Below are positions 1 to 64,000 of a stretch of DNA of 64,000 nucleotides, one piece after another. Below the pieces are notes generated by a model that saw only the letters and a list, made by a program, of their open reading frames with translations, did not search any database and had not been told where the DNA came from. Position numbers and translations under genes: made by a program. The stretch lies in the sequence record PX436236.1. One strand, given 5' to 3'. This DNA is from a phage. Each line of letters opens with the position of its first letter. Positions within the stretch are counted from its first letter, which is position 1.

Positions 1-2211
1 TTAAGCCGCTTCCACGGCTTTCATGAATTTAACAATTTGAGCTACAGAAGCCTCGGTAATGGATGTTCCACGACGATACATGTAGTCCGAAACTAAATGG
101 TAATCAGATTCAAACTGTACAGTCATTTTATCATTGTTGCTTGAAGCATTATCAGTCAACTTAAAAAAAGTATTGTTACAAATTTTCTTGATAACGGAAA
201 GCTTGTCATCAGTGATATAACCATGGAAATTCATATAACGGAATATATCATAGAAATTACTCAGACGAGTATATGCTTCAGTTACCGGCTTGTCACTGAA
301 ATACTTGGTCATGAAATTAAGCTGAGGGAACTTAGCAATGATTTCAAGGTAATACCGAGCTCGAGTATTGCTACCAAGGTAGTCATCAACATCTACCGCG
401 TCTAAGGCTTCAGCATAGGCTTCTAATGCAGCTTCCATCAAGCATTCGCACTGGCCTAACTTTTTAATCTTTTTGGCAATCTGAGGGCGAATGATATGGA
501 ATTCGGTAGCACCAATCAAATTGGCCATACGACACATGGTAGTGGTATTGATGTCAAAGATACCATAAGCTTCATCCATTCCCATGATATCAGAACGGCT
601 ACCAAACAGAACATAACCTGTAATTTCTTCTGCTTCGGCAGCGGTTAAGTACAGGGTTTCATTAGCCCAGCGCCCGTCTTTAATGAACCAACGATAAGCA
701 CTCGGTGTTTTAGGACGCGGTTCTGATGAACGGACAGTAACCGGAATCCATGGCTTAACAATTTTATTCAGTTCAGAGACTTTATAAAAATGAATTGTGT
801 CACCTTTAAAAAGTTCTTTAACCTTTTCAAGTTGTTGCATTTGCAACATTGAATTTGGGTCGACAAAAATAAGGTCAGTTCCGTATTTAGGAATATTGTT
901 CTCTTTAACAATTTTCTTAGCCGAAGCACTGTTGTCCATTGCCAGAGCCCAAAGACCTCGAACTAATGGCACACGACCTTTTTCATCATCATAAACAACA
1001 TGGATTTCTTTCTTATTAATGCCTAATAAATTACTAAGTCCTGCTACCGAAGAAGTATTACCACTTGACTTAATTCGTTTCAAACGTGGGTCTGAAACGA
1101 CTTCGTAAACCACACCTAAATTAATAAGGTCGTTTTGAAGGGTATAACGCTGGTATAATTTCTCATATGTCAATTTTTCTGTAGTAAACAGGCTAGTTCC
1201 ACCTTTTTTGGTAAGATAGTCACGAGCACTGTAACCAAGGTTAGAAAGGTCACGATAAACATGGCGTGGATTATCAGATTCAACCCATTCCTGTGTATCG
1301 TTTTTAAAGACCACTGCATCCAGTGCTTCGATACGGGTTGCAATATTTTCCATCGTACGTTTATCAAGAGACAACACTTCACGAGACGGAGCAATATCCA
1401 GTGAACCCATAGGGAACTTAATATAAACTACATCATGGCGAGTACGCATCCATGTGCCTTTATTATAGGCAGAATCCAATGGATAAACAATACCACCATA
1501 AACTGCATAAAGTCCTGAACGTTCGAAGCTGCCATAATTTGTAGTGGTTACAGGATGGTAATCGTCAAATTCAGGGAAATAATCAACTTCAACACCGTCT
1601 ACATCACCAAGACCAATGAAAGGCCGCATGATATAACGAACTTCAGTTTCAAACTTACGGAAATCTTCTTCATCAACAGGAACCGTGATTTCGATACCTG
1701 TTTTATCGCCTGGCTGCATAGGTTCGACGAAAGTAGGTTTAATCTGAGGCCCGTCACCATCCATATAAGCTACATAACCACGAACTTCACCGTTATGCCA
1801 TGAGGTGATATTAAACGTTTCGGTATAACTGAACGGAGATTTTGAACCAAGGCCAAAGCCACCGATGAAATCGTTAGAAGCCGTTTTGGATGATGCGAAA
1901 TAAGAGTTGTACAAACCTGTTTCGTTTTCATCACCACGAATTTGGAAATCACTCATACCCGGACCGAAATCACGACATACAAAGCGAGGGTCTAGTTTAC
2001 CAGGAACCTGTACTTTCCAACGTTCTTTATTACCATTTAGAATATGGGCATCAATCATGTTGGTAATTAGTTCACGAACTACGGCACGTACTTTATTACT
2101 ATAAAGGTCTGATGACAAAATTTTAAAGACCTTAGGCGACGCCTGAATAGTAAAGCCTGTGGACTTAGCACCATTACCAATGATTTGTTCTTTTTCGGTT
2201 TCAATAATCAT
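1..2211 (-). CDS. rIIA: rIIA membrane-associated protein (GHKL-type ATPase motif region), 736 aa
   Basis: Full ORF with stop at window start; N-terminus and GFGLGSKSPF-like ATPase segment resemble T4 rIIA; lies next to the topoisomerase gene as in T4. Confidence 0.8.
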   Translation of the reverse strand: MIIETEKEQIIGNGAKSTGFTIQASPKVFKILSSDLYSNKVRAVVRELITNMIDAHILNGNKERWKVQVPGKLDPRFVCRDFGPGMSDFQIRGDENETGLYNSYFASSKTASNDFIGGFGLGSKSPFSYTETFNITSWHNGEVRGYVAYMDGDGPQIKPTFVEPMQPGDKTGIEITVPVDEEDFRKFETEVRYIMRPFIGLGDVDGVEVDYFPEFDDYHPVTTTNYGSFERSGLYAVYGGIVYPLDSAYNKGTWMRTRHDVVYIKFPMGSLDIAPSREVLSLDKRTMENIATRIEALDAVVFKNDTQEWVESDNPRHVYRDLSNLGYSARDYLTKKGGTSLFTTEKLTYEKLYQRYTLQNDLINLGVVYEVVSDPRLKRIKSSGNTSSVAGLSNLLGINKKEIHVVYDDEKGRVPLVRGLWALAMDNSASAKKIVKENNIPKYGTDLIFVDPNSMLQMQQLEKVKELFKGDTIHFYKVSELNKIVKPWIPVTVRSSEPRPKTPSAYRWFIKDGRWANETLYLTAAEAEEITGYVLFGSRSDIMGMDEAYGIFDINTTTMCRMANLIGATEFHIIRPQIAKKIKKLGQCECLMEAALEAYAEALDAVDVDDYLGSNTRARYYLEIIAKFPQLNFMTKYFSDKPVTEAYTRLSNFYDIFRYMNFHGYITDDKLSVIKKICNNTFFKLTDNASSNNDKMTVQFESDYHLVSDYMYRRGTSITEASVAQIVKFMKAVEAA

Positions 2212-2218
2212 ATTTTTC

Positions 2219-2422
2219 TCAATTCAGGTTACGTTTAAAAATGTCTGCCACTTCAAGGAGCTCGTCCTTAGTAGCGATGTCGTTGAGTATTTTATATCTG
2301 ATTTCTTTAAAGCGTTCTTTAAAATCCTCAGCCGCATTGATATCAAAAAATCGTTGGATTAACCGGAATTCTTTATGGACGGCTTTATCGAACAAATCAA
2401 TATTCACTTTAAAGTTTGTCAT
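2219..2422 (-). CDS. hypothetical protein, 67 aa (rIIA.1 position)
   Basis: ORF directly upstream of rIIA, 8 nt gap; position only. Confidence 0.45.
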   Translation of the reverse strand: MTNFKVNIDLFDKAVHKEFRLIQRFFDINAAEDFKERFKEIRYKILNDIATKDELLEVADIFKRNLN

Positions 2423-2732
2423 TTTTAACTACCTCATGTTGAACATATTCTCTGGTAGAACCTAGTTCAGCCAGAATTCTTCTCATAGAACCCATTGTAC
2501 TTTTGTGCTCTCTATGGCGATACATTATCTCTAAAACCTTTTCCTGGACAACAGGAGAGAGCGCTTGGTTATCTTTAATCTTTAAGGCAATAGATTTTAC
2601 AGCCTTAAGGTATTCAAGTCCCTTACCGCTTGTAGTCACTACTCCTTCATCTTTACAGTTACGAATAGCCGTTTCCATAAAGGATAAAGCCAGGTTATCC
2701 GTGTTCACTATACTGTTATCTTGCATAATCAT
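2409..2732 (-). CDS. hypothetical protein, 107 aa
   Basis: ORF; start moved to MIMQDN, which is preceded by GAGGTGAGAAT. Confidence 0.45.
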   Translation of the reverse strand: MIMQDNSIVNTDNLALSFMETAIRNCKDEGVVTTSGKGLEYLKAVKSIALKIKDNQALSPVVQEKVLEIMYRHREHKSTMGSMRRILAELGSTREYVQHEVVKNDKL

Positions 2733-2774
2733 ATTCTCACCTCTAGATAATCCTATCATAACCACAGGTCTTTG

Positions 2775-2802
2775 TAAACCCCGAAAAGGGCCCGAAGGCC
2801 CT
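2775..2802 (-). terminator. Intrinsic terminator hairpin (GGGCC-UUCG-GGCCC) with downstream U-run, minus strand
   Basis: Perfect stem with UUCG tetraloop followed by TTTTCGGGGTTT on the minus strand. Confidence 0.5.
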
Positions 2803-2809
2803 TATTAGT

Positions 2810-3010
2810 TTAGTTACTTGAATCGACCTTATAGACTTGTCCGCGGGTTTGGTAAACTTCGCCGTCCCATGTCTCGACTGTAATAGTCACGTATTCTGCA
2901 AACTGAGGTCTAGTATCAGTCCAGATATAACCGTATTCACCGGTGACGAGCGTAACCCAGTACTTTCTCATAAAGTCTCCTTTTGTATGGCACCAATTAG
3001 TACCATACAT
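2810..3010 (-). CDS. hypothetical protein, 66 aa
   Basis: ORF between topoisomerase gene and terminator. Confidence 0.4.
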   Translation of the reverse strand: MYGTNWCHTKGDFMRKYWVTLVTGEYGYIWTDTRPQFAEYVTITVETWDGEVYQTRGQVYKVDSSN

Positions 3011-3015
3011 ATTTA

Positions 3016-4833
3016 TTACGACATCCAGGCCTTACGGAGTTGAGGGTCATTACCAAGGAGCATTTCGAACTGTTCTTTCCAATCTTCAGGTAATTGAACC
3101 ACATCAAATTTAGGGTCTTGAATCATTCGACGGTATTCAGCTTTCTCAAGAGAACCTAGTCCTTTGATATAACGAATAGAATGTTTTGGTAGAGAATCCT
3201 TAGCTTTGGTATAACTAGGCACATCATAGAACCATTCCTGTTCTTTACCAATCTGGGCAATAATTACCGGAGTTTTACAGAAACGTACTCGGCCTTGTTC
3301 GAACAATTCAGGCCATTGACTAAAGAAGGCTAGCAATGATGGATAAATCGAACCAGTACCATCCACATCGGCATCAGTCATAATAGCAATATTACGATAG
3401 TTAGTTTTCTCTGCAGGTTCACCAATAACCAATCCAGTGATTGCACAGATATCAAATAGTTCCTTGTTCTTCATGATATCTGTTGCTGTCATTCCCCAGG
3501 TATTCATAACCTTACCACGCAATGGGTAACCACCTTGAAGGTCTTTATTACGAACTTCAATGAAAGGACCCATAGCGGAATCCCCTTCGGTTAGGAACAG
3601 GGTTGTATCAGCATCTTTGCCGTATAGGTTAGCTTTAATATGCTTATGGACCTTGGCTTTAGAAGCTTTCTTAGCGGCTTTAGTTTCGGCAGCCTTTTCA
3701 GCTGCTAATTTACGTGCTAAAGCAGCTTCAACGATAGGCATAATCAACCCATCAACTTTAAGAATGGCTTGAGCAATTTTCTTAGCATCAATTTGGATAT
3801 GATTGCGAATCTCACCAAAAGGAGAGGTCAAACGTTCTTTAGTCTGTGAATCAAAACGCATGTTGCTCATATCACGAATGAACATCACCATCGTAAGGCA
3901 TTCTTTAACACGAGCTTTAGTTACTTCAATTCCACGGTATTTCTTTTTAATGCCTGGCAGAAGGTGTTCACAAATATCATCGAATACACATTCAACGTGG
4001 TGGCCACCATTCTTGGTGTGGATATTGTTTACATAAGTCAGTTGACGGAATCCATCCGGAGAAGGAGTGAACGCCATCGAAACATTATCGGTTTCTTGGA
4101 TTACAAAGTCTTCACCAAATTGCTTAGCATACTTTTTAAAGTTGCCATCTACTTTTTTACCATTAAAAGTAAATTGAATATCAGGATAAACTACGGCCAG
4201 AGTTTGCAATCGGTCTAATGTAATATCCAGATAAATTTGTGACAGGCTATTTTCTTCGAAATGATTAAAGTCTGGGGTGAATATAACCGAAGTACCCTTA
4301 CCTTTAGATTTCTTAGTAGACCAACCTTTGTTTTCCATTCCGTTTGAACAGTTAACAGTAATCTCATTCTCACCATCAGAGGTGATGCCTGTGAACAAAA
4401 CAGAGAAGATATTAGTTAAACTACTACCGACACCATTCATGCCGCCTGTCTTACGCTCAGCGTCATCTCCAAAGTTACCACCTGCCTTTGGAATAGTCCA
4501 TGCAGCTACAGGACCTGGAATCTGTTCACCATTTTGGTCGGTGACCATTGCTTGTGGAATACCACGACCATTATCAGAAACTGAAACCTGGTTATTCTTA
4601 ATTTGAACATCAATTTTATTTGCGAATTTAAAATTGGTACGAATAGCTTCATCGACAGAGTTATCAATGATTTCATCAATTAATTTAACCAGTCCAGGAA
4701 CATAGTTTACCTGTGTAAAATTACCAAACAGGAATCGACCGTGAGCTTCATTAGCACTTGAGCCAATATACATCCCACTACGTTTTTTGATATGTTCAAT
4801 GTCGGACAGTACTTTAATTTCATTCTTAATCAT
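3016..4833 (-). CDS. 39: DNA topoisomerase II large (ATPase) subunit, gp39 with gene-60 portion fused, 605 aa
   Basis: N-terminus MIKNEIKVLSDIEHIKKRSGMYIGS and GyrB-like motifs; 605 aa is the size of a single uninterrupted 39+60 ORF. Confidence 0.9.
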   Translation of the reverse strand: MIKNEIKVLSDIEHIKKRSGMYIGSSANEAHGRFLFGNFTQVNYVPGLVKLIDEIIDNSVDEAIRTNFKFANKIDVQIKNNQVSVSDNGRGIPQAMVTDQNGEQIPGPVAAWTIPKAGGNFGDDAERKTGGMNGVGSSLTNIFSVLFTGITSDGENEITVNCSNGMENKGWSTKKSKGKGTSVIFTPDFNHFEENSLSQIYLDITLDRLQTLAVVYPDIQFTFNGKKVDGNFKKYAKQFGEDFVIQETDNVSMAFTPSPDGFRQLTYVNNIHTKNGGHHVECVFDDICEHLLPGIKKKYRGIEVTKARVKECLTMVMFIRDMSNMRFDSQTKERLTSPFGEIRNHIQIDAKKIAQAILKVDGLIMPIVEAALARKLAAEKAAETKAAKKASKAKVHKHIKANLYGKDADTTLFLTEGDSAMGPFIEVRNKDLQGGYPLRGKVMNTWGMTATDIMKNKELFDICAITGLVIGEPAEKTNYRNIAIMTDADVDGTGSIYPSLLAFFSQWPELFEQGRVRFCKTPVIIAQIGKEQEWFYDVPSYTKAKDSLPKHSIRYIKGLGSLEKAEYRRMIQDPKFDVVQLPEDWKEQFEMLLGNDPQLRKAWMS

Positions 4834-4857
4834 GTTATTTCCTCATGTAGTAGGAGA

Positions 4858-4884
4858 ATATTATCCCATTTCACTTAAAGCATA
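4858..4884 (-). promoter_or_regulatory. Candidate MotA-dependent middle promoter upstream of gene 39
   Basis: Minus strand reads TATGCTTTA (MotA-box-like), 12 nt, TAATAT, then GGAGAA RBS and the gene 39 ATG. Confidence 0.4.
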
Positions 4885-4900
4885 AAAGGGCCGAAGCCCT
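4878..4900 (-). terminator. Terminator hairpin (AAGGGC-UUCG-GCCCUU) with U-run
   Basis: Stem-loop immediately after the stop of the lipoprotein ORF, followed by TTTTATGCTTT. Confidence 0.5.
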
Positions 4901-5160
4901 TAATCAAATCGAATGGTCGACTTTTTAAAGAATAACCCAGAACAAACTGTTCCTTCAACCCTTTTACCCGTCGGACCGACAGCAATAAAGCCTGTACGTT
5001 GGAAATCATCTTCAGAGCAGCCAAATAGGTTGTATCCTGTGATTTGGATTTGTTCGTAGCCATTTGCATCCAATACACGGGTAGCATTATCGGCATCAGT
5101 ACAACCAACCAACGAAACGGCTAGTACAAGAGCTGCAATAGAACGATTAATATATTTCAT
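4900..5160 (-). CDS. putative lipoprotein, 86 aa
   Basis: Signal peptide with lipobox LVGC. Confidence 0.55.
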   Translation of the reverse strand: MKYINRSIAALVLAVSLVGCTDADNATRVLDANGYEQIQITGYNLFGCSEDDFQRTGFIAVGPTGKRVEGTVCSGLFFKKSTIRFD

Positions 5161-5166
5161 AATTTC

Positions 5167-5343
5167 TCACTTAGTCAGCAGGTCGTAAAAACCGCCATTA
5201 ACATGTTTAGGAGCCGAGACTAACCGAACAGCCAGCCGATGGCAATCAGGACAAACATCATTATCTCTTTCAGAGATTTTCTTGATTTTTTCGTATTCTT
5301 TTGCACAGTCTTCAGATTGGCATTTGTAATCATAAAGTGGCAT
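5167..5343 (-). CDS. small zinc-ribbon protein (FmdB-like CxxC...CPxC), 58 aa
   Basis: Own translation: MPLYDYKCQSEDCAKEYEKIKKISERDNDVCPDCHRLAVRLVSAPKHVNGGFYDLLTK; below the 60-aa cutoff of the supplied track. Confidence 0.45.
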   Translation of the reverse strand: MPLYDYKCQSEDCAKEYEKIKKISERDNDVCPDCHRLAVRLVSAPKHVNGGFYDLLTK

Positions 5344-5344
5344 A

Positions 5345-5749
5345 TTATTCCTTAAAGTGAGCTTTCAACATCTGGTAAACTGACCAGGCTTCAGAATTAT
5401 TAGAGATAGTGATTTTAGTCAAAGGGAAATCACTTAGTTCGGACAGATCATCACTATCATCGTAGCCATAATCACGGTCTTCATCCAATTCTTCGTCGCA
5501 CTCAACTTCAACCATTTCGGTAAAAAATTTCCTCTCACTAGCGTATATAACCATATCTTTATTATCGCCGTAAACCAGGTCGAAGTTGATTACACATCCA
5601 TTTGAAATTTTAACCGGGGAAAAACCTTCACCTTCAATAATAACATCGGCTACAATATTATTGATATCTCTACGACGGAATTCAGCTTCGGCCGCCTCAT
5701 CTTTAAAATAGTACCATTTACCGGCTTCAAATTTAGCTTCATTAGACAT
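5345..5749 (-). CDS. hypothetical acidic protein, 134 aa
   Basis: ORF; start set at MSNEAKF, whose ATG overlaps the upstream stop. Confidence 0.5.
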   Translation of the reverse strand: MSNEAKFEAGKWYYFKDEAAEAEFRRRDINNIVADVIIEGEGFSPVKISNGCVINFDLVYGDNKDMVIYASERKFFTEMVEVECDEELDEDRDYGYDDSDDLSELSDFPLTKITISNNSEAWSVYQMLKAHFKE

Positions 5750-5960
5750 TATAAGTCTCCTTCCAGTAGTCAATGCCTTCAGCAGTGATTTCACGGAACA
5801 CTGCATAGATAGGATTTTCATCACCTTGGTTTTCGTATACATAAACCGACGATAAATGAGAAAACGTATCAGAATGTTCCTTTTGAACCACGATTAAATC
5901 AGGGTTGAACAGAACATCTTCAAATTCTTCACGAGTCGAGTTCACAGTAACTTTAGCCAT
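5742..5960 (-). CDS. hypothetical protein, 72 aa
   Basis: ORF with the promoter cassette at 5979-6020 immediately upstream. Confidence 0.5.
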   Translation of the reverse strand: MAKVTVNSTREEFEDVLFNPDLIVVQKEHSDTFSHLSSVYVYENQGDENPIYAVFREITAEGIDYWKETYNV

Positions 5961-5978
5961 TTTATTTTCCTCTCATTT

Positions 5979-6020
5979 GTTGATAGGGTAATAGTATCAC
6001 ACTACTACCCTGTTGTATAC
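5979..6020 (-). promoter_or_regulatory. Early-promoter cassette (variant -35 GTATAC, extended -10 TGATACTAT, CCCTATCAAC box)
   Basis: Member of the repeated promoter family; inverted repeat AGGGTA/TACCCT flanks the -10. Confidence 0.5.
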
Positions 6021-6032
6021 TGTTTTTAAACT

Positions 6033-6599
6033 TTATGCAAAATGAATATCAGCGTACTCAACAATAAAACTTTCAGGAACTACTTTAAAGGTGCCAAGGA
6101 ACACGATGTTATACAGCTTAACACCTTCTTCAACCCATTGGTCTGTGATGTAACCGGACATACTAGTGGTTTCATAAGTCGGACCATACTTGCAATTGTA
6201 TTCAAACGGTTTAGGTGAAACGAAAAAGACACCTTTACCTAATTTCCATTTGAAATCAACACCAACATGAGATTGGTCAATAGTTTCAACGTCTTGAGCT
6301 ACTACGCCACGGATATCATTGCTTTCACATACATACCCATCATGGGATTCAACTTCTTCAACTACAGGAGCGATGTATCCGGTAAATTCAGTCGATTCCA
6401 AGAATTTAGCACGCACATAAGCGAATTGAGTTTCAGTTTGACCATTTTTAGGAATGATACGCACTTTTACTTCAGAATTTTCTACACTGACACCTTCTTT
6501 AAGTTGGATACTAACAACTTCAACTAAACAGCCTGCAGCTTTTGAACGAGACTTTTTGGATACACGAACAATACCGCCGATATCGGAAATAGTAATCAT
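6033..6599 (-). CDS. hypothetical protein, 188 aa (paralog of 6673-7221)
   Basis: C-terminus TDQWVEEGVKLYNIVFLGTFKVVPES matches the neighbour. Confidence 0.55.
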   Translation of the reverse strand: MITISDIGGIVRVSKKSRSKAAGCLVEVVSIQLKEGVSVENSEVKVRIIPKNGQTETQFAYVRAKFLESTEFTGYIAPVVEEVESHDGYVCESNDIRGVVAQDVETIDQSHVGVDFKWKLGKGVFFVSPKPFEYNCKYGPTYETTSMSGYITDQWVEEGVKLYNIVFLGTFKVVPESFIVEYADIHFA

Positions 6600-6672
6600 A
6601 ATTTTTCTCTCTTGGTTAAAGGTTTATTCTCCATGAGAGCCATTATAACATGGCCCTCGATAAAGTAAACTA

Positions 6673-7221
6673 TTAATTCAATACATTAACCACTGCACTA
6701 CGAGGTACTACACTAAAATCACCAGCATGTACAACGTTCAGAAGCTCAACACCGTCTTCAACCCACTGGTCTGTTACCCAACCACAGATAGGATTATCAA
6801 AAGGACGACGGATAGACACAGCAGCACACAGAAGGTCGGTAGGGTCTTGTTCTTCAACTTCTTGGAACAGGATGAACTCATCTTCATAAACCAAGATTTT
6901 CTCTATTTTGTTATTATCTAATCGACGGCCGTGGATGACGTAAGATTTAGTAAACCAGTCACTTTTGGTAAATTCTTCAACAATAAATTCGCCTTCGCCA
7001 AAAACCTCAGTCAGAGTTTTATGGCCAGAAATCAAGGCCTTAGTTTTAATTTCAGGTTCAACCAGTTTGTAGGTTTTGCCGATTTCGATAGTCTGAGTAT
7101 TCATAGCGGTTTCCTTAATTTCCAGTGGTTTAACAGGGCATACATAAGTGCTTAAAACATCAAAATCAATCAGTTTAGCTGCAGGATTTGGGGTATATTT
7201 AGGGTTGTAATTAAATTTCAT
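6673..7221 (-). CDS. hypothetical protein, 182 aa (paralog of 6033-6599)
   Basis: C-terminus TDQWVEDGVELLNVVHAGDFSVVPRS matches the neighbour. Confidence 0.55.
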   Translation of the reverse strand: MKFNYNPKYTPNPAAKLIDFDVLSTYVCPVKPLEIKETAMNTQTIEIGKTYKLVEPEIKTKALISGHKTLTEVFGEGEFIVEEFTKSDWFTKSYVIHGRRLDNNKIEKILVYEDEFILFQEVEEQDPTDLLCAAVSIRRPFDNPICGWVTDQWVEDGVELLNVVHAGDFSVVPRSAVVNVLN

Positions 7222-7727
7222 ATTGTTCTCAATTCAATAAAATCTACAAGTTCGGCATAGGATTTGCGGAACATTACTTGGCGGCCGCCGATGACAACCT
7301 CATCTTCTGGTATTTCGTAAACGGCAAGATAGAATCCTTTAGAAGATAATTCTTCACGCTCTTCACGAGTGAACCAGCGCATCATATCATACTCGCTGGC
7401 AAAAGCAAAATGGTAGAGATTAACAAACCAACCTGGAATATAATCATCGCAGCCTTCATAATCAGGCTGGTCCCACTTAGTTCGAATGGTTTTATTAGAA
7501 TTTTCCACCAACAACTTGTCTTGACCTGGTAGCGGAATATTTTTATTATTGGTATGGTGGTGTCTAAAATTAGGTTTGTCGAAACCTACTTCTAATAACC
7601 AACCTTCGCTCCATTCATCAAACGAGCCTCTATACGGTGTTAATTGGCGGCACTGTTGGTGAGTGATTGCTATAACATCGCTGTTATCTAAGATACTGAA
7701 CGATGACTCCACTCGATAAATTTTCAT
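7218..7727 (-). CDS. hypothetical protein, 169 aa
   Basis: Start set at MKIYRVESS, preceded by GAGGAGAAC and the promoter cassette. Confidence 0.5.
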   Translation of the reverse strand: MKIYRVESSFSILDNSDVIAITHQQCRQLTPYRGSFDEWSEGWLLEVGFDKPNFRHHHTNNKNIPLPGQDKLLVENSNKTIRTKWDQPDYEGCDDYIPGWFVNLYHFAFASEYDMMRWFTREEREELSSKGFYLAVYEIPEDEVVIGGRQVMFRKSYAELVDFIELRTI

Positions 7728-7741
7728 TTTGTTCTCCTCAT

Positions 7742-7783
7742 GTTGATAGGGTAGATAATAACATGTCATGAGGAGAAGTAAAC
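7742..7783 (-). promoter_or_regulatory. Early-promoter cassette (GTTTAC, 17 nt, TATTAT, CCCTATCAAC)
   Basis: Spacer TCTCCTCATG is the exact reverse complement of the downstream RBS region CATGAGGAGA. Confidence 0.55.
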
Positions 7784-7787
7784 ACTT

Positions 7788-8462
7788 TTATCGATTTTTT
7801 ATACTTAATGGGTCCGGATTCTCAGGGACATCTTCCAGGCCTAAGGCATAACGTTGGGCATATTTCAGCATCAAGATATCCTTAGCACAGTCATGGATGG
7901 AGTCATGAGCAACAAAGCCGTTCAATGTTCCGTTAGGCAGAGGACACATGCTCAATCCACGAGTCAGTGAATATGCTTCAATAGCTGTACGGATGTCACG
8001 TTGGTTCCAGAATTTAACCGGTTCTAATTTACTGGTATCGATTTCATTCTCAGGAACCCCTTCAGAACGATAAGCATCACGAATAAGGTCGACTAAGATA
8101 GGAAAGTCAAAGGACATTCCACGACACCACATCTGGGATTTCCATTGGTCTACTTCGTTTTTACGGCAGTATTCCAGGAAATTACCGAGACCAATAGAAG
8201 TGGACACATCAATTTCAGATGGAGCCAGGTTTTTACGCGCTTCAGGCCCTTGCTCTTTCCACCACTGCAACGTGCTTTTAGAAAACAGTCGTTTATCACG
8301 TTGAGAAGCGAGGTCAAATTTAATACGAAGGCCTCGTTGAGTAAGCTCTTCAAACGTTTCTACAACCTCTGGATTAGGGTCGTAAGCAATTACAGCGAGG
8401 TCGATAACTGCCGCATTTTGGGTTGTGGCAAAGGTTTCAAAGTCAATAATTATATCTTTCAT
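7788..8462 (-). CDS. dexA: exonuclease A (DexA, DEDD-type), 224 aa
   Basis: N-terminal IIDFETF exonuclease motif; size and position as in T4. Confidence 0.8.
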   Translation of the reverse strand: MKDIIIDFETFATTQNAAVIDLAVIAYDPNPEVVETFEELTQRGLRIKFDLASQRDKRLFSKSTLQWWKEQGPEARKNLAPSEIDVSTSIGLGNFLEYCRKNEVDQWKSQMWCRGMSFDFPILVDLIRDAYRSEGVPENEIDTSKLEPVKFWNQRDIRTAIEAYSLTRGLSMCPLPNGTLNGFVAHDSIHDCAKDILMLKYAQRYALGLEDVPENPDPLSIKNR

Positions 8463-8698
8463 TTAACGTACCTCATAAGGTCTCGGATTTGGCCGACGGT
8501 GTAGTCTTCAATATAAACCGAAGAGATATTGTCGTCCATCAGATTTTGTACTGCAATAAAATCACTCTCAATCTCTTTAAGAGAGTTCAGGACAGTATGG
8601 GCCTTTTGCCTAATGCTGATATTATTTTGGTTGACTTTAATAATATGTTCGGTTTCAAATTTCAACTTATAAAATTGGTCTTTAGTTACTTTAATCAT
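8459..8698 (-). CDS. hypothetical protein, 79 aa
   Basis: Start set at MIKVTKDQ, preceded by GAGGAAA. Confidence 0.45.
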   Translation of the reverse strand: MIKVTKDQFYKLKFETEHIIKVNQNNISIRQKAHTVLNSLKEIESDFIAVQNLMDDNISSVYIEDYTVGQIRDLMRYVK

Positions 8699-8705
8699 AT
8701 TTTCC

Positions 8706-10037
8706 TCAAACGTAGTAGGCGTCAGTACGAGCACGAGTAATACTAACATAAGCCAGCTGTGAAGCTAAATTCGCATCAGCCATATGCATGCATGGAGTAT
8801 AGATGAAACTGTTTTGGACTGTAAGTCCTTGGGATTTATGAACAGTGCTCACAGGAAGAGCTCGAACCTTAGTAAACATTCTCTTAGCTTTCCAGAAATC
8901 AGCCCACTTAGGTTTCTTACCACTACCACGCATGGCTTTGTATTCAGTAGCAACCTTAGCCAAGAAATAATGGAACTTCTCAACCGAAGCCTCATCGATA
9001 ACCTTTAAATGCTCTACATAATACTCATCATCTTCATCGATAGATTCTACTTGCAGGTCCCAGTAATTAATCATTTGTCGAGTGCCTACATCCTTAGCAG
9101 ACAAGAACAATGAGGTGTGGTTCACATCCAGAATACGAACCATTTGACCGTTATTAAAAATGGTTTCAGAGAATTTCTTACCATCGTATTCAAGTTCCTT
9201 CATAAAAGGCTCTTGCATCACCAGGATTTCACCCTTGATATAAGGTGCATCGGTTTCATAAAGCTTTTTACGAATAATGCTATTCAGCTTTTCAACCGAT
9301 TTATTTGTATAAGCAAACATCCTATTTTCAAATAAGGCATCCGCGTCTTTTACAATGGAAAAATAATTCATCATAAAATCTTTTAAAGCAGTTTGAGATT
9401 TAAAACCATGGACACCATGTCCTTCGAATACACAATCTCTAAACCATCCGCCATTACGGATTTCAGTAGCAACCTCAATGATTGGAGCATTGCTACGCAT
9501 TACTTCGGTCAAATGCAATTGCTTGATTTTTGGATGGGTAAAGAACGGAGACAACTGTGGACTACCATCACTTCCAGGTTCCACTGGCTGTAGCTGAGCT
9601 CTGTCGCCAATCCCTAATACAGTACACCATGGTGGCACTGAAGATTCGATAATCTTAAACAGCTTACCGTCAATCATCGAGCCTTCATCAACAACCAGAA
9701 CGTTACATTTGCTCAAGTCAGGAGCTTCGCGTTGTTCAAAGATGTCCTGGTCTTCGTACGTAGTAGGGTTAATCTTTAAGATTCTATGGATTGTTGATGC
9801 TTCTTGACCTGCGAGTTTCGACAACACCTTTTTGGCCGCATGGGTAGGTGCAGTCAAAATAACTCCGAGTTCACCATTCTTGACTAGATGGTCAAGAATA
9901 AATTTGGTAAGGGTTGTTTTACCCGTACCAGCAGGGCCGTTCAATGTAATCCATTCGCCCTTACGTCGTTTAATAGCTTCAATGATTTCTTTAAAGGCCG
10001 TCCTCTGGCCGATGTTCAAGTCTTCAAATGTAATCAT
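8706..10037 (-). CDS. dda: Dda DNA helicase (SF1), 443 aa
   Basis: Walker A GPAGTGKTT and extensive similarity to remembered T4 Dda along the whole length. Confidence 0.9.
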   Translation of the reverse strand: MITFEDLNIGQRTAFKEIIEAIKRRKGEWITLNGPAGTGKTTLTKFILDHLVKNGELGVILTAPTHAAKKVLSKLAGQEASTIHRILKINPTTYEDQDIFEQREAPDLSKCNVLVVDEGSMIDGKLFKIIESSVPPWCTVLGIGDRAQLQPVEPGSDGSPQLSPFFTHPKIKQLHLTEVMRSNAPIIEVATEIRNGGWFRDCVFEGHGVHGFKSQTALKDFMMNYFSIVKDADALFENRMFAYTNKSVEKLNSIIRKKLYETDAPYIKGEILVMQEPFMKELEYDGKKFSETIFNNGQMVRILDVNHTSLFLSAKDVGTRQMINYWDLQVESIDEDDEYYVEHLKVIDEASVEKFHYFLAKVATEYKAMRGSGKKPKWADFWKAKRMFTKVRALPVSTVHKSQGLTVQNSFIYTPCMHMADANLASQLAYVSITRARTDAYYV

Positions 10038-10333
10038 GCCAATTTTACTCGCTTAACATATAAAGTGTCTAAAACTAATTTAAGTTCTCGGGCTCGTTCT
10101 TCGGTAGGATATACTGTTTTAGTTTCCCACTTATCAAACCACCATTTTCTAGGTGTGTACACCGTTTCAATGCGTCCCTTACTTAAATATTGTTTTGTAG
10201 TGTATGAATACCCAGCACATTCGAAATCAGCAGCGGCTTTTGTGGAATATAAGGTCACCTTTCCGTCATATTCCAATGGAATTTCATACCCATCTTTGTC
10301 CTTGTGAACTAATACGTATGCATAGTACATCAC
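10034..10333 (-). CDS. hypothetical protein, 99 aa (dda.1 position)
   Basis: ORF whose stop overlaps the dda start. Confidence 0.5.
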   Translation of the reverse strand: MMYYAYVLVHKDKDGYEIPLEYDGKVTLYSTKAAADFECAGYSYTTKQYLSKGRIETVYTPRKWWFDKWETKTVYPTEERARELKLVLDTLYVKRVKLA

Positions 10334-10334
10334 G

Positions 10335-11084
10335 TTAACCTCTAATCAGTGAAAAAATTGAAGCATTCAGCGGAAGACCTTTTTTCAACTTCATTTTGTC
10401 AATAAAAGAAAGGTGTTCTAAACGCTCCAGACCTTGAATAATTTTATCATACATATCGTAACGCATTTCTGCTTCAGACAATTTAAACTTGACACGCCAA
10501 TCGGGCCCGCCAATTAAAGATTTAAGACCCTTTTCCATAGTACCGATTGAAGCGTTAGACCCATGGATACGAGCTTTAACCGCGATGACCGAAGGGGTCT
10601 TATCAGTAGCTCCTGATTTAATAAGGTCCTTAAGACGTTTTTCACGCTTTTTAAGACCTCTTTGGGTATCTTTAATATTTTTAACGATTTTACGAATTTT
10701 ATAATAATTATCGGGAGTAACTTTAAAACTATTAGGCATTTTAGAACCACCTGAAATACGGGACGCTAAACGAGTCTGTGCACGTTTCAATTCATCTAAA
10801 GACAAATCAGCTCGCAACCCGTTGTACTTAACTTTAACCGGGATTACATTACCTTCGATATAACCTATATCGTTGTTAAAGCGTTCAAACGAAATCTTAT
10901 CTTTATCTGAATTCTCATCAAAGCGCTCGCCTGAATATGCACACACTTTTTGTTCAAGAAGTCTACGAACGTACTTACTAGACAGGTTAAAGTCCTTACC
11001 ACGTTTCTTGGCAGAGGCTTTAGTGTGTTCGCGCCGTTTGTAAACCTTTGCATCAAATTCATCGGTAGTTTTAATAGTAGGCAT
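10335..11084 (-). CDS. hypothetical basic protein, 249 aa (srd position; contains a degenerate HNH-like segment)
   Basis: Position between dda.1 and the mod genes; segment CAYSGERFDE...ISFERFNNDIGYIEGNVIPV; identity unverified. Confidence 0.5.
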   Translation of the reverse strand: MPTIKTTDEFDAKVYKRREHTKASAKKRGKDFNLSSKYVRRLLEQKVCAYSGERFDENSDKDKISFERFNNDIGYIEGNVIPVKVKYNGLRADLSLDELKRAQTRLASRISGGSKMPNSFKVTPDNYYKIRKIVKNIKDTQRGLKKREKRLKDLIKSGATDKTPSVIAVKARIHGSNASIGTMEKGLKSLIGGPDWRVKFKLSEAEMRYDMYDKIIQGLERLEHLSFIDKMKLKKGLPLNASIFSLIRG

Positions 11085-11113
11085 AATATTTTTCTCATCT
11101 TACGGACGATTAG

Positions 11114-11153
11114 CTGATAGGTCTATAGTATCATGTTGCTCGGTAAAGTAAAC
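11114..11153 (-). promoter_or_regulatory. Early-promoter cassette
   Basis: GTTTAC, 17 nt, TGATACTAT, AGACCTATCAGC upstream of the 10335-11084 ORF. Confidence 0.5.
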
Positions 11154-11222
11154 ACTTTTTTGCTTTAAATTTTCGACGGTATAATGAATCAAGGACTTTG
11201 CCTTTCAATTAAACCGGGCGCT

Positions 11223-11837
11223 TCAGTAAGAAAGAACGGAAAGATTCCAAATGGTGTAATTATTCCATTTAGGATTTCTCTCAATAGAGTCTACGCGCAG
11301 CGTAGTTCCCGCAGGGAACATCATCTCATCTTCATCATTTATTAATTGTAAGTTTGCTACACGGGTAGATTCAGGAAATGCGCCAGGGAACTCTTCAGGG
11401 GGTGCAGCACATAACATTTTAAAGATTTCTTCCTGATAATTGTACACAAATGGTGCATCATTAATACAAAAGATATTAAATGTGCCGTAGAAGTTATAAG
11501 ATGCGAAGTTACGAGCTACATTGAAATCTTTTGAGAAGCTCATTACTCGGTCGAATTCAATTACGGCACCTACACACATTGTGGACTCTAGATACTTCAT
11601 AGTCTTTTTAGATATGCCGCGATAGAGCTTATCAGGCACTACAGAAGTCAGGTTCTTACGGATGATTTTGTTCAGAGTTTCCTGGATAGTATCTGGTTTA
11701 TTTTCCATGCACTGCCAGAGGGTACTCTGTTCTAAATCAGAATACACCTCATCAATTTCTATCTGAGTATTCTCACGGAAATCATCGCATTTGGCATTGT
11801 TGATAAATTCTGCTAATTTATGGCTCGGATATAACAT
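11223..11837 (-). CDS. modA: ADP-ribosyltransferase, Mod family (ModA-like), 204 aa
   Basis: R-S-E toxin-type motifs: LYRGI, SFSKDF, EDEMMFPAG; assignment of A versus B is by position only. Confidence 0.6.
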   Translation of the reverse strand: MLYPSHKLAEFINNAKCDDFRENTQIEIDEVYSDLEQSTLWQCMENKPDTIQETLNKIIRKNLTSVVPDKLYRGISKKTMKYLESTMCVGAVIEFDRVMSFSKDFNVARNFASYNFYGTFNIFCINDAPFVYNYQEEIFKMLCAAPPEEFPGAFPESTRVANLQLINDEDEMMFPAGTTLRVDSIERNPKWNNYTIWNLSVLSY

Positions 11838-11850
11838 ATTATTCTCCTCA

Positions 11851-11892
11851 GTTGATAGAAAGATAGTACCACAAGCTTCCTTGCCTGTAAAC
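11851..11892 (-). promoter_or_regulatory. Early-promoter cassette
   Basis: GTTTAC, 17 nt, TACTAT, CTTTCTATCAAC, then GAGGAGAA RBS. Confidence 0.5.
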
Positions 11893-12461
11893 TAAAAATC
11901 CAACATTTTTAAATGAATTGTTTTATACTCGATTTCATACGGGTCTCTTTTGACGGTTTCGATTGCAACAATCTCAAATCGCGATTGGCTGGAGACCATG
12001 AACTCACATTCAGTTTCAACCATATCATAGAGGTCAATACGGGTTTCATCTATTTCAAGCTCATCTACATTCCCAGCAAGAACAAGGTCGATAGCATGAT
12101 TGTAGTAGTCGAAAATGAACGGTGCATTCCTGAGACTTAAAATGGTTTTGGTTCCATATTCCCATGCCCCTGCGAACTGACGAGCCTGAGAGTATTGTGT
12201 ACTAAAAGAAGTGACTCGACCAGGAGACCATTGACACCCTACTGAAAGGAGCTCTAATTGCTCAAGTTCTCTGGCGGTAATCCCACGATATAACTCTACT
12301 GGAACCGCTGAAGTAACATGCTTACGAACCAGCTTGTCAAGGTCGTAATGGAAGTTAGGGTCCTTTTTAGCATCCAGACATTTCTCTAACAAGGCTTGTT
12401 CAGATTTTGAAAATTTGGAATTGATTCGGTCTTGGTAAAGACATTTTTGTTCGATGTTCAT
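11892..12461 (-). CDS. modB: ADP-ribosyltransferase, Mod family (ModB-like), 189 aa
   Basis: R-S-E motifs: ELYRGI, SFSTQ, ECEFMV; paralog of the adjacent gene. Confidence 0.6.
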   Translation of the reverse strand: MNIEQKCLYQDRINSKFSKSEQALLEKCLDAKKDPNFHYDLDKLVRKHVTSAVPVELYRGITARELEQLELLSVGCQWSPGRVTSFSTQYSQARQFAGAWEYGTKTILSLRNAPFIFDYYNHAIDLVLAGNVDELEIDETRIDLYDMVETECEFMVSSQSRFEIVAIETVKRDPYEIEYKTIHLKMLDF

Positions 12462-12470
12462 ATGACCTCC

Positions 12471-12515
12471 GGTGATTTAGAGGTCATTATAACATGAAGG
12501 GAGGAGGTGTAAAAC
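12471..12515 (-). promoter_or_regulatory. Early promoter with RBS-containing hairpin
   Basis: GTTTTACA, spacer, TATAAT, then GACCTC...GGAGGTC inverted repeat that includes the SD. Confidence 0.45.
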
Positions 12516-12516
12516 T

Positions 12517-12705
12517 TTATTTTACCCAGGGAGCCCAGGGTGGAGGGTCTAAGTAATAAGAAGCAAGGTCACTAAGGACCTCTTTAGGCAACTTAAAACC
12601 ATGCTTCTGTATAATCATATCAAGTTCGTTGACAAGGTCAACAGGCGGCTCCTGAGTTGTTTCAGGCTCAGGGTCCGGAATGACAAACATATCAAATAAG
12701 TCCAT
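12517..12705 (-). CDS. hypothetical protein, 62 aa
   Basis: ORF. Confidence 0.4.
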   Translation of the reverse strand: MDLFDMFVIPDPEPETTQEPPVDLVNELDMIIQKHGFKLPKEVLSDLASYYLDPPPWAPWVK

Positions 12706-13193
12706 TAGTAACCACCGATAGGACCGTAGCCATACATACGAGCTCGCGCCTTAGCATCACGAATAGCTTCTTCAGTCATGGTAAAGCGCAATCCAATATC
12801 AAAGTGTTTCCAAATCTGACGTTCAACTTCAATAAGGTCTTCGGTAGCGGAAATCAGATAAGTACGACCTTTAAGACGTTCGTTGGACATTCTATCGGTA
12901 TCTTTATAGAAAATGTCCATTGTTCCTTCGCCATACGGGTCCGGATGGCGATAACCCTTGATATGTAATGCTTCAGCCAGGCTAAAAGGACAATCTTCAG
13001 CAACATCAACATTTTTGTTATGGTAAGCCTTCATTAGAATATTTTCTGGTGGCTTAATATCTTTTAATCGTGTTTCTAGCTGGGTTATAGAATTCGTACC
13101 ATTATCGACAAGGATAAGACACGCCGTAGCATCATAAGGACGCGTTTGTCCAGATGAATCACGTACATGGAATTCTAGTTCATAAACTTTCAT
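12705..13193 (-). CDS. hypothetical protein, 162 aa (mrh region)
   Basis: ORF; position only. Confidence 0.5.
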
Positions 13194-13347
13194 TATGATT
13201 TCCTCTTCTTAGTTTACCTACTAAAGGACCATCCGGAATTTTATTTTCTTGGATGTATTTCTCGTTTTCTTTCATCATTTTACTACCAATTTTAAGAAGC
13301 AAATCCAGTGCCTCTTTAGCTTGTTTTTCGGCCTCTTCAGTAGTCAT
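13180..13347 (-). CDS. possible small protein, 55 aa
   Basis: Own translation [55 protein letters not shown]; ATG overlaps the upstream stop. Confidence 0.3.
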
Positions 13348-13544
13348 GATTTATCCCCATAGATGTCACGCATAATTCTAAGAGCTTCGCGTTCTAATTT
13401 CTTTTCGCGTTCTTCACGGATACCTTTAAGAATCCATTCTTCGGACTCGCGTTTCATTTCTGCATTAGCTTGGTCCAACCACCCGTCATCAAGATAATCA
13501 CCAGGACGGTCCAGCCAATCTTTAAGCCATGATAAAGGTTTCAT
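13344..13544 (-). CDS. hypothetical protein, 66 aa
   Basis: ORF. Confidence 0.45.
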
Positions 13545-13867
13545 TAATCACACGAGCCGGACGATGAGTCACAGCTTCCTGAGTCATAAGACGAATAAGA
13601 AGAATCACCAGTCCAAGAACTGACAGCAGCCGCAACCATAATAGGAGTAGTATCAATATGGCTTGTGCGACGAGCTTCTAGATGCTCTTTAAACTTTTTA
13701 GAATTCAAAGGAAGGGCACCCGGGCCTACATTACCGGCTTTTTCAGGTTGACGGATAACTTCTTCCATCATACCATCGCCCACATAAACATATTCCTTCA
13801 GACCTGAGATAGGAACCACCCCTTCACCAGGTTTGGTCTTGAAAAAATTCTTAAGCCAACGAATCAT
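13544..13867 (-). CDS. hypothetical protein, 107 aa, Ser/Cys-rich C-terminus
   Basis: ORF. Confidence 0.45.
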   Translation of the reverse strand: MIRWLKNFFKTKPGEGVVPISGLKEYVYVGDGMMEEVIRQPEKAGNVGPGALPLNSKKFKEHLEARRTSHIDTTPIMVAAAVSSWTGDSSYSSYDSGSCDSSSGSCD

Positions 13868-14109
13868 AGGAAACCTCGTTTAAATTCAACTTTATCGATA
13901 TCATCAGTCTCGTGACGGATTTCGGCATTAAATTCGATAGAACCGTCTTCATGCATCATAAATGAATGGACAATAACTTCGGTATACCAAGGAGTATAAA
14001 AGTACTTTTTCAATACATGATTAGCGATAATTTCATCTAAAGTTTTATTTGGTTTAATCCAACGATTTAACATAGCATTCTCCTCTATAAGATAAGACCA
14101 TCTTAACAT
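13864..14109 (-). CDS. hypothetical protein, 81 aa
   Basis: ORF. Confidence 0.45.
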   Translation of the reverse strand: MLRWSYLIEENAMLNRWIKPNKTLDEIIANHVLKKYFYTPWYTEVIVHSFMMHEDGSIEFNAEIRHETDDIDKVEFKRGFL

Positions 14110-14135
14110 AACCTTCTTAGAAAGTAAACCCTTAA

Positions 14136-14163
14136 AACCAAAAAAGGAACCCGAAGGTTCCTT
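14136..14163 (-). terminator. Terminator hairpin (AAGGAACC-UUCG-GGUUCCUU) with U6
   Basis: Perfect stem, UUCG loop and TTTTTTGG directly downstream of soc. Confidence 0.55.
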
Positions 14164-14167
14164 ATAA

Positions 14168-14401
14168 TTAAACTACTGGGGTCGGCGTAAACATCGCCGC
14201 GTTCTTAGTTCGCCAATCGGCTGCATCAGTTACTACAGTAGTGTATGCCGCCTTTTCAGAAGGAAATGTCTGATAGTGTGCATTCGCAATACGATGCTCG
14301 TTTGAATAGATTTCAAACGGAACAGATACTTCAACACCTTTAACTTCTTTACCTTCACCAGCCGGATGCGTAAAGGTTTTGATATTAACGAAACCACCCA
14401 T
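14168..14401 (-). CDS. soc: small outer capsid protein Soc, 77 aa
   Basis: GFVNIKTF ... ANAHYQTFPSEKAAY matches the remembered T4 Soc sequence. Confidence 0.8.
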   Translation of the reverse strand: MGGFVNIKTFTHPAGEGKEVKGVEVSVPFEIYSNEHRIANAHYQTFPSEKAAYTTVVTDAADWRTKNAAMFTPTPVV

Positions 14402-14432
14402 AATAAACTCCTTTGTTGTTTAATTACAGGTG

Positions 14433-14440
14433 TATTTATA
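14433..14440 (-). promoter_or_regulatory. Late promoter TATAAATA upstream of soc
   Basis: Exact TATAAATA on the minus strand about 30 nt before the soc ATG, then AAGGAG RBS. Confidence 0.5.
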
Positions 14441-14444
14441 CTGC

Positions 14445-14678
14445 TTATTTTATCATAACCTTTTTAGTTAAAAGCTCGTCAGGATGCCTTCTGGCGTATG
14501 AAGGGCTTTCTTTTACTGGGGTATTTGAAATAACATCGCTTAATTTATCAGCTCTAGCTTTTAATTCTACGTGTTCTTTTGAATCTTTAAAAGGATGACT
14601 AATTATTTGCAAATTAAGACCATGTAATTCATATTTAAGCCCTTCCATAAATCTTGCTGGGCCCCCGTAATTATTCAT
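14445..14678 (-). CDS. hypothetical protein, 77 aa
   Basis: ORF between soc and the HNH endonuclease gene. Confidence 0.35.
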   Translation of the reverse strand: MNNYGGPARFMEGLKYELHGLNLQIISHPFKDSKEHVELKARADKLSDVISNTPVKESPSYARRHPDELLTKKVMIK

Positions 14679-15519
14679 TTTCGAACCTCTTTACCATGTT
14701 TATATAATTTTCGTCTGGATAACCTAAACTAACTGCTAACTTTCTAAAATTCACATATTTTGGTTTGTTATTAGCAATCCATAAATTCCTAAGCTCAGTT
14801 TCATAATTCCATTTGAGTTGATTGCCTCTAGCAGTTTTGCTCAAAGTTTTTCCTTTATCTTTTAGAGCTTTTTCCGAAGACTGTTTTAATTTTTGGAGAT
14901 TTAAAACTTCCTCAACAGATAAATTATTTTCTTCTGCATAGCGCGCACAAAAATCTTTTACTGTAGCTATTAGACAGTTTTTGTGGGTACCTAAAACTTC
15001 CGGATTATTTTCTTCAACCAAAACTCCCCAGTATCTTCGATAGCGAGGCATATCCCGCGAAATCCAGTCATTATACCAGAAATCAAAATTAGAATACATA
15101 AAGGATTTTCTTTTACGGAGAATGTCTTGCTCTATCCACTCCCCGCGTTTATCGGCCCATAACTTAATAGTAAGGTCTTTCTCTAAATCAGAAAGCTTCT
15201 TAAACTGGGCACTATTTGTTAGTGTCATTCTCTGGAATGCATTAAGCAAACCCACCACCTGAGTTGAGCACAAAAGATAATGAACATATATGTGTTGGTA
15301 TATAGGAAGATAGACCCTATTCCAAGGAGAGATTTTAAAATCGCTGTATTCTGGAAATGCACACTTCGGAAGTATATGATGAGCTTCCGTTTTAGATTTG
15401 GTATGGACGTTTAGTTTATACTTATCTATAATTTTTAAGTAATCATCTAAAAGTTCCCATTGCGGGAACTTTTCTTTAAGAACAGATTTGAAATTAATAT
15501 CCATTGTCCTGGCGTTCAA
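14671..15519 (-). CDS. HNH homing endonuclease, 282 aa
   Basis: HNH motif EAHHILPK...N...H; C-terminal LGYP..NY segment shared with the HNH gene at 50778-51542; sits in the soc-56 interval. Confidence 0.6.
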   Translation of the reverse strand: MNARTMDINFKSVLKEKFPQWELLDDYLKIIDKYKLNVHTKSKTEAHHILPKCAFPEYSDFKISPWNRVYLPIYQHIYVHYLLCSTQVVGLLNAFQRMTLTNSAQFKKLSDLEKDLTIKLWADKRGEWIEQDILRKRKSFMYSNFDFWYNDWISRDMPRYRRYWGVLVEENNPEVLGTHKNCLIATVKDFCARYAEENNLSVEEVLNLQKLKQSSEKALKDKGKTLSKTARGNQLKWNYETELRNLWIANNKPKYVNFRKLAVSLGYPDENYINMVKRFENE

Positions 15520-16012
15520 AGTTGTGTTTATTTTTCAAATAATAAAGTTTAAACATTTCTTCGGCCGTCATATTCAGGCCAATAGCCATATTGAATACGA
15601 AGTGCATGATGTCAATGAGTTCGAATTTAATTTCGAGTTGGTCTTCAGGAGACATTTCTGAAATAGGTTTGGCCTGTGCTTCTGGATAACGAGCTTTCCA
15701 TTTTTTCCAGACAGCAGATGCATCTTTCTCACCTTTAGACATTTCACCAAGTGAAGTCAGAAGTTCACGGAATTCATCGTCAATACAATCTTTCTGTTCA
15801 CGCATCCAAGCAACAACATCACCGGCTGTCGCTAATTTGTCCGGATGGTAACAATATTCACGGTCATTAGCCAAACGAACCTGTAAAGATTTCTGCATAT
15901 CAAGCATAACTTGCAGAGGGTCTTTATCTTCATGAATCAGAGCATTAAAATAAGCTTCCTCAGCTTTATCAACACCATCAATCAGGTTTGCGCATTCGTT
16001 AAAGTATGCCAT
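15494..16012 (-). CDS. 56: dCTP pyrophosphatase gp56 (MazG-like), 172 aa
   Basis: N-terminus MAYFNECANLIDG resembles T4 gp56; size and position agree. Confidence 0.8.
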   Translation of the reverse strand: MAYFNECANLIDGVDKAEEAYFNALIHEDKDPLQVMLDMQKSLQVRLANDREYCYHPDKLATAGDVVAWMREQKDCIDDEFRELLTSLGEMSKGEKDASAVWKKWKARYPEAQAKPISEMSPEDQLEIKFELIDIMHFVFNMAIGLNMTAEEMFKLYYLKNKHNFERQDNGY

Positions 16013-16050
16013 TATATTTTTTCCTTTTCAATTCATTAGTAAGTTAGATA

Positions 16051-16074
16051 ATTATAAACTGTTAGATTAAAGCG
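16051..16074 (-). promoter_or_regulatory. Candidate middle promoter upstream of gene 56
   Basis: CGCTTTA (MotA-box-like), 11 nt, TATAAT on the minus strand. Confidence 0.35.
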
Positions 16075-16103
16075 AATAAATATTAATTTAACAGGAGGAT
16101 AAC

Positions 16104-16304
16104 ATGGGCAGTATTTTTTACCAAATCTGGAAATTGGCCGAAAAGAAAGACAGGAAAATGATGTTAGGTTTTCTTGCGCTAGACGTATTCCTTTGGAATC
16201 TTCTAGTAGTCCCTGTAGCCGCTAGCCAAGGGATAATTTTACCAGCGGTTACAATGGAACACGTGTTAAGCATAATTGGATTCTTTAGCGGAGTTCCTGC
16301 CTAA
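16104..16304 (+). CDS. small hydrophobic protein, 66 aa, the only convincing plus-strand ORF
   Basis: Strong SD (acAGGAGGataacATG) in a 288-bp gap with no minus-strand coding; product is a predicted membrane protein. Confidence 0.4.
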   Translation: MGSIFYQIWKLAEKKDRKMMLGFLALDVFLWNLLVVPVAASQGIILPAVTMEHVLSIIGFFSGVPA

Positions 16305-17329
16305 ATTTTAGAATATTTTGAAAGTCTCATTTTTGCCATTAAACCTTGGGCTATATTAGCTTTCATATATGCCAGTACATCATTTATATCAGCTTTATCT
16401 TTCATAATCATATCATTTATATCTTTAGAAGGCCATGGAGCCTTGTCCCAGAATAGAACCCTTTCGCCAGCATCAACTAATCGTTGCATACGCTTAATTG
16501 TGTCAGGATGGCGGGGTTCATTGTCCATTACCCAGGCACGAGTTTCTTTACATGGAACCATAGCCAAGTCCAACGACCCGCCAGTAATTGCTATTGCATT
16601 CGGAACAAACAAAGAGTCAATAGGGCCTTCCATTACCCACACCAACTGACGTTCGTCAACTGTATCCATTCCATATATTTTTGTAGCTTGGTCATGAGCT
16701 TTTATTGTAATATATTTTTGTGGAGCATCTTTACGTAAGGCTCGACCCTGAAAACTTTCAATTTGTTTATTCTTATTGAAAATTGGAATAACCAAACGAG
16801 GCTCAGGCATTTCTTTAGAATAGGTCCCTGGATTGACAGAGTTCACCAATGCCGGCCATTCTTTAGTAAACCACAGCCGGTTCCATTTGTTTTCAGGAAT
16901 GCAACGTAACGTCACATATTTGATAATAGGATGGTCCTTTGGCATTCTATCTAGTCGTTCACAGAAATTAAGCTTTTCGATGACAGGCATCTTGGCTTTA
17001 ATTTTTTCAGATATCTCCACCTTAGGTGCAGCTTGTCTCCCGAACGATTGCTCTTTATGTTTCTCAAGAATATATTCTCGATATAAATCAGGCTCATATT
17101 CGTATAGATACTTCTTAATTCCTGCTGAATAGTCACAGTTAAAACAGTGCAGCATTACGGAGCCGTCATTGGCCGGATAGGCCCAAAAACGAGCTTTGTT
17201 CTCATCTTTTAGGGAGTCGCCACATACACGACAACGACAGTTTAATTTAAAATCACTACCAGTTACTTGTCTGAATTTAGGTTGATAATTCAAGGCACGT
17301 ACAGCAAATTCTCTATCGACATATGACAT
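16301..17329 (-). CDS. 61: DNA primase gp61, 342 aa
   Basis: Zinc ribbon CRCRVCGD...CFNCDY, TOPRIM region, C-terminus AQGLMAKMRLSKYSKI as in T4 gp61. Confidence 0.9.
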   Translation of the reverse strand: MSYVDREFAVRALNYQPKFRQVTGSDFKLNCRCRVCGDSLKDENKARFWAYPANDGSVMLHCFNCDYSAGIKKYLYEYEPDLYREYILEKHKEQSFGRQAAPKVEISEKIKAKMPVIEKLNFCERLDRMPKDHPIIKYVTLRCIPENKWNRLWFTKEWPALVNSVNPGTYSKEMPEPRLVIPIFNKNKQIESFQGRALRKDAPQKYITIKAHDQATKIYGMDTVDERQLVWVMEGPIDSLFVPNAIAITGGSLDLAMVPCKETRAWVMDNEPRHPDTIKRMQRLVDAGERVLFWDKAPWPSKDINDMIMKDKADINDVLAYMKANIAQGLMAKMRLSKYSKI

Positions 17330-17367
17330 TATTTTTCCTTGGGCTCTAAATTAATAGAGCCATTATA

Positions 17368-17529
17368 TCATTCGTTTTCGGATTTTTCTTTACGCTTTTT
17401 AGATGGGATTTGTTCAGGCCCTTTGTTGACGACCGCGCCTGAGGTAGTTCCGGAGGCAATATTAGATGGGTTACCACCTGCATCGCCTGCGACCATATCT
17501 TCGTTCATAACTTCTTTAAAAGATTTCAT
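17368..17529 (-). CDS. possible small protein, 53 aa
   Basis: Own translation MKSFKEVMNEDMVAGDAGGNPSNIASGTTSGAVVNKGPEQIPSKKRKEKSENE; AGGAG RBS. Confidence 0.3.
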   Translation of the reverse strand: MKSFKEVMNEDMVAGDAGGNPSNIASGTTSGAVVNKGPEQIPSKKRKEKSENE

Positions 17530-17545
17530 AGGCTCCTGGCCTTAT

Positions 17546-17755
17546 TTATATTACGAAAATAGCTTTATCACCATTTGCATCAGTGACTTCGTACGTATCT
17601 TCGTGGTAAAGTGGAATAATCCAAGTCACACCATCACCGGCAATAATATGGATAGCTTCTTGGTCCTTTGATACGATTTCATACTCTTCGAATAATTCGA
17701 ATACAGAAATCTTAGAGCCCGTACACATTGCACTCATATTGTTCCCTTCTCTCAA
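17546..17755 (-). CDS. hypothetical protein, 69 aa
   Basis: ORF. Confidence 0.4.
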   Translation of the reverse strand: MREGNNMSAMCTGSKISVFELFEEYEIVSKDQEAIHIIAGDGVTWIIPLYHEDTYEVTDANGDKAIFVI

Positions 17756-17933
17756 TCAGTTGGCGATGGGCCTTTTTAAGTTTACGAAGCTGGCGCTTAG
17801 TCGGCCGTGCGACATAAGCTTGAGTAGTTACTCGTCCAAAAACACCATACTTAGGTGAAGGAGAATCGATAAAGACTTCCCACTGACAAGAGTAACTATA
17901 CACCGCTTTAGAGAATTGAGTTAAGACAAACAT
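17712..17933 (-). CDS. hypothetical protein, 73 aa
   Basis: ORF. Confidence 0.4.
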   Translation of the reverse strand: MFVLTQFSKAVYSYSCQWEVFIDSPSPKYGVFGRVTTQAYVARPTKRQLRKLKKAHRQLIERREQYECNVYGL

Positions 17934-17934
17934 A

Positions 17935-18375
17935 TTAACCTCGATTCATAAAGGCATTAAAAATCTGGTCATCTATTGAATAAACCGGGGCTTCCAGAAT
18001 TTTCAACAGACTGTTTTTGATATACTTGCTAGGGATATCCATATTAACACAGTCGTTCAATTCGTTGTCCGGGAGAATATGTTTAAATTCAAACCCATCA
18101 AACTCAACCTTGTCAGGAATACCTTCAGCGAAAAAATAAACCAATTGGTGCATTGTATTGCACGAAAATAATTTAGACCTCACCGCGATAAGTTCTTGCC
18201 AATGGTTTAATTCTCTGTTAAGAAGTTTATGAGCCATTGTAATTCGATCATCGCTATCAACAAGAAAATAACCCAGGTATTGGTGGTCGTCGCTCCAAAA
18301 CATCCTGTATGCTTGTGCATTTGGATTTTTACAACGAAGTTTTTTGATAACTAAATTTCTGTTAATCTTATTCAC
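17935..18375 (-). CDS. hypothetical protein, 146 aa
   Basis: ORF. Confidence 0.5.
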   Translation of the reverse strand: MNKINRNLVIKKLRCKNPNAQAYRMFWSDDHQYLGYFLVDSDDRITMAHKLLNRELNHWQELIAVRSKLFSCNTMHQLVYFFAEGIPDKVEFDGFEFKHILPDNELNDCVNMDIPSKYIKNSLLKILEAPVYSIDDQIFNAFMNRG

Positions 18376-18661
18376 CTGTCACCTCTTTAACGATATTTTT
18401 GTTATCGAAATTGGCATCACAATACAAATTCCAGTTATATTGCATAACACCACCTGAAGCTAATTGGTCTGACACTTCTTTAGCCATATCAGGGCGGTCG
18501 CGTTTAGTGATGTTCATGATATCGGCATAAATCTGATGTTCAACCGATTCTTGGTCTGCAGTCATAGACCATTCACAAAGGTCTTTATCTAATCCAGCCG
18601 TAACTGGAGCTGTGCCACATGATGCTACTGTAAGGATTGCTGCGATTAATAACTTTTTCAT
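18368..18661 (-). CDS. secreted protein, 97 aa, candidate Spackle (superinfection exclusion)
   Basis: Cleavable signal peptide; same length and genomic position as T4 sp. Confidence 0.5.
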   Translation of the reverse strand: MKKLLIAAILTVASCGTAPVTAGLDKDLCEWSMTADQESVEHQIYADIMNITKRDRPDMAKEVSDQLASGGVMQYNWNLYCDANFDNKNIVKEVTGE

Positions 18662-18677
18662 AATGTTCTCCTCGGTA

Positions 18678-18719
18678 GTTGATAGGGGTAATATACTACA
18701 TTACCCCTTTGATGTAAAC
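18678..18719 (-). promoter_or_regulatory. Early-promoter cassette
   Basis: GTTTAC, spacer, TATATT, CCCCTATCAAC; inverted repeat GGGGTAAT/ATTACCCC flanks the -10. Confidence 0.5.
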
Positions 18720-18721
18720 TG

Positions 18722-18925
18722 TTATTTTTCGTTAGAACGATAATCACACTCAAAAACTTTATTGTCATCAACAAAGGCTTTCACCAGCGCATTATTCACT
18801 TCTGCATACTGCACTGTAACCCATTCAATCATATTTTGGTCACTAACATCTAGAACGGTTTCTTTGGTAAACATATTACCATTTTCAAACCAACCAATAA
18901 ACACTACTTTCTCTAATTTAGGCAT
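18722..18925 (-). CDS. Dmd-like small protein, 67 aa (candidate antitoxin-type RNase inhibitor)
   Basis: N-terminus KVVFIGWFENGNMFTKE recalls T4 Dmd from memory; clear paralog of the next ORF. Confidence 0.4.
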   Translation of the reverse strand: MPKLEKVVFIGWFENGNMFTKETVLDVSDQNMIEWVTVQYAEVNNALVKAFVDDNKVFECDYRSNEK

Positions 18926-19120
18926 TTAGATTTCCTTAATACGTGCATCATGTTCATAAACTTCTACGCCATCAACATAGGCCTTGACTAGAATGTTATT
19001 GACTTCAGCGAATTGAGTAGCCACCCACACAATATCATTTTCAGGTACTGAAGCTTCTTTGGTAGTGGTATCATCATTATTAAAACAGCATACAAATTTT
19101 ACCGTAGTCAATTTGGACAT
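18926..19120 (-). CDS. Dmd-like small protein, 64 aa, tandem paralog
   Basis: Shares QYAEVNNALVKAFVD / QFAEVNNILVKAYVD with the neighbour. Confidence 0.4.
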   Translation of the reverse strand: MSKLTTVKFVCCFNNDDTTTKEASVPENDIVWVATQFAEVNNILVKAYVDGVEVYEHDARIKEI

Positions 19121-19438
19121 TTAGATTTCCTCACAGAAGGCCCATTCAGCATGATAAACCGTAGCGCCTTTAGTATCATTTAAACAAACCACATCCACCG
19201 GAGCAATTACACGATAAAGACGGGGTTCTCCTCCCACTGAACGAGCTGCACGTCCAGCATAAATCTTAGCCAAACCGATATCTTCAGTAAAGAACACACG
19301 ATTTAGGTTTTTCTTACGACCGGTTTCAGACAGAACTCCTGTTTCCTCAGGAGGACAAAGCATATTACCGATATTAGCGACACTACAACTTCCATGGTAA
19401 TACACTTTATATTCTGCTTTACAGTCGATGGTTTTCAT
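19121..19438 (-). CDS. hypothetical protein, 105 aa
   Basis: Start set at the ATG of MKTIDCK, preceded by GGAGAAC. Confidence 0.45.
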   Translation of the reverse strand: MKTIDCKAEYKVYYHGSCSVANIGNMLCPPEETGVLSETGRKKNLNRVFFTEDIGLAKIYAGRAARSVGGEPRLYRVIAPVDVVCLNDTKGATVYHAEWAFCEEI

Positions 19439-19450
19439 TTTGTTCTCCAA

Positions 19451-19491
19451 GTTGATAGGTCTATAGTATCACGCCTACAGGAGATGTAAAC
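19451..19491 (-). promoter_or_regulatory. Early-promoter cassette
   Basis: GTTTACATCTCCTGTAGGCGTGATACTATAGACCTATCAAC on the minus strand. Confidence 0.55.
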
Positions 19492-19498
19492 CCTTAAA

Positions 19499-19524
19499 AA
19501 CAAAAAAGGAGCCGAAGCTCCTTA
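19499..19524 (-). terminator. Terminator hairpin (AAGGAGC-UUCG-GCUCCUU) with U-run
   Basis: Sits after gene 41 and immediately before the promoter cassette. Confidence 0.55.
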
Positions 19525-20961
19525 AAATTTGATAGATGCTGCTAAATCGTCCAAATCACTTCTATTAACACGCGTCTGTCGATTGACCTCGGCCTGGCGA
19601 TTCATCTCACCTGTAGCCTCACGAACAGTGTTCACTGGGCCTGGGTTGGAATCATCTTCAACTTCGTACCAACGTTGATTTCCTTTCTTAACGCCAATCT
19701 TAAATTTGTTGTAGTAGCTCTTATCGCCATAACGAGATTTAAGCTGCTTAACCATTTGCATACCCATCTGAGCGAACTCTTCTGTCTCGACCACACCCAA
19801 CATGAAGTCTGCAGTATGTGCAATACCAAAGGATTCAGCAATATCGGCCATATCGATTTCGGCTGCAACGTTCGCACCACGAGTAGTCTGGGCTGCAGTC
19901 CACAACAGTAATTTCTTCTCTACTGCAAGTCCACGTAGTTCTTCAGCAACCATCTTAATCAATCCGTAACTGTTTTCAGAGAAAACTTTCGTACGAGACG
20001 ATGCACAGATAGCCAAGTAGTCAACGATAACGACCTGTGGGACAAAGTTTTGTTTGAGCTTGTATTCGTTTAATAATGCACGGAATGTATCGGCATTAGC
20101 GCCACCGGTAGGGTACTGTTTAATCTTTAAACGACCCAAGGTAGCAGTTGAACGCCATTTATCCATCTTAGCTTTATATTCAGGCCACGAGACGTGACCA
20201 TCATCGATATCATCCAGCGACACGTCCAGAAGGTTGGCATCGATACGCTTAGCACATACTTCCTCTGCCATCTCCATGGAGATATAAAGAACATCGTAAC
20301 CAGATTGAAGATAATCAGCAGCCAATGAACAAAGACCAAGAGACTTACCTACGTTTGTTCCTGCCAACAATACGTTTTCAGTACCAAACTCAGCACCACC
20401 TTTGGTAATCTTATTCAGAATATTAAGACGGAACGGAACCTTACGTGCTTTATCGGAATAACTTTTGAATCGTTCTTCATAGTCATCCATCCAGTCATGA
20501 CCTAATTCAGAATCGAAACAAATCGATAATGCATCACGCATGATATCCGGAATAGCACCAATACCTGGAAGTTTTCTATTTTGTTGCTCAACCGGAAGGT
20601 CGGCATTAGTTTGGATTTCAATGATTTTTGAAGTTGCATTATACATCGCTGCTTTCTGAACGTATTTCTCCGTCTCTTTAACCAACCATTCTTGGTCTTC
20701 AGGTCCGGCATTCAGCGAACTTAAAAGCTCTTTAGCGCCTTGGTGTTCAACTTCTGAAAGCGTACTGTTATCTAATGCAATGCTCAATGCGTTCTTAGAA
20801 GGCACTGCATTATATTCATTGACATGTTTTTTAATTTCTTTGAAAAGGGTCTTTGCAGGACCCTGGTCAAAATAAGAATCATTCATATAAGGCCAGACCT
20901 TAGTGAAATAATCACTATTGCCTAGCAGTTGAGCCAAAATAGTTTCTACCACTTCCACCAC
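19522..20961 (-). CDS. 41: replicative DNA helicase gp41 (DnaB-like), 479 aa
   Basis: Walker A GTNVGKSLG and high similarity to remembered T4 gp41 over the whole length. Confidence 0.9.
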   Translation of the reverse strand: MVEVVETILAQLLGNSDYFTKVWPYMNDSYFDQGPAKTLFKEIKKHVNEYNAVPSKNALSIALDNSTLSEVEHQGAKELLSSLNAGPEDQEWLVKETEKYVQKAAMYNATSKIIEIQTNADLPVEQQNRKLPGIGAIPDIMRDALSICFDSELGHDWMDDYEERFKSYSDKARKVPFRLNILNKITKGGAEFGTENVLLAGTNVGKSLGLCSLAADYLQSGYDVLYISMEMAEEVCAKRIDANLLDVSLDDIDDGHVSWPEYKAKMDKWRSTATLGRLKIKQYPTGGANADTFRALLNEYKLKQNFVPQVVIVDYLAICASSRTKVFSENSYGLIKMVAEELRGLAVEKKLLLWTAAQTTRGANVAAEIDMADIAESFGIAHTADFMLGVVETEEFAQMGMQMVKQLKSRYGDKSYYNKFKIGVKKGNQRWYEVEDDSNPGPVNTVREATGEMNRQAEVNRQTRVNRSDLDDLAASIKF

Positions 20962-21275
20962 CTCTTAGATTTAATTTTATCCAGTTCTTCTTGTATTTGC
21001 ATTGTAACACATTTTTCTACATGAAGCGCTAGCTCTTCTTTTCGGTCTTCGGAAGGTGTTCCGAAATCAACCGACACTTTTCCATCTTTCTCAATAACAA
21101 TATTCATCACATAAACGATGTGAGCAGTGCCATCGGGTAAAGTAAGCATAATTTCCTGCTTAACAGAACCCATTGACTTACGGATTATATCTAATGATTT
21201 CTCATAATAACGAGGGTCACTAGGACCCTCTTCGGTATCTTTAACGAAATTATCTAAATCAGATAAATCAGTCAT
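20946..21275 (-). CDS. hypothetical protein, 109 aa (gene 40 position)
   Basis: ORF between uvsX and gene 41; position only. Confidence 0.45.
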   Translation of the reverse strand: MTDLSDLDNFVKDTEEGPSDPRYYEKSLDIIRKSMGSVKQEIMLTLPDGTAHIVYVMNIVIEKDGKVSVDFGTPSEDRKEELALHVEKCVTMQIQEELDKIKSKRWWKW

Positions 21276-22440
21276 CTAAATTCATCTCTTCCAAATCGTT
21301 TTCGATATCAGCGGCGCTTTGGGCATTACCACCTAATTTAACAGCAACGTTCTTAGAGACACGAGAGTTAATAAGGTCGTTCACTGCATCGTCAACTTCT
21401 TTAATAGAATTAATTGCACCGAGCTTATACTTATTCTCGATTGCTTCACGGAACGGGGCATGTTTAAACAGCGGTCCCCAGAACTCGACACAATCGGTAG
21501 CTTTAGCACGCCATGCTTTTTCTTCTTGAACCATTTCGCCTGTGGTTTCGTCAAGGAATGCACGATTATACCAGCCGGCTTTAGGTTTCACGACAAAGCC
21601 AATATCAGTAGCCATTTCAAGCAATCCACTGAATGGGTCGATACCACCTTCGAAGTTCACTGTAATCGGGAACGTTGATTTCTCTTTAACCGTACGAGAT
21701 TTCTCGGCCTTCAGTGTGAAGTCATAACCAGTGAGCTCAGTACCATCTTTAACCTGACGTTTAGAGATAAAGAACACGGTAGAAGCAGAGTACAGAATAC
21801 CAGTACCACCACCCATAATCTCTTTAGGGTACATTCCACCAATTTCCATAGCCGTGTGGTTAATTGCTACACAAGGGATATCTTTGATGGTCAGATAAGG
21901 TGTTACGATACGGAACAGAGATTTCAGTGATTTAGCACGAGTCATATCACCTACAACTTTCTCGTTCAAAGCATCTTCGGTTTCTTTCTTAGAAGCAGTG
22001 TTACCAATGGAGTCGATAAAGATAATAACCTTTTCGCCACGAGTAATTTCTTCTAACTGGTTGGTCATATCAACTTTAAGCTGTTCGACTGACTGGATTG
22101 GTGTATGAACCACACGTTCCAAATCAACACCCATCGAACGGAAATAAGATTCTGAAGCACCAAACTCAGAGTCATAGAACAAACAAATTGCGTCTGGATA
22201 TTTCTTCATATATGCCGCAACCATGGTAAGTCCAAACAACGTTTTAAAGTGTTTAGATGGAGCAGCAAAGATTGTCAAACCTGATTGTAAGCCTGCATTC
22301 AACGCACCGCCTAATGCAATATTCAGCATAGGGATACGAGTAGGAACTTCGTCACGACCATTAAACAATTTAGATTTGGTCAGGTCGGCGGTCATTTTAG
22401 AAGTAGAAGCTTTAATCAAACGGGATTTTAAATCAGACAT
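21268..22440 (-). CDS. uvsX: UvsX recombinase (RecA-like), 390 aa
   Basis: N-terminus MSDLKSRLIKASTSK is near-identical to T4 UvsX. Confidence 0.92.
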   Translation of the reverse strand: MSDLKSRLIKASTSKMTADLTKSKLFNGRDEVPTRIPMLNIALGGALNAGLQSGLTIFAAPSKHFKTLFGLTMVAAYMKKYPDAICLFYDSEFGASESYFRSMGVDLERVVHTPIQSVEQLKVDMTNQLEEITRGEKVIIFIDSIGNTASKKETEDALNEKVVGDMTRAKSLKSLFRIVTPYLTIKDIPCVAINHTAMEIGGMYPKEIMGGGTGILYSASTVFFISKRQVKDGTELTGYDFTLKAEKSRTVKEKSTFPITVNFEGGIDPFSGLLEMATDIGFVVKPKAGWYNRAFLDETTGEMVQEEKAWRAKATDCVEFWGPLFKHAPFREAIENKYKLGAINSIKEVDDAVNDLINSRVSKNVAVKLGGNAQSAADIENDLEEMNLDD

Positions 22441-22480
22441 TATATTTTTCCATAGGCATCATTATATTTTACTCACGTTT

Positions 22481-22513
22481 TAAGATAGGGTAATTATATC
22501 ACTTCACATTTAC
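22481..22513 (-). promoter_or_regulatory. Promoter with extended -10 (TGATATAAT) and TACCCTATC box upstream of uvsX
   Basis: Variant of the repeated cassette; -35 element unclear. Confidence 0.35.
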
Positions 22514-22517
22514 AGCG

Positions 22518-23411
22518 TTAAAGGACCACGTCCTCATAACTTGGCATTTCGTGCTCAGAATGGATATGGGCACCGAAATAAATGAATTCAGCTAGACCAG
22601 GATGGAATACTAAACCGGGATTCTCATGATAAATGATATGAGGTCTTGATTTCAGAATCTGATAATATTCAACCTTACTCGGTTTGAATTTAATAATCTC
22701 TACATCAGGACGATAGTCTTCACGCTTAAATGAATCATTCGGATCGGTGATATAAAGGCGAGAACCTTCAGCCGCAGCTTGGTCTACAACTCTTTCGAAT
22801 TGATAACATTTATCAGAGATACGGAATGGATGGAAAATACCATCAATTTTAATAGGCGCTAGACCTTCAGAGTAACGCTCAATTACTGCAGGATTAATTA
22901 CCTTTTGGTCTACAAAAATCTTATCAGAGGATGCACCTCGTGACACCAGGACGTCTTTCTGACATTGATTCAAGACCGTAGTATAAATCGAACGTTCAAC
23001 TGAACCCACGTCGGTATCAATAAACTCATCGATGTAATAACGAGGAACTTCAGGGTCCATTGTAATGTTAAAGTTGAATTGTACGGTATGAGCACCATCA
23101 TAACCTGTGATATCGGTTACCAATCCTGAGCAGTCATAGTATTCGATTAACGAATCAACAACGAACTCATTTTCAGACCAAAAATGTTTACGAGTTTCAT
23201 AAGCATTTTCTTTATACCAAAGAGGTACAAAATTCAGTTCAGGAAATAATTCAATGCATTCTTTGATATCGCTCGAATTTCTAGGATAAGCCAGATAATC
23301 ACCTGGGCAAGCACGGTTTAAATGGAGTTGAAAATTGCCGTCCTTAAGGACGGCATATTCACCTGTTTCGTAACTACGCATACTGAAAATAGGAACGATA
23401 AACAAACTCAT
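22518..23411 (-). CDS. protein of unknown function, 297 aa, occupying the T4 beta-glucosyltransferase slot
   Basis: No resemblance to remembered T4 beta-gt; its start overlaps the gene 42 stop by 4 nt. Confidence 0.6.
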   Translation of the reverse strand: MSLFIVPIFSMRSYETGEYAVLKDGNFQLHLNRACPGDYLAYPRNSSDIKECIELFPELNFVPLWYKENAYETRKHFWSENEFVVDSLIEYYDCSGLVTDITGYDGAHTVQFNFNITMDPEVPRYYIDEFIDTDVGSVERSIYTTVLNQCQKDVLVSRGASSDKIFVDQKVINPAVIERYSEGLAPIKIDGIFHPFRISDKCYQFERVVDQAAAEGSRLYITDPNDSFKREDYRPDVEIIKFKPSKVEYYQILKSRPHIIYHENPGLVFHPGLAEFIYFGAHIHSEHEMPSYEDVVL

Positions 23412-24106
23412 TTCAGGAATCCTCGAACGTAGTCAAAATCACGTTCAAATACGTGTGCACTAACCATAGTATGGGAATACGTACCCAGACCAACACCACA
23501 CTGTTCAGCAATAAAGGCCATCAGTTTACCCTGCAGATAGAAATCCAGCTGCATAACAATAGCACAGTTCTGTGAACGCATATGGGTATGTGCATAAAGA
23601 CGTCCATCACGAATATAATATGTCACCGAATCGGTACATGGGTATTCTAAGGATTCGTCAGAATCAAGGAGGGCTTGGTCTTGTTCTTGGAGAATTTGGA
23701 ACACAACTCGTCTCGAGTTAGGCTTTTCTTTAAGCTCTTTAAGTAAGGCTGGGAGTTGGGCCACAATTCGAGGTCCATAGAAAGTGTTGAAGTTTGCAGG
23801 CAATACGTCACTTTTCGGCTTATCAATGAACTTAGCAACATTAGGATATTCCTTAAATGCTTCGGCAGCATCAGTACCACCGGAAATCATAAACTTCCAA
23901 AAGGATTCGGCATAATCATAGTTGATACGATTAATACGAGGGTCGGTGAATTTATAGGTGCTTGCATCCAGTACTTCTACCGAAGCAGAACCAATTTCAT
24001 AACAACGGCCGATACGAGAATCAACTGCAAACTGTGGAGCTTCCAGGATTTCTTCGTTCATTTGCTTAAACGCGTTTTCAAAACTAACAGCGGTAATGTG
24101 TTTCAT
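23408..24106 (-). CDS. 42: dCMP hydroxymethylase gp42 (thymidylate synthase fold), 232 aa
   Basis: PNSRRVVFQ...YPCTDSVTYYIRDG...MRSQN...QLDFY aligns to T4 gp42 and has Asp at the cytosine-specificity position. Confidence 0.8.
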   Translation of the reverse strand: MKHITAVSFENAFKQMNEEILEAPQFAVDSRIGRCYEIGSASVEVLDASTYKFTDPRINRINYDYAESFWKFMISGGTDAAEAFKEYPNVAKFIDKPKSDVLPANFNTFYGPRIVAQLPALLKELKEKPNSRRVVFQILQEQDQALLDSDESLEYPCTDSVTYYIRDGRLYAHTHMRSQNCAIVMQLDFYLQGKLMAFIAEQCGVGLGTYSHTMVSAHVFERDFDYVRGFLK

Positions 24107-24639
24107 TTATTCACCTTATTTTCAATATATTCATTCAGACGTTTTAATTCTACCATATCGACGTTAAGCAAGTTATTATGGCCGTCGTGATTTAAGATTT
24201 TAAACACGTTTTCAAAACATGTTTCGTATTGGCGGATAGTTAGGTTGAACTCATCTTTGGTTAATTTAATAAGGTCATCTTCAAAGTCTTTATCCAGTGG
24301 ATTACGGGTTAAAATAATCTCAATGATATTGAATTCTTTTTTGAAATCAATCCAATCTTCTAGTTCTACATAAGGGTCCATTTCACCACGAAGGAATCCA
24401 GAGTAAACAATATTACTAGGATACCCACGGTCTAAGATGTAGACAAAATTAGGGTCTAAAAACTTATACAACGTCTCGACTAAAGCCTTGTCATTATCAG
24501 TCCCTAATGAAATGCATTTGCCATTAATCTTTTTAGGGAAATCAATAAGACGATATTTCTTATCAGATAAAAGTGATTCAATTAAAGTAGACTTCCCGGA
24601 ATTATCCGGGCCGTCGATAACAATGATTTTTGGTTTCAC
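24103..24639 (-). CDS. P-loop kinase, 178 aa
   Basis: Walker A IIVIDGPDNSGKST at the N-terminus; stop overlaps the gene 42 start by 4 nt. Confidence 0.65.
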   Translation of the reverse strand: MKPKIIVIDGPDNSGKSTLIESLLSDKKYRLIDFPKKINGKCISLGTDNDKALVETLYKFLDPNFVYILDRGYPSNIVYSGFLRGEMDPYVELEDWIDFKKEFNIIEIILTRNPLDKDFEDDLIKLTKDEFNLTIRQYETCFENVFKILNHDGHNNLLNVDMVELKRLNEYIENKVNK

Positions 24640-25034
24640 GGATGATATGCCTTATAGGTTTCAAGAGTTCCCTCACGAACCATTTCTTTAAAGTGGTCAG
24701 GACGGATTGCTCGGTCATCGATGATAAAAGTATAACTCGGCTTATGTGTAAGCAGATTGTGATATTTCAATCCAATCTTTTCAAGGTTCTTAACTAATGC
24801 AGGAACTACTTCAACCAAGATTCGACCTGGGCCGCATGAAGTCATACCACGGGCAGTGAACAAGGTAATCTCGTACCCTTCATCATAAAGCTTATTAATC
24901 ATGGACACCATTTCGGTGTCCGGTTTAAAGTTTTCGTAATCACGGTCATGGTTCCAAATCGTGATTGTGTTATCGATGTCAAAACATAAATGAGGCTTAT
25001 TTTCTACTCGATGTGACATTAAATTTTCTTCCAT
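24636..25034 (-). CDS. HAD-superfamily phosphatase, 132 aa
   Basis: Motifs FDIDNTIT, TLFTAR and IIDDR, similar in pattern to the T4 polynucleotide kinase phosphatase domain. Confidence 0.6.
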   Translation of the reverse strand: MEENLMSHRVENKPHLCFDIDNTITIWNHDRDYENFKPDTEMVSMINKLYDEGYEITLFTARGMTSCGPGRILVEVVPALVKNLEKIGLKYHNLLTHKPSYTFIIDDRAIRPDHFKEMVREGTLETYKAYHP

Positions 25035-26692
25035 TGTTTGTGGAGTTCAGTAGAACCTGTAGGTTTATATTTTACACCAGTTTCTTGGTCAAGCAAAACC
25101 CACTTATCAGGACAACGAGTGATAATTTGAGCCGTGATAGGGTCGCGAACTTCATCAACGAATTCACCTGTGATAAGCTTACGCTTACGAGGATGTCGCT
25201 TCAGCAGCACACTCAGTTGGTACAAACCGTTGTAATAAGCACCCAGAGCTTTCAGAGGGTTATTTTTAAAGTAACCTGCCAATGCCATCCAGATAACAGC
25301 AATCCAGAGCTTGTGCTTAAATGTACACATTGGAATATCATCTAAAGGCATAACCTTTTCAATATCAACGAATACACGAGTTCCGTTACGAGTTAAGCCA
25401 CCCCATAGAGGGTCAGAGTTAAATTTGTCATAACCATCGATAGAATAAAGCACCTTAGCTTCATCATAAATCGCAGGGCCTTTAGAACTATTACCAAAAT
25501 AACCACGTGGGTCGATGATTTTAATATTACCTTCGTCCGACAACATAATATTACTGTAGTGCGGGTCGCCATGAATAAGTTGGTACGGTTCTTTATGTTC
25601 AGACAGAATTTCTAAGGCGTGACGAAGAAGTTTTTCTGGGTCGCCTACCTTGAAGTCGTTAACATGGGTAATACCCTGTGGAGCAAAGCCTTCAATCAAT
25701 CCGGCAATAGAAGCATTACGAATAAGGACCTTGTCCAATACTTCTTTCTTAACATCAGAATACCATTGCTCATCGGACGGATTATCGATAGTTCCACCGA
25801 ACGAACGTAATGCACTAATAACCTTATAAACCATTAGGACTTTAGTTTCTTTAGACATAAACCGGTAGGCATCTGCCATGGTTCGACCAAAGATACGTTC
25901 CATTTTAATGAATTCGCCTGGAGCAAAGTCTACAATGCTAGGAACGAATTCGGAATCAATAGAATTATACCAATTGATTTCTTTAGATTGGATTTCTTTA
26001 CCCAATTCGTTAGTTGGTACTTTAATAGCTAGATTCTCGGTGAACTCTAATTTATTAAATTCACGGTTAATTTCAGAATCTTCATGCGCCTTAGCCAGTT
26101 TCAGTTTGTCACCAACATCAACTACAAAGTCTAACTTACGTTCAGTCAAATGGACCATTGAATCCAGGTTGTCAGCAAGGTCTTCACCATAATTAGAACG
26201 GTCGAAACCTGTCCAATTAGCCACCTGATACAAGCCAACTACGCCACCACCGGTACCAATTTCACGCAAGTACGGTTCTTCAAATGTAAAACGACAGTCA
26301 GTCCCATAGGTATAACAGTAGTCGTTATCCCACTCAACTTTATGACCTTCAGGAATAATATCACACCAGTTAAACAAGACATTGTGCCCAATGATATCTT
26401 CGGCAATGCAATCGATAGCATGAGCCGAACCATTGGCAACATCAACGTTACGAATAGTGAATTTAGGCTTATCACTATTAATCATGTTAATGGATTTAAT
26501 ATAGCCTTTAACGAGGTCGTTAAATTTGCTGTGAATAACCAGAATAATTTCATCTGATTGATTACTATACAAATCATACAAATGTTTTAATACAGTATGT
26601 TGTTTGTAGTTAACCAGTACCTTCGGGATTTCGTTGGTAATTGGATACAACCGTGAGCCAAGACCCGCGCCTAAAATAACAACCTTTTTCAT
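25019..26692 (-). CDS. bifunctional nucleotidyltransferase (N-terminal) / APH-choline-kinase-like kinase (C-terminal), 557 aa
   Basis: N-terminal VVILGAGLGSRLYPIT...KVLV signature; C-terminal HGDPHYSNIM...IIDPRG; start set at MKKVV, preceded by GAGGAA. Confidence 0.65.
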   Translation of the reverse strand: MKKVVILGAGLGSRLYPITNEIPKVLVNYKQHTVLKHLYDLYSNQSDEIILVIHSKFNDLVKGYIKSINMINSDKPKFTIRNVDVANGSAHAIDCIAEDIIGHNVLFNWCDIIPEGHKVEWDNDYCYTYGTDCRFTFEEPYLREIGTGGGVVGLYQVANWTGFDRSNYGEDLADNLDSMVHLTERKLDFVVDVGDKLKLAKAHEDSEINREFNKLEFTENLAIKVPTNELGKEIQSKEINWYNSIDSEFVPSIVDFAPGEFIKMERIFGRTMADAYRFMSKETKVLMVYKVISALRSFGGTIDNPSDEQWYSDVKKEVLDKVLIRNASIAGLIEGFAPQGITHVNDFKVGDPEKLLRHALEILSEHKEPYQLIHGDPHYSNIMLSDEGNIKIIDPRGYFGNSSKGPAIYDEAKVLYSIDGYDKFNSDPLWGGLTRNGTRVFVDIEKVMPLDDIPMCTFKHKLWIAVIWMALAGYFKNNPLKALGAYYNGLYQLSVLLKRHPRKRKLITGEFVDEVRDPITAQIITRCPDKWVLLDQETGVKYKPTGSTELHKQWKKI

Positions 26693-26752
26693 TATCTGTT
26701 CCTCAAGTGAATGTAGGTACATTATACACTATTTTTAATAAATTGGTATTGC

Positions 26753-27253
26753 TTAAATCTTATCTTTACCGATTTCAATACACTGTTCTATTGCCGCCGG
26801 TGCTTTGGTCTTGAGCTTATCGATTTGTTTCTTATAATCACGAGCTTTACCGAAGCTCTCGGTTTCGAGCATTTCGTAATAACGAGCCTCGTGGATGGAA
26901 ATCTGTAGATTGATATGGTTTACGCACATCGCATACAGTTTCTGCTTTTTGTACAAATCATCTTGACGCTTCATTTCTGCCTGGTGTTTGGCTAGTACCG
27001 CTTCACGCTTGGACTCTTGTTCACGTTGGAATTCGATTTCTTGTTGAGCATATTTTGCACAGTTATTACCGCATTGATTATTAGCTCGGGTGTACACAAG
27101 TCCAGAACCTGCACGGAATTTCATTTCGCCATCGAATTGTTTCTGTTCAGCTGCGATACGAGCTTTACCAACTTCATCAGCCGAAACTGCATCACCATAT
27201 TGGACCGCGCAACCTGATAGGAGCATACTCATTGCGATAATTAACTTTTTCAT
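26753..27253 (-). CDS. lipoprotein, 166 aa
   Basis: Signal peptide with lipobox LLSGC; coiled-coil-like remainder. Confidence 0.55.
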   Translation of the reverse strand: MKKLIIAMSMLLSGCAVQYGDAVSADEVGKARIAAEQKQFDGEMKFRAGSGLVYTRANNQCGNNCAKYAQQEIEFQREQESKREAVLAKHQAEMKRQDDLYKKQKLYAMCVNHINLQISIHEARYYEMLETESFGKARDYKKQIDKLKTKAPAAIEQCIEIGKDKI

Positions 27254-27260
27254 AATATCC

Positions 27261-27398
27261 TCAATTAAAACAGTTATACTTAATTTGTGCTATAAGAATA
27301 ATCCATCCAATGATGAGTGTCGGAATCATTGGCGGAATTGCCACTGCCCAATAAATGGTAAAGGCGGTCATTATAAGAAATAAAATAATTATTTTCAT
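27261..27398 (-). CDS. possible small membrane protein, 45 aa
   Basis: Own translation MKIIILFLIMTAFTIYWAVAIPPMIPTLIIGWIILIAQIKYNCFN; ATG overlaps the upstream stop. Confidence 0.35.
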   Translation of the reverse strand: MKIIILFLIMTAFTIYWAVAIPPMIPTLIIGWIILIAQIKYNCFN

Positions 27399-27631
27399 TG
27401 CTTAACAATAATGATTTGTGCGTTTGATTTACGTTCAGCGACGATAGCCCAGATTAAAGCCACTACCCAACCAATCATCGTCCAGCCTAACAGGAGATTA
27501 AGGAAGAAAATTCCGACATTACTACGAGTGCCTCGCAGAAGAGCCAGAATCCATGGTAAAAAGTAACCGATGAACATAATAACCAGAGAACCGAATCCTA
27601 AAACACCAGCACTAACGATTAAAGCTTCCAT
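27395..27631 (-). CDS. two-TM membrane protein, 78 aa, candidate Imm (immunity to superinfection)
   Basis: Hydrophobic two-helix protein directly upstream of the operon, the position of T4 imm. Confidence 0.5.
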   Translation of the reverse strand: MEALIVSAGVLGFGSLVIMFIGYFLPWILALLRGTRSNVGIFFLNLLLGWTMIGWVVALIWAIVAERKSNAQIIIVKQ

Positions 27632-27648
27632 TGTAATTTCCTCATGTA

Positions 27649-27691
27649 GTTGATAGGAAGGATACTACCACGTTCCTTGTGGTATGTAAAC
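27649..27691 (-). promoter_or_regulatory. Early-promoter cassette
   Basis: GTTTAC, spacer, TAGTAT, CCTTCCTATCAAC, then GAGGAAA RBS. Confidence 0.5.
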
Positions 27692-27693
27692 AC

Positions 27694-30405
27694 TTAAAAG
27701 TCGAACATATCAAATAATGTTGCTTTTTTCTCGTAGTCGATTTTAGCAGACTCAGTAAAACCGGTCAGAGGTTTGATAAAGGTCTTTTGGAACAGTACGT
27801 TGTAGTCCATCCAACGGAGGACTTGGTCACGAATCTGAACCGGAAGTTCAATACCTGACGGCCATGCCATACAAGCTTCACCAAACGGGTTGCCTTCTTT
27901 AAGTGGCAGTACATATACCTTTTCACCATCAACGATACGAGGCATAGTCAAATCACCTGCAGAAGCACGCATGTAAGCTAAGCAACCTTTGATGTGGTAT
28001 GGACATTTAGAACCCGGGAATCCACCTTCATTATATTTCTCGATGTTGTTAGCACTGGATACTGCTGCAATGCTTACATAATCGAGTTCGTTAAATTCCT
28101 TATTAAACTGTTTGAAATATTCTTGCAAAGATGCCTCGCCTTCCTGAAGCATACGACGGATACATTCCTTCAGAGCTTTCTGAACTGCTTTAGGTGTACT
28201 TGATTTCTGAGTTTCGAGACCCATGATTTTCAAGTGTGGTTCAGCATAACGAGTACCTTCCATGTCCCAAACGTTAAGTGCATAACGTTTCTTGCCTGTC
28301 CAGAATCCACCAAGACCTTTAGAACCAAGTGGAGGACCTGCGATAGCTTCTCGGTCCATGAACATCAAGTGTTGTTTGTTGTTCATGTATTCGCACATCT
28401 CACGGAAGCCTGCATCAATAGCTGGTTCCATACGTTCACGTGCAAATTTATCTAAGAAGTCGACCCAGTGGTTAGTATCACGGAATTTGTCTTCGCCTAC
28501 TTTATTGATGATTGCATCCGCCTTAACATAAATGGAGTCAGTATCACCATAGAGCACGAACTTCTGATTTTCAGTCTTACACACGCTATTCAGATATTCG
28601 TTAACCTTACGTTCAATCCATTGGAGGGCCATTTGACCAAACAGTGTGATTGCAGTTGCGTTCCTGAGGTCGTAATAACGGAACCATACGTTACCAAGTG
28701 CACCATAAAGGGAGTTGATAAGCAACTTACGGTTAATCTGAGCAGTCATACCTGCAACTTCGGTACGTTCAGCTCTGAACAACATTTCTCTTAAAGAAGG
28801 TGCTGACAGCGTTTTAATCTTGGCTTTGATTTCGTCAGAGAAGTCAAAACGATAATCGATATCCAGTGGACTATCAGCCGAGAGATTAGGATTTTCTAAT
28901 GCTTCTTTAATTAACTCACCATTACGTTGAGCTGCAAGCATATAACCTTTATGTTCTTTACGTTGTAAGAACACCTTAGTGATTTCTGTAGGAATCACAC
29001 CATCGCGGTCTTTATAGTACATCATGCCGTTAGGAGAGCAACTGTAGACGTCGCTAGGACGCGGAGCTGTTCCGGCAATATATTCATGTATCGGTGCGTT
29101 AGCGAATGTCCCTGCGATGGTCTCTGGGCTTATATTCACTTGTCGAATGATACTCGGGTACAGAGATGTAAGGTCGAAACTCATTACATATTTGTAAGCG
29201 TTAGGAATAGGTTCCTTAACGAAAGCACCGGGATAAGGTTGAACCACGTGTGAACGAGCTTGTGGAATTACCTTGCCTTGCTCTTTAAGGCTATTAAAGA
29301 TAATAGCGTCCCAAGTCTTAATTGGACTGAACACCGACTGAATCTGCATCTTGGCATAATAACCCATGTCCAAACTCAGAAGAATGAACTGACGCTTCAT
29401 ATCAATCTGCACTACACGATATACGTCGATAATATTATAGGAAATATATCGTTGGTGGTTCGTCTCACGTAACTTGGAGATTGGACCATCATATTTCAAC
29501 TTACCTACTTTCAATTCATATTCAGAAACATAATCCAGAGAATAAGAAGGCTGGTTGGTGAAGCTGAATTTTTTATAGAGGTCGATATAATCCAGAACAG
29601 AGATGCCGAACAAAGTAATGATTTCACGAGCACCGTACATGTTCTCGATAACTTTAACACGAGTTTTACGATGTGGGCTTAATCGCTTAGCAGTGTTCTC
29701 ACCGAACAGATTTTTCAGACGGTTATAAACGTACGGCACGTCAAATGATTCAACGTTCCATCCAGTCAAAATCACAGGAGTTTTCTGTTGCCAGAAATTC
29801 AAGTACTCAAGCATCATTTCTTCTTCAGAATTAAACGGAAGATAAACGATTTTGCCAATGATTTCCTGTGGAACTTCGTCACCACCTTCGTCTTGGAGTT
29901 TCTCAGCGATTTTAATCGACCACTCTTCAACAGTACCATAAGGCGAAACTAAAAGGTCGAATACATAGAATTTATCGTCAATCGAGTCGTAGTGGGTAAT
30001 GGCATCGATAGGATGTTTAGCCTGAGCTGGTTCAGGGAATCCATCAGGAGATGTTACCTCGATGTCGAAGTTAGCAATACGAATCTTAGAAGAATCATAT
30101 TTGATTTCTTTACGATAGGTATCAGACAAATAGGCTAATTTATAGTCGTCCATACCCAGGGCTTCGAGGCCCATATCATCCATACGTTTCATCCATTGGG
30201 ATGCATCACGCATAGAGTCGAATTCTTTCTTAACACAACCCTTACCATAGATATCAATGTATTTTACGGCTTGCTCTGGATTAGCATGCATAAACATTGT
30301 AGGCTTGTATGGAACTTCACGACTACGTTCGTTACCATTTTTATCGATGTAACGTTCGAGAATATTATCACCGATTTGTTCGACTGTCAAATAGAATTCT
30401 TGCAT
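27694..30405 (-). CDS. 43: DNA polymerase gp43 (family B), 903 aa
   Basis: Start set at MQEFYLTVEQIG (T4 begins MKEFYISIETVG) with AAGGAAA RBS; exonuclease and polymerase motifs including YGDTDS. Confidence 0.92.
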   Translation of the reverse strand: MQEFYLTVEQIGDNILERYIDKNGNERSREVPYKPTMFMHANPEQAVKYIDIYGKGCVKKEFDSMRDASQWMKRMDDMGLEALGMDDYKLAYLSDTYRKEIKYDSSKIRIANFDIEVTSPDGFPEPAQAKHPIDAITHYDSIDDKFYVFDLLVSPYGTVEEWSIKIAEKLQDEGGDEVPQEIIGKIVYLPFNSEEEMMLEYLNFWQQKTPVILTGWNVESFDVPYVYNRLKNLFGENTAKRLSPHRKTRVKVIENMYGAREIITLFGISVLDYIDLYKKFSFTNQPSYSLDYVSEYELKVGKLKYDGPISKLRETNHQRYISYNIIDVYRVVQIDMKRQFILLSLDMGYYAKMQIQSVFSPIKTWDAIIFNSLKEQGKVIPQARSHVVQPYPGAFVKEPIPNAYKYVMSFDLTSLYPSIIRQVNISPETIAGTFANAPIHEYIAGTAPRPSDVYSCSPNGMMYYKDRDGVIPTEITKVFLQRKEHKGYMLAAQRNGELIKEALENPNLSADSPLDIDYRFDFSDEIKAKIKTLSAPSLREMLFRAERTEVAGMTAQINRKLLINSLYGALGNVWFRYYDLRNATAITLFGQMALQWIERKVNEYLNSVCKTENQKFVLYGDTDSIYVKADAIINKVGEDKFRDTNHWVDFLDKFARERMEPAIDAGFREMCEYMNNKQHLMFMDREAIAGPPLGSKGLGGFWTGKKRYALNVWDMEGTRYAEPHLKIMGLETQKSSTPKAVQKALKECIRRMLQEGEASLQEYFKQFNKEFNELDYVSIAAVSSANNIEKYNEGGFPGSKCPYHIKGCLAYMRASAGDLTMPRIVDGEKVYVLPLKEGNPFGEACMAWPSGIELPVQIRDQVLRWMDYNVLFQKTFIKPLTGFTESAKIDYEKKATLFDMFDF

Positions 30406-30462
30406 TTCATTTCCTTTATAGACGAGTGATTGTCTTTTGTTTGTTGATGAATTATTATACTC

Positions 30463-30483
30463 CAAAAAGGGACCGAAGTCCCT
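30463..30483 (-). terminator. Hairpin (AGGGAC-UUCG-GUCCCU) with U5 between regA and gene 43
   Basis: Stem-loop then TTTTTGGAGTATAAT; may be a terminator or attenuator. Confidence 0.45.
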
Positions 30484-30492
30484 TTGCTTAAT

Positions 30493-30855
30493 TTAATTAC
30501 CGATTGTGTACTTAGACAGTAGTTCCCAGTCATTTTTCTGCTTAAAGGAAATGACACGGAAGTTATTGGTGATTTCGAACAGTTCAGAGTCGTCTACGAT
30601 ATCAATCAGTCCCCACTCCTTAAGAAGCTGGGCAATTGAATCACGACGTTGGTAGTCTTCACCATCGATATCAACTTGGCGGCCATCCATACGTAACATC
30701 TCTTTAAAGTGGACGATATAATATAGCCCTTGCTTTTGCAGAATGTGGCAGGATTGATATAGTTTCTTTTCTTTATTATTAGCGATACCCATACGAGTTA
30801 GGGTCTCTTTCACTTTCAAGAAGTCTTCAGGTTGTTTCAGAGTAATTTCAATCAT
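30493..30855 (-). CDS. regA: translational repressor RegA, 120 aa
   Basis: Near-identical to remembered T4 RegA (MIEITLKQPEDFLKVKETLTRMGIANNK...). Confidence 0.92.
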   Translation of the reverse strand: MIEITLKQPEDFLKVKETLTRMGIANNKEKKLYQSCHILQKQGLYYIVHFKEMLRMDGRQVDIDGEDYQRRDSIAQLLKEWGLIDIVDDSELFEITNNFRVISFKQKNDWELLSKYTIGN

Positions 30856-30861
30856 TTTAAT

Positions 30862-31434
30862 TTACCATTCCAATGCTTTCTTTTTCAAGTCTTTTTGTTC
30901 TTTAACATTTTTAGTTACGGATTTCAGGAATTCGTCCGTAACCAACCCTTTCATCTTCTTAAGCACTGCCGGAAGATGGCCTTTAATTTTATAAGTCTCG
31001 AGATAACGATAAGCGTCATCATTATTAATTGAATGGTATTTCATCAATAAACGAGTAATAAAAACTACACTAACTTCATCATCATGGGCCTTAGCCCATT
31101 TACCAAATCTCTTACCCTTAGGAACCGCGTGTAAAAGATAGTTGAAATGACTTTGGTCATCAAGTTTCAAACAGTTAACCATTGCAGCTTGCATAATGCA
31201 ATCCACATGTTGGCTCAAACTATTATCGAGCCAAAATTGATTATAGTTTTCCGATTGAGCCAAGTTACGTTGGTTCTTACCATACGTGATGTCGTTCATA
31301 ATGGCAAACAGTTCGTTTTCAGCCTTTTCTTTAAATGAATCGGCCAAGGCTTGAATTGCAGCGTCGTTACGTGATTTCCAAGCAACTTCATGTTCGTTCA
31401 GTTCGACGTCATCATCAAAAAGACTTATAGCCAT
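30862..31434 (-). CDS. 62: clamp loader small subunit gp62, 190 aa
   Basis: Similar to T4 gp62 (...KGLVTDEFLKSVTKNVKEQKDLKKKALEW). Confidence 0.85.
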   Translation of the reverse strand: MAISLFDDDVELNEHEVAWKSRNDAAIQALADSFKEKAENELFAIMNDITYGKNQRNLAQSENYNQFWLDNSLSQHVDCIMQAAMVNCLKLDDQSHFNYLLHAVPKGKRFGKWAKAHDDEVSVVFITRLLMKYHSINNDDAYRYLETYKIKGHLPAVLKKMKGLVTDEFLKSVTKNVKEQKDLKKKALEW

Positions 31435-32384
31435 TGGAGCTCCAGAGCAAGTTGGATGAACAGATAAGTCATGTGAATTTCTGGGTTAGCCGCAATACCA
31501 TGGTATTGGTTATTTTCACCGACAATTTCGTACATTCTAACAATGCTTGGCCCAGGCAATTTACCATAGAGTTCGTTAGCCAGCGACATAATAAAGTTGG
31601 AATAGTCATTGACATGGCGTGGAGCTAATGCACGGAGTTCTTTAAAGTTTTTATCTTTAAGTGCAGCCACTACTTCATCGATAGGCGAATTGGTATTCAT
31701 TACAATACTCAAAATGCCTGTATCGATTTTACCACTGGATGAGTAACGGTCCAGTTGGTTAACTGTTTTACGGAAATCAGGAAAGTTTTGTTTAACTAAA
31801 GCAGCAATAACTTTAAGGTCTTCGACTTCGATATTTTCGTTTTTACAGATCGCTACAGCACGATGAATCATTTCTTTCATCATGGATGTTTGGTCAGCTG
31901 GAGTGGCTTCACCAAATTTAATAACACGACAACGGGATTGAAGTGGGCCGATAATACCATCAATATTGTTTGCTGTAATAATTACAGAACAGTTTGAGGA
32001 ATAGGCTTCTAAGAACGAACGAAGGTGACGTTGAGCTTCAGCAACACCAGCACGGTCGAATTCGTCGATAACAATTACCTTACGTTTACCTTCGATAGAT
32101 TTGGAAGATGCAAAACGAGTAAGTTCATTACGAACGAAATCAATACGGCAGTCGGAACCGTTAACAAAAAGCATATCTGAATTTGTATCAGCACACAATG
32201 CTTTAGCTACGGTAGTTTTACCTGTGCCTGGTGAAGCAGAGACTAGGATAATGTTAGGGATTAGACCCTTATTAACAATGGCTTGGAGGGTTTCTTTATC
32301 ATGCGCCGGCAGAATACACTCAGATAAAGTACCTGGACGATATTTCTGTTCCCACATGAATTCGTTATTGTTTACTGTAAGCAT
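31425..32384 (-). CDS. 44: clamp loader large subunit gp44 (AAA+), 319 aa
   Basis: Walker A SPGTGKTT; high similarity to T4 gp44. Confidence 0.9.
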   Translation of the reverse strand: MLTVNNNEFMWEQKYRPGTLSECILPAHDKETLQAIVNKGLIPNIILVSASPGTGKTTVAKALCADTNSDMLFVNGSDCRIDFVRNELTRFASSKSIEGKRKVIVIDEFDRAGVAEAQRHLRSFLEAYSSNCSVIITANNIDGIIGPLQSRCRVIKFGEATPADQTSMMKEMIHRAVAICKNENIEVEDLKVIAALVKQNFPDFRKTVNQLDRYSSSGKIDTGILSIVMNTNSPIDEVVAALKDKNFKELRALAPRHVNDYSNFIMSLANELYGKLPGPSIVRMYEIVGENNQYHGIAANPEIHMTYLFIQLALELQWL

Positions 32385-32445
32385 ATTAATTTCCTCAGGT
32401 TTGTTTTTACATTATACTCCAAGGGAGGAATCTCCTCCCTATGCT

Positions 32446-33144
32446 TTAGAACGAGTGGCTTGAGCCTGCTTCCATAGCCAATACATAAGAAGCTTGTGAA
32501 CCTTCAAACTTGGCTGCGAAACGAGCGTCCTGACCTTCACCACGAGCCCATAACAATACATGGTAATCGGCAGGCATCATTTTCATATTAGTTTTGTTGA
32601 TAATGAATTTGAATTCAGGGCCATCATGGTCTGCAACCACTAAGGAATACAATGGACGGGCCAGGTCCTTATCATCAACTTGTTTGTAGCCATTGATTAC
32701 AATTTTACCATTGTCTACAGTAATAGCAAATGTATCAATACTCAGTCCAGAGGACACACGCATCAACTGTTGGTAATCTTCGGCTTTAAGGTCAAAAATA
32801 ACTTCAGCCACCGGGAACGGAATAGCTTTGCTTGGGAATGCAATTGTACTTGGGTCGGCAATAGGCCACTTAATAGTTGAACGTTGGTCTTTAATAATTA
32901 GAGTGGTTTGGTCTTCACTTACCGAAACTTCAGCACTTTCAGATACCAATGACAGAATACTTAAGAAGCCGTTCAGGTCGTAGATTGCGGCTTCGATATC
33001 AAAGGTATCACTTACAGTAGCTTCACCATAACTTGCACCCGTTACTGAACGAGTTAGAATAGTGTTACCAGGCTTAAGCATGATACCTGGGTTAATACTG
33101 GAGAAGTTTTTCAGAATGTTCAGAGTTTCTTTAGAGAATTTCAT
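32446..33144 (-). CDS. 45: sliding clamp gp45, 232 aa
   Basis: High similarity to T4 gp45 (MKFSKETLNILKNFSSINPGIMLK...). Confidence 0.9.
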   Translation of the reverse strand: MKFSKETLNILKNFSSINPGIMLKPGNTILTRSVTGASYGEATVSDTFDIEAAIYDLNGFLSILSLVSESAEVSVSEDQTTLIIKDQRSTIKWPIADPSTIAFPSKAIPFPVAEVIFDLKAEDYQQLMRVSSGLSIDTFAITVDNGKIVINGYKQVDDKDLARPLYSLVVADHDGPEFKFIINKTNMKMMPADYHVLLWARGEGQDARFAAKFEGSQASYVLAMEAGSSHSF

Positions 33145-33168
33145 AATGTTTCCTTATCAAGTCAAAAA

Positions 33169-33582
33169 TTAAGCAATAACGATCATTTGTTTACGAATGG
33201 ATTCAGGCAGAGATTCAATATACTCTGGAATCTGGGAAGCAACAATAGCACCGGCTTCAAGCAGTTGTTCGTCAAAATCTACGCAATAATCATCTTCAAG
33301 ACGTTCAGAACCATCACGGTCGATAACCAGTTTAGCACCTGCGGCCAATGAATCATTATAATGGCGACGCATAATTTCTACCCACTTATCAGATACGTCG
33401 TTATCAATGATACCGTAGAGCATGAACTTAGTTTCTTGTGGAAGAGACTGGAGACGACGTGCAGAGTCGGTATCAATATTCAGTACCCATGATTTACGGA
33501 TACGGTTTTGATTGTGTGGGTTGGAGTCAGTACGAATGGTTTTAACTTGGATATCTTTAACAGTAATAGCGTTAGCAAACAT
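33169..33582 (-). CDS. hypothetical protein, 137 aa (rpbA position)
   Basis: Position between 46-region ORFs and gene 45; start set at MFANAITV; identity not verified. Confidence 0.45.
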   Translation of the reverse strand: MFANAITVKDIQVKTIRTDSNPHNQNRIRKSWVLNIDTDSARRLQSLPQETKFMLYGIIDNDVSDKWVEIMRRHYNDSLAAGAKLVIDRDGSERLEDDYCVDFDEQLLEAGAIVASQIPEYIESLPESIRKQMIVIA

Positions 33583-33612
33583 AATATTTTCTCTCATTTG
33601 GTTGGTAGATGT

Positions 33613-33637
33613 ATTATAAATCAATATTTTAAAGCAC
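33613..33637 (-). promoter_or_regulatory. Candidate middle promoter
   Basis: TGCTTTA (MotA-box-like), 11 nt, TATAAT on the minus strand. Confidence 0.4.
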
Positions 33638-33644
33638 TTAACGT

Positions 33645-33836
33645 TTAATCAAAGTATTCATAAACGAACCAGGCAGGGTTCCTGTTCGACATGATTCTAT
33701 CATACTCTGACTTAAAAGCATTTCGGAGATAATCTTCAGTAACAAGATGTTCGTCTCCAGAGAAGTTATTAACTAAAACATACCGCTTTAGTTCAGGAAC
33801 GGCCAACAAATGCTGGCCTGTTATAAAATCACTCAT
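33645..33836 (-). CDS. hypothetical protein, 63 aa
   Basis: ORF. Confidence 0.4.
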   Translation of the reverse strand: MSDFITGQHLLAVPELKRYVLVNNFSGDEHLVTEDYLRNAFKSEYDRIMSNRNPAWFVYEYFD

Positions 33837-35515
33837 TCCATCACCGTGAATCGTCCAACTTTCTTCATTTGAAGATGTTGGCCATATGCTTGTGGGTCAT
33901 GGTCTCGGTGAGAGATAATGAACACGTTCGTATCTTCAAGGCTATTCAAGATGGTTGCAATGCTCTTAACACCCTCGGCGTCAGTAGCACTGTCAAAAAC
34001 TTCATCAAGAATTAATGTGCTGATATTAACACCGGATACCTTTGAAGCAATATCACGCCAGGTAAAAAGTAGTGCGATATCAATACGTGCTTTCTCACCC
34101 TGTGAAAATGAAGCATAACTAAAGTCTTCACGTCCACGTGATTTAATCGTCTCATTGAATTCTTCGTCTAGGGTAAAGACGTAGTCGGCTTCCATAATCT
34201 TCAAATAAGAATTTATCTGCTTATTAAAGATAGGAATGTATTTCTTAATAATGGAACCTTTAATACCGGTATCCTTCAACATTTCTGTCAGAATTCCACG
34301 ATGATATTTTTCCATTACTAAGGACGATTTGGTAGAGACGATTTTATCAAGCTCTGCTTGAAGCGCGGCAATCTCTTCGGCATTACTTACGAACTCAGCA
34401 GCTGCTTGGTCGATTAATACTTTAACTTTTTTAGCTTTCTCTACGGCAGTAATGGCTTGTTGCTTATGAGTAGCTATCTGAGATTTAATAGCCAGCGCTT
34501 TATTACGTTGTTCGGTTACTTGGTCCTTAATGAGCTTGAGTTCTTGGTACTGCTCATTAATCTTATCCAAAGATTTTTGAAGCTCAAAGTTCTTATCCTT
34601 AATTTTAGTAAGGATGTTTCCATGCTCTTCCAATCCTTGCATACACGTAGGACAGCTGCCGCCTGTTTCGTATAATTTCACGACCTTAGTAAAGGTTGCC
34701 ATATCATTCTTGATTGCAAATCCTTTATTGCTCAGGTCACTCATAGAGTTGCTAGGGTCATCATCGACGATGACATTGAGTAATTCATCAGTTAGTTTTT
34801 CTATATTGCCCTTCGCAGTCCTGGCTTCTTTAACTAGCTCGTCATACATTACTTGTAGACGTGCTGCGTTCTCGCCGGATAATTTACGCTGACGTTCTTC
34901 GTTGTCATTATAAATTTTAATCTGTTGGGTAATAGAATCCTGCTTAACGTCGATTACTTGGATTTGGCTATTAGTCTCGCGAATCAAAGATTTGTTCAAC
35001 TTATCCATATCCGCTAATACAGAAACCTCTAAGAGGTCTTCCACAAGCTTTCGGCGCGCAGGGGTCGACAAACCCATGAAAGGGGTATACCCTGCCGTGC
35101 CAAGAACGACAATCTGTTTGAAGCTTGCATAGGACATTCCGATAAGCTGTTCAAATTCTGCTTGGAAGTCTTTACTGCTGGCAGATTCATCAAGACGTTC
35201 ACCGCCACAAGAGATTTCAAAAATATTGGGTTTTTGCCCGCGCTTGATATAGTATTCTTTGCCATCATATTCCATCCACAGTTCGACCAAAAGGTCTTTC
35301 TTATTACTTGAGTTAATCAACTGCCCTTTCTTAACATCACGAAAAGGCTTACCGAACAGAGCAAATGTAACGGCTTCAAGGAACGTAGATTTCCCAGCAC
35401 CATTTTTACCGGTGACTAAGGTCTTTTGGACCTTGTCAAGTTGGATTGTAATAGGTTGCTGGCCTACCGACATAATATTTTTATACGTTACTTTCTTTAA
35501 CTTAAACGTTTTCAT
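33833..35515 (-). CDS. 46: recombination endonuclease subunit gp46 (SbcC/Rad50-like ATPase), 560 aa
   Basis: Walker A GKNGAGKST; long stretches identical to T4 gp46. Confidence 0.92.
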   Translation of the reverse strand: MKTFKLKKVTYKNIMSVGQQPITIQLDKVQKTLVTGKNGAGKSTFLEAVTFALFGKPFRDVKKGQLINSSNKKDLLVELWMEYDGKEYYIKRGQKPNIFEISCGGERLDESASSKDFQAEFEQLIGMSYASFKQIVVLGTAGYTPFMGLSTPARRKLVEDLLEVSVLADMDKLNKSLIRETNSQIQVIDVKQDSITQQIKIYNDNEERQRKLSGENAARLQVMYDELVKEARTAKGNIEKLTDELLNVIVDDDPSNSMSDLSNKGFAIKNDMATFTKVVKLYETGGSCPTCMQGLEEHGNILTKIKDKNFELQKSLDKINEQYQELKLIKDQVTEQRNKALAIKSQIATHKQQAITAVEKAKKVKVLIDQAAAEFVSNAEEIAALQAELDKIVSTKSSLVMEKYHRGILTEMLKDTGIKGSIIKKYIPIFNKQINSYLKIMEADYVFTLDEEFNETIKSRGREDFSYASFSQGEKARIDIALLFTWRDIASKVSGVNISTLILDEVFDSATDAEGVKSIATILNSLEDTNVFIISHRDHDPQAYGQHLQMKKVGRFTVME

Positions 35516-35736
35516 GTATTGTTCTCACGAATTGTTTGTTCAGCATATTCTAGCATTTCTTCGGAAGAAGCAAACACGTCGTCAAGTTCCATGGCCCATG
35601 AAACACCTTCAGAATATCCAGAAGTGACATACATAGTTCCGGTATACCAAGAACCATCCACGTCCCATTCTACATTACCGAACCAGCCATCGCCAATATG
35701 AAAATCATGTTTATACATTTTCGTCATTATAAGCAT
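35512..35736 (-). CDS. hypothetical protein, 74 aa
   Basis: ORF. Confidence 0.45.
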   Translation of the reverse strand: MLIMTKMYKHDFHIGDGWFGNVEWDVDGSWYTGTMYVTSGYSEGVSWAMELDDVFASSEEMLEYAEQTIRENNT

Positions 35737-35974
35737 CCTTGATGCATGATTCAGCCATATGAATTAATGTTTCTGGAGTATCATCTACCATTACATTAAA
35801 GCTAAATTCCACAGCCCAATCAGTAGCAACATAAACTTTAATAAGCTCGTTGGTATCGCGAGTGCTCACGGCTTCAAACCAGAACTTAATGATATTCGTT
35901 TGGTTATCGTCATCAATAACTGTGCAGTCATGCTCCAGTTCAAGTCCTGATTTTTTGAATTCATCTAAAGTCAT
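35711..35974 (-). CDS. hypothetical protein, 87 aa
   Basis: ORF. Confidence 0.45.
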   Translation of the reverse strand: MTLDEFKKSGLELEHDCTVIDDDNQTNIIKFWFEAVSTRDTNELIKVYVATDWAVEFSFNVMVDDTPETLIHMAESCIKDAYNDENV

Positions 35975-36993
35975 CGTGTAACCTCATTATAAAGTTGTGC
36001 GGCCATAGTCTTAAGGGCTTTAACATCGTCTTCAGTGTGGCCATCAGGGAGGGCATCGATATAATCATACATCATATCCAAGAGGGACTTAACTTCATCT
36101 TCCTCTTCAGAATCATCGATATCAACACTGTTATCTACCTTAGACACAATACGCAAAGAGTGGACAACCTTTTCAAGCTCTGATTCGAACTTGGTAAGGC
36201 CGTCATCGATTTTATCGACTATAACACGAACTGCGATATTTGTAAAATCTTTGTAATCGATAGTCGCGTTTGGATAATGAATCTTACGGTGCCAACAGGT
36301 TTCATTGATGATGAAATCCATTTTATGGGTTTCTGTATCGAAAATCCAGAAGCCACGAGGGTCGTTCTCATCACCTGCAGTCAGGGTCCATGGCGTACCA
36401 ATATACTTGACGTTTGCTGCATCAGAAATGGTGTGGAAGTGACCAGACCATACTTGCTTATACTTCTTAAGGAAATCAGGTTCTAAACCATGTGATTTCA
36501 TTCCTTTATAGAAATAGAAACCATTTAATTCCCAGTGGCCAATACAGAAATCGGCAGTAGTATTTTTGATATGGTCCATGATATCGGTCGTGTTTTCTTC
36601 ACACATCCATGGAATCAAATCAATTTCTGTACCATCAAAATTAACCGTAGTAGGTTTCTCAATAACCTTGATATGGTCGTATTTACCCAGAACTTCAGAA
36701 GCAGCGTTCGGAGTCAATGTGTTTTTGTAGTGCATATCATGGTTACCAACGACCGTATACATGGTAATGCCGTTGGCTTTAAGCAAATCGGAGATTTCGC
36801 GAGCGAATTCCATACACTTATGGGTAATTGCTTTACGAACGTCAAAGATATCACCGTATTGAATCCATACAGTAATGCCATTTGCTTTAGAATAATTAAT
36901 AGCGTCTTGGATACCTTGACGTTGGATATTTTGTACCCACACATCATCGGCCTTCACTCCAAGGTGCCAGTCACCTGTGTTTAATATTTTCAT
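35971..36993 (-). CDS. 47: recombination endonuclease subunit gp47 (SbcD/Mre11-like), 340 aa
   Basis: N-terminal phosphoesterase motif MKILNTGDWHLG; start set at MKIL. Confidence 0.88.
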   Translation of the reverse strand: MKILNTGDWHLGVKADDVWVQNIQRQGIQDAINYSKANGITVWIQYGDIFDVRKAITHKCMEFAREISDLLKANGITMYTVVGNHDMHYKNTLTPNAASEVLGKYDHIKVIEKPTTVNFDGTEIDLIPWMCEENTTDIMDHIKNTTADFCIGHWELNGFYFYKGMKSHGLEPDFLKKYKQVWSGHFHTISDAANVKYIGTPWTLTAGDENDPRGFWIFDTETHKMDFIINETCWHRKIHYPNATIDYKDFTNIAVRVIVDKIDDGLTKFESELEKVVHSLRIVSKVDNSVDIDDSEEEDEVKSLLDMMYDYIDALPDGHTEDDVKALKTMAAQLYNEVTR

Positions 36994-37133
36994 AAGCCAA
37001 GCGCCGTTATTGCAATGCAAAATAAAATTATTGAAATGAACCCGTCAGGAGTGGAAAAGAATCCTATCCAACAAGCTCGTGTGAATGTGTAGAATGCCAT
37101 GAATAACACGACATATCCTAAAAGTAGTTCCAT
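36990..37133 (-). CDS. possible small membrane protein, 47 aa
   Basis: Own translation MELLLGYVVLFMAFYTFTRACWIGFFSTPDGFISIILFCIAITALGL; GGAGAA RBS; stop overlaps the gp47 start. Confidence 0.4.
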   Translation of the reverse strand: MELLLGYVVLFMAFYTFTRACWIGFFSTPDGFISIILFCIAITALGL

Positions 37134-37153
37134 ATGTTCTCCTCAGTTGGTTC

Positions 37154-37178
37154 ATTTTATCATCCAAATATAAAGCAA
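37154..37178 (-). promoter_or_regulatory. Candidate middle promoter
   Basis: TTGCTTTA (MotA-box-like), 11 nt, TAAAAT. Confidence 0.35.
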
Positions 37179-37198
37179 AAAAGGAGCCTAAGCTCCTT
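37175..37198 (-). terminator. Terminator hairpin (AAGGAGC-UUAG-GCUCCUU) with U6
   Basis: Perfect stem followed by TTTTTTGC on the minus strand. Confidence 0.5.
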
Positions 37199-37419
37199 TA
37201 CCAACTAATACACCGTACAGAGGTTCGTGATTAGACCTGAACTTGATAGGCTTATAGGTAATAGTACCTTCATTTTCTGCTTTAATACGAGCGGCTTCAA
37301 ATTTAAGTATCATCTCATTTTTGTCAGATTTAATCTTATCAAAATCCATCGAATTCGTCATTCATACAACCTCTTAAACTTTTTCGTATTCGTCTTTCAT
37401 TAGCCGCCTGTCCACGTTA

Positions 37420-37620
37420 TCATCGTTGCCACCATTTCTTAAGTTGATGAGAATCTACCCAAACCTTGGCTACGGGCTCAATCCGAAAAATTCCATCGGA
37501 ATACTGGCCGACCATTTTATATTCGGTTTCGGACTGCTTAATACAGATATTACCGTATGAGCGAAGTCTAAAGGCGGCTCCAATAAGAAGCCGTTTAAAG
37601 GGTTTATTTACTAGGGCCAT
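37420..37620 (-). CDS. hypothetical protein, 66 aa
   Basis: ORF. Confidence 0.4.
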   Translation of the reverse strand: MALVNKPFKRLLIGAAFRLRSYGNICIKQSETEYKMVGQYSDGIFRIEPVAKVWVDSHQLKKWWQR

Positions 37621-37915
37621 TGACGATTTCCCAAATTTGTTTGCGGGTAGATTCCCACATCAATTGAACAAGTTCATCAGTAACAGGTTGACGGTAAATA
37701 CCACGTAATTTAATTAAAGCGTACTTATATGCTTCAAAGTTGTTTTCAAGTACAGCGCCTTGGGCATGGAGATTTAAACGACGGATTTCACGAGCATTCT
37801 TCTTAAGAATCTTAGCCGCTTGAGAATTAGCTTCTTTAATATTGTGCTCTTCTAAACGTTGCTGGGCTTCTTCAATTTGCTCATCAGTCAATTGAGAAAT
37901 GTCATGGCTTTGCAT
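37604..37915 (-). CDS. hypothetical protein, 103 aa
   Basis: ORF. Confidence 0.5.
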   Translation of the reverse strand: MQSHDISQLTDEQIEEAQQRLEEHNIKEANSQAAKILKKNAREIRRLNLHAQGAVLENNFEAYKYALIKLRGIYRQPVTDELVQLMWESTRKQIWEIVNGPSK

Positions 37916-37916
37916 A

Positions 37917-38183
37917 TTAATCCTTTGGAGTCAATTCAATAGTGAAGTAGAAATTAGCGTTCTCAACATGATAACGGTAATCTACGTTATTGTCAGGAGA
38001 AGTGAATTCAATATTCCTGACGTTAAGTGGGTCAATATCAATAGGAAGACCTTTAACATCCCGTAATATCAATTTAATAAAATAAGGGAGTGCTTCGAAG
38101 TCTTCCATTCCATCTAAAAGTGGAGTGATATTAATCTGATGTTCCATATAAAAAATCCAGTTCACCAACTTTAGGTTGGGCAC
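37917..38183 (-). CDS. hypothetical protein, up to 88 aa
   Basis: ORF; start uncertain because it overlaps the gp55 C-terminus. Confidence 0.4.
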
Positions 38184-38688
38184 TCTTATCAGACCCTGGT
38201 GCTTTAGTTAAAGAGGTTTCATACTGAGTCATTTTGTCGTAGATATCTTGGATAAAGGTTTCATCTGCAATACCTACCATGTCGTCATCATTACTGTCAT
38301 AGACATTATGGACGAAGTAGCTATATTTCTTTGCCATTTCTTTACGTTCTTTTTTGATACGCTGAACGAAGGCATTAAAACAAGCCATAGTGATATATGC
38401 ATGTGGGTTGTCGTATTTTGTTTCGTCGAAGTTGTGAAGACCTTTAATCGAAGCTTCGATTCCATCAGCAATCATTTCTTGCTTCCAAGATTGGGTATAT
38501 CCTGAGAAGTTGAAACGTTTACTTAGTCCTTCAGCAATGAGCATAATAGCCAAGCCGATAACGTCGTTCTGGCGAACTATTTTATTAGGATCGGTATTTT
38601 CTCTGAGTTCTGTTTTCCATTGGGTGATAGCTTTCAGAAGCTCCTTATTATTTACATAGTTATTTTTAGTCAGTTTAATTTCGGTCAT
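38131..38688 (-). CDS. 55: late-transcription sigma factor gp55, 185 aa
   Basis: Near-identical central region to T4 gp55 ([52 protein letters not shown]). Confidence 0.92.
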
Positions 38689-38754
38689 TGTTACCTCAGA
38701 TAACTCAAATCATAGGTCTATTATATCATAGTATTTGAAGACCCTTTTAAAGCA

Positions 38755-39018
38755 TCAACGGAGTAAGCAATAAGCCTGAAATACGGTTTCAAGGATTTGT
38801 GTGAACTCGGAATAAGAAATTGTATCAGTACATCCATGTTCAGACATATATCCACAAAATTCTTTAAAAAGACCTGGATATTCGCGATGGTTGTATTTGG
38901 AAATATGAGACTTCCATACTAAAGAAGTCTCACCACAAACAAACTCAACATCCATACAGTTATCTATTAAGAAAAATCCGAGACCTTCGTAGGCGAGGGT
39001 GGTGGATATGGGTTTCAT
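38755..39018 (-). CDS. hypothetical protein, 87 aa
   Basis: ORF. Confidence 0.45.
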   Translation of the reverse strand: MKPISTTLAYEGLGFFLIDNCMDVEFVCGETSLVWKSHISKYNHREYPGLFKEFCGYMSEHGCTDTISYSEFTQILETVFQAYCLLR

Positions 39019-39281
39019 TGTAGGAATCGAGCTCCTTCCAATGCGTCATCTAGGTTATCGAACTCGTCGACGTAATCAACACCGCCAACCTCATCTTTTG
39101 CATACAGCCAATACTGTTTAAATTCGTATTCGATGATAAAGTGGTCACCCTCAATCTGGAGAGTCCCATCACCATTAAATTGAACTGCATAACCTGTAAA
39201 GCGGACATCATTCAAGAGTTCTTCTTTCATAGCAATCATTTCCAAGTTTTTATCGTAATTAGAGAGTTTTATTTTAATCAT
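39015..39281 (-). CDS. hypothetical protein, 88 aa
   Basis: ORF. Confidence 0.45.
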   Translation of the reverse strand: MIKIKLSNYDKNLEMIAMKEELLNDVRFTGYAVQFNGDGTLQIEGDHFIIEYEFKQYWLYAKDEVGGVDYVDEFDNLDDALEGARFLQ

Positions 39282-39522
39282 TCAAATAATCCTCAAATTC
39301 ATTTAATGTCATGCCTTCATCCCAAGCTATTTTTGGGTCAGGCATTTTCATATAAGTGGTTTTAGAGCTTATAGGAAATATCCTGAAATCACGATGACTT
39401 CCACTTAGCATCTTAGCCGCTTTTATAATAGTTTCAATATTATTCATCATGGGTGTACGTTGGAACCCGGCTAAAGCTTTAAGGACTATTATAACCGATA
39501 CACCCTCAGGCAAATTATTCAT
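39274..39522 (-). CDS. hypothetical protein, 82 aa
   Basis: ORF. Confidence 0.45.
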   Translation of the reverse strand: MNNLPEGVSVIIVLKALAGFQRTPMMNNIETIIKAAKMLSGSHRDFRIFPISSKTTYMKMPDPKIAWDEGMTLNEFEDYLND

Positions 39523-39848
39523 TTAGCTGCCTTAACAATTTTCAGGTCGACGAATTTTTTCTTACGTTGGTTTTTCATACGACGGATAGTTTTATCCGTG
39601 ATTTCACCAGGGCACCAAGCTTTAGATTCTACACCAAAGGCAGCGACATCGAATTCATCGAGGATATATTGAACCAGGATTTCACGAATACCGTTCTTAC
39701 CAATTTTCTGGTCTTTAGAGTGCATGATAGGTAACAGTTCAGCAACCCATTGGTCAAGAACCTGAGGAGTTACAAAACCTGTTTTCATCAGTTCGTTTAC
39801 TTTATCGAAAGCGAAAGAGTTCAGTACGTTTTTAATAGCTTGTGACAT
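39519..39848 (-). CDS. hypothetical protein, 109 aa
   Basis: Start set at MSQAIKN, preceded by GAGGAAA and a promoter. Confidence 0.5.
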   Translation of the reverse strand: MSQAIKNVLNSFAFDKVNELMKTGFVTPQVLDQWVAELLPIMHSKDQKIGKNGIREILVQYILDEFDVAAFGVESKAWCPGEITDKTIRRMKNQRKKKFVDLKIVKAAK

Positions 39849-39882
39849 AATAATTTCCTCAGTTTTAAAGTTATAATCCGTA

Positions 39883-39917
39883 GGACCATTATACTCTGGT
39901 CCCAAGAGTTTGTAAAC
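39883..39917 (-). promoter_or_regulatory. Early promoter (GTTTAC, 18 nt, TATAAT) with inverted repeat GGACCA/TGGTCC flanking the -10
   Basis: Seen on the minus strand just upstream of the 39519-39848 ORF. Confidence 0.45.
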
Positions 39918-40165
39918 TATTTTTGACTCATTGCACCTTTCCAGCCTTCGTACATAGATGCAGCTGAAATTAATAAAGCGCCTGAACAACTTGAATATTT
40001 GTGGTTCCAAAACCAGTTCAGAAAAACTTCGTCATCAATACCTTGGGCTATCATATTTTCAAAGAACTGACGACGAGCTTCAGCAATTCGCTGTGATAAT
40101 TTAGATTCAGGATTCATTTTAAATTTTCCAGTTTCCGTGTTTATCAATGAATTTAATCCAGTCAT
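39917..40165 (-). CDS. hypothetical protein, 82 aa
   Basis: ORF. Confidence 0.4.
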   Translation of the reverse strand: MTGLNSLINTETGKFKMNPESKLSQRIAEARRQFFENMIAQGIDDEVFLNWFWNHKYSSCSGALLISAASMYEGWKGAMSQK

Positions 40166-40343
40166 TTACTGACCACGTGGTTGTATCGCCCTTTGGACTA
40201 ACATTTAAAGTGTATAGTCCTTGCTTAAAAAGCATTCGTTTGATATTCATATTTTCCTCAGCTATAACGATAACATTCGTTTGATTTACGTTTTGCAACT
40301 CGATGAGAAGTATTGTAATCAGGTTCATCGTCATTGTAAACAT
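40119..40343 (-). CDS. hypothetical protein, 74 aa
   Basis: ORF. Confidence 0.4.
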   Translation of the reverse strand: MFTMTMNLITILLIELQNVNQTNVIVIAEENMNIKRMLFKQGLYTLNVSPKGDTTTWSVNDWIKFIDKHGNWKI

Positions 40344-40551
40344 CTTTTTTCAGCTTTCTCACTTCTTTACGAAGCTGGCGGTTCATTTCGTTCTTAACTT
40401 CAGAATCAACACCGCGCATACGTTTCCACTTGTCAGAACGGAAGATATTTTCTTCAACCAGTTCCTGACTTACGCCGTCCGGTGCTTTACGACGTCCGGA
40501 ATAATAAAAATCTTTTACAGACAATTCTTTACGACGAATAGTTTTACCCAT
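40258..40551 (-). CDS. hypothetical basic protein, 97 aa
   Basis: ORF. Confidence 0.45.
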   Translation of the reverse strand: MGKTIRRKELSVKDFYYSGRRKAPDGVSQELVEENIFRSDKWKRMRGVDSEVKNEMNRQLRKEVRKLKKDVYNDDEPDYNTSHRVAKRKSNECYRYS

Positions 40552-40553
40552 AG

Positions 40554-40808
40554 TTACCTCAGCAGTTTGTATCCAATAAGATTTTTAATGTATTGGACAT
40601 CTTTGACATCCAAATCTAACTTAATATCTTTCAGGCGTTCGGTCAGAGTAAGAAATGATACACGTTTCCAATTCTTAACAGGACAGCAATAAGTTTTCGG
40701 GCCGTTGGCGATTTCAATATTCTTATCAGTGACGGTGAGAAAAATCAGGCGCTCATCATCCAGATTAAGGGTGACGACATTTTTCATTGAATGTAATTTC
40801 AGGCTCAT
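40554..40808 (-). CDS. hypothetical protein, 84 aa
   Basis: ORF. Confidence 0.45.
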   Translation of the reverse strand: MSLKLHSMKNVVTLNLDDERLIFLTVTDKNIEIANGPKTYCCPVKNWKRVSFLTLTERLKDIKLDLDVKDVQYIKNLIGYKLLR

Positions 40809-40987
40809 GATTTAATTTCCTTAGCTACTGAACAAAATAAAGAACGGTCACACACCATCAATGGAGCATCAGGGTGAGTCAAAGGTTGATACCATACATC
40901 GAGATTTGTTACCTTTGTTACTTGAACAGGGTAGCCATTTACTGAATAATACTGGTCGGCTTTAATTTCTTTATCTTGGATAGTCAT
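40805..40987 (-). CDS. hypothetical protein, 60 aa
   Basis: ORF preceded by a promoter cassette. Confidence 0.4.
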   Translation of the reverse strand: MTIQDKEIKADQYYSVNGYPVQVTKVTNLDVWYQPLTHPDAPLMVCDRSLFCSVAKEIKS

Positions 40988-41002
40988 AATGTTCTCCTCA
41001 TG

Positions 41003-41045
41003 TGTTGATAGGATAGACTATAACACGTGAGGAGAGGAAGTAAAT
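41003..41045 (-). promoter_or_regulatory. Early-promoter cassette (ATTTAC, TATAGT, CTATCCTATCAAC)
   Basis: Spacer TCTCCTCACGTG pairs with downstream CACATGAGGAGA, one mismatch. Confidence 0.5.
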
Positions 41046-41046
41046 A

Positions 41047-41364
41047 CTAATCTTCAATTAAATCTTGGTCATAACCAAGTTCAATCAAAAGCGATTTGAA
41101 GGCAGGAATATTTTCTATTTTCTTATTATCGACAAATATGACAGGATAGCGTATCGCTAAGCTCTTGAAGCCTGCACGTTTGGCCAATGATACTATAAGA
41201 GGCTTGTCGTATACTGCGCCTGACGGCGTCTGGTTAATCACAGGATAGAAAGTATGTGGGATAGAAAGGGAATTTAGGAGCGATAGAACAGCAATGCACC
41301 CTGGACAGCGCATGACTGTCTCAGGGATACCGTAAATCTCAATTTTAGTTAACTTTTGGTCCAC
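41047..41364 (-). CDS. thioredoxin/glutaredoxin-fold protein with CPGC motif, 105 aa
   Basis: MRCPGCIAV near the N-terminus. Confidence 0.45.
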   Translation of the reverse strand: MDQKLTKIEIYGIPETVMRCPGCIAVLSLLNSLSIPHTFYPVINQTPSGAVYDKPLIVSLAKRAGFKSLAIRYPVIFVDNKKIENIPAFKSLLIELGYDQDLIED

Positions 41365-41641
41365 AGGAAATAACTCCTTGGTAGTCCCAGGTTTTTAGAA
41401 CTTCGTCATCAACAGTTTCATAAGGAACATAAATCTGTACAAGGAACCCGGTATCATCAAAAGAGAAATAGACAGTAGGTTTAATACCATGAATCTCTGA
41501 TAAAGCGTAGATGTCCTTGAGGTCTTCTTCCTTACCTTTAAAGAATTCCGGGTTCAGGTCACAGTCATGGAAGTACCAATCATCACCAAACTTGTCCCAA
41601 GCGGTCCAATTCAAAGCTACATATTCTTCAAAACGTTTCAT
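41345..41641 (-). CDS. hypothetical protein, 98 aa
   Basis: ORF. Confidence 0.45.
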   Translation of the reverse strand: MKRFEEYVALNWTAWDKFGDDWYFHDCDLNPEFFKGKEEDLKDIYALSEIHGIKPTVYFSFDDTGFLVQIYVPYETVDDEVLKTWDYQGVISCGPKVN

Positions 41642-41865
41642 TCTTTCACCTTCATCATTTTTGCAATAACACTATGAACAGCCTGGATTCGTTTTTCGAA
41701 CTCAGACCCTTCAAGACCTTTTTCAGTACTCAGGGCACCAATAATCATAAACAGCAATCCAAATGGGACGACCAGGATTAAAAGGCACACGATAAACAAG
41801 ACAAATGTAATATTGGCCAGGATATCAGAAACAGCATTACGAAATTTGTTCATACGATAGTCCAT
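41638..41865 (-). CDS. small membrane protein, 75 aa
   Basis: Hydrophobic core FVLFIVCLLILVVPFGLLFMIIGAL. Confidence 0.45.
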   Translation of the reverse strand: MDYRMNKFRNAVSDILANITFVLFIVCLLILVVPFGLLFMIIGALSTEKGLEGSEFEKRIQAVHSVIAKMMKVKE

Positions 41866-41978
41866 GTATTAGTTACAACAAATAACCATTGAGCAGGATA
41901 CTCAACACCCATGCGCCGGATAATATCATTCATAGATTCGGTTAAGGCATAAAATGCGTAGCCATAAAAATTAATCAT
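41850..41978 (-). CDS. possible small protein, 42 aa
   Basis: Own translation MINFYGYAFYALTESMNDIIRRMGVEYPAQWLFVVTNTWTIV; GAGGAAA RBS. Confidence 0.3.
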   Translation of the reverse strand: MINFYGYAFYALTESMNDIIRRMGVEYPAQWLFVVTNTWTIV

Positions 41979-41994
41979 TTAAGCGATTTCCTCA

Positions 41995-43068
41995 TTAAGA
42001 TTTCAAATAAGTTATATAACTTTCCAACCATTCAATCATTTCTGATTTTTCGGCAGTAGTCATAGGATTAACTATATCTTTAAAACTGTTAAGCATTACT
42101 TGAGACGTAACTTTTGTCTTTTCGGTTTTTACCAATTCGATAGAGCCAAGTTTTTTAATATGGTCTTCTTTGCTTTCGACTACTAATTTAACAGCTCTTC
42201 CATCTTTAATAGCTTTGTTAGCCTGACCGCGAGTCATACCGTAAAATTCTTCTAACTCGGAATTGGATAAAAATTTTGTTCCTGAAGAAACGTCCTGAAA
42301 TTTATAACGCTGACGAGCAATATCTGGTGGAAGGCCCCATCGGTCTTTAATTAGGTCGAGGGTTCCTTGAAGAAGCCTTGTTAAATGGTTGCTACTTAAA
42401 TCATTATTACGAGCGAATTCGTTTTGATTTATTACTTCCACCGGCTTGTTTTCTTCATAGTCCCATATAGTAAATTTAGAGCAATTATAGGTAACAGAAT
42501 GTTTTTCCATTTTAGAACGACCAAATTGCCATCCAGATTTAATATACTCACTAACTTCATCAGGTTTAACGTACTTGGTTTTCTGGCCAATTTTATACAT
42601 CATAGGCCAAGAAACATGCTCATTCCCTTTATCAAATTCCATCCATCTTGCAATATCATCCTCTGTTAAATCGTCAAAGCAGTTAGGGTTGAAATGCCCG
42701 CCAATTTGTTTATTGAGCCACATAGGGTCTCGTAAAACATCATTGGCTAATTGCATTTCCATTTCTGCCATAAGAGTTTTACCCCAAGTAGGGTACCATC
42801 CTACAATAAGATATTCTTTTGGACTTATACCCTTTTCTATCATTGCGTTCAATTCATTGGATGATGAGGTATAGGTTTTCCAATCAGATTCCTCAAACCC
42901 TTTTTTAGGACCACGTTTAAATGTGCAAGGTGCAGCTTTGATTCGTTTCCAAATCTTTTTAGCACCGACATATTTTTTGCCATCTTCAAAAGTGATTACA
43001 TACACAAATCCAATATAATTTTTAATATCAACTTCTTCAAATACCGCCCAATGCCCGAAATCTTGCAT
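41995..43068 (-). CDS. GIY-YIG (Seg-type) homing endonuclease, 357 aa
   Basis: N-terminal GFVYVITFEDGKKYVGA motif (GIY...YIG variant). Confidence 0.55.
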   Translation of the reverse strand: MQDFGHWAVFEEVDIKNYIGFVYVITFEDGKKYVGAKKIWKRIKAAPCTFKRGPKKGFEESDWKTYTSSSNELNAMIEKGISPKEYLIVGWYPTWGKTLMAEMEMQLANDVLRDPMWLNKQIGGHFNPNCFDDLTEDDIARWMEFDKGNEHVSWPMMYKIGQKTKYVKPDEVSEYIKSGWQFGRSKMEKHSVTYNCSKFTIWDYEENKPVEVINQNEFARNNDLSSNHLTRLLQGTLDLIKDRWGLPPDIARQRYKFQDVSSGTKFLSNSELEEFYGMTRGQANKAIKDGRAVKLVVESKEDHIKKLGSIELVKTEKTKVTSQVMLNSFKDIVNPMTTAEKSEMIEWLESYITYLKS

Positions 43069-43105
43069 GACCTATACCCTTACCATTATTAGATAAGGGT
43101 ATTTA

Positions 43106-43315
43106 TTATTTTTCAAATGTACTATAAAACGAGCGATGCAACCGTTTAAATTGACGAATCATCTTTTTAGTAGGACGGGTGTATAACCCTACACAAGTGG
43201 CCATAAACTGATCAGTAGGACTTCCTTTAATAAGAAGTTTCCAGACTTTACCGCCATTTAACTTTTCAGTATAAATCAGTTCAGTTTTCATAGTAAAACC
43301 CATATTCCATATCAA
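43106..43315 (-). CDS. hypothetical protein, 69 aa
   Basis: ORF. Confidence 0.4.
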   Translation of the reverse strand: MIWNMGFTMKTELIYTEKLNGGKVWKLLIKGSPTDQFMATCVGLYTRPTKKMIRQFKRLHRSFYSTFEK

Positions 43316-43422
43316 TTAAATCATTGTTTGAAGGTTCATTATACTCTATTTCGGAATCGTTGTAAACGGGTTCCTCTGGCTCGGTAGGTTCTATCGTATC
43401 CCACCGAGCGACATACCATGGC

Positions 43423-43731
43423 TTAACGGTCACACCACCAACTACTTACTTCAAAATCAGGTTCACCGTGTTCCCAGTACCAAGGACCGACTGGATGCCA
43501 ATCACCGTGTTCATCTTCTTCAAATTCTTCAGATTCAAGGCCAACGTATTGCCATTGGACTTCATAAGCAGTGCCACCGATTACAACGGTGTTCTCGCCA
43601 TATGGATGAGCTACAGCAAAGTCTACACCTTCTGCTTTAGCCAGCCAAACCATATATTCGTATAGTTTATATTCCAGGTCATCTTCGGTACCATCACCTA
43701 GAAAAATGGTTTGTTCGTTTAATTCAATCAT
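43423..43731 (-). CDS. hypothetical acidic protein, 102 aa
   Basis: Start set at MIELNEQ, whose ATG overlaps the stop of the small ORF upstream. Confidence 0.45.
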   Translation of the reverse strand: MIELNEQTIFLGDGTEDDLEYKLYEYMVWLAKAEGVDFAVAHPYGENTVVIGGTAYEVQWQYVGLESEEFEEDEHGDWHPVGPWYWEHGEPDFEVSSWWCDR

Positions 43732-43889
43732 TTGAAGTTCCAGAATGAAGCACCAACCAGAAATAAAGGCCAACAAATCATAGACGTCAGCCATGAACAA
43801 AAGTCACCTGAATCATCTAATTTAGCTAGGGTCTTAGCATAACCAATACCGATGATAAGATACAAAACAACCAACATTAATTCAATCAT
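43728..43889 (-). CDS. possible small membrane protein, 53 aa
   Basis: Own translation MIELMLVVLYLIIGIGYAKTLAKLDDSGDFCSWL...; follows the nrdC stop. Confidence 0.35.
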   Translation of the reverse strand: MIELMLVVLYLIIGIGYAKTLAKLDDSGDFCSWLTSMICWPLFLVGASFWNFK

Positions 43890-44149
43890 TTGAAATACGC
43901 TCGCAGTTGGTCAAAGCCACCAATATGACTTCCATCAGGAGCAAATACCTGAGGCATAGTCAAACCTACCTGAGATTCACGTCCAAGAGCAGTCAAGAGT
44001 TCAGCAATCTTCTCATCATCAAATACGCCTTTTTCCGGCATCACGTTAATGAATTCGTAAGGTTGTTTCTTAACATCAAGCAGACGTTTGGCATTATCAC
44101 AGAAAACACAACGGTGAATATTTGAATCATAACCATAAACTTTAAACAT
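43886..44149 (-). CDS. nrdC: glutaredoxin NrdC, 87 aa
   Basis: Near-identical to T4 NrdC (MFKVYGYDSNIHRCVFCDNAKRLL...MPQVFAPDGSHIGGFDQLRAYFK). Confidence 0.92.
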   Translation of the reverse strand: MFKVYGYDSNIHRCVFCDNAKRLLDVKKQPYEFINVMPEKGVFDDEKIAELLTALGRESQVGLTMPQVFAPDGSHIGGFDQLRAYFK

Positions 44150-44150
44150 T

Positions 44151-44387
44151 TTAAATTCCTAATATTTGTTTGAATGCTTCAGAACGGTCAAGTTCTGTTC
44201 CATATTTTTCCATGTGCTCATATTTTAAATTATACACATCAGATAGTATATTATTATACGAGCGAGTTAAAGCAGATTTCAATACTGAATAACTGTCCGG
44301 AAATTTACCATGCTCTTTATAATAAGCTAAAGTAAGTTCGCGGACTGCCTTATCGGCAGCCTCTACATATTCTTTACGCTTTGCCAT
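44151..44387 (-). CDS. hypothetical protein, 78 aa
   Basis: Start set at MAKRKEY; the longer ORF overlaps its neighbour. Confidence 0.4.
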
Positions 44388-44685
44388 TTTCTTCTCGCTC
44401 AAATTTATGTTTACAATGGCGGCATTTGTAACGAAGATTACTAGTCTGCCAATGGACCAATTGAACCTGTTCTGTGCCGCACTTAGGACAGTTAGGAACA
44501 TTCTTAGAAGCTTGTTCTCGTCGTGCGACCATAGCCATTACAGCATCCCAATTAACGGCATCATCATAATCATCACAACCATGAATTTTACCAACCAATT
44601 CAACTTCAACATCCGCGGCTTTAATAAATTTCAATAAACCAGTATTAGATGCTGAAGCAATATCTTCAGCTAAACGTTGTTTCAT
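44374..44685 (-). CDS. zinc-ribbon protein, 103 aa
   Basis: C-terminal CPKCG...CRHCKHKF. Confidence 0.45.
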
Positions 44686-45692
44686 TTCAGCAGCTCCAGA
44701 GCCTGTTCAAGACGGTCTAAACGATTGGTAGACTCTTCCCAAAGTTTCTTGGCGGCGGTATATTGGCCAGTCAGTTTTTTGTTGATAGCAAGGGCGTCTT
44801 TATACGCTTTTTCCAAGGCAACGACTTCCGGTAACTTGGATTTAGTAATTGGTGTAGGGGCCATGATAGGGCTGTTCAAGTCGTTAATCAAGTCTTCTAA
44901 TGTAGCAGGCTCTTTATCAGTGTTCACAATTTCCTCACATTTTTCTTTGTAAATTTCAGCATCAGTTTTTGGAACGGTACATTTGATTTCACGGACTGTT
45001 ACTAAGACTTCATATCCTTTCCAGCCTATGTGGTGTTTAACTTCTTGGGTCTCATATTTCTCTACGGTATCCATCAGAGCTAAAGCCTGTTCGATAGTAT
45101 TCAAGGTATCGTAAGCAATATCTTGATACTTTACAACTTCCACATCATCTTTAGGTTTCCTATTAGGTGACCAAATAACAGAAATAATAGCTTTTCCTTT
45201 ATAACTATTTGTTTTAATCATGCAATTAGCCATCGGGTGAATAGTACGACAATCACCGGAAACTATAGTTTTAGAGGCCGCTTTGAGAATTAATGCAGAG
45301 TTAGCCTTGAATTCGCTAACCCAACGTTGCGGAAATAAACTATTAGGGTCCATACCTTTAATTTTGATATAACCTTTTATGGTATCACCAAACCATTTGT
45401 AGCTAACAACACGGCTAGAACCTGGATGTTTCTCTTTGCCAAACTCTGAAAGGATGTCCTTATTGACCAGTCGAGAAAGCAGTCGAGAACCTTTAAATGT
45501 ATCTACGATATCAGAAATAAACAAACGGCCTGCAATCTTTTCGATTTCGGCTTTGAAACAGCGCGATAATGCATCATCAATTTGGTCGACCCATTTATTG
45601 ATATTAGAAACTATTACCTCGTATGGGGTTAACGGAGGGGTGTTGGTAGTGATATACGTAGTAAAGGCATTGATGTATTCAGTACGAGTCAT
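44682..45692 (-). CDS. hypothetical protein, 336 aa
   Basis: Start set at MTRTEY, preceded by GAGGAGAA and a promoter (GTTTAC, 18 nt, TATAAT at 45720-45749). Confidence 0.5.
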   Translation of the reverse strand: MTRTEYINAFTTYITTNTPPLTPYEVIVSNINKWVDQIDDALSRCFKAEIEKIAGRLFISDIVDTFKGSRLLSRLVNKDILSEFGKEKHPGSSRVVSYKWFGDTIKGYIKIKGMDPNSLFPQRWVSEFKANSALILKAASKTIVSGDCRTIHPMANCMIKTNSYKGKAIISVIWSPNRKPKDDVEVVKYQDIAYDTLNTIEQALALMDTVEKYETQEVKHHIGWKGYEVLVTVREIKCTVPKTDAEIYKEKCEEIVNTDKEPATLEDLINDLNSPIMAPTPITKSKLPEVVALEKAYKDALAINKKLTGQYTAAKKLWEESTNRLDRLEQALELLK

Positions 45693-45750
45693 GATATTCT
45701 CCTCAGTAGATTTAAAAAGATTATACTCCATCCGTCCTTGGATGTAAACA

Positions 45751-46644
45751 TTATTTTAGAGCTAATACTGCCGCGCTAAGCTTGTCACGCTGGATTTCCA
45801 TGTTCTTGATGCGAATCAATACGTCTTGAATACTCTTTTTCTCATCTTCGATCTGACCATTTAAACGGTGGATTGATTCCTGGAGGCGGTCCTCATGATA
45901 CTTCTCGATAGGTTTCATCGTAGGGTTAGTAACAACCAAAGAATTATCAGGTTTAATTTTCCAATGATAAGGTTCGGAATTGAATGGACTCGGTACAGCC
46001 GTGGTTTTGAATCTGTCATAGGCTGCATACTGGCCTACGCTGTCACATGATACTGCAGAGATACGACGTTCCATTTGTGGGTCCTTTTGTTGGGATTGAT
46101 AAGGGGCATAAGACAAAAGATATTCACGAGTTAGTTTAACATTAAAATACACTGCATCAGGCCGTCCGGAACAATCAGCATATTCATCGGTTGTAACTTT
46201 ATATGATTCTACTGCCTTAATACGAGTCATTGCTTCCCTGAATAAGGTTTCGAATGCTTCACGAAGGGCCTTATTACCTTTTGAGGTAGGACGGAAACGA
46301 ACTTGAATACCGTCAGGCAGAATATTAATGACTAGGTTACGAGCCGTAAAATTAATATTCTTGATATTGACAGGAACCGTAGAAATACGTCCTGCAGTAG
46401 CCAAGAGGTCTTTGATATTAGCTCGCAGTGTTGCACCAAATAAATGAGCAGGGCAACGGCAATAATCGTTCAAAGAACTAATATAAGTCCCTTTACGACC
46501 TACACCATAAGTATAATTACCATTACAAATATGACCGAAGTCGGCCAGCCGATCGATAGCGATACGACGAGTCGTGTCATGGTCATAGATGGAATATTCT
46601 TTACGTGTTTTAATGTTCATATCAGAGTCCAAATAATTTTTCAT
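45751..46644 (-). CDS. hypothetical protein, up to 297 aa, coiled-coil C-terminus
   Basis: ORF; start uncertain. Confidence 0.5.
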   Translation of the reverse strand: MKNYLDSDMNIKTRKEYSIYDHDTTRRIAIDRLADFGHICNGNYTYGVGRKGTYISSLNDYCRCPAHLFGATLRANIKDLLATAGRISTVPVNIKNINFTARNLVINILPDGIQVRFRPTSKGNKALREAFETLFREAMTRIKAVESYKVTTDEYADCSGRPDAVYFNVKLTREYLLSYAPYQSQQKDPQMERRISAVSCDSVGQYAAYDRFKTTAVPSPFNSEPYHWKIKPDNSLVVTNPTMKPIEKYHEDRLQESIHRLNGQIEDEKKSIQDVLIRIKNMEIQRDKLSAAVLALK

Positions 46645-46837
46645 AGAGTTTAGCGATAGGCCACAGAATTAGCATACATAACCAGGCAAAGCAAAATACT
46701 GGCCATACAAATGTAATGAATACCGCATCATAGCTTGATTCAATTTTAACCGGGTTCCACGCGCCTGTTTTATGCGCAATCAAAGCAGTAATAAATCCTA
46801 TCACAAGATAAGCAAGAATAAAACCAATAATTTCCAT
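46622..46837 (-). CDS. small membrane protein, 71 aa
   Basis: Two predicted hydrophobic helices. Confidence 0.45.
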   Translation of the reverse strand: MEIIGFILAYLVIGFITALIAHKTGAWNPVKIESSYDAVFITFVWPVFCFAWLCMLILWPIAKLYEKLFGL

Positions 46838-46839
46838 AA

Positions 46840-47682
46840 TTAATCCTTAAGAAGATTTAGGATATCGATATATTTTTGACGTTCAGCCTTGGCTTTAGCA
46901 TTCAGACCAGAGAGTCGGAAAATCTCATCATCTTGTTGTTGAATTGTAACATTAAGACAAGTAAGCAAATTGCTAAAATACTCGATTTGAGCTTGGTGCT
47001 TCTCATTGCTGCGCACTGGCACAGGTTCCGGTTTAGGAGCTTGTTCTGAATGCTCTTCAGCCAGGTCTTTAATTTTATAAAGTTTAATACGCTGACCCAC
47101 CCCAGTTTCGGCATCACCAAAACTAAGAACACCGTGCTGTTCTAATTCGGACAAGGCTAATCGGAGATGGAACTTCCAGTTGTCATATTGACAACCACTA
47201 AAAGTTGAAATGGTATACTCATTTTCATTTCTGGGGTGGTTAACAATACTAAAGATAATCCAATCACCTGAACCATTAGTCTTAAAGGTCATTTGTTTAT
47301 CTTGACCTTTTGCAAGGCGAGCACCTAGTGCTAGTAGACGTCGTTGGTTGGCATGAAGGTCTTGAACCACTTCGTCAAATGACATCGCCGGGATTAAACG
47401 ACCATAGAGGTCGTAGCCTTTGTTATAATTTTTAAGAATAATTTTGGCATTAGCACGAGACAACATACCTGTTTTACGAAGAGTTTTCATGACCCGGTCT
47501 TCTAAGGTAAACGACCTGGTCTTGTCAAAGATTTTAGTGAAGTCATCTTTAACAGTACAAACGTTGAACTTGTCCCACATCATATATAGAACCTTTTCAA
47601 CCACTTCTTTAGAACTCGGAATACGACCAAATTTAATAACTTTTTTAACTTCAGAACGAATTTGATTAATTGCCTGTGACAT
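46840..47682 (-). CDS. hypothetical protein, 280 aa
   Basis: ORF with GAGGAAA RBS. Confidence 0.5.
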   Translation of the reverse strand: MSQAINQIRSEVKKVIKFGRIPSSKEVVEKVLYMMWDKFNVCTVKDDFTKIFDKTRSFTLEDRVMKTLRKTGMLSRANAKIILKNYNKGYDLYGRLIPAMSFDEVVQDLHANQRRLLALGARLAKGQDKQMTFKTNGSGDWIIFSIVNHPRNENEYTISTFSGCQYDNWKFHLRLALSELEQHGVLSFGDAETGVGQRIKLYKIKDLAEEHSEQAPKPEPVPVRSNEKHQAQIEYFSNLLTCLNVTIQQQDDEIFRLSGLNAKAKAERQKYIDILNLLKD

Positions 47683-47719
47683 AATAATTTCCTCAGTAAG
47701 TAATTAAGAACCTAGAACC

Positions 47720-47743
47720 ATTATACCATCCTTGGTATAAAGC
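47720..47743 (-). promoter_or_regulatory. Candidate middle promoter
   Basis: CGCTTTA (MotA-box-like), 11 nt, TATAAT. Confidence 0.35.
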
Positions 47744-47745
47744 GT

Positions 47746-48270
47746 TTATGCGAGAACCGTCTTTAAACGCTCTTCAAATTTATGAAGCAGAGCTTGGCGT
47801 TCAGCTCGTTGTGATTTGTACTGCTCGATACGACCTGAAGTGAGGGCGTACTGTTCGTTTACTGATTCCCGCATAAATTCAGGAATCTCTTTACAAGCTT
47901 TTATTTCGTCAAACTTATCAATAACCGCTTGTTGTTCAGCAATCAGATTATCGAAATAAGCGATATCAGATTTAACGTTTGCCAGGTCTGATTCGGTAGG
48001 CATTAAACGTTTGTTACGTTCAGCTTGATAAGCTTGGTTAGTTTCACGACTCCAGTGAAGAGTACGTTTTTTGTTAGTGTTTTTATAGAGCTCTACAATA
48101 CCGACTGAATCGATGATAACAATCCAGTTCCAACGGCTTTTGTAAATCTCTCCTCCAGCAACGGTAATCTCATTACCACAAGCAACATCGTTAAAGAACT
48201 TGCTTTGTTTTTCAGATTTGAAATTACCATTATTAAAATTAATCAGTGAAAAAATATCTTTAGCGTTCAT
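47746..48270 (-). CDS. hypothetical protein, 174 aa
   Basis: ORF downstream of a promoter cassette. Confidence 0.5.
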   Translation of the reverse strand: MNAKDIFSLINFNNGNFKSEKQSKFFNDVACGNEITVAGGEIYKSRWNWIVIIDSVGIVELYKNTNKKRTLHWSRETNQAYQAERNKRLMPTESDLANVKSDIAYFDNLIAEQQAVIDKFDEIKACKEIPEFMRESVNEQYALTSGRIEQYKSQRAERQALLHKFEERLKTVLA

Positions 48271-48284
48271 GATAACCTCCAGTA

Positions 48285-48325
48285 GTTGATAGGTCTATAG
48301 TATCATTTCTACCGGAGATGTAAAC
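48285..48325 (-). promoter_or_regulatory. Early-promoter cassette
   Basis: GTTTACATCTCCGGTAGAAATGATACTATAGACCTATCAAC; spacer pairs with the downstream SD region through two G-U wobbles. Confidence 0.55.
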
Positions 48326-48327
48326 AA

Positions 48328-48669
48328 CTAATAGAAACTTTTTTCACCGGCTTGACCACTAAACCATGCGGATTGAGTGTTCTCTTTCCGTTGGTGTTCA
48401 ATACGAATGCGATATTCATTCCTGATGGCGCAGAGTTCATCTCGGAAGTCGCCTGCCAACTTTACCTGCTTGCGGTCTAGATTTATTAAGGCCTGGGTGT
48501 TAACGGCCAAGCGCAGTCTCCTGAAGTCTCCTCCACTACACGGATTTTTATAGAATTTCTCAGAAAACTTAGTACTACATTCATTAATATAGTCTTCAAC
48601 AGACTGTTTCATAGCTTTGGAAAAAGTCTGACCTGCTTTATAAAGATTGTAAATAAATTGTTCAAACAT
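48328..48669 (-). CDS. hypothetical protein, 113 aa
   Basis: ORF. Confidence 0.45.
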   Translation of the reverse strand: MFEQFIYNLYKAGQTFSKAMKQSVEDYINECSTKFSEKFYKNPCSGGDFRRLRLAVNTQALINLDRKQVKLAGDFRDELCAIRNEYRIRIEHQRKENTQSAWFSGQAGEKSFY

Positions 48670-48678
48670 AATTCACCC

Positions 48679-49659
48679 TTATTTCAGAAGTGTAACTTCA
48701 GCGATTTCGCTCCAGTCATTTTTATCGGTGGCAATGAAGTCCGCCAGATAAAGAGCTGTACGTAATGATACGTTACGAAGACGAGATACATTAGCCTTCA
48801 TCCAGGACAGTGCTTGATAAGTCTCGGCATCAGTCAGACCACGGTTTTGCATCATATCAGTGGACAGGATAACGTCTTCAACACGGACCATAATCTCTTC
48901 GTTAGAGTGAACTCCGAGGTCTAAGTAAACTGAACGAGATACTAAAGCCTGGAGGTGTGGAGCAAGTTTAGTTCCACGCTCTAATTCACGGTCAATATCA
49001 ACGTTGGTGATGAACACGATGGTGCCTTCATACTCAAATTCTTTATCGATATTTTTATCATCAAGATAAGAACTTGAAGTGCTCCAGCACACCTTACGTT
49101 TTTCACCAGTATCCAATGCTGCTTTTAACAGGTTCAGGATATCCATATCAGAGAATACATCAACATCATCAATAAGAAGAACACTATTAGGGCCGCGGTT
49201 ATTCCAAAGCTGCTCGTAAAGACCGATTCCACTAATCTTTCCGTTGATTGATTTATATTCGATAGTTTCATTTTCGTGGGCATTCTGTAATGCTTTATCT
49301 AAAGAATACGTTTTACCAATACCTGCGGCACCAGAGATGATAAGGGAACGAATTTTACCATCGATGATTCCGTTAGTCATCATGTTCATTACTTTAAAAC
49401 GTTTGTTGATGCGGTGTTTCATTTCTTCAGAAGATTCGGTAACCACTACAGGAGCTTCAGCACCTTCGGTTTCGATATCAGATTTGAATACCCATACACC
49501 ACGTTCAACACCATCAATCTGTACGAATACCTTACCATCACCGAGGTGAGCTTCAGATTCATGAATTTTATTAGGGAACCAGGTTTTACCTGAACTCATG
49601 AACGTACCAGAGATTTCATTACCGCGATAGACACCTTTGTTGATTTTGATAGTTAACAT
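48679..49659 (-). CDS. P-loop NTPase (AAA-like), 326 aa
   Basis: Walker A GAAGIGKT and Walker B VLLIDDVD; start set at MLTIKINK with GGAGAA RBS, downstream of the promoter. Confidence 0.55.
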   Translation of the reverse strand: MLTIKINKGVYRGNEISGTFMSSGKTWFPNKIHESEAHLGDGKVFVQIDGVERGVWVFKSDIETEGAEAPVVVTESSEEMKHRINKRFKVMNMMTNGIIDGKIRSLIISGAAGIGKTYSLDKALQNAHENETIEYKSINGKISGIGLYEQLWNNRGPNSVLLIDDVDVFSDMDILNLLKAALDTGEKRKVCWSTSSSYLDDKNIDKEFEYEGTIVFITNVDIDRELERGTKLAPHLQALVSRSVYLDLGVHSNEEIMVRVEDVILSTDMMQNRGLTDAETYQALSWMKANVSRLRNVSLRTALYLADFIATDKNDWSEIAEVTLLK

Positions 49660-49685
49660 TATATTCTCCATTTCACTCAGTAGAT

Positions 49686-49725
49686 TTGATAGGTCCATAA
49701 TAACATGCTCTACGAGAGTGTAAAC
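49686..49725 (-). promoter_or_regulatory. Early-promoter cassette
   Basis: GTTTAC, 17 nt, TATTAT, GGACCTATCAAA. Confidence 0.5.
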
Positions 49726-49740
49726 TCTTTTTTGCACTAA

Positions 49741-49764
49741 ACCCAAAAAAGGCCCGAAGGCCTT
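49741..49764 (-). terminator. Terminator hairpin (AAGGCC-UUCG-GGCCUU) with U6
   Basis: Immediately after the nucleotidyltransferase stop and before the promoter. Confidence 0.55.
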
Positions 49765-49767
49765 TTA

Positions 49768-50778
49768 TCATTTATAATACGAGTTATGGTTTTCTAGGTA
49801 CACCTCTTCAACGAACTTGTCCCAGAATTTCATGTCTACCTTATCAGGCATACCATTCTTAGCGGCCCAGATAGCATTAGTTTCGACTTCATCTACAATA
49901 GCTTCAAGTTCAGCCTGCACATCTTTAAAAGCATGTAGCCCTTGTTTGATTTCAAGGATAAACGGTGCTGTACGTAAAGGATATTTGAGATCGCCGGTCA
50001 TATAGATTTCCTTCAACTGATAACCGGCACGATAAGCATGGCTCAGAGCTTTCCAATCGATACCTTCATTAGCTTCAGCCTTACGAGCACGTTCGCCATA
50101 TTCAGCATCAAGCTTATTCAGAGATTGCTTGAGCTCGATTAAAGACAAAGTAGTTTGGTACTTACGTCCTAGAACAGTATAGAACGTTTGAGGGCCTGTT
50201 TTCTCATGGTTATGGAATACCCATTCACAGAACTCATTTTCAGGGAGTCTGTGTTTGATATCTTCTACCTTAGTACGACGAAGTCTATCAGGGATTCCTT
50301 CTTGATAGTCAACCCACTGTTCAGGAATCTGGTTAACAATAGCCAGTACACCACGCAGTGCAGCTAGTCGAGAACCCTTAACACCATATTTAGAAGCTTG
50401 CTTACGGACGTACCCTAAATAGGCTTTCATGTTGGTTGTATAGAACCGTGAACGATTGTCTTGGATAAATTTCCATACACCAGGTAAATCAGATTTAACC
50501 ACCATTTCAGGTGGAGTGTGGAGCATATCCAGAGCAACGGTTTCGCCTTCAGCCGCTAGTTTAAAGAAATATTTCAGGCTGTAAAGCTCGTGGTCAACAT
50601 CATCTTTAGTGTTTTTGGAAGCAGTGTTATTCGTGTTCAGGTTGGTATGGTTCATAGCCGTACCTAACAGAATATCACGCGGATGTGGAACAAAGATTTC
50701 TTTAAAATCGACATCAGATTCTGGAGTACTTGTTCCATAAAGGTGGGAGCCAAAATATCCCTTCATAACTGTTCTCAT
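49768..50778 (-). CDS. polymerase-beta-superfamily nucleotidyltransferase-like protein, 336 aa
   Basis: N-terminal YFGSHLYGTSTPESDVDF (GS...DxD signature); AAAGAGG RBS. Confidence 0.5.
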   Translation of the reverse strand: MRTVMKGYFGSHLYGTSTPESDVDFKEIFVPHPRDILLGTAMNHTNLNTNNTASKNTKDDVDHELYSLKYFFKLAAEGETVALDMLHTPPEMVVKSDLPGVWKFIQDNRSRFYTTNMKAYLGYVRKQASKYGVKGSRLAALRGVLAIVNQIPEQWVDYQEGIPDRLRRTKVEDIKHRLPENEFCEWVFHNHEKTGPQTFYTVLGRKYQTTLSLIELKQSLNKLDAEYGERARKAEANEGIDWKALSHAYRAGYQLKEIYMTGDLKYPLRTAPFILEIKQGLHAFKDVQAELEAIVDEVETNAIWAAKNGMPDKVDMKFWDKFVEEVYLENHNSYYK

Positions 50779-51542
50779 TATTCACCTCTTTCATAGTCTT
50801 CAATAAATTGCATAATTAAACGTTGGTAGTTAGATTTGGGATATCCTAATTTACTAATATAAGTACCAAAAGCCCCACGCTTAGGCCTATTTAATTTAAC
50901 CCATAAAGAATAAAGCAAATCATAATCTTGCCAATGTTTTCCTATTCTTTGCTTTGCTTTAGAAGCATCAGATTGCCTCTTTTTAGTTTCCGGATTATTT
51001 AGAGATTTCTTAACAGCATTAGAATGCCTTTCTCTAACATCAGGGCGTTTAAATGCTTCTTTAATAGCTTTAGAAATTTTCTCTTTAACTTCAGGACGGT
51101 TTTGAGCTTCTATTTGAGCGGCAGACATTTTATCTTTTATTTCCGGTAGACTCATAGTTATAGAACGTTTATTTCTATACTCTTCAGTCTTCCATATTTC
51201 TTTCATCGCATTTGAATGAATTTCTGAAAATTTTTCTCTAACTAATTGGTATCCTCTAGAAGTTAGTTTAAGATTTCTTCCTAGAGAATCCTCACCGAAG
51301 CTATAAAACGACCACCAAGCATAAATTAGTCCAGAAGAATCAGAATGAATTCTAGCTAGAAGCCAGTGTGCTATAAAATGTTCTCTGGCTGTCAACAGAA
51401 CTAAATTATTAGGTTCATCACTCCCACCAATACATGATGGGAGTATATGATGGGACTCTGTATAAAAATTTAATTTGGATTTGTCTAATCCTCTAAGTTT
51501 ACCTCTTTGGATTAGACTATCATAAAGCTTGGTATAATTCAT
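50778..51542 (-). CDS. HNH homing endonuclease with NUMOD-like repeats, 254 aa
   Basis: ESHHILPSCIGGSDEPNNLVLLTAREH; repeated N(R/N)PE(V/T)K motifs; C-terminal LGYP..NY. Confidence 0.65.
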   Translation of the reverse strand: MNYTKLYDSLIQRGKLRGLDKSKLNFYTESHHILPSCIGGSDEPNNLVLLTAREHFIAHWLLARIHSDSSGLIYAWWSFYSFGEDSLGRNLKLTSRGYQLVREKFSEIHSNAMKEIWKTEEYRNKRSITMSLPEIKDKMSAAQIEAQNRPEVKEKISKAIKEAFKRPDVRERHSNAVKKSLNNPETKKRQSDASKAKQRIGKHWQDYDLLYSLWVKLNRPKRGAFGTYISKLGYPKSNYQRLIMQFIEDYERGE

Positions 51543-52006
51543 TATGGGTTTGTTTTGTTCTCGAAGTGGATTACCGGACAGACCTTAGATTTACGAGCTT
51601 TAATGTATTGAATAACGATGTTTTCTTTAGTTTCTCGGCCTTCACGCTCAGCTTGAATACGTTGCCATTCCTTTTCTTCTCTACGGGCATCATACCATGC
51701 GTGTAAATTCATCACACCGAATGCCAAACCAATGGATAGCGCAATAATAAGAGCTATTGAAACCAATCCTAAAACAAACCCTAGACTCAACAGAACAGGG
51801 GTACTTAATACAAAGAAATGCTCTAATACACCAACACCTGCAACAGTTAATCCAAAAAGCGTACTACCTGCAACAACAGCACAAGCAAAACAAGCCCAAA
51901 CCATTTTCCAGAAGTAAGCACATAAAGAGTGCGGTCGAGAATGACTGTCATAAAAACGGTCATGAAGTTTAGCGTGCCAAGAGTTTGCATTGATAATCAT
52001 AATCAT
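51542..52006 (-). CDS. membrane protein, 154 aa
   Basis: Several hydrophobic helices. Confidence 0.45.
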   Translation of the reverse strand: MIMIINANSWHAKLHDRFYDSHSRPHSLCAYFWKMVWACFACAVVAGSTLFGLTVAGVGVLEHFFVLSTPVLLSLGFVLGLVSIALIIALSIGLAFGVMNLHAWYDARREEKEWQRIQAEREGRETKENIVIQYIKARKSKVCPVIHFENKTNP

Positions 52007-52016
52007 AATATTTTCC

Positions 52017-52577
52017 TTAAGAGTTCATAGTTGGGATAACAGAGTTCAGATAAGAGACTAAAACTTTTAGTTCGTCTTTAGTAAATACCACTTCACTTTC
52101 ACCATCGTGTCTTTGGGTCAAGGATAACAAATCACGGCCCTGATGTTGATACACGGTTAATTCAGTATCATAATTCAGTTCTTCTTCATCACCTTCAAAG
52201 GTTTCACTAGAACGAATCACGGCATCTTGGCCAGGGACTTTCCATTCAACTTCCGGCTTGCATTCTTCCTGGAACAGTTTGAAAATACAATCAAAGAATT
52301 TATCAGAATCGCTGATGCTCAGACATTCAATACCATTTTCCAGATTAAACCCGGTTTCATTTTTATAGATATAGGCAAACATATCATCATTGATATCGAT
52401 AGGAGCACTAGCCCGACCGTTAAGATAATCGTGTCTATCTAAAACCATTAAATCATAAAGCGGTTTAATATCAGCGATAGTCAGTACGATTTTATCGTCT
52501 TCTTGTGAAAGCTCAATTGCGTTATTAACTACTTCAGCGGACAGTTCGCCAAACAATTCAGTTGTTTCAATAATCAT
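52017..52577 (-). CDS. hypothetical acidic protein, 186 aa
   Basis: ORF. Confidence 0.5.
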   Translation of the reverse strand: MIIETTELFGELSAEVVNNAIELSQEDDKIVLTIADIKPLYDLMVLDRHDYLNGRASAPIDINDDMFAYIYKNETGFNLENGIECLSISDSDKFFDCIFKLFQEECKPEVEWKVPGQDAVIRSSETFEGDEEELNYDTELTVYQHQGRDLLSLTQRHDGESEVVFTKDELKVLVSYLNSVIPTMNS

Positions 52578-52587
52578 TTTCTATTCC

Positions 52588-52785
52588 TCAACGGTTATGT
52601 TTTAAAATACTATAAAGCTCTTCGACTTGGTCTGCATTCAGACAAATCATATCATTTTCTTGTTGGAGCGTGATTCCACCTTTTTCTTCCCAATCTTTAA
52701 CAAAGACGTCATCGTCAGATTCTTCAACATCTGCTAAAAGGGCAATCACACCATCTTCAGAACAACCATTTGGATCGTATAACAT
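52588..52785 (-). CDS. hypothetical protein, 65 aa
   Basis: ORF. Confidence 0.4.
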   Translation of the reverse strand: MLYDPNGCSEDGVIALLADVEESDDDVFVKDWEEKGGITLQQENDMICLNADQVEELYSILKHNR

Positions 52786-52906
52786 TTACAATTTCCTCAC
52801 TAACCATGAAAAGAATAAACCGATTAAAATAGGGCCTATAATCATTGTTGACCAAGCCCAAGGTTCAAGATAGTAAATCATCTTCAGGCTCCTGTGCCAT
52901 CAGCCA

Positions 52907-53089
52907 TTATGCTTTCAACTCATTAAGATACTCAACCAAGGCCGCTTTAGAATTAGCCAAATCTCGTTTACACTGCTCTATTCCGGAATATGAATAGCCT
53001 TCGCAATGTTCTACTGCACTATCATAAGAATCACGTTCAATAGCAGTAGCTAGTTTAAGGATTTGTTCAATCTGTTCAGTAGTTAACAT
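52907..53089 (-). CDS. hypothetical protein, 60 aa
   Basis: ORF. Confidence 0.4.
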   Translation of the reverse strand: MLTTEQIEQILKLATAIERDSYDSAVEHCEGYSYSGIEQCKRDLANSKAALVEYLNELKA

Positions 53090-53093
53090 AATA

Positions 53094-53330
53094 TCACCAG
53101 TATTTGTTGATAGTAGAAATTAATTCTTGGGCTTGGGTAGTCTTCAGTTTACATCCACAACCCTTTAATGTGTCTTTAAGGAGCCACGGTTCCTTGAGCT
53201 CGTCCTTTTCTAGACGAATTCTGTATCCTCGATAATCAGCGAAGATACTTCGGTCGTCGAATATCTTAATCTCAAGGATACGACCGTTGATTTCATATTC
53301 TAATGAAACCGTAGTACTTGTAAGTTTCAT
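53094..53330 (-). CDS. hypothetical protein, 78 aa
   Basis: ORF downstream of a promoter cassette. Confidence 0.45.
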   Translation of the reverse strand: MKLTSTTVSLEYEINGRILEIKIFDDRSIFADYRGYRIRLEKDELKEPWLLKDTLKGCGCKLKTTQAQELISTINKYW

Positions 53331-53346
53331 ACTGTTCTCCTCATTA

Positions 53347-53387
53347 GTTGATAGGTCTATAGTATCATGTTCCTAGAGGATGTAAAC
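53347..53387 (-). promoter_or_regulatory. Early-promoter cassette
   Basis: GTTTACATCCTCTAGGAACATGATACTATAGACCTATCAAC. Confidence 0.55.
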
Positions 53388-53394
53388 ACCTAAA

Positions 53395-53424
53395 CGAAAA
53401 AAGGTCCCACCGAAGTGAGACCTT
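53395..53424 (-). terminator. Terminator hairpin with U-run
   Basis: GGTCTCAC-UUCG-GTGGGACC stem (one mismatch) followed by TTTTTTCG. Confidence 0.45.
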
Positions 53425-53427
53425 TGA

Positions 53428-53811
53428 TTATTCTAACGTCAGCAAATACTTAGTCTGGTAAAAGACGCCAGTGATATCGTCCAAAGTCGACTGGATGGCC
53501 TTAGGAAGTGTATCATAGATTTTATCAGATGCTTTAAGAAGCTCGTCAAGGAAATCTACAGGGTCCTTAGGCAAGTCTGAAGCAGACGGTAATGATGCTT
53601 TATATTCTTTGCCACTGAATCCAAGATATTGCTCACTAAATTGGTCCAGCGGTCCTTGAACTTCTACATAATAGAAGTCATACGCTTTGTGTCTTGCATA
53701 GCTTTTGGTTTCTAAATGGGCTGACTTAAAATAGGCTAAAGAAACCAGTAGCCAACCAATATAAGAATCCACTTCAGACCCTCGACTGGGTACGAAATCA
53801 TTGAACTTCAT
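53428..53811 (-). CDS. hypothetical protein, 127 aa
   Basis: ORF. Confidence 0.5.
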   Translation of the reverse strand: MKFNDFVPSRGSEVDSYIGWLLVSLAYFKSAHLETKSYARHKAYDFYYVEVQGPLDQFSEQYLGFSGKEYKASLPSASDLPKDPVDFLDELLKASDKIYDTLPKAIQSTLDDITGVFYQTKYLLTLE

Positions 53812-54091
53812 CTTCCACCTTCATTAGTTTTACATAACGCTCTCCGATGGCCCGACCTTCAATTGAGCACGCTTCTATAGTCCGACAACTTGAAATCTTC
53901 CAGGAAGCCGTAACATAGGCCCAATAGTCTTCGGAGGCCTTTACGCTGGGTCTACTCATTTGCGCATAAACAGGCATCGCACTACTAGCAAATGCATCCA
54001 TCAATTTATCATTGGCACCATTTGCTAGTGAAACTGTAGGGCTTAAACATCCCGCCATAAGGATACAAGCCGCTGTACGGAAAATATCCAT
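53798..54091 (-). CDS. rI: candidate RI antiholin (lysis inhibition), 97 aa
   Basis: Signal-anchor N-terminus; C-terminal C..IEAC.IEGRAIGERYVKLM resembles T4 RI C..DFECIERGAEM..Y..IM; same length as T4 RI. Confidence 0.5.
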   Translation of the reverse strand: MDIFRTAACILMAGCLSPTVSLANGANDKLMDAFASSAMPVYAQMSRPSVKASEDYWAYVTASWKISSCRTIEACSIEGRAIGERYVKLMKVEDEVQ

Positions 54092-54183
54092 ACAAAAGTC
54101 CTTTGTTGTTTTATACTATTTGCCTTTCGGCCTTAACCGATAGCGATTACCAAAAGCTAAAGCTCTACGGTTAGTATTATTAT

Positions 54184-54462
54184 TTATAGCTTTTTAAGCT
54201 TACGACAATAAGAATAGAACACGTCGTTAAAATTATATTCAACCCAATTCCTCTGTATAGGCGAGGTAATGGAAAGCATATAATGCGCTTTAATTAAATC
54301 CATCCCGTTTTTATTAGGACACTCTTTATTATTAGCATTATACGTCGCTGCTACAACCTCTATCTCTCTTTTGTAAGCCACATCATCCATGATAGGCGAA
54401 AGAACAATATAAGAAATAGCCACAGCGAACGCTAGAATTAAAATCTTTGAATTTAGGTCCAT
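54184..54462 (-). CDS. membrane protein, 92 aa
   Basis: N-terminal hydrophobic helix. Confidence 0.45.
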   Translation of the reverse strand: MDLNSKILILAFAVAISYIVLSPIMDDVAYKREIEVVAATYNANNKECPNKNGMDLIKAHYMLSITSPIQRNWVEYNFNDVFYSYCRKLKKL

Positions 54463-54469
54463 AATACCC

Positions 54470-55042
54470 TCAACTCGTTATTTCTATCCAGTGCTTCCTG
54501 CACAATGACACGTAAGAATCGTTGCCACCTATAGAAACTTGGGCGCCGTCCTTAATTGCGATACCATCCTGGACCCTAGCAGTCATAGTAGCTTTACGGC
54601 CACAATGGCACACACCTTTGTACTCAACGAGTTTATCTGCCGTAGCGAGTAATTCAGCAGAGCCAGGAAACAGTTTACCCTGAAAATCAGTTCTTAGCCC
54701 ATAGCACATAACCGGAACATTATAATTGTCTACTATCTTTGCCAGTTGTTTTATCTGTGCAGGTTCTAAGAACTGTGCTTCATCCACAAATACGCAGTGG
54801 ATATCTTTTTGAGATTCAGCCCAACGATAGAACTCGTATAGGTCCATATCCGGAGTCACGGCATTAGCCTCTTGACTAATCCCTATACGAGACGAAATGC
54901 TATGGCTTGATTCTCTATTGTCTATCGCAGGCTTTAAAAGGAGTACGCCCATACCACGTTCTTTGTAGTTATGAGCTGCCGTTAGCAATGAAGCGGTTTT
55001 CCCGGAATTCATCGCCGCATAATGAAAATAAAGTTGAGCCAT
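54470..55042 (-). CDS. tk: thymidine kinase, 190 aa
   Basis: Highly similar to T4 Tk (YAAMNSGKTASLL...CVFVDEAQFL...CHCG). Confidence 0.9.
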   Translation of the reverse strand: MAQLYFHYAAMNSGKTASLLTAAHNYKERGMGVLLLKPAIDNRESSHSISSRIGISQEANAVTPDMDLYEFYRWAESQKDIHCVFVDEAQFLEPAQIKQLAKIVDNYNVPVMCYGLRTDFQGKLFPGSAELLATADKLVEYKGVCHCGRKATMTARVQDGIAIKDGAQVSIGGNDSYVSLCRKHWIEITS

Positions 55043-55051
55043 ATTACCTTC

Positions 55052-55246
55052 TTAAAGACTATTTACATAAGCAATTAATTCATTTTCCTTTTTAGAAAAC
55101 TCATCCTCTTCACCACCTCTCCAATCCCAATCCAGAGAGTTATCAAATTCACATTCTATGTTGAGTTCCATAAGCTCATGGATAAGCTCAAACAATTTAT
55201 CTTTCTGTTCTTTACTCAGACTCATAACCATTGCACCTTTAAGCAA
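55052..55246 (-). CDS. hypothetical acidic protein, 64 aa
   Basis: ORF. Confidence 0.4.
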   Translation of the reverse strand: MLKGAMVMSLSKEQKDKLFELIHELMELNIECEFDNSLDWDWRGGEEDEFSKKENELIAYVNSL

Positions 55247-55434
55247 TATTCTTCTACATGCTGTTTACGTTTATTTTTATCTATAAAAATATATTCAACG
55301 TATTCACCGATATACCATTTATCAGTGTTGTGTTGACTTTTTATAGGGCATTTAGTTACTCGTGTTTCGGTCCAGCGTCGAATAATTTCCGCTTTGTTTT
55401 TAGGGTCAAACGGATGCGGGTAATGGGCTTTCAT
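55222..55434 (-). CDS. hypothetical protein, 70 aa
   Basis: ORF. Confidence 0.4.
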   Translation of the reverse strand: MKAHYPHPFDPKNKAEIIRRWTETRVTKCPIKSQHNTDKWYIGEYVEYIFIDKNKRKQHVEEYCLKVQWL

Positions 55435-55873
55435 AATCTACCACCACTAAATTAATATCAGGAGTAAACAAATTAATCAATTGATAAACCTTGTCCCAAT
55501 CACCACCAGCAATACCACAACCAATGCGAGGGATATAAATTCTTGGTTTAAACAAAAGACCTTTTGCTTGTTGATTTAATTCTATCATACAGTTTACTAA
55601 AGCACCATAATCAAGATTAGGGCCTGGTTCGTATTGGGTATATAAATTATAGCAAATTTGGCCATTATTACCTGTAGCTTGAGTAAACGTGCCAAGTTTT
55701 GCCAAATTGCCTAAATAAGTAGTTTTATCGATAGCGAGAATAGGCGGATAAGCCTTAGCTAATTGTCCAGCTACACCTGAACCCATTGTGTGGAAACAGT
55801 TGCACCCGTGTGCAACATTATTACCTTGAAGAAATAGGGCGACAATATCGCCCTTAATATAATCAATAATCAT
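55406..55873 (-). CDS. macro-domain-like protein, 155 aa (candidate ADP-ribose binding or hydrolase)
   Basis: N-terminal NNVAHGCNCFHTMGSGVAGQL resembles the macro-domain glycine-rich signature. Confidence 0.45.
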   Translation of the reverse strand: MIIDYIKGDIVALFLQGNNVAHGCNCFHTMGSGVAGQLAKAYPPILAIDKTTYLGNLAKLGTFTQATGNNGQICYNLYTQYEPGPNLDYGALVNCMIELNQQAKGLLFKPRIYIPRIGCGIAGGDWDKVYQLINLFTPDINLVVVDYESPLPASV

Positions 55874-56226
55874 TTAGAGTTTAATCCTCGGTTGTAAGAG
55901 TCAACGAGTCTGTCTACCATAGACGCGCACATTTCTTTGTACTTTTTATCAGATGGAATACATTCAGTAACGTTTAGACGTTGCTCGTATCTTTTAGAAA
56001 GAGTTTTCTCTTTCATTCGACGATGCTCTACGTCGTTCTGCCCATCTTTAAAAGCAGCTGTGATTTTTGAACTGAATTCGATAATGCATTCAGTATTACT
56101 CGGATGACAATAATCTTTTGCTGTACGGGTAGCATACTCGACAATTGAATTATTACTATCACCAACTTGTGACGCTAATACTCCCGGAGCAATCAACATA
56201 AGCGCTATAGTCATCTGCTTAATCAT
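55870..56226 (-). CDS. secreted protein, 118 aa
   Basis: Cleavable signal peptide. Confidence 0.45.
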   Translation of the reverse strand: MIKQMTIALMLIAPGVLASQVGDSNNSIVEYATRTAKDYCHPSNTECIIEFSSKITAAFKDGQNDVEHRRMKEKTLSKRYEQRLNVTECIPSDKKYKEMCASMVDRLVDSYNRGLNSK

Positions 56227-56766
56227 TTAATACACCGCCTCAAACATCTTTTTAGATTTTAGGTAATTGGCCTTTTCTAGAACTTCAGAAGCATATTTAC
56301 TGCCTGCTTTGGCGTTCCAGCCCGCATTATAAGAAGCAATCGCTTTTCTCAGGTCACCTTTGTGAACATCAATCCAATAAGACAGTTCAATGTAGGCCCA
56401 AGAGGCACTGTTCTGTCGTTTTTGGACCATACGAATTATTTCTTTGTCAGACATCTTCCAACCTACCTGTTGAACACGACTTCTTAACGTAGGCAAGTAA
56501 TTTTGGAACATGCCATAAGCATGGTGCTTATCTTTATTTAAACCCTGATTAATTCCGGCAGATGATTCCTGCCATAGTAATCCGGCCATAATATATCCTA
56601 ATCCTTTTTGATTAGGGTTTTCTTTGAACTTTCCCGACTTTTGGTATTGTTCACCGAAAGCATACGCATAATGTAAATTATCGAGTTGTTCATTACTGAA
56701 AGTAGGCTCTACGCTATGGGCAGACATACTAACTGTCAATAGTAAAGTGGCTAATACTTTTTTCAT
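56227..56766 (-). CDS. secreted lytic-transglycosylase-like protein (SLT domain), 179 aa
   Basis: Signal peptide; LLWQESS and AYGMFQ resemble the SLT catalytic motifs. Confidence 0.5.
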   Translation of the reverse strand: MKKVLATLLLTVSMSAHSVEPTFSNEQLDNLHYAYAFGEQYQKSGKFKENPNQKGLGYIMAGLLWQESSAGINQGLNKDKHHAYGMFQNYLPTLRSRVQQVGWKMSDKEIIRMVQKRQNSASWAYIELSYWIDVHKGDLRKAIASYNAGWNAKAGSKYASEVLEKANYLKSKKMFEAVY

Positions 56767-56778
56767 GAGACCTCATTA

Positions 56779-57237
56779 TTAAAGATAGATTACTTTCGTG
56801 CTGGTTTTACCTTCTAAACGTTTAGAGTTAACAAATGCCATACGACATTTAAGGGAATATCCTTTATCAGGATGTTTACGGTCTACAGTCATACCTAGCC
56901 ATAAGGTTTTATCGGTAATTTCGAGACGCAATGGGCGATACACTTTACCAGGGACAATTTCGGATTCTACATCAGGTAGAGGTTCCTGGATTAAAAATTC
57001 ATGAATTTCTTTAACATGGTTATGGAGTTGCTTGAATAAAGCAAAAACGTATTTTTCGTCGATTTCACGTTGGATAGCACGGTCCAACAAGTGATTAGAG
57101 TACTTAATAAAGAAGGCTGGGACTCCGCTCTTGATGGCGGCTTTTTTGATGGACGTATTCAGTTCACGGAATTCGGTTTCGAACTGACGACGTAATTTAT
57201 TGCGGCGGATGAATACTTCTGAATTAATTTCTGACAT
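56779..57237 (-). CDS. regB: RegB endoribonuclease, 152 aa
   Basis: Highly similar to T4 RegB (EVFIRRNKLRR...HLLDRAIQREIDE...LEITD..LWLG). Confidence 0.88.
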   Translation of the reverse strand: MSEINSEVFIRRNKLRRQFETEFRELNTSIKKAAIKSGVPAFFIKYSNHLLDRAIQREIDEKYVFALFKQLHNHVKEIHEFLIQEPLPDVESEIVPGKVYRPLRLEITDKTLWLGMTVDRKHPDKGYSLKCRMAFVNSKRLEGKTSTKVIYL

Positions 57238-57253
57238 TTTGTAATCTCCTGTA

Positions 57254-57294
57254 GTTGATAGGTCTATAGTACCACGTCTACAGGAGATGTAAAC
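57254..57294 (-). promoter_or_regulatory. Early-promoter cassette upstream of regB
   Basis: GTTTACA-TCTCCTGTAG-ACGTGGTACTATAGACCTATCAA-CTACAGGAGA: perfect 10-bp inverted repeat of spacer and SD region. Confidence 0.6.
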
Positions 57295-57298
57295 TGCT

Positions 57299-57508
57299 TT
57301 ATTCTTGGAATGGGGTAAGTTTTCCAGCAGCTGAACAAATTTCTACCAGTACAGGGTAAAACTCTTTCACTTGTTCAAGGCGTTGGGCTGCATACTGTAC
57401 TTCACCTTCTTCGAGACAAGCCATTTGGTCGTCAAGCAAGTATTTGTGGTAGCCAGTACAGGCTTCACCGATGATACGCTGGAAATCTTGTAAACTTTCA
57501 ATTTTCAT
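57299..57508 (-). CDS. hypothetical protein, 69 aa
   Basis: Start set at MKIESLQD, preceded by GAGGAAA. Confidence 0.45.
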   Translation of the reverse strand: MKIESLQDFQRIIGEACTGYHKYLLDDQMACLEEGEVQYAAQRLEQVKEFYPVLVEICSAAGKLTPFQE

Positions 57509-57786
57509 CAGTATTTTTCCTCGGGTTGGAAAACGGAACGACACGCCCACATACTAGCTTCTTTAAGACGGTCAATTGCATTACGAATCTGGGTAATGCG
57601 TTCATGAGCCTGGTCTAGTTCTTGTTCAGAAACCTCTTCGGTATCTAAGTTCATATAATAGGTAACATGTTCTTCTTCTAGAGCTTTAAACATCAGCCCT
57701 AACCGAATTTCGGCATCTTTGATAGCGTTTACTTTACCGATTTTATCGTCGGTATGCGGCTTATAACCCTTGATATCTTCAATCAT
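57508..57786 (-). CDS. hypothetical protein, 92 aa
   Basis: ORF. Confidence 0.45.
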   Translation of the reverse strand: MIEDIKGYKPHTDDKIGKVNAIKDAEIRLGLMFKALEEEHVTYYMNLDTEEVSEQELDQAHERITQIRNAIDRLKEASMWACRSVFQPEEKY

Positions 57787-58001
57787 TTCACTTCCTCGCC
57801 AGTTGCGATATCATATTCTACCAAACGAAGGCCTTCAGTCCAACCTTGCACGGAGATATAGGTAGTCGGGTAAATCATTTCTTTACCATTCCACCGACCG
57901 CCATCCCAGACTTCCAGAAAGTCTTGTTCACCTGGTCCATTAAGCCATTCAACAAATCTTTTCAGAGCTTCTTCAGAACCTTCAATTGTCAATTTAGACA
58001 T
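57783..58001 (-). CDS. hypothetical protein, 72 aa
   Basis: ORF. Confidence 0.4.
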   Translation of the reverse strand: MSKLTIEGSEEALKRFVEWLNGPGEQDFLEVWDGGRWNGKEMIYPTTYISVQGWTEGLRLVEYDIATGEEVK

Positions 58002-58338
58002 ATTTTTTCCAATCAGAAATCATATGAATCTCTTGGTCATAAGTCAAGAGACTACGAGCAATAATACCCTTACAAGGCCCTGAGATGAACTCGAGAGTGA
58101 AGTAAGGAACCTGTTTCATTAATCGGATACTAGGAGCATGACATCTAAAACGAGAGCCCTTAAAGGGCCCTGTCATGAATACATATTCCAATGGGTAGAA
58201 ATAAGCATATTCGAAATTTGCAGTAAGGTCCTCTCTTCGAACCTTACGTGAGAAATAACAGAACTCAAAAAGTTCTTCATCAGTCATCATTGCATTCCTA
58301 TCACAAAGAACAGAGGCAAAGGCTTGTCGCCTTGGCAC
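57994..58338 (-). CDS. hypothetical protein, 114 aa
   Basis: ORF. Confidence 0.45.
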   Translation of the reverse strand: MPRRQAFASVLCDRNAMMTDEELFEFCYFSRKVRREDLTANFEYAYFYPLEYVFMTGPFKGSRFRCHAPSIRLMKQVPYFTLEFISGPCKGIIARSLLTYDQEIHMISDWKKYV

Positions 58339-58814
58339 ATAAATTTATTAATCATTACCTGGTAAGCTTCATAGAACTTATCCATCGCTGGAAGGCGCAT
58401 TGGCTCTTCGATAATAATCAATAATCGAGTAACGGATAGTCCACGATACTTATGGAAATTGTCTTCATCAAGGAAACTGCGCACAGTATCATAGACAACA
58501 AAACCAGGACCTTCGACTTGGAGATGTGGGTGTGCCTTAGAAACCTGTTTTATTACATTACAAATTTCTCGCGAGCGATGCGAAGAACTCGACATAACAA
58601 TCACATCATTACCCTTGGAAACCCAATCAGCGGCGAACTGAGCAAGGGCACTTGTTTTACCTGTTTGGCGTCCGCCATCAAGTCGAAGAGTACCAAACTC
58701 TTGCATTCTTGAAGCGGGTTCATACCATGTGTATTGGTCTGAGTCTAAACGTTCAATGGCGCGTTCAGCGAAGGCGTGCATTAAGGTTAGATAAATGGGA
58801 GTTAAAAATTTCAT
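58287..58814 (-). CDS. P-loop-containing protein, up to 175 aa
   Basis: GGRQTGKTSA Walker-A-like segment; start uncertain. Confidence 0.45.
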   Translation of the reverse strand: MKFLTPIYLTLMHAFAERAIERLDSDQYTWYEPASRMQEFGTLRLDGGRQTGKTSALAQFAADWVSKGNDVIVMSSSSHRSREICNVIKQVSKAHPHLQVEGPGFVVYDTVRSFLDEDNFHKYRGLSVTRLLIIIEEPMRLPAMDKFYEAYQVMINKFMCQGDKPLPLFFVIGMQ

Positions 58815-58974
58815 AGTAGTCTCTTAGTGGTGGGGCCATTCCTTGGCACATAATTCGTCCATGTATCCGTATGTAAACCCTTTACCGCACTTGGGCTCGA
58901 CCTTATTACAGGTAGGGAAAGGTCCATCACTCAGAGGACGCGACGTTCATGAGGAGAGGGCCGGCTTGCCTTTA

Positions 58975-59274
58975 TTAGAAAGAACCAGAACCTCTAATTG
59001 TGTTCTGGCGACCTTTATTTTCTAATTCGGAGTGGTCGATTTCATATGCTTGTGCTACGCCAAAGGCCTTTTTAACTTTAGCTAAAGAACCTTTAGATGT
59101 AACAATATTAAAAGTATTACCTTTGGTAAAATCAACAAAATCGACTTGTACGCCCTGTTTACCGAGGCTTGCTACAATAGCATCAACATATTCTTGGTCT
59201 AAATTGCCTTGAACTCCAATTTGAAATGCTTTAGGAGCTTTGGCTTCTGTGATAAATTCTTGATAAGTTTTCAT
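58975..59274 (-). CDS. internal-protein-like packaged protein with capsid-targeting N-terminus, 99 aa
   Basis: N-terminus MKTYQEFITEA matches the T4 internal-protein capsid-targeting sequence. Confidence 0.55.
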   Translation of the reverse strand: MKTYQEFITEAKAPKAFQIGVQGNLDQEYVDAIVASLGKQGVQVDFVDFTKGNTFNIVTSKGSLAKVKKAFGVAQAYEIDHSELENKGRQNTIRGSGSF

Positions 59275-59287
59275 TGTTATTCCTTAA

Positions 59288-59329
59288 GTTGATAGAAGTA
59301 TTCTATCACGGATTTAATTAAGCGTAAAT
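59288..59329 (-). promoter_or_regulatory. Early-promoter cassette variant (ATTTAC, 18 nt, TAGAAT, CTTCTATCAAC)
   Basis: Upstream of the 58975-59274 ORF. Confidence 0.45.
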
Positions 59330-59734
59330 AGCCTTGCCATAATGTTTGTACCAGGTAGGACGCTGTGCAATTTTTTCATCCAAACGGGTCTGAGATATAG
59401 CAATAGAAGCTTCGTGTGGAGTATAGTCACCACGGAATTCCTGAGGAATGTCACTAATGTCCTGGACAGTAGTATCCTTGATATTAAAACCACGTTTTAA
59501 ACATTCGGCTATAAGCTCAATTTGTCGCTTACGTAAAAATTCAAGCTTATCGTAAAAGAATGTAACATGGCCTGTGCCAAGGATAAAAGTAGGACTGATT
59601 TTGAAATCACGGACATGTTTACCATTAGCAACATGCTTACGAACTGCACCGAAAACACGTGGTAATTCACGATATTCAGCCATTAAGTGTTGGTCAGCCA
59701 ATTCAGATACTAAGGTAAGGTTGATACGAGTCAT
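59318..59734 (-). CDS. denV: endonuclease V (pyrimidine dimer glycosylase) DenV, 138 aa
   Basis: Near-identical to T4 DenV from [28 protein letters not shown]; start set at MTRINL. Confidence 0.92.
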
Positions 59735-59763
59735 TTTAGTGTTCTCCATGTTTGTATGAGAAC

Positions 59764-59792
59764 ACTATATCACAACTATCGTAAAAATAAAC
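59764..59792 (-). promoter_or_regulatory. Early promoter upstream of denV (GTTTAT, 17 nt, TGATATAGT)
   Basis: Sigma-70-like elements with extended -10. Confidence 0.4.
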
Positions 59793-59794
59793 CG

Positions 59795-60097
59795 TTATTT
59801 ACCTTTAATTGCTTTAGCTGCTTCGGTAGCCGCTTGCTGAAGGTCATCCATAGACATACCGAACTTAGAAGCAAAGTTATCAATTTTCTTTTCGACAGAA
59901 TTCAAAGGCTTGGCCTGTTTACCTTCATTAGCGCCTGGGAGAGCGAGAATACGCTCTTTGTCAATATAAAGGCTTACAAGTTTCTTACGGTCTTTATCGG
60001 GCAAATCATGAAATGAATGGGCCTTTTTATTTACGGCGGCTTCTAATTTACCCGCACTTACTCGCGCTTCGGTGATAAATTCTTGATAGGTTTTCAT
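59795..60097 (-). CDS. internal-protein-like packaged protein, 100 aa
   Basis: N-terminus MKTYQEFITEA. Confidence 0.55.
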   Translation of the reverse strand: MKTYQEFITEARVSAGKLEAAVNKKAHSFHDLPDKDRKKLVSLYIDKERILALPGANEGKQAKPLNSVEKKIDNFASKFGMSMDDLQQAATEAAKAIKGK

Positions 60098-60138
60098 ATG
60101 TTTCCTTTAAATGTAAATAGGTCCGAGTATTCGCTTTA

Positions 60139-60735
60139 TTAATTACCACGGGCTGCATTAGCAACGGCGTAAGCGTACTGAATATTAGCGTCTTTAAACG
60201 TACCTTTAGAGGTATCTAGTTCTGCCTTAAAGCCGCCTTTAACCATAACATCAGCAAATTCTTTACGGAAAGTCATTGCATCAAGACCTTTCCATGCGGA
60301 TTTATGCTTGGCAAATTCAAGACCGGCGAAGTTAACTGCTTTAGCCAATTTATTATCAATAGTCCATTTACCTGCTTTAGGTACAAACACCGGGCCTTTC
60401 TGTTTAGAGAACAGTTTTAAATTCCAGCGACGAAGGTCACCGTCAGCTTTAACAAAAGCTGCGTCCAAGTTACTAGCAACAACATCTTGGATATGGGCAA
60501 ATTTAAGTCCATCAGCTTCAATATTTAGGTCGTTACGCCAGCGAAGTCCTTCCCAGGCGAAAGCTTTAAAGTCGGAAGCTTTTGTAGCCAAGTACCGTTC
60601 AATAGGAGCTGTTTTAGCGTCAAAACCGTTTCCTGGGTTGTCAACGCCGTTTCCTTTGTAAGTCCACTCATCTTTATTAATGCCTTGGACCTTTCCTACA
60701 GAAGCTTCGGCGATAAATTCTTTATACGTTTTCAT
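60139..60735 (-). CDS. internal-protein-like packaged protein, 198 aa
   Basis: N-terminus MKTYKEFIAEA. Confidence 0.55.
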   Translation of the reverse strand: MKTYKEFIAEASVGKVQGINKDEWTYKGNGVDNPGNGFDAKTAPIERYLATKASDFKAFAWEGLRWRNDLNIEADGLKFAHIQDVVASNLDAAFVKADGDLRRWNLKLFSKQKGPVFVPKAGKWTIDNKLAKAVNFAGLEFAKHKSAWKGLDAMTFRKEFADVMVKGGFKAELDTSKGTFKDANIQYAYAVANAARGN

Positions 60736-60786
60736 ACGGGTTCCTTAAAGGAAAATATTTTAATTGGTCTGTTCAAGTAACTGTAG

Positions 60787-60818
60787 ATATACTATCACAA
60801 TTCTAGGAGATGTAAACT
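60787..60818 (-). promoter_or_regulatory. Early promoter (GTTTACATCTCC, TGATAGTAT)
   Basis: Partial member of the cassette family, upstream of the 198-aa internal-protein gene. Confidence 0.45.
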
Positions 60819-61216
60819 TATTTATAGGTCTTCATCCAATTCTTGAACAAAGCCGCGACGTCTTTCTCTTTAACGTTCAGTTTAATGTCCAACATTTTAC
60901 CACCCGCTGCTCTGGTTTGGCGAATCTTAGCAGTACCGGTTTCGCCATTCCACTCAACATAATACTGTCCAGTGTTCATTGCAATACCATCACCGTAGTC
61001 TTCATTTTTAGAAGTGGTGAATGCTAGCTTCATAGTCTTAGATACATGAGCCTGCATGCCTGTCTGAAGGGCATTACGAACGCGAATAACCTGAGGAGTG
61101 GCCTGGGTCAAGTTCTCATTCAGTTCTTCAGTGAACTCTTCAGATTCAAACATCGCCAAAAGTTCTTTAGATGCAGGAATTACATTCTCTGCGATAAATT
61201 CATTATAAGTTTTCAT
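60818..61216 (-). CDS. internal-protein-like packaged protein, 132 aa
   Basis: N-terminus [11 protein letters not shown]. Confidence 0.55.
60821..60828 (-). promoter_or_regulatory. Late promoter TATAAATA
   Basis: Exact octamer immediately upstream of the early promoter, giving the internal-protein gene both early and late signals. Confidence 0.4.
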
Positions 61217-61697
61217 ATGCTTTCCAAGTACCTGTTTTAAATGTTGAAATCACGCGCTTAGCACGATTAGGAGTTTGTTTATACCAACGGGATTGAGCCA
61301 GGTTAACTGCCGCATCGTTCCAACGTTTCTGTTGGAGCATACGTAAAGAGTTAGTGAACCCTGCTACGCCTGCTTCACCCATTTGGAAGACCATGTTAAT
61401 TAAAGCACAACGACGAACTTCGTCCAGTACATCATAAACAGGTTTCAATTTAGGATTACGCAGAATAGCTCTACGAGCATTTTCAACCGATCGGTTAAAG
61501 AGTTGTTCAGCTTCAGCCATAGTAATACGACCATTACAAACTCGACCTATAAGCTTATCAAGTTCAGCACGAGCAACATCTTTAGAAGGGTTCTTAGTAA
61601 TCAATTGGCCGATACCAATAGTCCAATAACCTTCAGTGTCTTTATAAAGATTTAAATCAAGACCTTCGTCTTGACGTAACATATCAAAAATATCCAT
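61203..61697 (-). CDS. e: lysozyme (endolysin, gene e), 164 aa
   Basis: Near-identical to T4 lysozyme ([16 protein letters not shown] ... [30 protein letters not shown]). Confidence 0.95.
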
Positions 61698-61727
61698 AAT
61701 ACCTCCTGAGTATAGGAGGTATTTATA
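61698..61727 (-). promoter_or_regulatory. Late promoter TATAAATA plus SD-sequestering hairpin upstream of gene e
   Basis: Minus strand: TATAAATA-CCTCCTATACTCAGGAGG-TATT-ATG; 7-bp stem pairs ACCTCCT with AGGAGGT. Confidence 0.6.
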
Positions 61728-62177
61728 TCAAAAGAGCGAATCTAAAACCTTAAACATCGACGGGCCCATGACATATTCCCATTGCGGACGTTTAATCAAG
61801 GCAAAAGCATCAAATTCAGGAATAGTACGACCGTCAGGGAACGTATGGTAAGCCGTACATTTGCAATCCTTGAACTGCTCGTGTTCCACAGGCACCGTAT
61901 ATAAGAACAGATGTAGATTCTTATTGCTTGAATATTTGAACTCACCCAGGTCTTTCAGGAACGCAGGATCGTATGCTGTGAATCCAATCTCTTCTTCGGT
62001 TTCGCGCATTGCCGCTTGAATGGGCTCTTCGCCTGGTTCGACATGACCCTTAGGAATGTCCCATTTATGACGCATATTCTCTGGATTACGAGAGCCTGTT
62101 ACACGGCCCATGACCAGTTCTTTATCAACGGTCATGAATAAAATACCGGCAGATAGTTCTTTCACTTTCTTACTCAT
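61728..62177 (-). CDS. nudE: Nudix hydrolase NudE, 149 aa
   Basis: Nudix box GHVEPGEEPIQAAMRETEEEIGF; start set at MSKKVKEL. Confidence 0.75.
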   Translation of the reverse strand: MSKKVKELSAGILFMTVDKELVMGRVTGSRNPENMRHKWDIPKGHVEPGEEPIQAAMRETEEEIGFTAYDPAFLKDLGEFKYSSNKNLHLFLYTVPVEHEQFKDCKCTAYHTFPDGRTIPEFDAFALIKRPQWEYVMGPSMFKVLDSLF

Positions 62178-62406
62178 CGTCTCGTTCCCATGATTGTTTA
62201 AAAATATCTTGCATAATAATTTGAAGTCTATTTTCTGATGATGGACTTTCACTATCAGACACTTGAAGCATATAGTCACCAATAGGACAGAACATATCCA
62301 TATCGCTTTCTAAGTCTTCTTTAATTTTCTCTTCTGATGTTCCGGTATCATAGGAATACAGGTAAGAATCACATGACTCAGATTTAATATAAATTGCAAT
62401 ACTCAT
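62170..62406 (-). CDS. hypothetical acidic protein, 78 aa
   Basis: ORF. Confidence 0.45.
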   Translation of the reverse strand: MSIAIYIKSESCDSYLYSYDTGTSEEKIKEDLESDMDMFCPIGDYMLQVSDSESPSSENRLQIIMQDIFKQSWERDDE

Positions 62407-62996
62407 TTACGGCATTCCTCAATAAACTCATTTAAATTCTGTTTGATTTTACCTTCGTCGTAAAGACGTTGTTGACGACGTAAACGCCATGGCATTTCAA
62501 TAGCCAAGCACCAAATACTTAAAGCAGCGCCAGCGGCGGCAAGGTTCATTAATCCAGCGCCAATAATAGTTCGTTCTAGCGCATCATTCCAGTTGGCATC
62601 GATTAAAAATGAACTCAGCACTAACATTGGAAGTAAAGTAATAAAATACGCTACAACATATCGTCCGAACGTAAGCCATTCAGTATCAATGAGCCTGGCC
62701 TTTCCATCTTGGAGACAAATATACTTATCGTCAGTGCGAGTGATTTTCTTTACTGGTTGCCAGCCGTTTACAATATAGCCCATTTTATATTCCTCAATTA
62801 AAAGCTGTTTCATTTCGGCAGTACAACCTGACCAATCTATTGTACTGGCTGAAATTCCTTCATCACCGTCATCGATATTTCGCCAGGACTTTTTAATAAT
62901 CATATGTTCACCACTTGGGATAATAATTCCGGCATTTTCCGACCTACGGATGAAGTTTGTATCAATACCCATACATCCAGGTTCATAAAGGGCCAT
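62403..62996 (-). CDS. membrane protein, 197 aa
   Basis: C-terminal hydrophobic helices. Confidence 0.5.
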   Translation of the reverse strand: MALYEPGCMGIDTNFIRRSENAGIIIPSGEHMIIKKSWRNIDDGDEGISASTIDWSGCTAEMKQLLIEEYKMGYIVNGWQPVKKITRTDDKYICLQDGKARLIDTEWLTFGRYVVAYFITLLPMLVLSSFLIDANWNDALERTIIGAGLMNLAAAGAALSIWCLAIEMPWRLRRQQRLYDEGKIKQNLNEFIEECRK

Positions 62997-63685
62997 TACC
63001 AGCCCTCCATAGGAAATTCCAGATATACTTGAGCATTAACACGGATTTCATTAGTAATCTTTTTAACACGGTCTGTATTACGAGACACACGACCAAACCA
63101 GCGCCACCCATTACTTACTGCACGAGAACCTGTATGCCACGTCTGCCAATCAAACTGGAGCAACGTGCGGTCAGGAGCATCCCACTTAGTTAATTCATTA
63201 GACTCAATTTTTTCCAGAACTTCTTTATGCCACTGGCGATAGATAAGTTCGCCTTCAGGAATCTGACTGAACTGTGCAGTTCCGGTTGCAAAATGAGTAG
63301 GACACACATCAGCGTTAACAAGACCAAGAATATGTTCAGAATGGTATCGAGGATTGTCATAATCAGGTTGCCCTGCGGTAATAAAGTGTTGACCCACCGG
63401 AATATCCGGGCGTGGTACATCATCATGGTGATAACCTGGGATAGCAGGATACCAACCAGGCATCAGCATGTGAACACGAGAATCAAATACAATATCAGGG
63501 CCACATTGCCAATCTTCAGGCAGGTTTTCAATAAAGCTACGAGTAATAGGACCGCCGTGTTTATGAGCAAAATAAGCATCGCAATTAAAGAACATAGGCT
63601 CATTTTTAATCATATCATTACTGATATCTTGAGCAAAACCACCGACTGCACGAGCTTGAGAATTAAAAGTTTTCGGACCGTTCAT
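62996..63685 (-). CDS. hypothetical protein, 229 aa, His-rich (possible metal-binding enzyme)
   Basis: ORF with HKHGG, YHHDD and HSEH segments. Confidence 0.5.
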   Translation of the reverse strand: MNGPKTFNSQARAVGGFAQDISNDMIKNEPMFFNCDAYFAHKHGGPITRSFIENLPEDWQCGPDIVFDSRVHMLMPGWYPAIPGYHHDDVPRPDIPVGQHFITAGQPDYDNPRYHSEHILGLVNADVCPTHFATGTAQFSQIPEGELIYRQWHKEVLEKIESNELTKWDAPDRTLLQFDWQTWHTGSRAVSNGWRWFGRVSRNTDRVKKITNEIRVNAQVYLEFPMEGW

Positions 63686-63699
63686 AATATTTTCCTCAC

Positions 63700-63912
63700 T
63701 TACTTTTTGTTGAAAAAGTACATTTTACCTTTAGGGGATAAGGATACACGAAGTGCGTTACCAATACCAACTGAACATTTAACCAGGTCAGCAGATTTCA
63801 ATTCACCAAATGCTTGACGAAGGTCACCATCACGAGTGTTAACCATCAGGCATTTAGCACCAGCTGCACGAACTTCGTTTAACATGTTGATTGCTTGGTT
63901 AGAAAGTTTCAT
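63700..63912 (-). CDS. hypothetical protein, 70 aa
   Basis: Start set at MKLSNQ, preceded by GGAGAAT and a promoter. Confidence 0.45.
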   Translation of the reverse strand: MKLSNQAINMLNEVRAAGAKCLMVNTRDGDLRQAFGELKSADLVKCSVGIGNALRVSLSPKGKMYFFNKK

Positions 63913-63938
63913 TTTATTCTCCATTTCACTCTGTTGTT

Positions 63939-63978
63939 TTGATAGGTCTATAGTATCACACCTATAGACCTTGTACAC
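63939..63978 (-). promoter_or_regulatory. Early-promoter cassette (GTGTAC variant)
   Basis: AGGTCTATAGG in the spacer is an inverted repeat of CTATAGACCT after the -10. Confidence 0.5.
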
Positions 63979-64000
63979 TGTTTTGTGCAATTATTTTTCG

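Follow-up and report, generated by a model that had tools for sequence, protein, structure and literature searches.

The question raised by this locus is what a protein that joins a nucleotidyltransferase to a small-molecule kinase would do in the replication region of a T4-like phage. The window, which is the whole 64,000-nucleotide stretch of record PX436236.1, comes from a Dhakavirus of the WG01/QL01/JS98 group. To judge from its sequence, the gene very probably encodes an ortholog of AfhE, which activates the sugar in the DNA-hypermodification pathway leading to arabinosyl-5-hydroxycytosine, and its likely task in the Dhakavirus is the supply of UDP-arabinofuranose for arabinosyl-5-hydroxycytosine DNA. 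The protein has two folds with intact catalytic residues, is homologous to AfhE over its full length and is encoded in a conserved gene context. The gene and its product are laid out as follows.

25019..26692, minus strand: AfhE homolog, 557 aa, predicted bifunctional nucleotidyltransferase/kinase (open reading frame, Pfam and homology)
26700..26704, minus strand: Shine–Dalgarno sequence GAGGA, 7 nt upstream of the ATG at 26692 (read from the sequence)
26078..26692, minus strand: N-terminal domain, aa 1–205, sugar-1-phosphate nucleotidyltransferase fold (Pfam NTP_transferase)
25202..26077, minus strand: kinase domain, aa 206–497, APH/choline-kinase (eukaryotic-like kinase) fold
25022..25201, minus strand: C-terminal tail of ~ 60 aa, aa 498–557 (alignment)
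25021..25019, minus strand: stop codon TAA

The 557-residue product was found to be 100% identical to the WG01 and QL01 proteins, which are labelled 'hypothetical protein', and 99.3% identical to its IME08 counterpart. The C-terminal tail carries a pattern, TK.P.KW.L.D.ETG..Y.P...W, that is conserved in the alignment; the tail is present in Straboviridae-type members and missing from a distant jumbo-phage-type group, and its block-mean pLDDT is lower, at 69–86.

The fold of the N-terminal domain was assigned from several directions. Pfam PF00483 (NTP_transferase) matched above its cut-off, and comparison of the family profile with the PDB gave HddC as the best sequence match (1.8e-12), with LicC at 8e-11. 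Foldseek returned MurU (4y7t; TMt 0.69), RmlA, GalU and HddC, and all of the best structural matches are pyrophosphorylases. Alignment showed G10, R14, L15, P17, P23, K24, D111, D192 and D195 to be invariant, such that the G-x-G-x-R-L...P-K signature and the acidic metal-binding residues are intact. The kinase half was barely detectable in sequence searches of the PDB, the only matches being at E ~ 0.05 to RIO and other protein kinases, and fold comparison was therefore needed. This gave an APH/choline-kinase fold, in which the H-x-D-x4-N catalytic loop and the metal-binding Asp (IDPRG) are in place. Among the proteins structurally close to the kinase domain are 5-methylthioribose kinase, NahK and maltokinase, at only 9–14% identity; unlike the AfhE homolog, these three are stand-alone enzymes. 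The PDB sequence searches found no solved AfhE structure, with only the N-terminal domain detectable by sequence. The initial annotation had assigned the N-terminal half to the nucleotidyltransferases and the C-terminal half to the APH/choline-kinase fold, and both assignments were borne out, the former by Pfam, the pyrophosphorylase structures and the invariant signature, and the latter by fold comparison together with the catalytic loop and the IDPRG Asp. The N-terminal domain is a candidate UDP-arabinofuranose pyrophosphorylase, and the kinase domain a putative D-arabinose-5-phosphate 1-kinase.

The relationship to AfhE extends along the whole chain. AfhE of phage HY126, reached as a reference via PDB entry 9iqu (which matches HY126 PP658200.1 at 100% sequence identity), aligned with the 557-residue protein collinearly from end to end (43% identity, 557/562 aa, E 7e-144). 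PHROG 4098 also matched over the full length (E 5.5e-269), and identity to RB69 gp52:53 was 41–44%. The earlier proposal that one polypeptide could both phosphorylate and nucleotidylate a small molecule is supported by the two folds and the full-length AfhE homology.

The family itself is already known. Thomas et al. (2018) list IME08 gp43 as homologous to RB69 ORF53_52c over its full length, and Lee et al. (NAR 2026, PMC13326640), who cite He et al. (Nat Chem Biol 2026) and Mahler et al. (Cell Host Microbe 2025), give a predicted function for RB69 gp52:53 and DLP3 gp82. The same paper, in its summary of He et al., reports pyrophosphorylase activity for AfhE and describes a route in which the kinase yields arabinose-1,5-bisphosphate, a HAD phosphatase strips the 5-phosphate and the nucleotidyltransferase follows. 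As the function was proposed in 2018 and the enzyme family characterised and published in 2025–2026, the enzyme encoded here is not new. A further homolog is TH1_060 of Shewanella phage Thanatos (44% identity). The Thanatos study found TH1_060 to be essential for propagation of that phage; the purified protein gave no NDP-sugar with xylose-1-phosphate, which is not the expected substrate. The nucleotidyltransferase–kinase fusion was present in 368 phage records and in hundreds of 50%-identity clusters, and larger fusions were found among the homologs (SIS–nucleotidyltransferase–kinase, HAD–nucleotidyltransferase–kinase and HAD–SIS–nucleotidyltransferase–kinase). On a 315-kb contig, an SIS gene lies immediately upstream of a homolog with 32% identity. 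The larger fusions are an independent line of evidence for the pathway assignment.

The AfhE homolog is the first of five minus-strand genes that overlap by 1–4 nt, are all homologous to the HY126/RB69 cluster and lie between gp43 and uvsX. The other four are listed below.

24636..25019, minus strand: AfhF homolog, 127-aa HAD phosphatase with a DIDNT motif (homology)
24103..24639, minus strand: P-loop nucleotide kinase of thymidylate-kinase type, 178 aa (phrog_761 at 2e-39)
23408..24106, minus strand: thymidylate-synthase homolog (homology)
22518..23411, minus strand: homolog of the first DNA arabinosyltransferase, 297 aa (homology; phrog_3891)

The AfhF homolog is 64% identical to HY126 AfhF and 62% identical to RB69 gp51. 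Its ATG shares one base with the stop codon of the AfhE homolog (TAATG), with an alternative ATG at 25034, and the protein matched the TIGR01689 capsule-biosynthesis phosphatase model at 1.1e-14, under the cut-off of that model. The 178-residue nucleotide kinase is 37% identical to RB69 gp45 and its gene overlaps each neighbour by 4 nt. The thymidylate-synthase homolog shares 79% identity with the HY126 enzyme of known crystal structure (PDB 9iqu/9iqc/9ir2) and 78.8% with RB69 gp48. In the alignment it has Asn (MRSQN) at the position of the Asp in MRAND of MilA, a position that would correspond to D169 of E. coli ThyA. Lee et al. describe a 'D169N' signature, and RB69 gp48 has been shown experimentally to make 5hodCMP (PMC13326640); the homolog in the window is a probable 5-hydroxy-dCMP synthase. 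The 297-residue glycosyltransferase had no Pfam match, and is 67% identical to its HY126 neighbour counterpart and 64–70% identical to RB69 gp46:47, the predicted arabinosyltransferase 1 of Lee et al. (PMC13326640). NCBIfam gave only sub-threshold, family-level matches, and PADLOC returned nothing meaningful for five proteins (AfhE, HAD, kinase, glycosyltransferase and a 166-aa ORF). A scan of 22300–27750 for sigma-70 promoters and terminators gave no excess over shuffled sequence (18 versus 17.6 and 3 versus 4.2, respectively), and so no promoter is claimed beyond noting a TATAAT hexamer. The gp43–uvsX interval is a known variable slot for DNA-modification genes in T4-like phages (Thomas 2018; PMC8056088), and Lee et al. 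count Dhakaviruses among the lineages with a syntenic cluster (PMC13326640).

Taken with homology to the characterised enzymes, this arrangement suggests a pathway of five steps. Ribulose 5-phosphate would be converted to D-arabinose 5-phosphate by the host enzymes KdsD/GutQ, which are proposed as the source since the phage lineage lacks an isomerase. The APH-fold kinase domain would then transfer phosphate from ATP to the anomeric C1-OH, yielding arabinofuranose 1,5-bisphosphate, from which the translationally coupled AfhF homolog would remove the 5-phosphate to leave arabinofuranose 1-phosphate. The N-terminal RmlA/MurU-like domain, with UTP, would produce UDP-arabinofuranose and pyrophosphate. 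Finally, the 297-residue glycosyltransferase would place arabinose on 5-hydroxycytosine in replicated DNA, the base having presumably entered as 5-hydroxy-dCMP made by the thymidylate-synthase homolog of the same operon, and the modified DNA would be expected to resist host nucleases. Three further points of the initial annotation need revision here. It had called such a fusion unusual in a T4-like replication region, which does not agree with the 368 phage records or with the gp43–uvsX interval being an established DNA-modification slot. It had envisaged phosphorylation followed directly by nucleotidylation, and a HAD phosphatase acts between the two in the HY126 route as summarised in PMC13326640, the phosphatase being the next gene in the window. 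Finally, it had offered choline or ethanolamine as substrates, while the surrounding genes favour D-arabinose 5-phosphate and UTP.

The same steps could be taken in a different order and lead to the same product, the HAD enzyme releasing free arabinose first, the kinase domain making arabinose 1-phosphate and the nucleotidyltransferase acting last. Table 1 of Lee et al. shows RB69 gp51/gp52:53 and DLP3 gp81/82 in this way (Araf5p to Ara, then Ara to Araf1p; PMC13326640), and the anomeric kinases that resemble the kinase domain in structure (methylthioribose kinase, NahK and maltokinase) act on unphosphorylated sugars. The text of Lee et al., however, in what it relays of the HY126 biochemistry, takes the bisphosphate route; this route also parallels the established heptose pathways (7-phosphate to 1,7-bisphosphate to 1-phosphate), from which HddC, the best PDB sequence match of the nucleotidyltransferase domain, is drawn. 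The free-sugar order is thus unlikely. It is very unlikely that the enzyme of the Dhaka/Marfa clade has shifted in specificity, towards another pentose phosphate or NTP, such that the DNA modification is unlike arabinosyl-5-hydroxycytosine. The long branch of the clade in both domains, the low identity to HY126 AfhE beside that of the neighbouring genes, the lack of a phage arabinose-5-phosphate isomerase and of homologs of RB69 gp50 and gp3, and a literature search that found no chemical data on Dhakavirus DNA would all fit such a shift. Against this, the clade keeps 84% of the positions that are conserved in the main group and the N-terminal differences match distant SIS-linked homologs, the glycosyltransferase and HAD phosphatase are close orthologs of arabinose-pathway proteins, and KdsD/GutQ of E. 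coli provide arabinose 5-phosphate.

Two readings outside the arabinose pathway were also weighed. An envelope salvage enzyme, either of LicA/LicC type (choline/ethanolamine kinase and cytidylyltransferase) or of AmgK/MurU type (MurNAc kinase and uridylyltransferase), would have the same folds, and the AfhE homolog finds some of its best structural or sequence matches in LicC (1jyk), LicA (4r77), choline kinases and MurU (4y7t). These matches are at fold level only (10–21% identity), however, and the gene is translationally coupled within a DNA-modification operon, SIS sugar-phosphate isomerases and HAD phosphatases recur as fusion partners or neighbours of its relatives, and the WG01 genome annotation contains no choline transferase, transporter or lic-type genes; salvage is thus extremely improbable. 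A role of the N-terminal GT-A-like domain as the DNA glycosyltransferase is equally hard to credit. The CDD label is glycosyltransferase family A superfamily (Thomas 2018) and the Thanatos authors regarded TH1_060 as a candidate transferase, but TH1_060 failed to glycosylate DNA in vitro in their study. Moreover, the pyrophosphorylase signature is invariant, the best structural matches are all pyrophosphorylases, pyrophosphorylase activity is reported for AfhE in the summary given in PMC13326640, and the operon has a dedicated glycosyltransferase.

With the sugar-activating role as the preferred reading, the AfhE homolog was compared with known systems. HY126 AfhE, of 562 aa, has the same order of nucleotidyltransferase, kinase and C-terminal tail, the same 1-nt stop overlap with the AfhF phosphatase gene and the same gp43–uvsX position beside a 5hodCMP synthase and a glycosyltransferase. 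Unlike the HY126/RB69 cluster, that of the window has no arabinose-5-phosphate isomerase, U32-peptidase-like gene or small ORFs, and the nucleotide kinase is placed elsewhere in the gene order. RB69 gp52:53 (ORF53_52c) and Acinetobacter phage DLP3 gp82 are likewise full-length fusions (41–45% identity) with the same neighbours, MurU 4y7t and LicC 1jyk for the N-terminal part and APH 3ham and glucosamine kinase 6hwl for the C-terminal part. The RB69 and DLP3 DNAs have been shown chemically to contain mono-, di- or tri-arabinosylated 5-hydroxycytosine and those phages have two or three arabinosyltransferases, whereas the window phage has a single candidate transferase. The heptose pathways (GmhA, HldE/HddA, GmhB, HldE/HddC) offer the same succession of isomerase, anomeric sugar-phosphate kinase yielding a bisphosphate, HAD phosphatase and nucleotidyltransferase. 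In HldE, kinase and nucleotidyltransferase are fused in one chain, the kinase having a ribokinase/PfkB fold (that of HddA is GHMP) and the adenylyltransferase domain being cytidylyltransferase-like with a HIGH motif. The AfhE homolog, in contrast, combines an APH/choline-kinase fold with an RmlA/MurU fold, and so the likeness is one of pathway logic only; its sugar would be a pentofuranose, and its product would end up in DNA, not in LPS or capsule. AmgK/MurU and LicA/LicC also consist of an APH-fold small-molecule kinase and an RmlA-like nucleotidyltransferase, but there the transferase uses the kinase product directly, with no phosphatase step, the two are usually separate proteins, and the substrates and cellular role are unrelated.

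The window protein is far more diverged than its neighbours, with only 43% identity to HY126 AfhE compared with 64–79% for the neighbouring genes, and neighbour-joining trees placed the Dhaka/Marfa clade on a long branch in both domains. Separate origins of the two domains in the Dhaka clade were considered and rejected, as both trees place the clade inside the main Straboviridae group. Of 173 columns conserved in that group, 145 (84%) are unchanged in the Dhaka/Marfa clade. The N-terminal changes A12G, T13S, E85V, Y91H and N150G are residues of distant homologs, which are linked to SIS isomerases, and a specificity shift found no backing here, no catalytic or broadly conserved position being altered in a clade-unique way.

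A phage arabinose-5-phosphate isomerase (SIS) was sought by tblastn of RB69 gp55 against the 64-kb window, with no match at E ≤ 10, and the annotation of the complete WG01 genome lists none; homologs of RB69 gp50 and gp3 are absent as well. Phage records with the isomerase number 276, compared with 368 that have the AfhE homolog, and the isomerase accompanies AfhE in most other lineages. Klebsiella phages account for 25 records of the AfhE list and are not among the ten most frequent organism names of the isomerase list, which also has 45 fewer Escherichia/Enterobacteria records, near a rough count of the Dhakavirus records so named. The phage isomerase is common in the AfhE family, though probably an accessory rather than a defining component. 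There is a small chance that the Dhaka/Marfa/Providencia-phage lineage runs a five-gene pathway without its own isomerase, U32-like protein or second arabinosyltransferase in which AfhE specificity may be altered, leading either to an undescribed cytosine modification or to strict dependence on KdsD/GutQ; such dependence, if true, would be exploitable in common coliphages. The lineage would be predicted to have DNA with only mono-arabinosylated 5-hydroxycytosine and to depend on the host arabinose-5-phosphate isomerases. No chemical analysis of Dhakavirus DNA was found in the literature, the chemical data found being for Mosigvirus, Acinetobacter and Serratia phages only. Bas46 was considered as a Dhakavirus with chemical data and no support was found; Bas47 is a Mosigvirus.

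Phage DNA that contains arabinosylated 5-hydroxycytosine is shielded from restriction enzymes and CRISPR nucleases and is exposed to type IV systems, effects that matter when phages are chosen for therapy or engineered. Among the matches listed, the Dhakavirus records, several phage-therapy candidates included, all label the AfhE homolog 'hypothetical protein'. The practical value lies in annotation, as the AfhE and AfhF homologs can now be named. The RefSeq name of the AfhF homolog is 'phosphoheptose isomerase'.

The AfhE homolog is encoded in a cluster of five (-) strand genes, overlapping by one or four bases, between uvsX and imm/gp43. Besides this nucleotidyltransferase-kinase, the cluster comprises a 127-aa HAD phosphatase, a 178-aa P-loop nucleotide kinase, a 232-aa thymidylate-synthase homolog and a 297-aa protein, the last without a Pfam match.

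21268..22440: uvsX, flanking the five-gene cluster
23408-24106 (-): thymidylate-synthase homolog, 79% identity to the crystallised HY126 enzyme
24103-24639 (-): thymidylate-kinase-like P-loop protein, GTG start, 37% identity to RB69 gp45
24636-25034 (-): HAD phosphatase (AfhF homolog), WG01 BOW89_gp045, DxDxT HAD motif
25019..26722 (-): longest AfhE-homolog ORF, 567 aa
25019..26692 (-): AfhE-homolog gene from start 26692, 557 aa, N terminus MKKVVILGAG
25022-25201 (-): conserved AfhE-homolog C-terminal tail, about 60 residues, pattern TK.P.KW.L.D.ETG..Y.P...W

Start 26692 is also used in the phage WG01 annotation and has GAGGA 7 bases upstream; the in-frame ATG before it shares bases with a TATAAT hexamer. 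Over the surrounding 5.3 kb, identity was 98% with Escherichia phages WG01, LHE83 and QL01 and 96% with Bp7, all four of the genus Dhakavirus. The protein itself was 100% identical to those of WG01 and QL01, 98.4-99.8% identical over about fifty Dhakavirus records, and labelled ‘hypothetical protein’ in all those listed.

The initial annotation had described 25019-26692 as a nucleotidyltransferase joined to an APH/choline-kinase-fold kinase, and this proved accurate. The three motifs it quoted are present (aa 4-19, 374-383 and 392-397), and a Pfam search, a domain search of the profile-HMM kind proposed, returned NTP_transferase at 34.3 bits (against a cut-off of 21.2) and APH at 26.0 bits (against 23.2). 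In an alignment of 28 family members (31-81% identity), G10, R14, L15, P17, P23, K24, D111, D192 and D195 were invariant in the first half; they make up the signature loop, the lysine and the acidic residues of a pyrophosphorylase. Invariant in the second half were K224, E238, H374-G375-D376, N381 and D394; in kinase terms these are the beta-3 lysine, the helix-C glutamate, the catalytic loop and the aspartate that binds metal. Searched with a family profile, the PDB gave HddC as the top sequence match to the N-terminal domain (1.8e-12). The C-terminal tail, where structure-model confidence is lower, occurs in members of the T4-like-phage type and is missing from distant homologs. The fusion had also been called unusual for a T4-like replication region, a view that did not survive a census of 1.84 billion representatives at 50% identity: matching proteins numbered 818 at E<=1e-3, falling to 378 at E<=1e-10 and to 77 at E<=1e-30, and the majority of the matches listed spanned both domains. 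This is a sizeable, already described family, syntenic in Dhakaviruses.

Arabinose was found in RB69 DNA by Thomas et al. (2018), who proposed ORF53_52c, a single 561-aa protein after correction of a sequencing error, with isomerase ORF055c as the UDP-arabinose makers, and gave IME08 gp43 as homologous over the full length; the IME08 counterpart is 99.3% identical to the AfhE homolog. Lee et al. (NAR 2026, PMC13326640) showed 5-hydroxy-dCMP as the product of a thymidylate-synthase homolog and mono- to tri-arabinosylated 5-hydroxycytosine in RB69 and Acinetobacter phage DLP3, and named Dhakaviruses among the lineages with the syntenic cluster. The window synthase homolog matched PDB 9iqu/9iqc/9ir2 (E 1.5e-125); the PDB sequence and that of phage HY126 (PP658200.1) agree at 100% identity, which ties the window directly to HY126. 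Identity to the HY126 proteins was 43% end to end for AfhE (E 7e-144), 64% for AfhF, 67% for the glycosyltransferase and 79% for the 5hodCMP synthase, with similar values for RB69. Prediction of the family dates from 2018 and its characterisation from 2025-2026, and the published synteny explicitly takes in Dhakaviruses; the remaining worth of the finding lies in correcting annotation and in lineage-specific predictions.

Two folds, intact active sites, homology and gene context are established for the AfhE homolog. By homology, its C-terminal kinase domain would phosphorylate D-arabinose 5-phosphate on C1, the coupled HAD protein would then remove the 5-phosphate, the N-terminal domain would make UDP-arabinofuranose with UTP, and the operon's glycosyltransferase would arabinosylate 5-hydroxycytosine in DNA. 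Table 1 of Lee et al. (PMC13326640) gives the same pathway in another order, phosphatase first and then a plain anomeric kinase. We regard this order as improbable: AfhF is described, in the account of He et al. (Nat Chem Biol 2026) given in PMC13326640, as a Mg-dependent phosphatase converting the 1,5-bisphosphate to the 1-phosphate, and the ADP- and GDP-heptose pathways run in parallel, from isomerase to anomeric kinase on the sugar phosphate, HAD phosphatase and nucleotidyltransferase. With the kinase acting first, the earlier idea that one chain phosphorylates and then nucleotidylates its substrate holds for both activities, by homology to AfhE, but not for their direct succession, as the phosphatase step falls between. 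Choline and ethanolamine, suggested as substrates, are not supported; the gene surroundings favour D-arabinose 5-phosphate with UTP.

The HAD phosphatase ATG uses the final A of the AfhE-homolog TAA. RefSeq, after PHROG 1238, calls this protein ‘phosphoheptose isomerase’, which appears to be a propagated mis-annotation because the DxDxT HAD motif is present and no isomerase domain was found in it. The thymidylate-kinase-like gene was kept in every arabinosylation cluster examined; for the step from 5hodCMP to the diphosphate, Lee et al. (PMC13326640) used a separate kinase, the gp1-type dNMP kinase. The HY126 synthase (PDB 9iqu, 9iqc, 9ir2) is flavin-bound according to the same authors (PMC13326640). 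The window homolog is labelled ‘thymidylate synthase’ in RefSeq, one or more records call it dCMP hydroxymethylase, and it carries Asn (MRSQN) at a position that is Asp in MilA (MRAND). This position may correspond to D169 of E. coli ThyA. If so, the Asn is the D169N signature described by Lee et al. (PMC13326640).

Compared with RB69 and HY126, the window cluster (22518-27253; compared with the homologous loci L003 and L009) is a minimal five-gene version, and its nucleotide kinase gene lies between synthase and phosphatase rather than next to uvsX. No homolog of the RB69 gp55 isomerase, U32-peptidase-like gp50, gp49 or second arabinosyltransferase gp3 was found in the window, and arabinose-5-phosphate isomerase is absent from the WG01 genome annotation. 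In the phage collection 368 records had the AfhE homolog and 276 the isomerase. Klebsiella phages gave 25 AfhE records yet fell outside the ten organism names commonest in the isomerase list, and Escherichia/Enterobacteria had 45 fewer isomerase than AfhE records, about the rough count of Dhakavirus records so named. As E. coli has KdsD and GutQ (Thomas et al. 2018), Dhakavirus arabinose 5-phosphate probably comes from the host. With a single transferase, mono-arabinosylation only is predicted for Dhakavirus DNA. A 166-aa ORF (26753-27253, (-)) with a lipoprotein-type signal MKKLIIAMSMLLSGC, belonging to phrog_1754, where no function is assigned, lies between the AfhE homolog and imm, in the place taken by the isomerase in RB69 and HY126. 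In both domains Dhaka-clade AfhE sits on a long branch inside the Straboviridae group. A changed function is not positively indicated by the sequences: of 173 positions conserved in the main group the clade keeps 145, and where its N-terminal domain differs it has residues found in distant homologs.

Fusions to other pathway enzymes lend independent support to the pathway logic. Among AfhE homologs, SIS-NTase-kinase fusions were found in proteins P0130 and P0178, HAD-NTase-kinase fusions in P0168 and P0180, and HAD-SIS-NTase-kinase fusions in P0068, P0093, P0131 and P0140; Butyrivibrio fusions to a SIS domain had been noted earlier (Thomas et al. 2018). On a jumbo-phage-like NCBI contig of 315 kb (L010:7297-9665), a SIS gene lies immediately upstream of a homolog with 32% identity, and in Sphingomonas phage PAU isomerase gp212 is near AfhE homolog gp215, so the pairing reaches far beyond T4-like phages. 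P0068, P0074, P0093, P0131 and P0140 are single chains of 922-1011 aa with HAD, SIS isomerase, nucleotidyltransferase and APH-like kinase domains, and would hold the entire route from ribulose-5-phosphate to NDP-arabinose in one polypeptide. P0068 (L008:10001-12775) is on an AT-rich 23.7-kb contig, possibly of giant virus origin, and its GT25, GT11, GT2 and GT1 glycosyltransferase neighbours suggest glycan synthesis rather than DNA modification.

Follow-up and report, generated by a model that had tools for sequence, protein, structure and literature searches.

A T4 NrdC.11 ortholog of the RlaP nucleotidyltransferase family and the RNA-repair neighbourhoods of its bacterial relatives

The window, the 64,000-nucleotide stretch of phage DNA analysed here, contains a minus-strand ORF whose 336-residue product (N-terminus MRTVMKGYFGSHLYGTSTPESDVDF; Table 1) is, judged by its sequence, almost certainly a member of the RlaP family (PF10127) of Pol-beta nucleotidyltransferases (NTases) and the ortholog of T4 NrdC.11. 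The gene is already known, being the named T4-like phage gene nrdC.11 of the RlaP family. By analogy with RlaPs characterised in vitro, NrdC.11 probably fills gaps in nuclease-damaged tRNA ahead of sealing by Pnk and Rnl1. The finding as such changes nothing: among T4-like phages nrdC.11 is a conserved accessory gene that already has a name, and accounts of its family exist from bioinformatics (2016) and from biochemistry (2025 preprint). What value remains is that of a pointer: because of the bacterial operon contexts gathered here, the NrdC.11 subfamily can be tied to RNA repair.

Family membership, orthology and predicted fold

The PF10127 RlaP profile ("RNA repair pathway DNA polymerase beta family") matches the window protein at 41.5 bits against a gathering cutoff of 23 (E 1.7e-10), and PHROG 388 ("nucleotidyltransferase") matches it at 2e-132. 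The PF10127 match is partial, with residues 8–135 of the protein falling on positions 25–143 of the 249-position model. The original prediction, made from the DNA sequence by eye, described a 336-residue protein that opens with a minimal nucleotidyltransferase signature and belongs to the Pol-beta superfamily; we find that signature, GSHLYGTSTPESDVDF, at residues 10–25, and the PF10127 score above the gathering cutoff confirms the superfamily. The same prediction held that the protein could not be placed in a specific family, and here the two profile matches show otherwise.

T4 NrdC.11 (NP_049709) is 81% identical to the window protein over 336 residues without gaps. Moreover, T4 has the order mobD–nrdC.11 (annotated "nucleotidyltransferase", 336 aa)–nrdC.10 on one strand, and the same order is found in the window. 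Given this shared order and identities of 79, 81 and 78% for the three products, the gene is a syntenic ortholog of T4 nrdC.11 and not the orphan it had been called. Homologues were found by tblastn in 1551 phage records, nearly all T4-like (Straboviridae), and an exhaustive search of 50%-identity representatives returned 3181 clusters at E ≤ 1e-3, 794 of which remain at E ≤ 1e-30; among the matches listed in that search coverage is near full length. In a separate list of 240 homologues, nearly all carry a precomputed PF10127 assignment. The closest DNA matches are the Dhakavirus genomes E33, WG01, QL01, IME08 and JS10. The gene is labelled nrdC.11 in the IME08 and JS10 records, and the NTase of WG01, a near-identical phage, shares 98% identity with the window protein. 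The dN/dS of nrdC.11 is 0.11 in comparison with phage IME08 (synonymous sites are saturated in the comparison with T4) and this value, taken with the spread of homologues across phage records and clusters, indicates that the gene is real and under purifying selection. Confident homology to a housekeeping-type enzyme with a T4 counterpart had been named at the outset as evidence against the original reading. The T4 counterpart exists, but the housekeeping character does not: nrdC.11 is an accessory gene, and T4 tolerates a deletion from nrdC.11 to mobD.3 (PMC9825161).

Many GenBank and UniRef entries name NrdC.11 and NrdC.10 orthologues "thioredoxin", and one names an NrdC.11 orthologue "putative HNH homing endonuclease". 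No thioredoxin domain match was found for NrdC.11 or NrdC.10, and the "thioredoxin" label is probably a misannotation propagated from the nrdC.x locus names.

Residue conservation was assessed in an alignment of 111 homologues that are 26–95% identical to the window protein. G10, G15, S21, D22, D62, G78, G228, R230, K243, H247 and R250 are invariant among the 111, while conservation of S11 and D24 reaches at least 90%. The catalytic set of Pol-beta NTases is intact, with G10-S11 as the hG[GS] turn, D22-x-D24 as the DxD motif and D62 as the predicted third carboxylate. When the family is compared by hhalign with six short RlaPs (266–269 aa, all with full-length PF10127 matches), G10-S11 and D22-x-D24 align with the GS and DYD of the short proteins, and D62 is paired with the conserved aspartate of the FD(L/M)NGWD motif of canonical RlaPs. 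This alignment is significant over only ~92 N-terminal columns (probability 63%, E 7e-5); from residue ~135 onward, including a three-stranded insert at 184–208, hhalign gave no significant alignment with the short RlaPs. A suboptimal and weak alignment (E 0.19) sets K243-x3-H247-x2-R250...P267 against the KxYCYxLR...PP of the short RlaPs, and we infer that the cluster of G228, R230, K243, H247 and R250 lines an NTP/RNA-binding cleft.

The structure prediction suggested alongside the original prediction gave a confident two-domain AlphaFold2 model (pLDDT 89.9, pTM 0.77), and its closest solved folds are all Pol-beta NTases. The model comprises an NTase core (residues 1–112), helices at 118–149, a less confident linker, the three-stranded sheet at 184–208 and five long helices that run to residue 335. 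G10-S11 is located at the turn between strand 1 and a helix, and D22 and D24 are located where strand 2 starts. The terminal helix spans residues 316–335; in the PfRlaP crystal structure the last helix folds back against the NTase domain. Neither the window protein nor the 111-sequence profile, searched by sequence against the PDB, gave a relevant match, in a set that apparently lacks this crystal structure.

ANT(4'), LinB and HEPN-domain proteins are among the structural neighbours of the model, and MntA and NTP_transf_2 give weak matches that take in only the GS...DxD motif. Such likenesses would be expected if NrdC.11 nucleotidylylated a protein or a small molecule, either as an MNT-type antitoxin that acts on a HEPN toxin or as an ANT-type adenylyltransferase. 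We consider this highly improbable, however, as the MntA and NTP_transf_2 matches are all sub-threshold and 18 residues long (for MntA, 13.1 bits where the cutoff is 60), no HEPN gene adjoins nrdC.11, and the characterised RlaPs left proteins unlabelled (PMC12776372).

Table 1. Features of the nrdC.11 region in window coordinates
Feature	Position	Strand	Basis
nrdC.10 ortholog, 326-aa AAA/P-loop ATPase	48679..49659	-	T4 NrdC.10 78%; PHROG 1250 6e-163; weak AAA Pfam matches
Sigma-70/T4-early-type promoter-like site TTTACA-16-TGTTATTAT (TTTACA-16-TATTAT), 5' of nrdC.10	49697..49724	-	consensus match only
Intrinsic-terminator-like hairpin AAAAGGCCTTCGGGCCTTTT followed by T-run, directly 3' of nrdC.11 stop	49747..49766	-	fold
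nrdC.11 ortholog, 336 aa, long NrdC.11-type RlaP-family (PF10127) Pol-beta nucleotidyltransferase	49768..50778	-	ORF, Pfam, PHROG, T4 identity
C-terminal invariant cluster G228, R230, K243, H247, R250; helices 213-235, 242-261	50029..50097	-	111-sequence alignment
D62 codon, predicted third catalytic carboxylate, strand 61-67	50593..50595	-	invariant in 111-sequence alignment and 11-sequence subset
NTase signature GSHLYGTSTPESDVDF, aa 10-25: hG[GS] turn G10, S11; DxD metal ligands D22, D24	50704..50751	-	alignment and model
mobD ortholog, free-standing HNH homing endonuclease, 254 aa	50778..51542	-	T4 MobD 79%; PHROG 655 "homing endonuclease" 6e-56
mobD cassette, 771 bp; in window, E33 and T4, not in IME08 or most Dhakavirus genomes	50783..51553	.	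blastn break points
Membrane-protein ORF (PHROG 944, RB69 ORF104c-like)	51542..52006	-	stop overlaps mobD ATG (TAATG)

The flanking genes mobD and nrdC.10

The gene upstream of nrdC.11 encodes MobD, with the HH...NN...H motif of the endonuclease at residues 31–55. As had been noted from the sequence, the nrdC.11 ATG (50778–50776) overlaps the TAA stop of the HNH ORF, the two having one base in common (TAATG), and a GAGGTG Shine-Dalgarno sequence for nrdC.11 is found at ~50789–50782, just 5' of the ATG. Since TAATG overlaps are found at both joints, the membrane-protein ORF, mobD and nrdC.11 form one translationally coupled run. Edgell et al. (2010, PMC2988022) list mobD as a free-standing HNH endonuclease at the nrdC.11/mobD.1 site and count it with the cassettes that lack a promoter and depend on transcripts already present, and it is plausible that MobD shares a transcript with nrdC.11. 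IME08 has no counterpart of 50783–51553 and its membrane-protein ORF directly abuts nrdC.11; most Dhakavirus records cover ~85% of a 5-kb query. Because mobD is a promoter-less cassette with presence/absence polymorphism, a shared transcript is best explained as the result of a selfish insertion.

Several further observations concern this cassette and its surroundings. Among the Dhakavirus genomes the 771-bp polymorphism is clean, and each of its junctions has a TAATG stop/start overlap. The MobD protein is 100% identical to the E33 copy, but in the E33 record the annotation at this place is a "homing endonuclease" of only 429 bp. A mobD.1 ortholog is found at 52017–52577 (minus strand) and matches Pfam T4_y05I_N (4e-36) and T4_y05I_C (3e-20), described as "y05I-like putative transcription factor". 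Motifs resembling the MotA-box middle promoter (TGCTTYA-N11-13-TANNNT) occur ten times in the window against 1.6 expected. One of the ten is inside mobD at 50917..50893 (minus strand), ~115 nt 5' of the nrdC.11 ATG. We weighed it as a MotA-type middle promoter of nrdC.11 but, as the motif is kept in E33 and not in T4, record it only as a side observation.

On the other side of nrdC.11, a terminator and a promoter had been read between it and the P-loop gene, and both signals were recovered (49766..49747 and 49724..49697). The hairpin is GC-rich with 8 bp and an MFE of -11.1 kcal/mol, and, in a sequence of this length, a modest z-score of -1.85. The promoter-like site agrees with the consensus at 10 of 12 positions and has an extended TG. 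The limits first read for the P-loop ORF also hold: PHROG 1250 fits the 326-aa form end to end, and this ATG form (49659) agrees with the T4 and E33 annotations. We rejected a longer TTG-start form (from 49746), which would extend across the promoter-like site. That longer form, 48679–49746 in the window, is the equivalent of the 1068-bp nrdC.10 given in the RefSeq record of IME08 (L001:4681-5748). Between its nrdC.10 and nrdC.11 genes E33 has ~300 bp of additional sequence that includes a 255-bp ORF (L002:3229-3483) not found in the window; because of this ORF the nrdC.10/nrdC.11 spacer is another insertion hot spot.

The arrangement of the three genes raises the question of whether NrdC.11 forms a module with MobD or with the NrdC.10 ATPase. 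The TAATG coupling of mobD and nrdC.11, the conservation of the mobD–nrdC.11–nrdC.10 order in T4 and the co-occurrence of NrdC.10 and NrdC.11 in most Tevenvirinae are all in keeping with such a module, but we give it very little credence. Most close relatives keep nrdC.11 without mobD, and the presence/absence polymorphism and selfish-cassette behaviour of mobD led us to reject a functional mobD–nrdC.11 pairing, so that the HNH adjacency has no functional meaning. A functional module of nrdC.10 and nrdC.11 was likewise rejected in view of the terminator and promoter that stand between the two genes, the unequal record counts (1312 phage records for NrdC.10 against 1551 for NrdC.11) and the loss of adjacency in distant phages and bacteria: nrdC.10 does not adjoin nrdC.11 in Shewanella phage Thanatos-2, in Sinorhizobium phage phiN3 or in any of the bacterial loci examined. 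NrdC.10 is a frequent but not obligatory neighbour of NrdC.11.

RNA-repair neighbourhoods and proposed function

As cited in PMC12776372 and PMC7824862, Burroughs and Aravind (2016) gave PF10127 the name RlaP because RlaP genes adjoin RNA ligase genes. Carruthers, Fatma and Huang (bioRxiv, December 2025, PMC12776372) have described two Pseudomonas RlaPs, PfRlaP and PaRlaP, encoded between rtcB and rtcA. They extend the 3'-OH of RNA by one or two NMPs, or dNMPs; Mn2+ or Co2+ is preferred, as is the 5' half of a nicked-tRNA mimic, and neither DNA nor protein is modified. The enzymes also gave higher aminoacylation of repaired tRNA that had lost one nucleotide (PMC12776372). The authors proposed that RlaP is an antidote to "smart" ribotoxins such as RloC (PMC12776372). 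Our search of the literature on nrdC.11, RlaP, PF10127 and RloC found no functional study of a phage NrdC.11 protein.

A scan of one genome per bacterial species, with an 11-sequence subset of the 111-sequence alignment, found 40 bacterial loci with full-length NrdC.11-like proteins (27–55% identity). RNA-repair, ligase or end-healing genes lie within 6 kb in 21 of the 40, a count that rests on Pfam scans of abutting genes and a BLAST tally. Hen1-Pnkp, or a lone Pnkp-like ligase, is found at nine loci (for example Hen1-Pnkp-RlaP in Asticcacaulis). A T4-type PNKP (HAD phosphatase and kinase) followed by RNA_lig_T4_1 and then RlaP is found at three loci, two of them in Tundrisphaera, where the PNKP is a homologue of WG01 PseT and the ligase of WG01 RnlA. 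RtcB (for example RtcB-RlaP in Methyloligella) and ATP-dependent ligases are each found near the NrdC.11-like gene at three loci, and HD_4 phosphohydrolases at six. The association extends to viruses: phage phiN3 has an RNA ligase gene on either side of its NrdC.11-like gene and a phosphohydrolase nearby, and in marine virus-like contigs a PF09414 RNA ligase is found 600 bp upstream of the NrdC.11-like gene. WG01 encodes pseT and rnlA at 136–140 kb, ~87–90 kb from nrdC.11, and no PseT or RnlA match was found within the 64-kb window; with positions taken from WG01, nrdC.11 is far from pseT/rnlA and has no operon link to them.

Two features of these neighbourhoods may be recorded separately. The Tundrisphaera sp. 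TA3 chromosome carries the PNK–Rnl1-type ligase–RlaP operon twice (L026:3963-6993 and L030:3957-6996), with proteins 87–94% identical. The HD_4 genes are immediate neighbours of the NrdC.11-like gene (L017:5558-5986, L022:6974-7507, L042:4824-5414, L020, L027 and L043), as is the "phosphohydrolase" just downstream in phiN3 (L004:5674-6108), and the HD_4 phosphohydrolase may be an end-healing partner.

At six of the 40 bacterial loci the long RlaP is followed directly downstream by a canonical short RlaP (266–269 aa, full PF10127 match). These tandem loci are L044:6001-7790, L021:6001-7774, L048:6001-7781, L024, L029 and L041; the pairs lie 3' of Hen1-Pnkp in four of the six, of RtcB in one and of RecQ in one. 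Because they occur in tandem, long and short RlaPs are probably not redundant, and the tandem arrangement suggests distinct or cooperative roles for the paralogues.

The tandem pairs bear on whether NrdC.11 has the RlaP fold but a job other than that of canonical RlaPs, such as CCA-type tRNA 3'-end repair, RNA tailing or marking, or a role as specificity or partner subunit of a repair complex. A separate job would agree with the distinct activities that the six tandem loci suggest, with the divergence of the C-terminal two thirds of NrdC.11 from the short RlaPs and with the extra beta insert at 184–208 in the AlphaFold2 model. Bacterial CCA-adding enzymes carry an HD domain, which the HD_4 phosphohydrolase neighbour at six loci and in phiN3 recalls. 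We nonetheless regard this alternative as unlikely, since the operon partners, ligases and end-healing enzymes, are those of canonical RlaPs, which would keep the pathway within RNA repair, and features specific for tRNA ends were not identified in NrdC.11.

The reading that we favour is that NrdC.11 acts as an Mn2+/Mg2+-dependent RNA 3'-terminal nucleotidyltransferase. By analogy with the two RlaPs characterised in vitro, D22, D24 and D62 would hold two metal ions, probably Mn2+, and one or two NMPs would be moved from NTPs onto the 3'-OH of broken RNA. The substrate during infection would be tRNA halves left by RloC-type anticodon nucleases of the host, which excise a nucleotide in addition to cutting, and the gap would be refilled after end healing by Pnk (pseT) and before sealing by Rnl1 (rnlA). 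On this reading MobD is a selfish homing-endonuclease cassette on the same transcript, and NrdC.10, under its own promoter, is not demonstrably linked to NrdC.11.

A bolder proposal may be put forward more tentatively, namely that the long NrdC.11-type RlaP is a functionally distinct RNA-repair enzyme and, in T4-like phages, an overlooked third component of Pnk/Rnl1 tRNA repair through which the phage survives nucleotide-excising anticodon nucleases of the RloC type; we consider this conceivable but doubtful. The bacterial loci in which the long RlaP recurs directly 5' of the short RlaP in Hen1-Pnkp or RtcB operons, and the Planctomycetes in which an NrdC.11-type RlaP completes a T4-like PNK–Rnl1 operon, are the observations behind it, and the insert unique to the long RlaP possibly confers nucleotide or substrate selectivity. 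If NrdC.11 does help to repair tRNAs with a nuclease-removed nucleotide, a gap would be closed in the oldest known RNA-repair pathway.

Comparison with known systems

T4 NrdC.11 is the closest known counterpart considered here: it has the same length as the window protein, aligns with it without gaps, and has mobD and nrdC.10 as neighbours, ordered and oriented as in the window. The two regions differ in that a membrane-protein ORF lies between mobD.1 and mobD in the window but not in T4.

Canonical RlaPs resemble the window protein in their N-terminal Pol-beta core, which carries GS, DxD and a third Asp, and in the helical C-terminal domain that the model predicts for the window protein, and like the NrdC.11 type they are associated with RNA ligases and end-healing enzymes in bacteria. 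The assayed Pseudomonas RlaPs are presumably of the short type. The window protein, by contrast, is ~70 residues longer than the short RlaPs, aligns significantly with them over ~92–128 N-terminal residues, and has no demonstrated counterpart in them for residues ~136–226, the region that contains the three-stranded sheet. Indeed, in the PF10127 similarity network T4 NrdC.11 is placed in cluster 5, separate from the canonical RlaPs, with the Pseudomonas enzymes in cluster 1a (PMC12776372).

The oligodeoxyadenylate synthase HalB of the Hailong system (PDB 9dbh/9dbj) can also be superposed on the model, over 146 of 336 residues, and this likeness would fit an NrdC.11 that makes a free oligonucleotide or nucleotide signal or decoy, for example one that jams host defence. 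Such a function is very unlikely. The likeness is limited to the generic NTase core and helices, with 12% identity and a TM-score of ~0.26, and the genomic neighbours with which NrdC.11 is associated encode RNA ligases and kinases rather than effectors or sensors. HalB is part of a host defence system that includes a membrane effector, whereas no such partner is found at nrdC.11, and a PADLOC scan gave no match for the NTase and only sub-threshold P-loop matches for NrdC.10.

The tRNA repair by Pnk and Rnl1 of T4 (Amitsur, Levitz and Kaufmann 1987, as cited in PMC12776372) is the pathway in which we propose that NrdC.11 would find its partners. No report links pseT/rnlA genetically to nrdC.11. 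The three genes lie scattered in the genomes of T4-like phages, whereas in the Planctomycete operon the homologues of PseT, RnlA and NrdC.11 are encoded side by side.

Follow-up and report, generated by a model that had tools for sequence, protein, structure and literature searches.

Early promoters of a T4-type phage are predicted to mask the downstream Shine-Dalgarno sequence in read-through RNA

The early promoter of regB in a T4-type phage raises the question of why the DNA between its -35 and -10 hexamers should be the reverse complement of the ribosome-binding site that follows it. The promoter lies in a 64,000-nucleotide stretch of sequence record PX436236.1, and we refer to the whole of this stretch as the window. 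The window shares 99% identity with Shigella phage PSD9 and Escherichia phage QL01, and the phage type is Dhakavirus, a JS98/QL01-like T4-type coliphage. The minus strand is the coding strand for all genes concerned and the strand on which the sites described here must be read. In phage QL01, the counterpart of regB is annotated as a site-specific RNA endonuclease. The 61 nt between regB and the upstream open reading frame (ORF) comprise a promoter and a ribosome-binding site and nothing else, reading TAA-agca-GTTTAC-ATCTCCTGTAG-acgtgg-TACTAT-agacctatcaa-CTACAGGAGAT-tacaaa-ATG on the minus strand. A first-pass annotation of the sequence had claimed that the spacer is an exact inverted repeat of the Shine-Dalgarno (SD) region. 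We found the arms in this place as 11 perfect base pairs, the 3' arm with the SD sequence GGAG being the exact reverse complement of the 5' arm. The two arms are paired in both the minimum-energy and the centroid fold. From the promoter geometry, transcription is predicted to start approximately 7 nt past the -10 hexamer, at the A of ATCAAC.

The same geometry had been claimed to recur with other arm sequences, and all three further sites are present (Table 1). The protein downstream of one is 69% identical to T4 NrdC.8, and comparison with T4 identified the genes behind the other two as orthologues of motB.2 and 55.6, the latter encoding a protein of 60 aa. At all four sites, the 11-13 nt that follow the -35 hexamer pair with the SD region. 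The embedded early promoters have the form GTTTAC-N17/18-TAnnnT, a sigma70-type -35/-10 architecture, and the anti-SD cores TCTCC, TCCTC or CCTCC pair with GGAGA, GAGGA or GGAGG. Both differences noted between the arms at 48276-48318 are indeed compatible with G-U pairing, as the sense RNA of the nrdC.8-like helix contains two G-U pairs where relatives show A-U. The single mismatch reported at 40993-41035 was also confirmed. It is an internal C-A opposition in the sense RNA of the 55.6-like helix, is not wobble-compatible, and is conserved in five relatives.

Table 1. Positions of the regB gene, the promoter cassettes and their complementary arms in the window
Feature	Coordinates	Strand	Details
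regB coding sequence	56779..57237	-	ORF, 152 aa; Pfam PF10715 REGB_T4, E=6e-69
regB early promoter -35 hexamer GTTTAC	57289..57294	-	stop codon of upstream ORF ends 4 nt ahead of it
regB 5' arm ATCTCCTGTAG (anti-SD)	57278..57288	-	initial 11 nt of the promoter's 17-nt spacer
regB -10 hexamer TACTAT	57266..57271	-	inside the hairpin loop
regB 3' arm CTACAGGAGAT	57244..57254	-	contains Shine-Dalgarno GGAG
nrdC.8-like promoter-to-ATG cassette	48268..48325	-	-35 48320-48325, -10 48297-48302, ATG 48268-48270
nrdC.8-like 5' arm ATCTCCGGTAG	48309-48319	-	
nrdC.8-like 3'/SD arm CTACTGGAGGT	48275-48285	-	
gp55.6-like cassette	40985..41045	-	-35 ATTTAC 41040-41045, -10 41017-41022, ATG 40985-40987
gp55.6-like 5' arm TCTCCTCACGTGT	41023-41035	-	
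gp55.6-like 3'/SD arm ACACATGAGGAGA	40993-41005	-	
motB.2-like cassette	7725..7783	-	-35 7778-7783, -10 7755-7760, ATG 7725-7727
motB.2-like 5' arm TTCTCCTCATG	7767-7777	-	11 bp perfect with 3' arm
motB.2-like 3'/SD arm CATGAGGAGAA	7732-7742	-	
modB-like cassette	12459..12514	-	-35 12509-12514, -10 12486-12491
modB-like 5' arm ATGACCTCT	12479-12487	-	
modB-like 3'/SD arm GGAGGTCAT	12462-12470	-	
denV cassette	59732..59792	-	-35 GTTTAT (variant) 59787-59792, -10 59764-59769
denV 5' arm TAGTGTTCTC	59758-59767	-	
denV 3'/SD arm GAGAACACTA	59737-59746	-	

A general repeat search of the window returned mostly imperfect palindromes in coding regions and was uninformative. Exact inverted repeats of 10 nt with loops of 15-35 nt gave nine matches at five loci across the whole window, against approximately two expected. 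Given that this excess of palindromes is modest, we instead relied on comparing each promoter's pairing with itself to its pairing with other promoters. To this end, we collected 18 early promoters from the window with a regular-expression scan of the minus strand for a T4-type promoter with an SD and an ATG after it. In an all-versus-all comparison of these promoters, the duplexes between spacer and own SD at the four sites had energies of -16.6 to -18.3 kcal/mol, as compared to non-self means of about -6 to -10 kcal/mol. Self pairing at the four sites ranked first or second in its row and column (permutation p=0.002; here and below, p-values overstate independence because the promoter sets include orthologues). 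Fold z-scores of the cassettes ranged from -2.8 to -5.7.

The same comparison was made across 278 distinct T4-type early promoters, drawn from the window, the complete T4 genome, and 120 IMG/VR loci with a conserved promoter pattern. A helix score of at least 10 was reached by 14.7% of self spacer/leader pairs and 0.27% of mismatched pairs, and a score of at least 8 by 23% and 2.8%, respectively. Among the strong helices, 3' arms either adjoin the -10 hexamer or cover the SD, with almost none in between, and the 3' arm coincides with the SD in 35 of 64. The signal is therefore the placement of complementarity at spacer and SD rather than the mere presence of palindromes. Only some 20-25% of early promoters have SD-masking hairpins.

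The first-pass annotation had further argued that covariation preserving the pairing implies an RNA structure. The arms of distant regB orthologues shift position, which makes column-wise covariation impossible, so we used a set of promoters with the same geometry. This set consisted of 15 paralogues and orthologues that could be aligned unambiguously. For the 11-bp helix, 96.9% of cells were paired in these sequences, most of which had been picked for having the helix, versus 81% in shuffles. Two-sided compensatory changes were found in 5 of the 11 helix pairs. The covariation score was 0.369, as opposed to 0.118±0.029 for shuffled alignments, none of which (0/500) reached the observed score, and the signal was lost when the partner was slid by 1-3 columns. 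RNAalifold independently predicted the same 11-bp helix. We also assembled a subset blind to pairing, comprising 25 promoters chosen solely because their spacer contains nTCTCC and their SD GGAG. The resulting 5-bp core was lengthened by at least 4 pairs in 21 of the 25, compared with 21% when partners were mismatched. Alignment, shuffles, RNAalifold and the blind subset all support the argument from covariation.

Complementarity of this kind could also reside in the DNA, as a recombination hotspot, a cruciform, a protein site, or a mobile promoter cassette whose halves are inherited together, with no function in RNA. To distinguish strands, helices were searched with G-T and A-C oppositions tolerated equally, which yielded 49 distinct arm pairs. 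Transition mismatches in the real helices comprised 30 G-U and 4 A-C, while G-U made up 53% in chance helices (binomial p=2e-5). At the level of clusters, G-U occurred in 14 and A-C in 4. A ratio of 30:4 is unexpected for a duplex or cruciform and points to selection on the sense RNA, whose 5' arm exists only in read-through transcripts. Hence, the sense RNA appears to be the selected molecule.

Other observations bear on a DNA-level origin in both directions. Near-identical cassettes stand before non-orthologous genes, in that the T4 denV promoter carries the same arms as the regB promoter of the window. The promoter at 19491 in the window has a spacer nearly identical to that of regB but a different, non-matching SD half, and is preceded by a UUCG terminator. 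Such a hybrid of a regB-type 5' half with another SD half fits the crossovers between -10 and SD that have been described for stem-loop cassettes of T4-type phages (PMC2839356). Together, the shared cassette and the hybrid are suggestive of modular shuffling. However, the arms of orthologous promoters can be wholly different in sequence yet complementary, and such variable arms make recognition by a sequence-specific protein unlikely. The correlation with an absent upstream terminator, presented below, also has no rationale at the level of DNA. We consider it extremely improbable that the complementarity is a feature of the DNA only.

Comparison with T4 illustrates how arm sequences change while pairing persists. 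The T4 regB arms, TTTTCCTCTT / AAGAGGAGAA, are unrelated to those of regB in the window and are nevertheless paired. Likewise, the T4 nrdC.8 arms, GTTCCTCTG / CGGAGGAAC, are unlike their window counterpart and keep the pairing. In a more distant relative of regB (L016), there is a 13-bp pairing of TTCTCCTCTTTAT / ATAAAGAGGAGAA. T4 motB.2 and modB also mask their SD, with the equivalent modB pairing, AGCTTCT/GGAGGCT, read by eye and having a predicted SD opening energy of 13.0 versus 1.7 kcal/mol. By sequence, then, the orthologous genes regB, nrdC.8, motB.2 and modB retain putative SD masking in T4 with different arm sequences. Overall, 10 of 34 scan-found early promoters in T4 (~30%) are of the masking kind: nrdC.8, ndd.4, alt.-3, modB, regB, motB.2, denV, 30.8, alc and e.8.

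We then quantified the predicted consequence of pairing as the SD opening energy, which is the free energy required to expose a 6-nt SD window, with read-through RNA taken to begin 80 nt upstream. Folding of read-through against promoter-initiated leaders had been proposed as a check on the first-pass annotation. Predicted opening energies at the four sites were 11.3-13.6 kcal/mol in read-through RNA versus 2.3-4.1 kcal/mol in the promoter's own transcript (regB, 11.3 vs 4.1; nrdC.8-like, 13.1 vs 3.4; 55.6-like, 13.4 vs 2.3; motB.2-like, 13.6 vs 3.3). The claim that read-through RNA sequesters the SD agrees with the predicted minimum-energy and centroid folds, which pair the SD at opening costs of 11.3-14.0 kcal/mol. 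The companion claim, that local transcripts lack the 5' arm, also held, as the arm lies upstream of the -10 hexamer at the four sites and 5' of the predicted start. Overall, opening the SD was predicted to cost 11-15 kcal/mol in RNA that reads through and 1.4-4 kcal/mol in RNA that starts at the promoter. No promoter-initiated leader (0/274, with predicted starts) reached 8 kcal/mol.

As a control, we considered genes without an early promoter on the minus strands of T4 and the window, among which only 6% (nine genes) exceeded 8 kcal/mol. Six of the nine are the T4 genes e, I-TevI, I-TevII, segB, 55 and 26. Since e, I-TevI, I-TevII and segB are cases that the literature describes as experimentally established (PMC3014915), the opening-energy measure finds what is already known.

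At all four sites, the upstream ORF ends 1-4 nt short of the -35 hexamer and the two are not separated by a terminator, which makes read-through plausible. Of the 228 promoters that lack an intrinsic terminator upstream, 62 had a strong helix, as compared to 2 of the 50 preceded by such a terminator (Fisher p=1.5e-4). Similarly, an SD opening energy of at least 8 kcal/mol in the read-through context was predicted for 20% of promoters without a terminator and 4% of those preceded by one. Five promoters in the window are preceded by UUCG-tetraloop terminators, and none of these, the promoter at 19491 included, has SD pairing. UUCG terminators upstream of early promoters likewise deal with transcription from upstream, and the two devices were mutually alternative in this data set. 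They differ in that the terminators have a GC stem, a short loop and a U tract and stand before the -35 hexamer, whereas the hairpins described here extend across the promoter, and their predicted effect is on translation.

The absence of canonical terminators where hairpins occur could also mean that the hairpins replace them. T4-type phages are known to carry promoter-early stem-loop (PeSL) cassettes (Arbiol et al. 2010; Comeau et al. 2014). The cassettes described here resemble them in being repeated intergenic modules of upstream stop, early promoter, stem-loop, SD and ATG, in having a stem-loop between -35 and -10 or overlapping -10, and in being common to non-orthologous genes. The PeSL papers give the stem-loops a role as terminators or attenuators and draw the SD separately, and an RB49 stem-loop cut lacZ expression as much as rrnB T1 (PMC2839356). 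Under this explanation, the hairpins would be the terminating, attenuating or RNA-end-stabilising part of PeSL cassettes, with the involvement of the SD incidental, and many hairpins at sister promoters do not in fact touch the SD. In the cassettes described here, by contrast, the SD itself forms the 3' arm, and a coincidence in 35 of 64 strong helices is too regular to be incidental. The stems described for the T4/PST pair lie upstream of the promoter, while here the loop holds the -10 hexamer and start site. The archetypal RB49 hairpins also differ in geometry, being compact Gn-loop-Cn structures that leave the SD open at 0.5-4.6 kcal/mol, and we rejected them as SD maskers on these energies.

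The form of the four hairpins is also at odds with termination. After their 3' arms come UUACAAAAUG, UAUCAUG, ACAUUAUG and CAAAAUG, without a U tract, and their loops are ~24 nt long. A scan for intrinsic terminators did not list the four hairpins and gave only background levels around regB. An intrinsic terminator, with its GC-rich stem, loop of 3-8 nt and U tract, was rejected given the long loop, the missing U tract and the scan. Searching the whole window with Rfam 15 at the gathering threshold returned 0 matches. On balance, it is unlikely that the hairpins serve as PeSL terminators, attenuators or end-stabilising elements that involve the SD by accident.

The tight spacing between genes suggests another possibility, in which the SD within polycistronic RNA stays masked until the 5' arm is melted by a ribosome completing the upstream ORF, so that translation of the downstream gene would depend on that of the upstream one. 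Unmasking of an SD by an upstream ribosome is a classical mechanism of translational coupling, and at all four sites the distance between the upstream stop codon and the first paired base is only 8-11 nt. A ribosome with a stop codon in its A site covers approximately 10 nt beyond, so that no more than one or two pairs at the near end of a 10-13 bp helix would come within its reach. At the modB-like and denV promoters, over 25 nt separate the stop codon from the 5' arm. Coupling would also not account for the invariable position of the 5' arm upstream of the start, such that none of 274 promoter-initiated transcripts is masked. For these reasons, we regard coupling as a very unlikely explanation of the pairing.

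In our preferred interpretation, early promoters probably double as translational insulators, with read-through RNA masked at the SD and the promoter's own RNA translatable. Each such promoter would carry a pyrimidine-rich anti-SD arm upstream of its own start site, which usually makes up the initial 10-13 nt of the spacer between -35 and -10 and at two promoters lies between -10 and +1. A polymerase arriving from the upstream gene would transcribe the anti-SD arm first, and the arm would pair with the SD region as the latter emerges. This would create a stem of 10-13 bp with a ~24-nt loop holding the -10 box and start site, onto which a ribosome could not load. In contrast, RNA started locally would begin inside the loop and lack the 5' arm, leaving the SD free on a leader of ~25 nt. 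The regB, denV, modB-, motB.2-, nrdC.8- and 55.6-like genes would then be translated only from their own immediate-early transcripts, and read-through RNA crossing these genes would be silent after shut-off of the early promoters. In this scheme, we infer the start sites, the read-through RNA, the block to translation and its temporal purpose. The first-pass interpretation is supported in silico, and by these predictions it would extend to T4 itself.

Several points speak against insulation. A loop of ~24 nt nucleates a helix more slowly than a compact hairpin does, the 55.6-like helix contains a conserved C-A mismatch, and ribosomes terminating 8-11 nt before the first pair might perturb the helix. 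Separately, the RegB endonuclease has the target sequence GGAGRAYARAA (PMC1702504). Several of the SDs fit or approach this target, so that the promoters' own transcripts may also be quickly inactivated.

Two further SD-masking promoters, those of the modB-like gene and denV, add to the list in the first-pass annotation (Table 1). The denV promoter was found separately from the scan that gave 18 promoters, as its -35 hexamer is the variant GTTTAT. Geometry at both promoters differs from that at the four sites, with the 5' arm located between -10 and the predicted start. The predicted SD opening energy of the modB-like gene is 14.0 kcal/mol in the upstream context and 2.2 kcal/mol in its own transcript, where the predicted relief of the SD depends on the predicted start site. 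For denV, the prediction in the upstream context is 10.1 kcal/mol.

T4 is one of the founding models for the study of temporal gene control. The rapid fall in early protein synthesis has been ascribed to a shut-down of early promoters that is 'not completely understood' and is helped by RegB (PMC3014915). It is possible, at what we judge to be slightly less than an even chance, that T-even-type phages possess genome-wide, promoter-encoded translational insulation at around a quarter of their early promoters, preventing translation from read-through or middle-mode RNA. If so, insulation would be an unrecognised post-transcriptional part of the abrupt shut-off of early protein synthesis, acting beside early-promoter silencing and RegB cleavage. 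Silencing of the promoter would then suffice to end synthesis of RegB, Alc and ModB, which are toxic takeover proteins, even with polymerases crossing from upstream early and middle promoters. Masking would also explain how early promoters are tolerated between packed genes without terminators. The PeSL concept would be refined as well, with at least one class of stem-loop predicted to affect translation instead of termination. The cassettes might, moreover, be used in synthetic operons as compact insulators of natural origin.

The proposed mechanism has precedents in T4. In transcripts initiated upstream of e, soc, 49 and I-TevI (also I-TevII, segB and Aeh1 mobE), the SD and/or AUG is sequestered in a helix, and a local promoter within or after the 5' strand of the helix gives translatable RNA (PMC3014915). 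The cassettes described here are alike in that the SD would be masked in upstream-initiated RNA and free in local RNA, although here this is predicted from sequence. The e, soc, 49 and I-TevI genes use late gp55 promoters, TATAAATA, which delay expression until late, whereas the window cassettes have early sigma70-type promoters. Relative to e and I-TevI, the predicted effect is therefore a mirror image, with expression confined to the immediate-early burst. The cassettes also differ in placing the 5' arm in the -35/-10 spacer, and in their occurrence at 10 of 34 T4 early promoters instead of at a few special genes.

Outside phages, the nearest mechanistic analogue is the sigma54-promoter insulator, in which a CT-rich anti-SD motif in the promoter silences translation of read-through RNA (Levy et al., bioRxiv 10.1101/086108). 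In both systems, a CT-rich anti-SD sequence inside the promoter pairs, or is predicted to pair, with the downstream ribosome-binding site. The insulators of bacterial sigma54 promoters rely on motifs of 3-5 nt located within 25 nt of the SD and have been demonstrated experimentally. In contrast, those proposed here belong to phage sigma70-type promoters, comprise covarying helices of 10-13 bp with ~35 nt from arm to arm, and are predicted.

A literature search that included the T4 reviews of 2010 and the five-genome and PeSL papers returned no earlier account of pairing between spacer and SD at early promoters of the T4 type. The abstract of Valerie et al. 1986 reportedly mentions potential stem-loops before ipIII, ipII, denV and orf61.9, the last of which we take to be the ORF now called regB. 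It is possible, then, that the arrangement was already noticed in part in the 1980s. While the type of mechanism is known, the early-promoter geometry and its prevalence look to be new.

Pairing with the SD is not universal among early promoters and was absent at 13 of the 18 scanned in the window. Twelve of the 18 have an upstream stop codon 0-4 nt from the -35 hexamer, and 12 of the 18 lie between tightly packed genes without an intervening terminator. At 5 of the 13 unmasked promoters, there is a short hairpin around the -10 hexamer that leaves the SD open, and the others show no hairpin of a comparable kind. The wider promoter set likewise contains a second, similarly common class of hairpin whose 3' arm directly follows -10 with the SD open. 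Hairpins in read-through RNA could share a broader role, with SD masking being one outcome, and the role of those around -10 lies outside the explanation given by the present model. Finally, gene e in the window carries the classical, late-promoter form of the SD-masking arrangement.

A second class of promoter hairpin encloses the -10 element, with members in both the window and T4. Its 5' arm lies mid-spacer and its 3' arm directly follows the -10, which is left within a loop of 6-10 nt; at window promoter 18719 (promoters are numbered by the position of the -35), for example, the arms are AGGGGTAAT/ATTACCCCT. Only read-through RNA contains these hairpins, and they have the same G-U bias as the helices that mask Shine-Dalgarno (SD) sequences. 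The SD stays accessible, with an opening energy (the predicted cost of exposing it in RNA) of 0.2-3 kcal/mol. One idea is that these hairpins may shield the upstream message at its 3' end once it has been cut at the SD.

The hairpin class at the regB promoter differs by lineage among the other T4-type loci carrying this gene (L007-L014, L018 and L019). Some have the -10 stem alone, GTGTAGGAGTA/TACTTCTACAC, and others nest an inner -10 stem in a short outer pairing of TCTCC/GGAGA or TCCTT/AAGGA.

Positions of the promoter-associated features
Feature	Position	Strand	Context
Hairpin around the -10, window	18719, 6670, 11892, 27691, 39917 (-35)	minus	
Hairpin around the -10, T4			promoter upstream of dmd
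Hairpin around the -10, T4			promoter upstream of ipII
Hairpin around the -10, T4	57990		just 5' of mobD.2
Hairpin around the -10, T4	73939		just 5' of ipI
regB cassette, window	57235-57294	minus	
denV cassette, T4	65355-65413	minus	
Promoter 19491 cassette, window	19438-19491	minus	
UUCG-tetraloop intrinsic terminator with T run, window	promoters 53387, 49725, 19491, 14129, 2779	minus	directly 5' of each promoter
Tandem ATGs, window	49655-49725	minus	
Late promoter TATAAATA, then ACCTCC...GGAGGT, window	61695-61735	minus	5' of lysozyme gene e, ATG at 61697
197-aa ORF, window	about 62996 (ATG)	minus	

The regB cassette of the window is nearly identical to the denV cassette of T4, even though the two genes are non-orthologous. 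Window promoter 19491 shares the 5' half of the regB cassette and has a different SD half, where pairing is possible only between TCTCC and GGAGA. The pattern resembles an exchange of cassettes in which the crossover fell between the -10 and the SD, as has been reported for the promoter-early stem-loop (PeSL) cassettes of T4-type phages.

Five early promoters in the window form terminator-promoter composites, in which the terminator has the textbook form. Strong pairing between spacer and SD was found at none of these five promoters directly preceded by a UUCG-tetraloop terminator. Promoter 49725 is followed by a pair of in-frame ATGs spaced 12 nt apart. Of these, the second has GGAGA, a good SD. 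Ahead of the first lies CTACTGAGTG, which is a degenerate version of the CTAC-n-GGAG 3' arm and pairs in part with the spacer CTCTCGTAG. This may be a masking hairpin that has decayed behind a terminator.

Two further starts in the window have costly SD opening in their upstream context. At gene e (11.2 kcal/mol), ACCTCC...GGAGGT pairs the SD downstream of a late promoter, which is the classical arrangement of T4 gene e. The start of a 197-aa ORF has an opening energy of 12 kcal/mol; a search for an early promoter within 90 nt found none.

After the -10 hexamer, roughly half of the early promoters in the window share CCTATCAAC(T), a conserved stretch of initially transcribed sequence. It extends from about 3 nt before the predicted starts to 6 nt past them (e.g., 57255-57263), and promoter-initiated mRNAs bearing it would begin with AUCAAC at their 5' ends. 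The same sequence occurs in T4.
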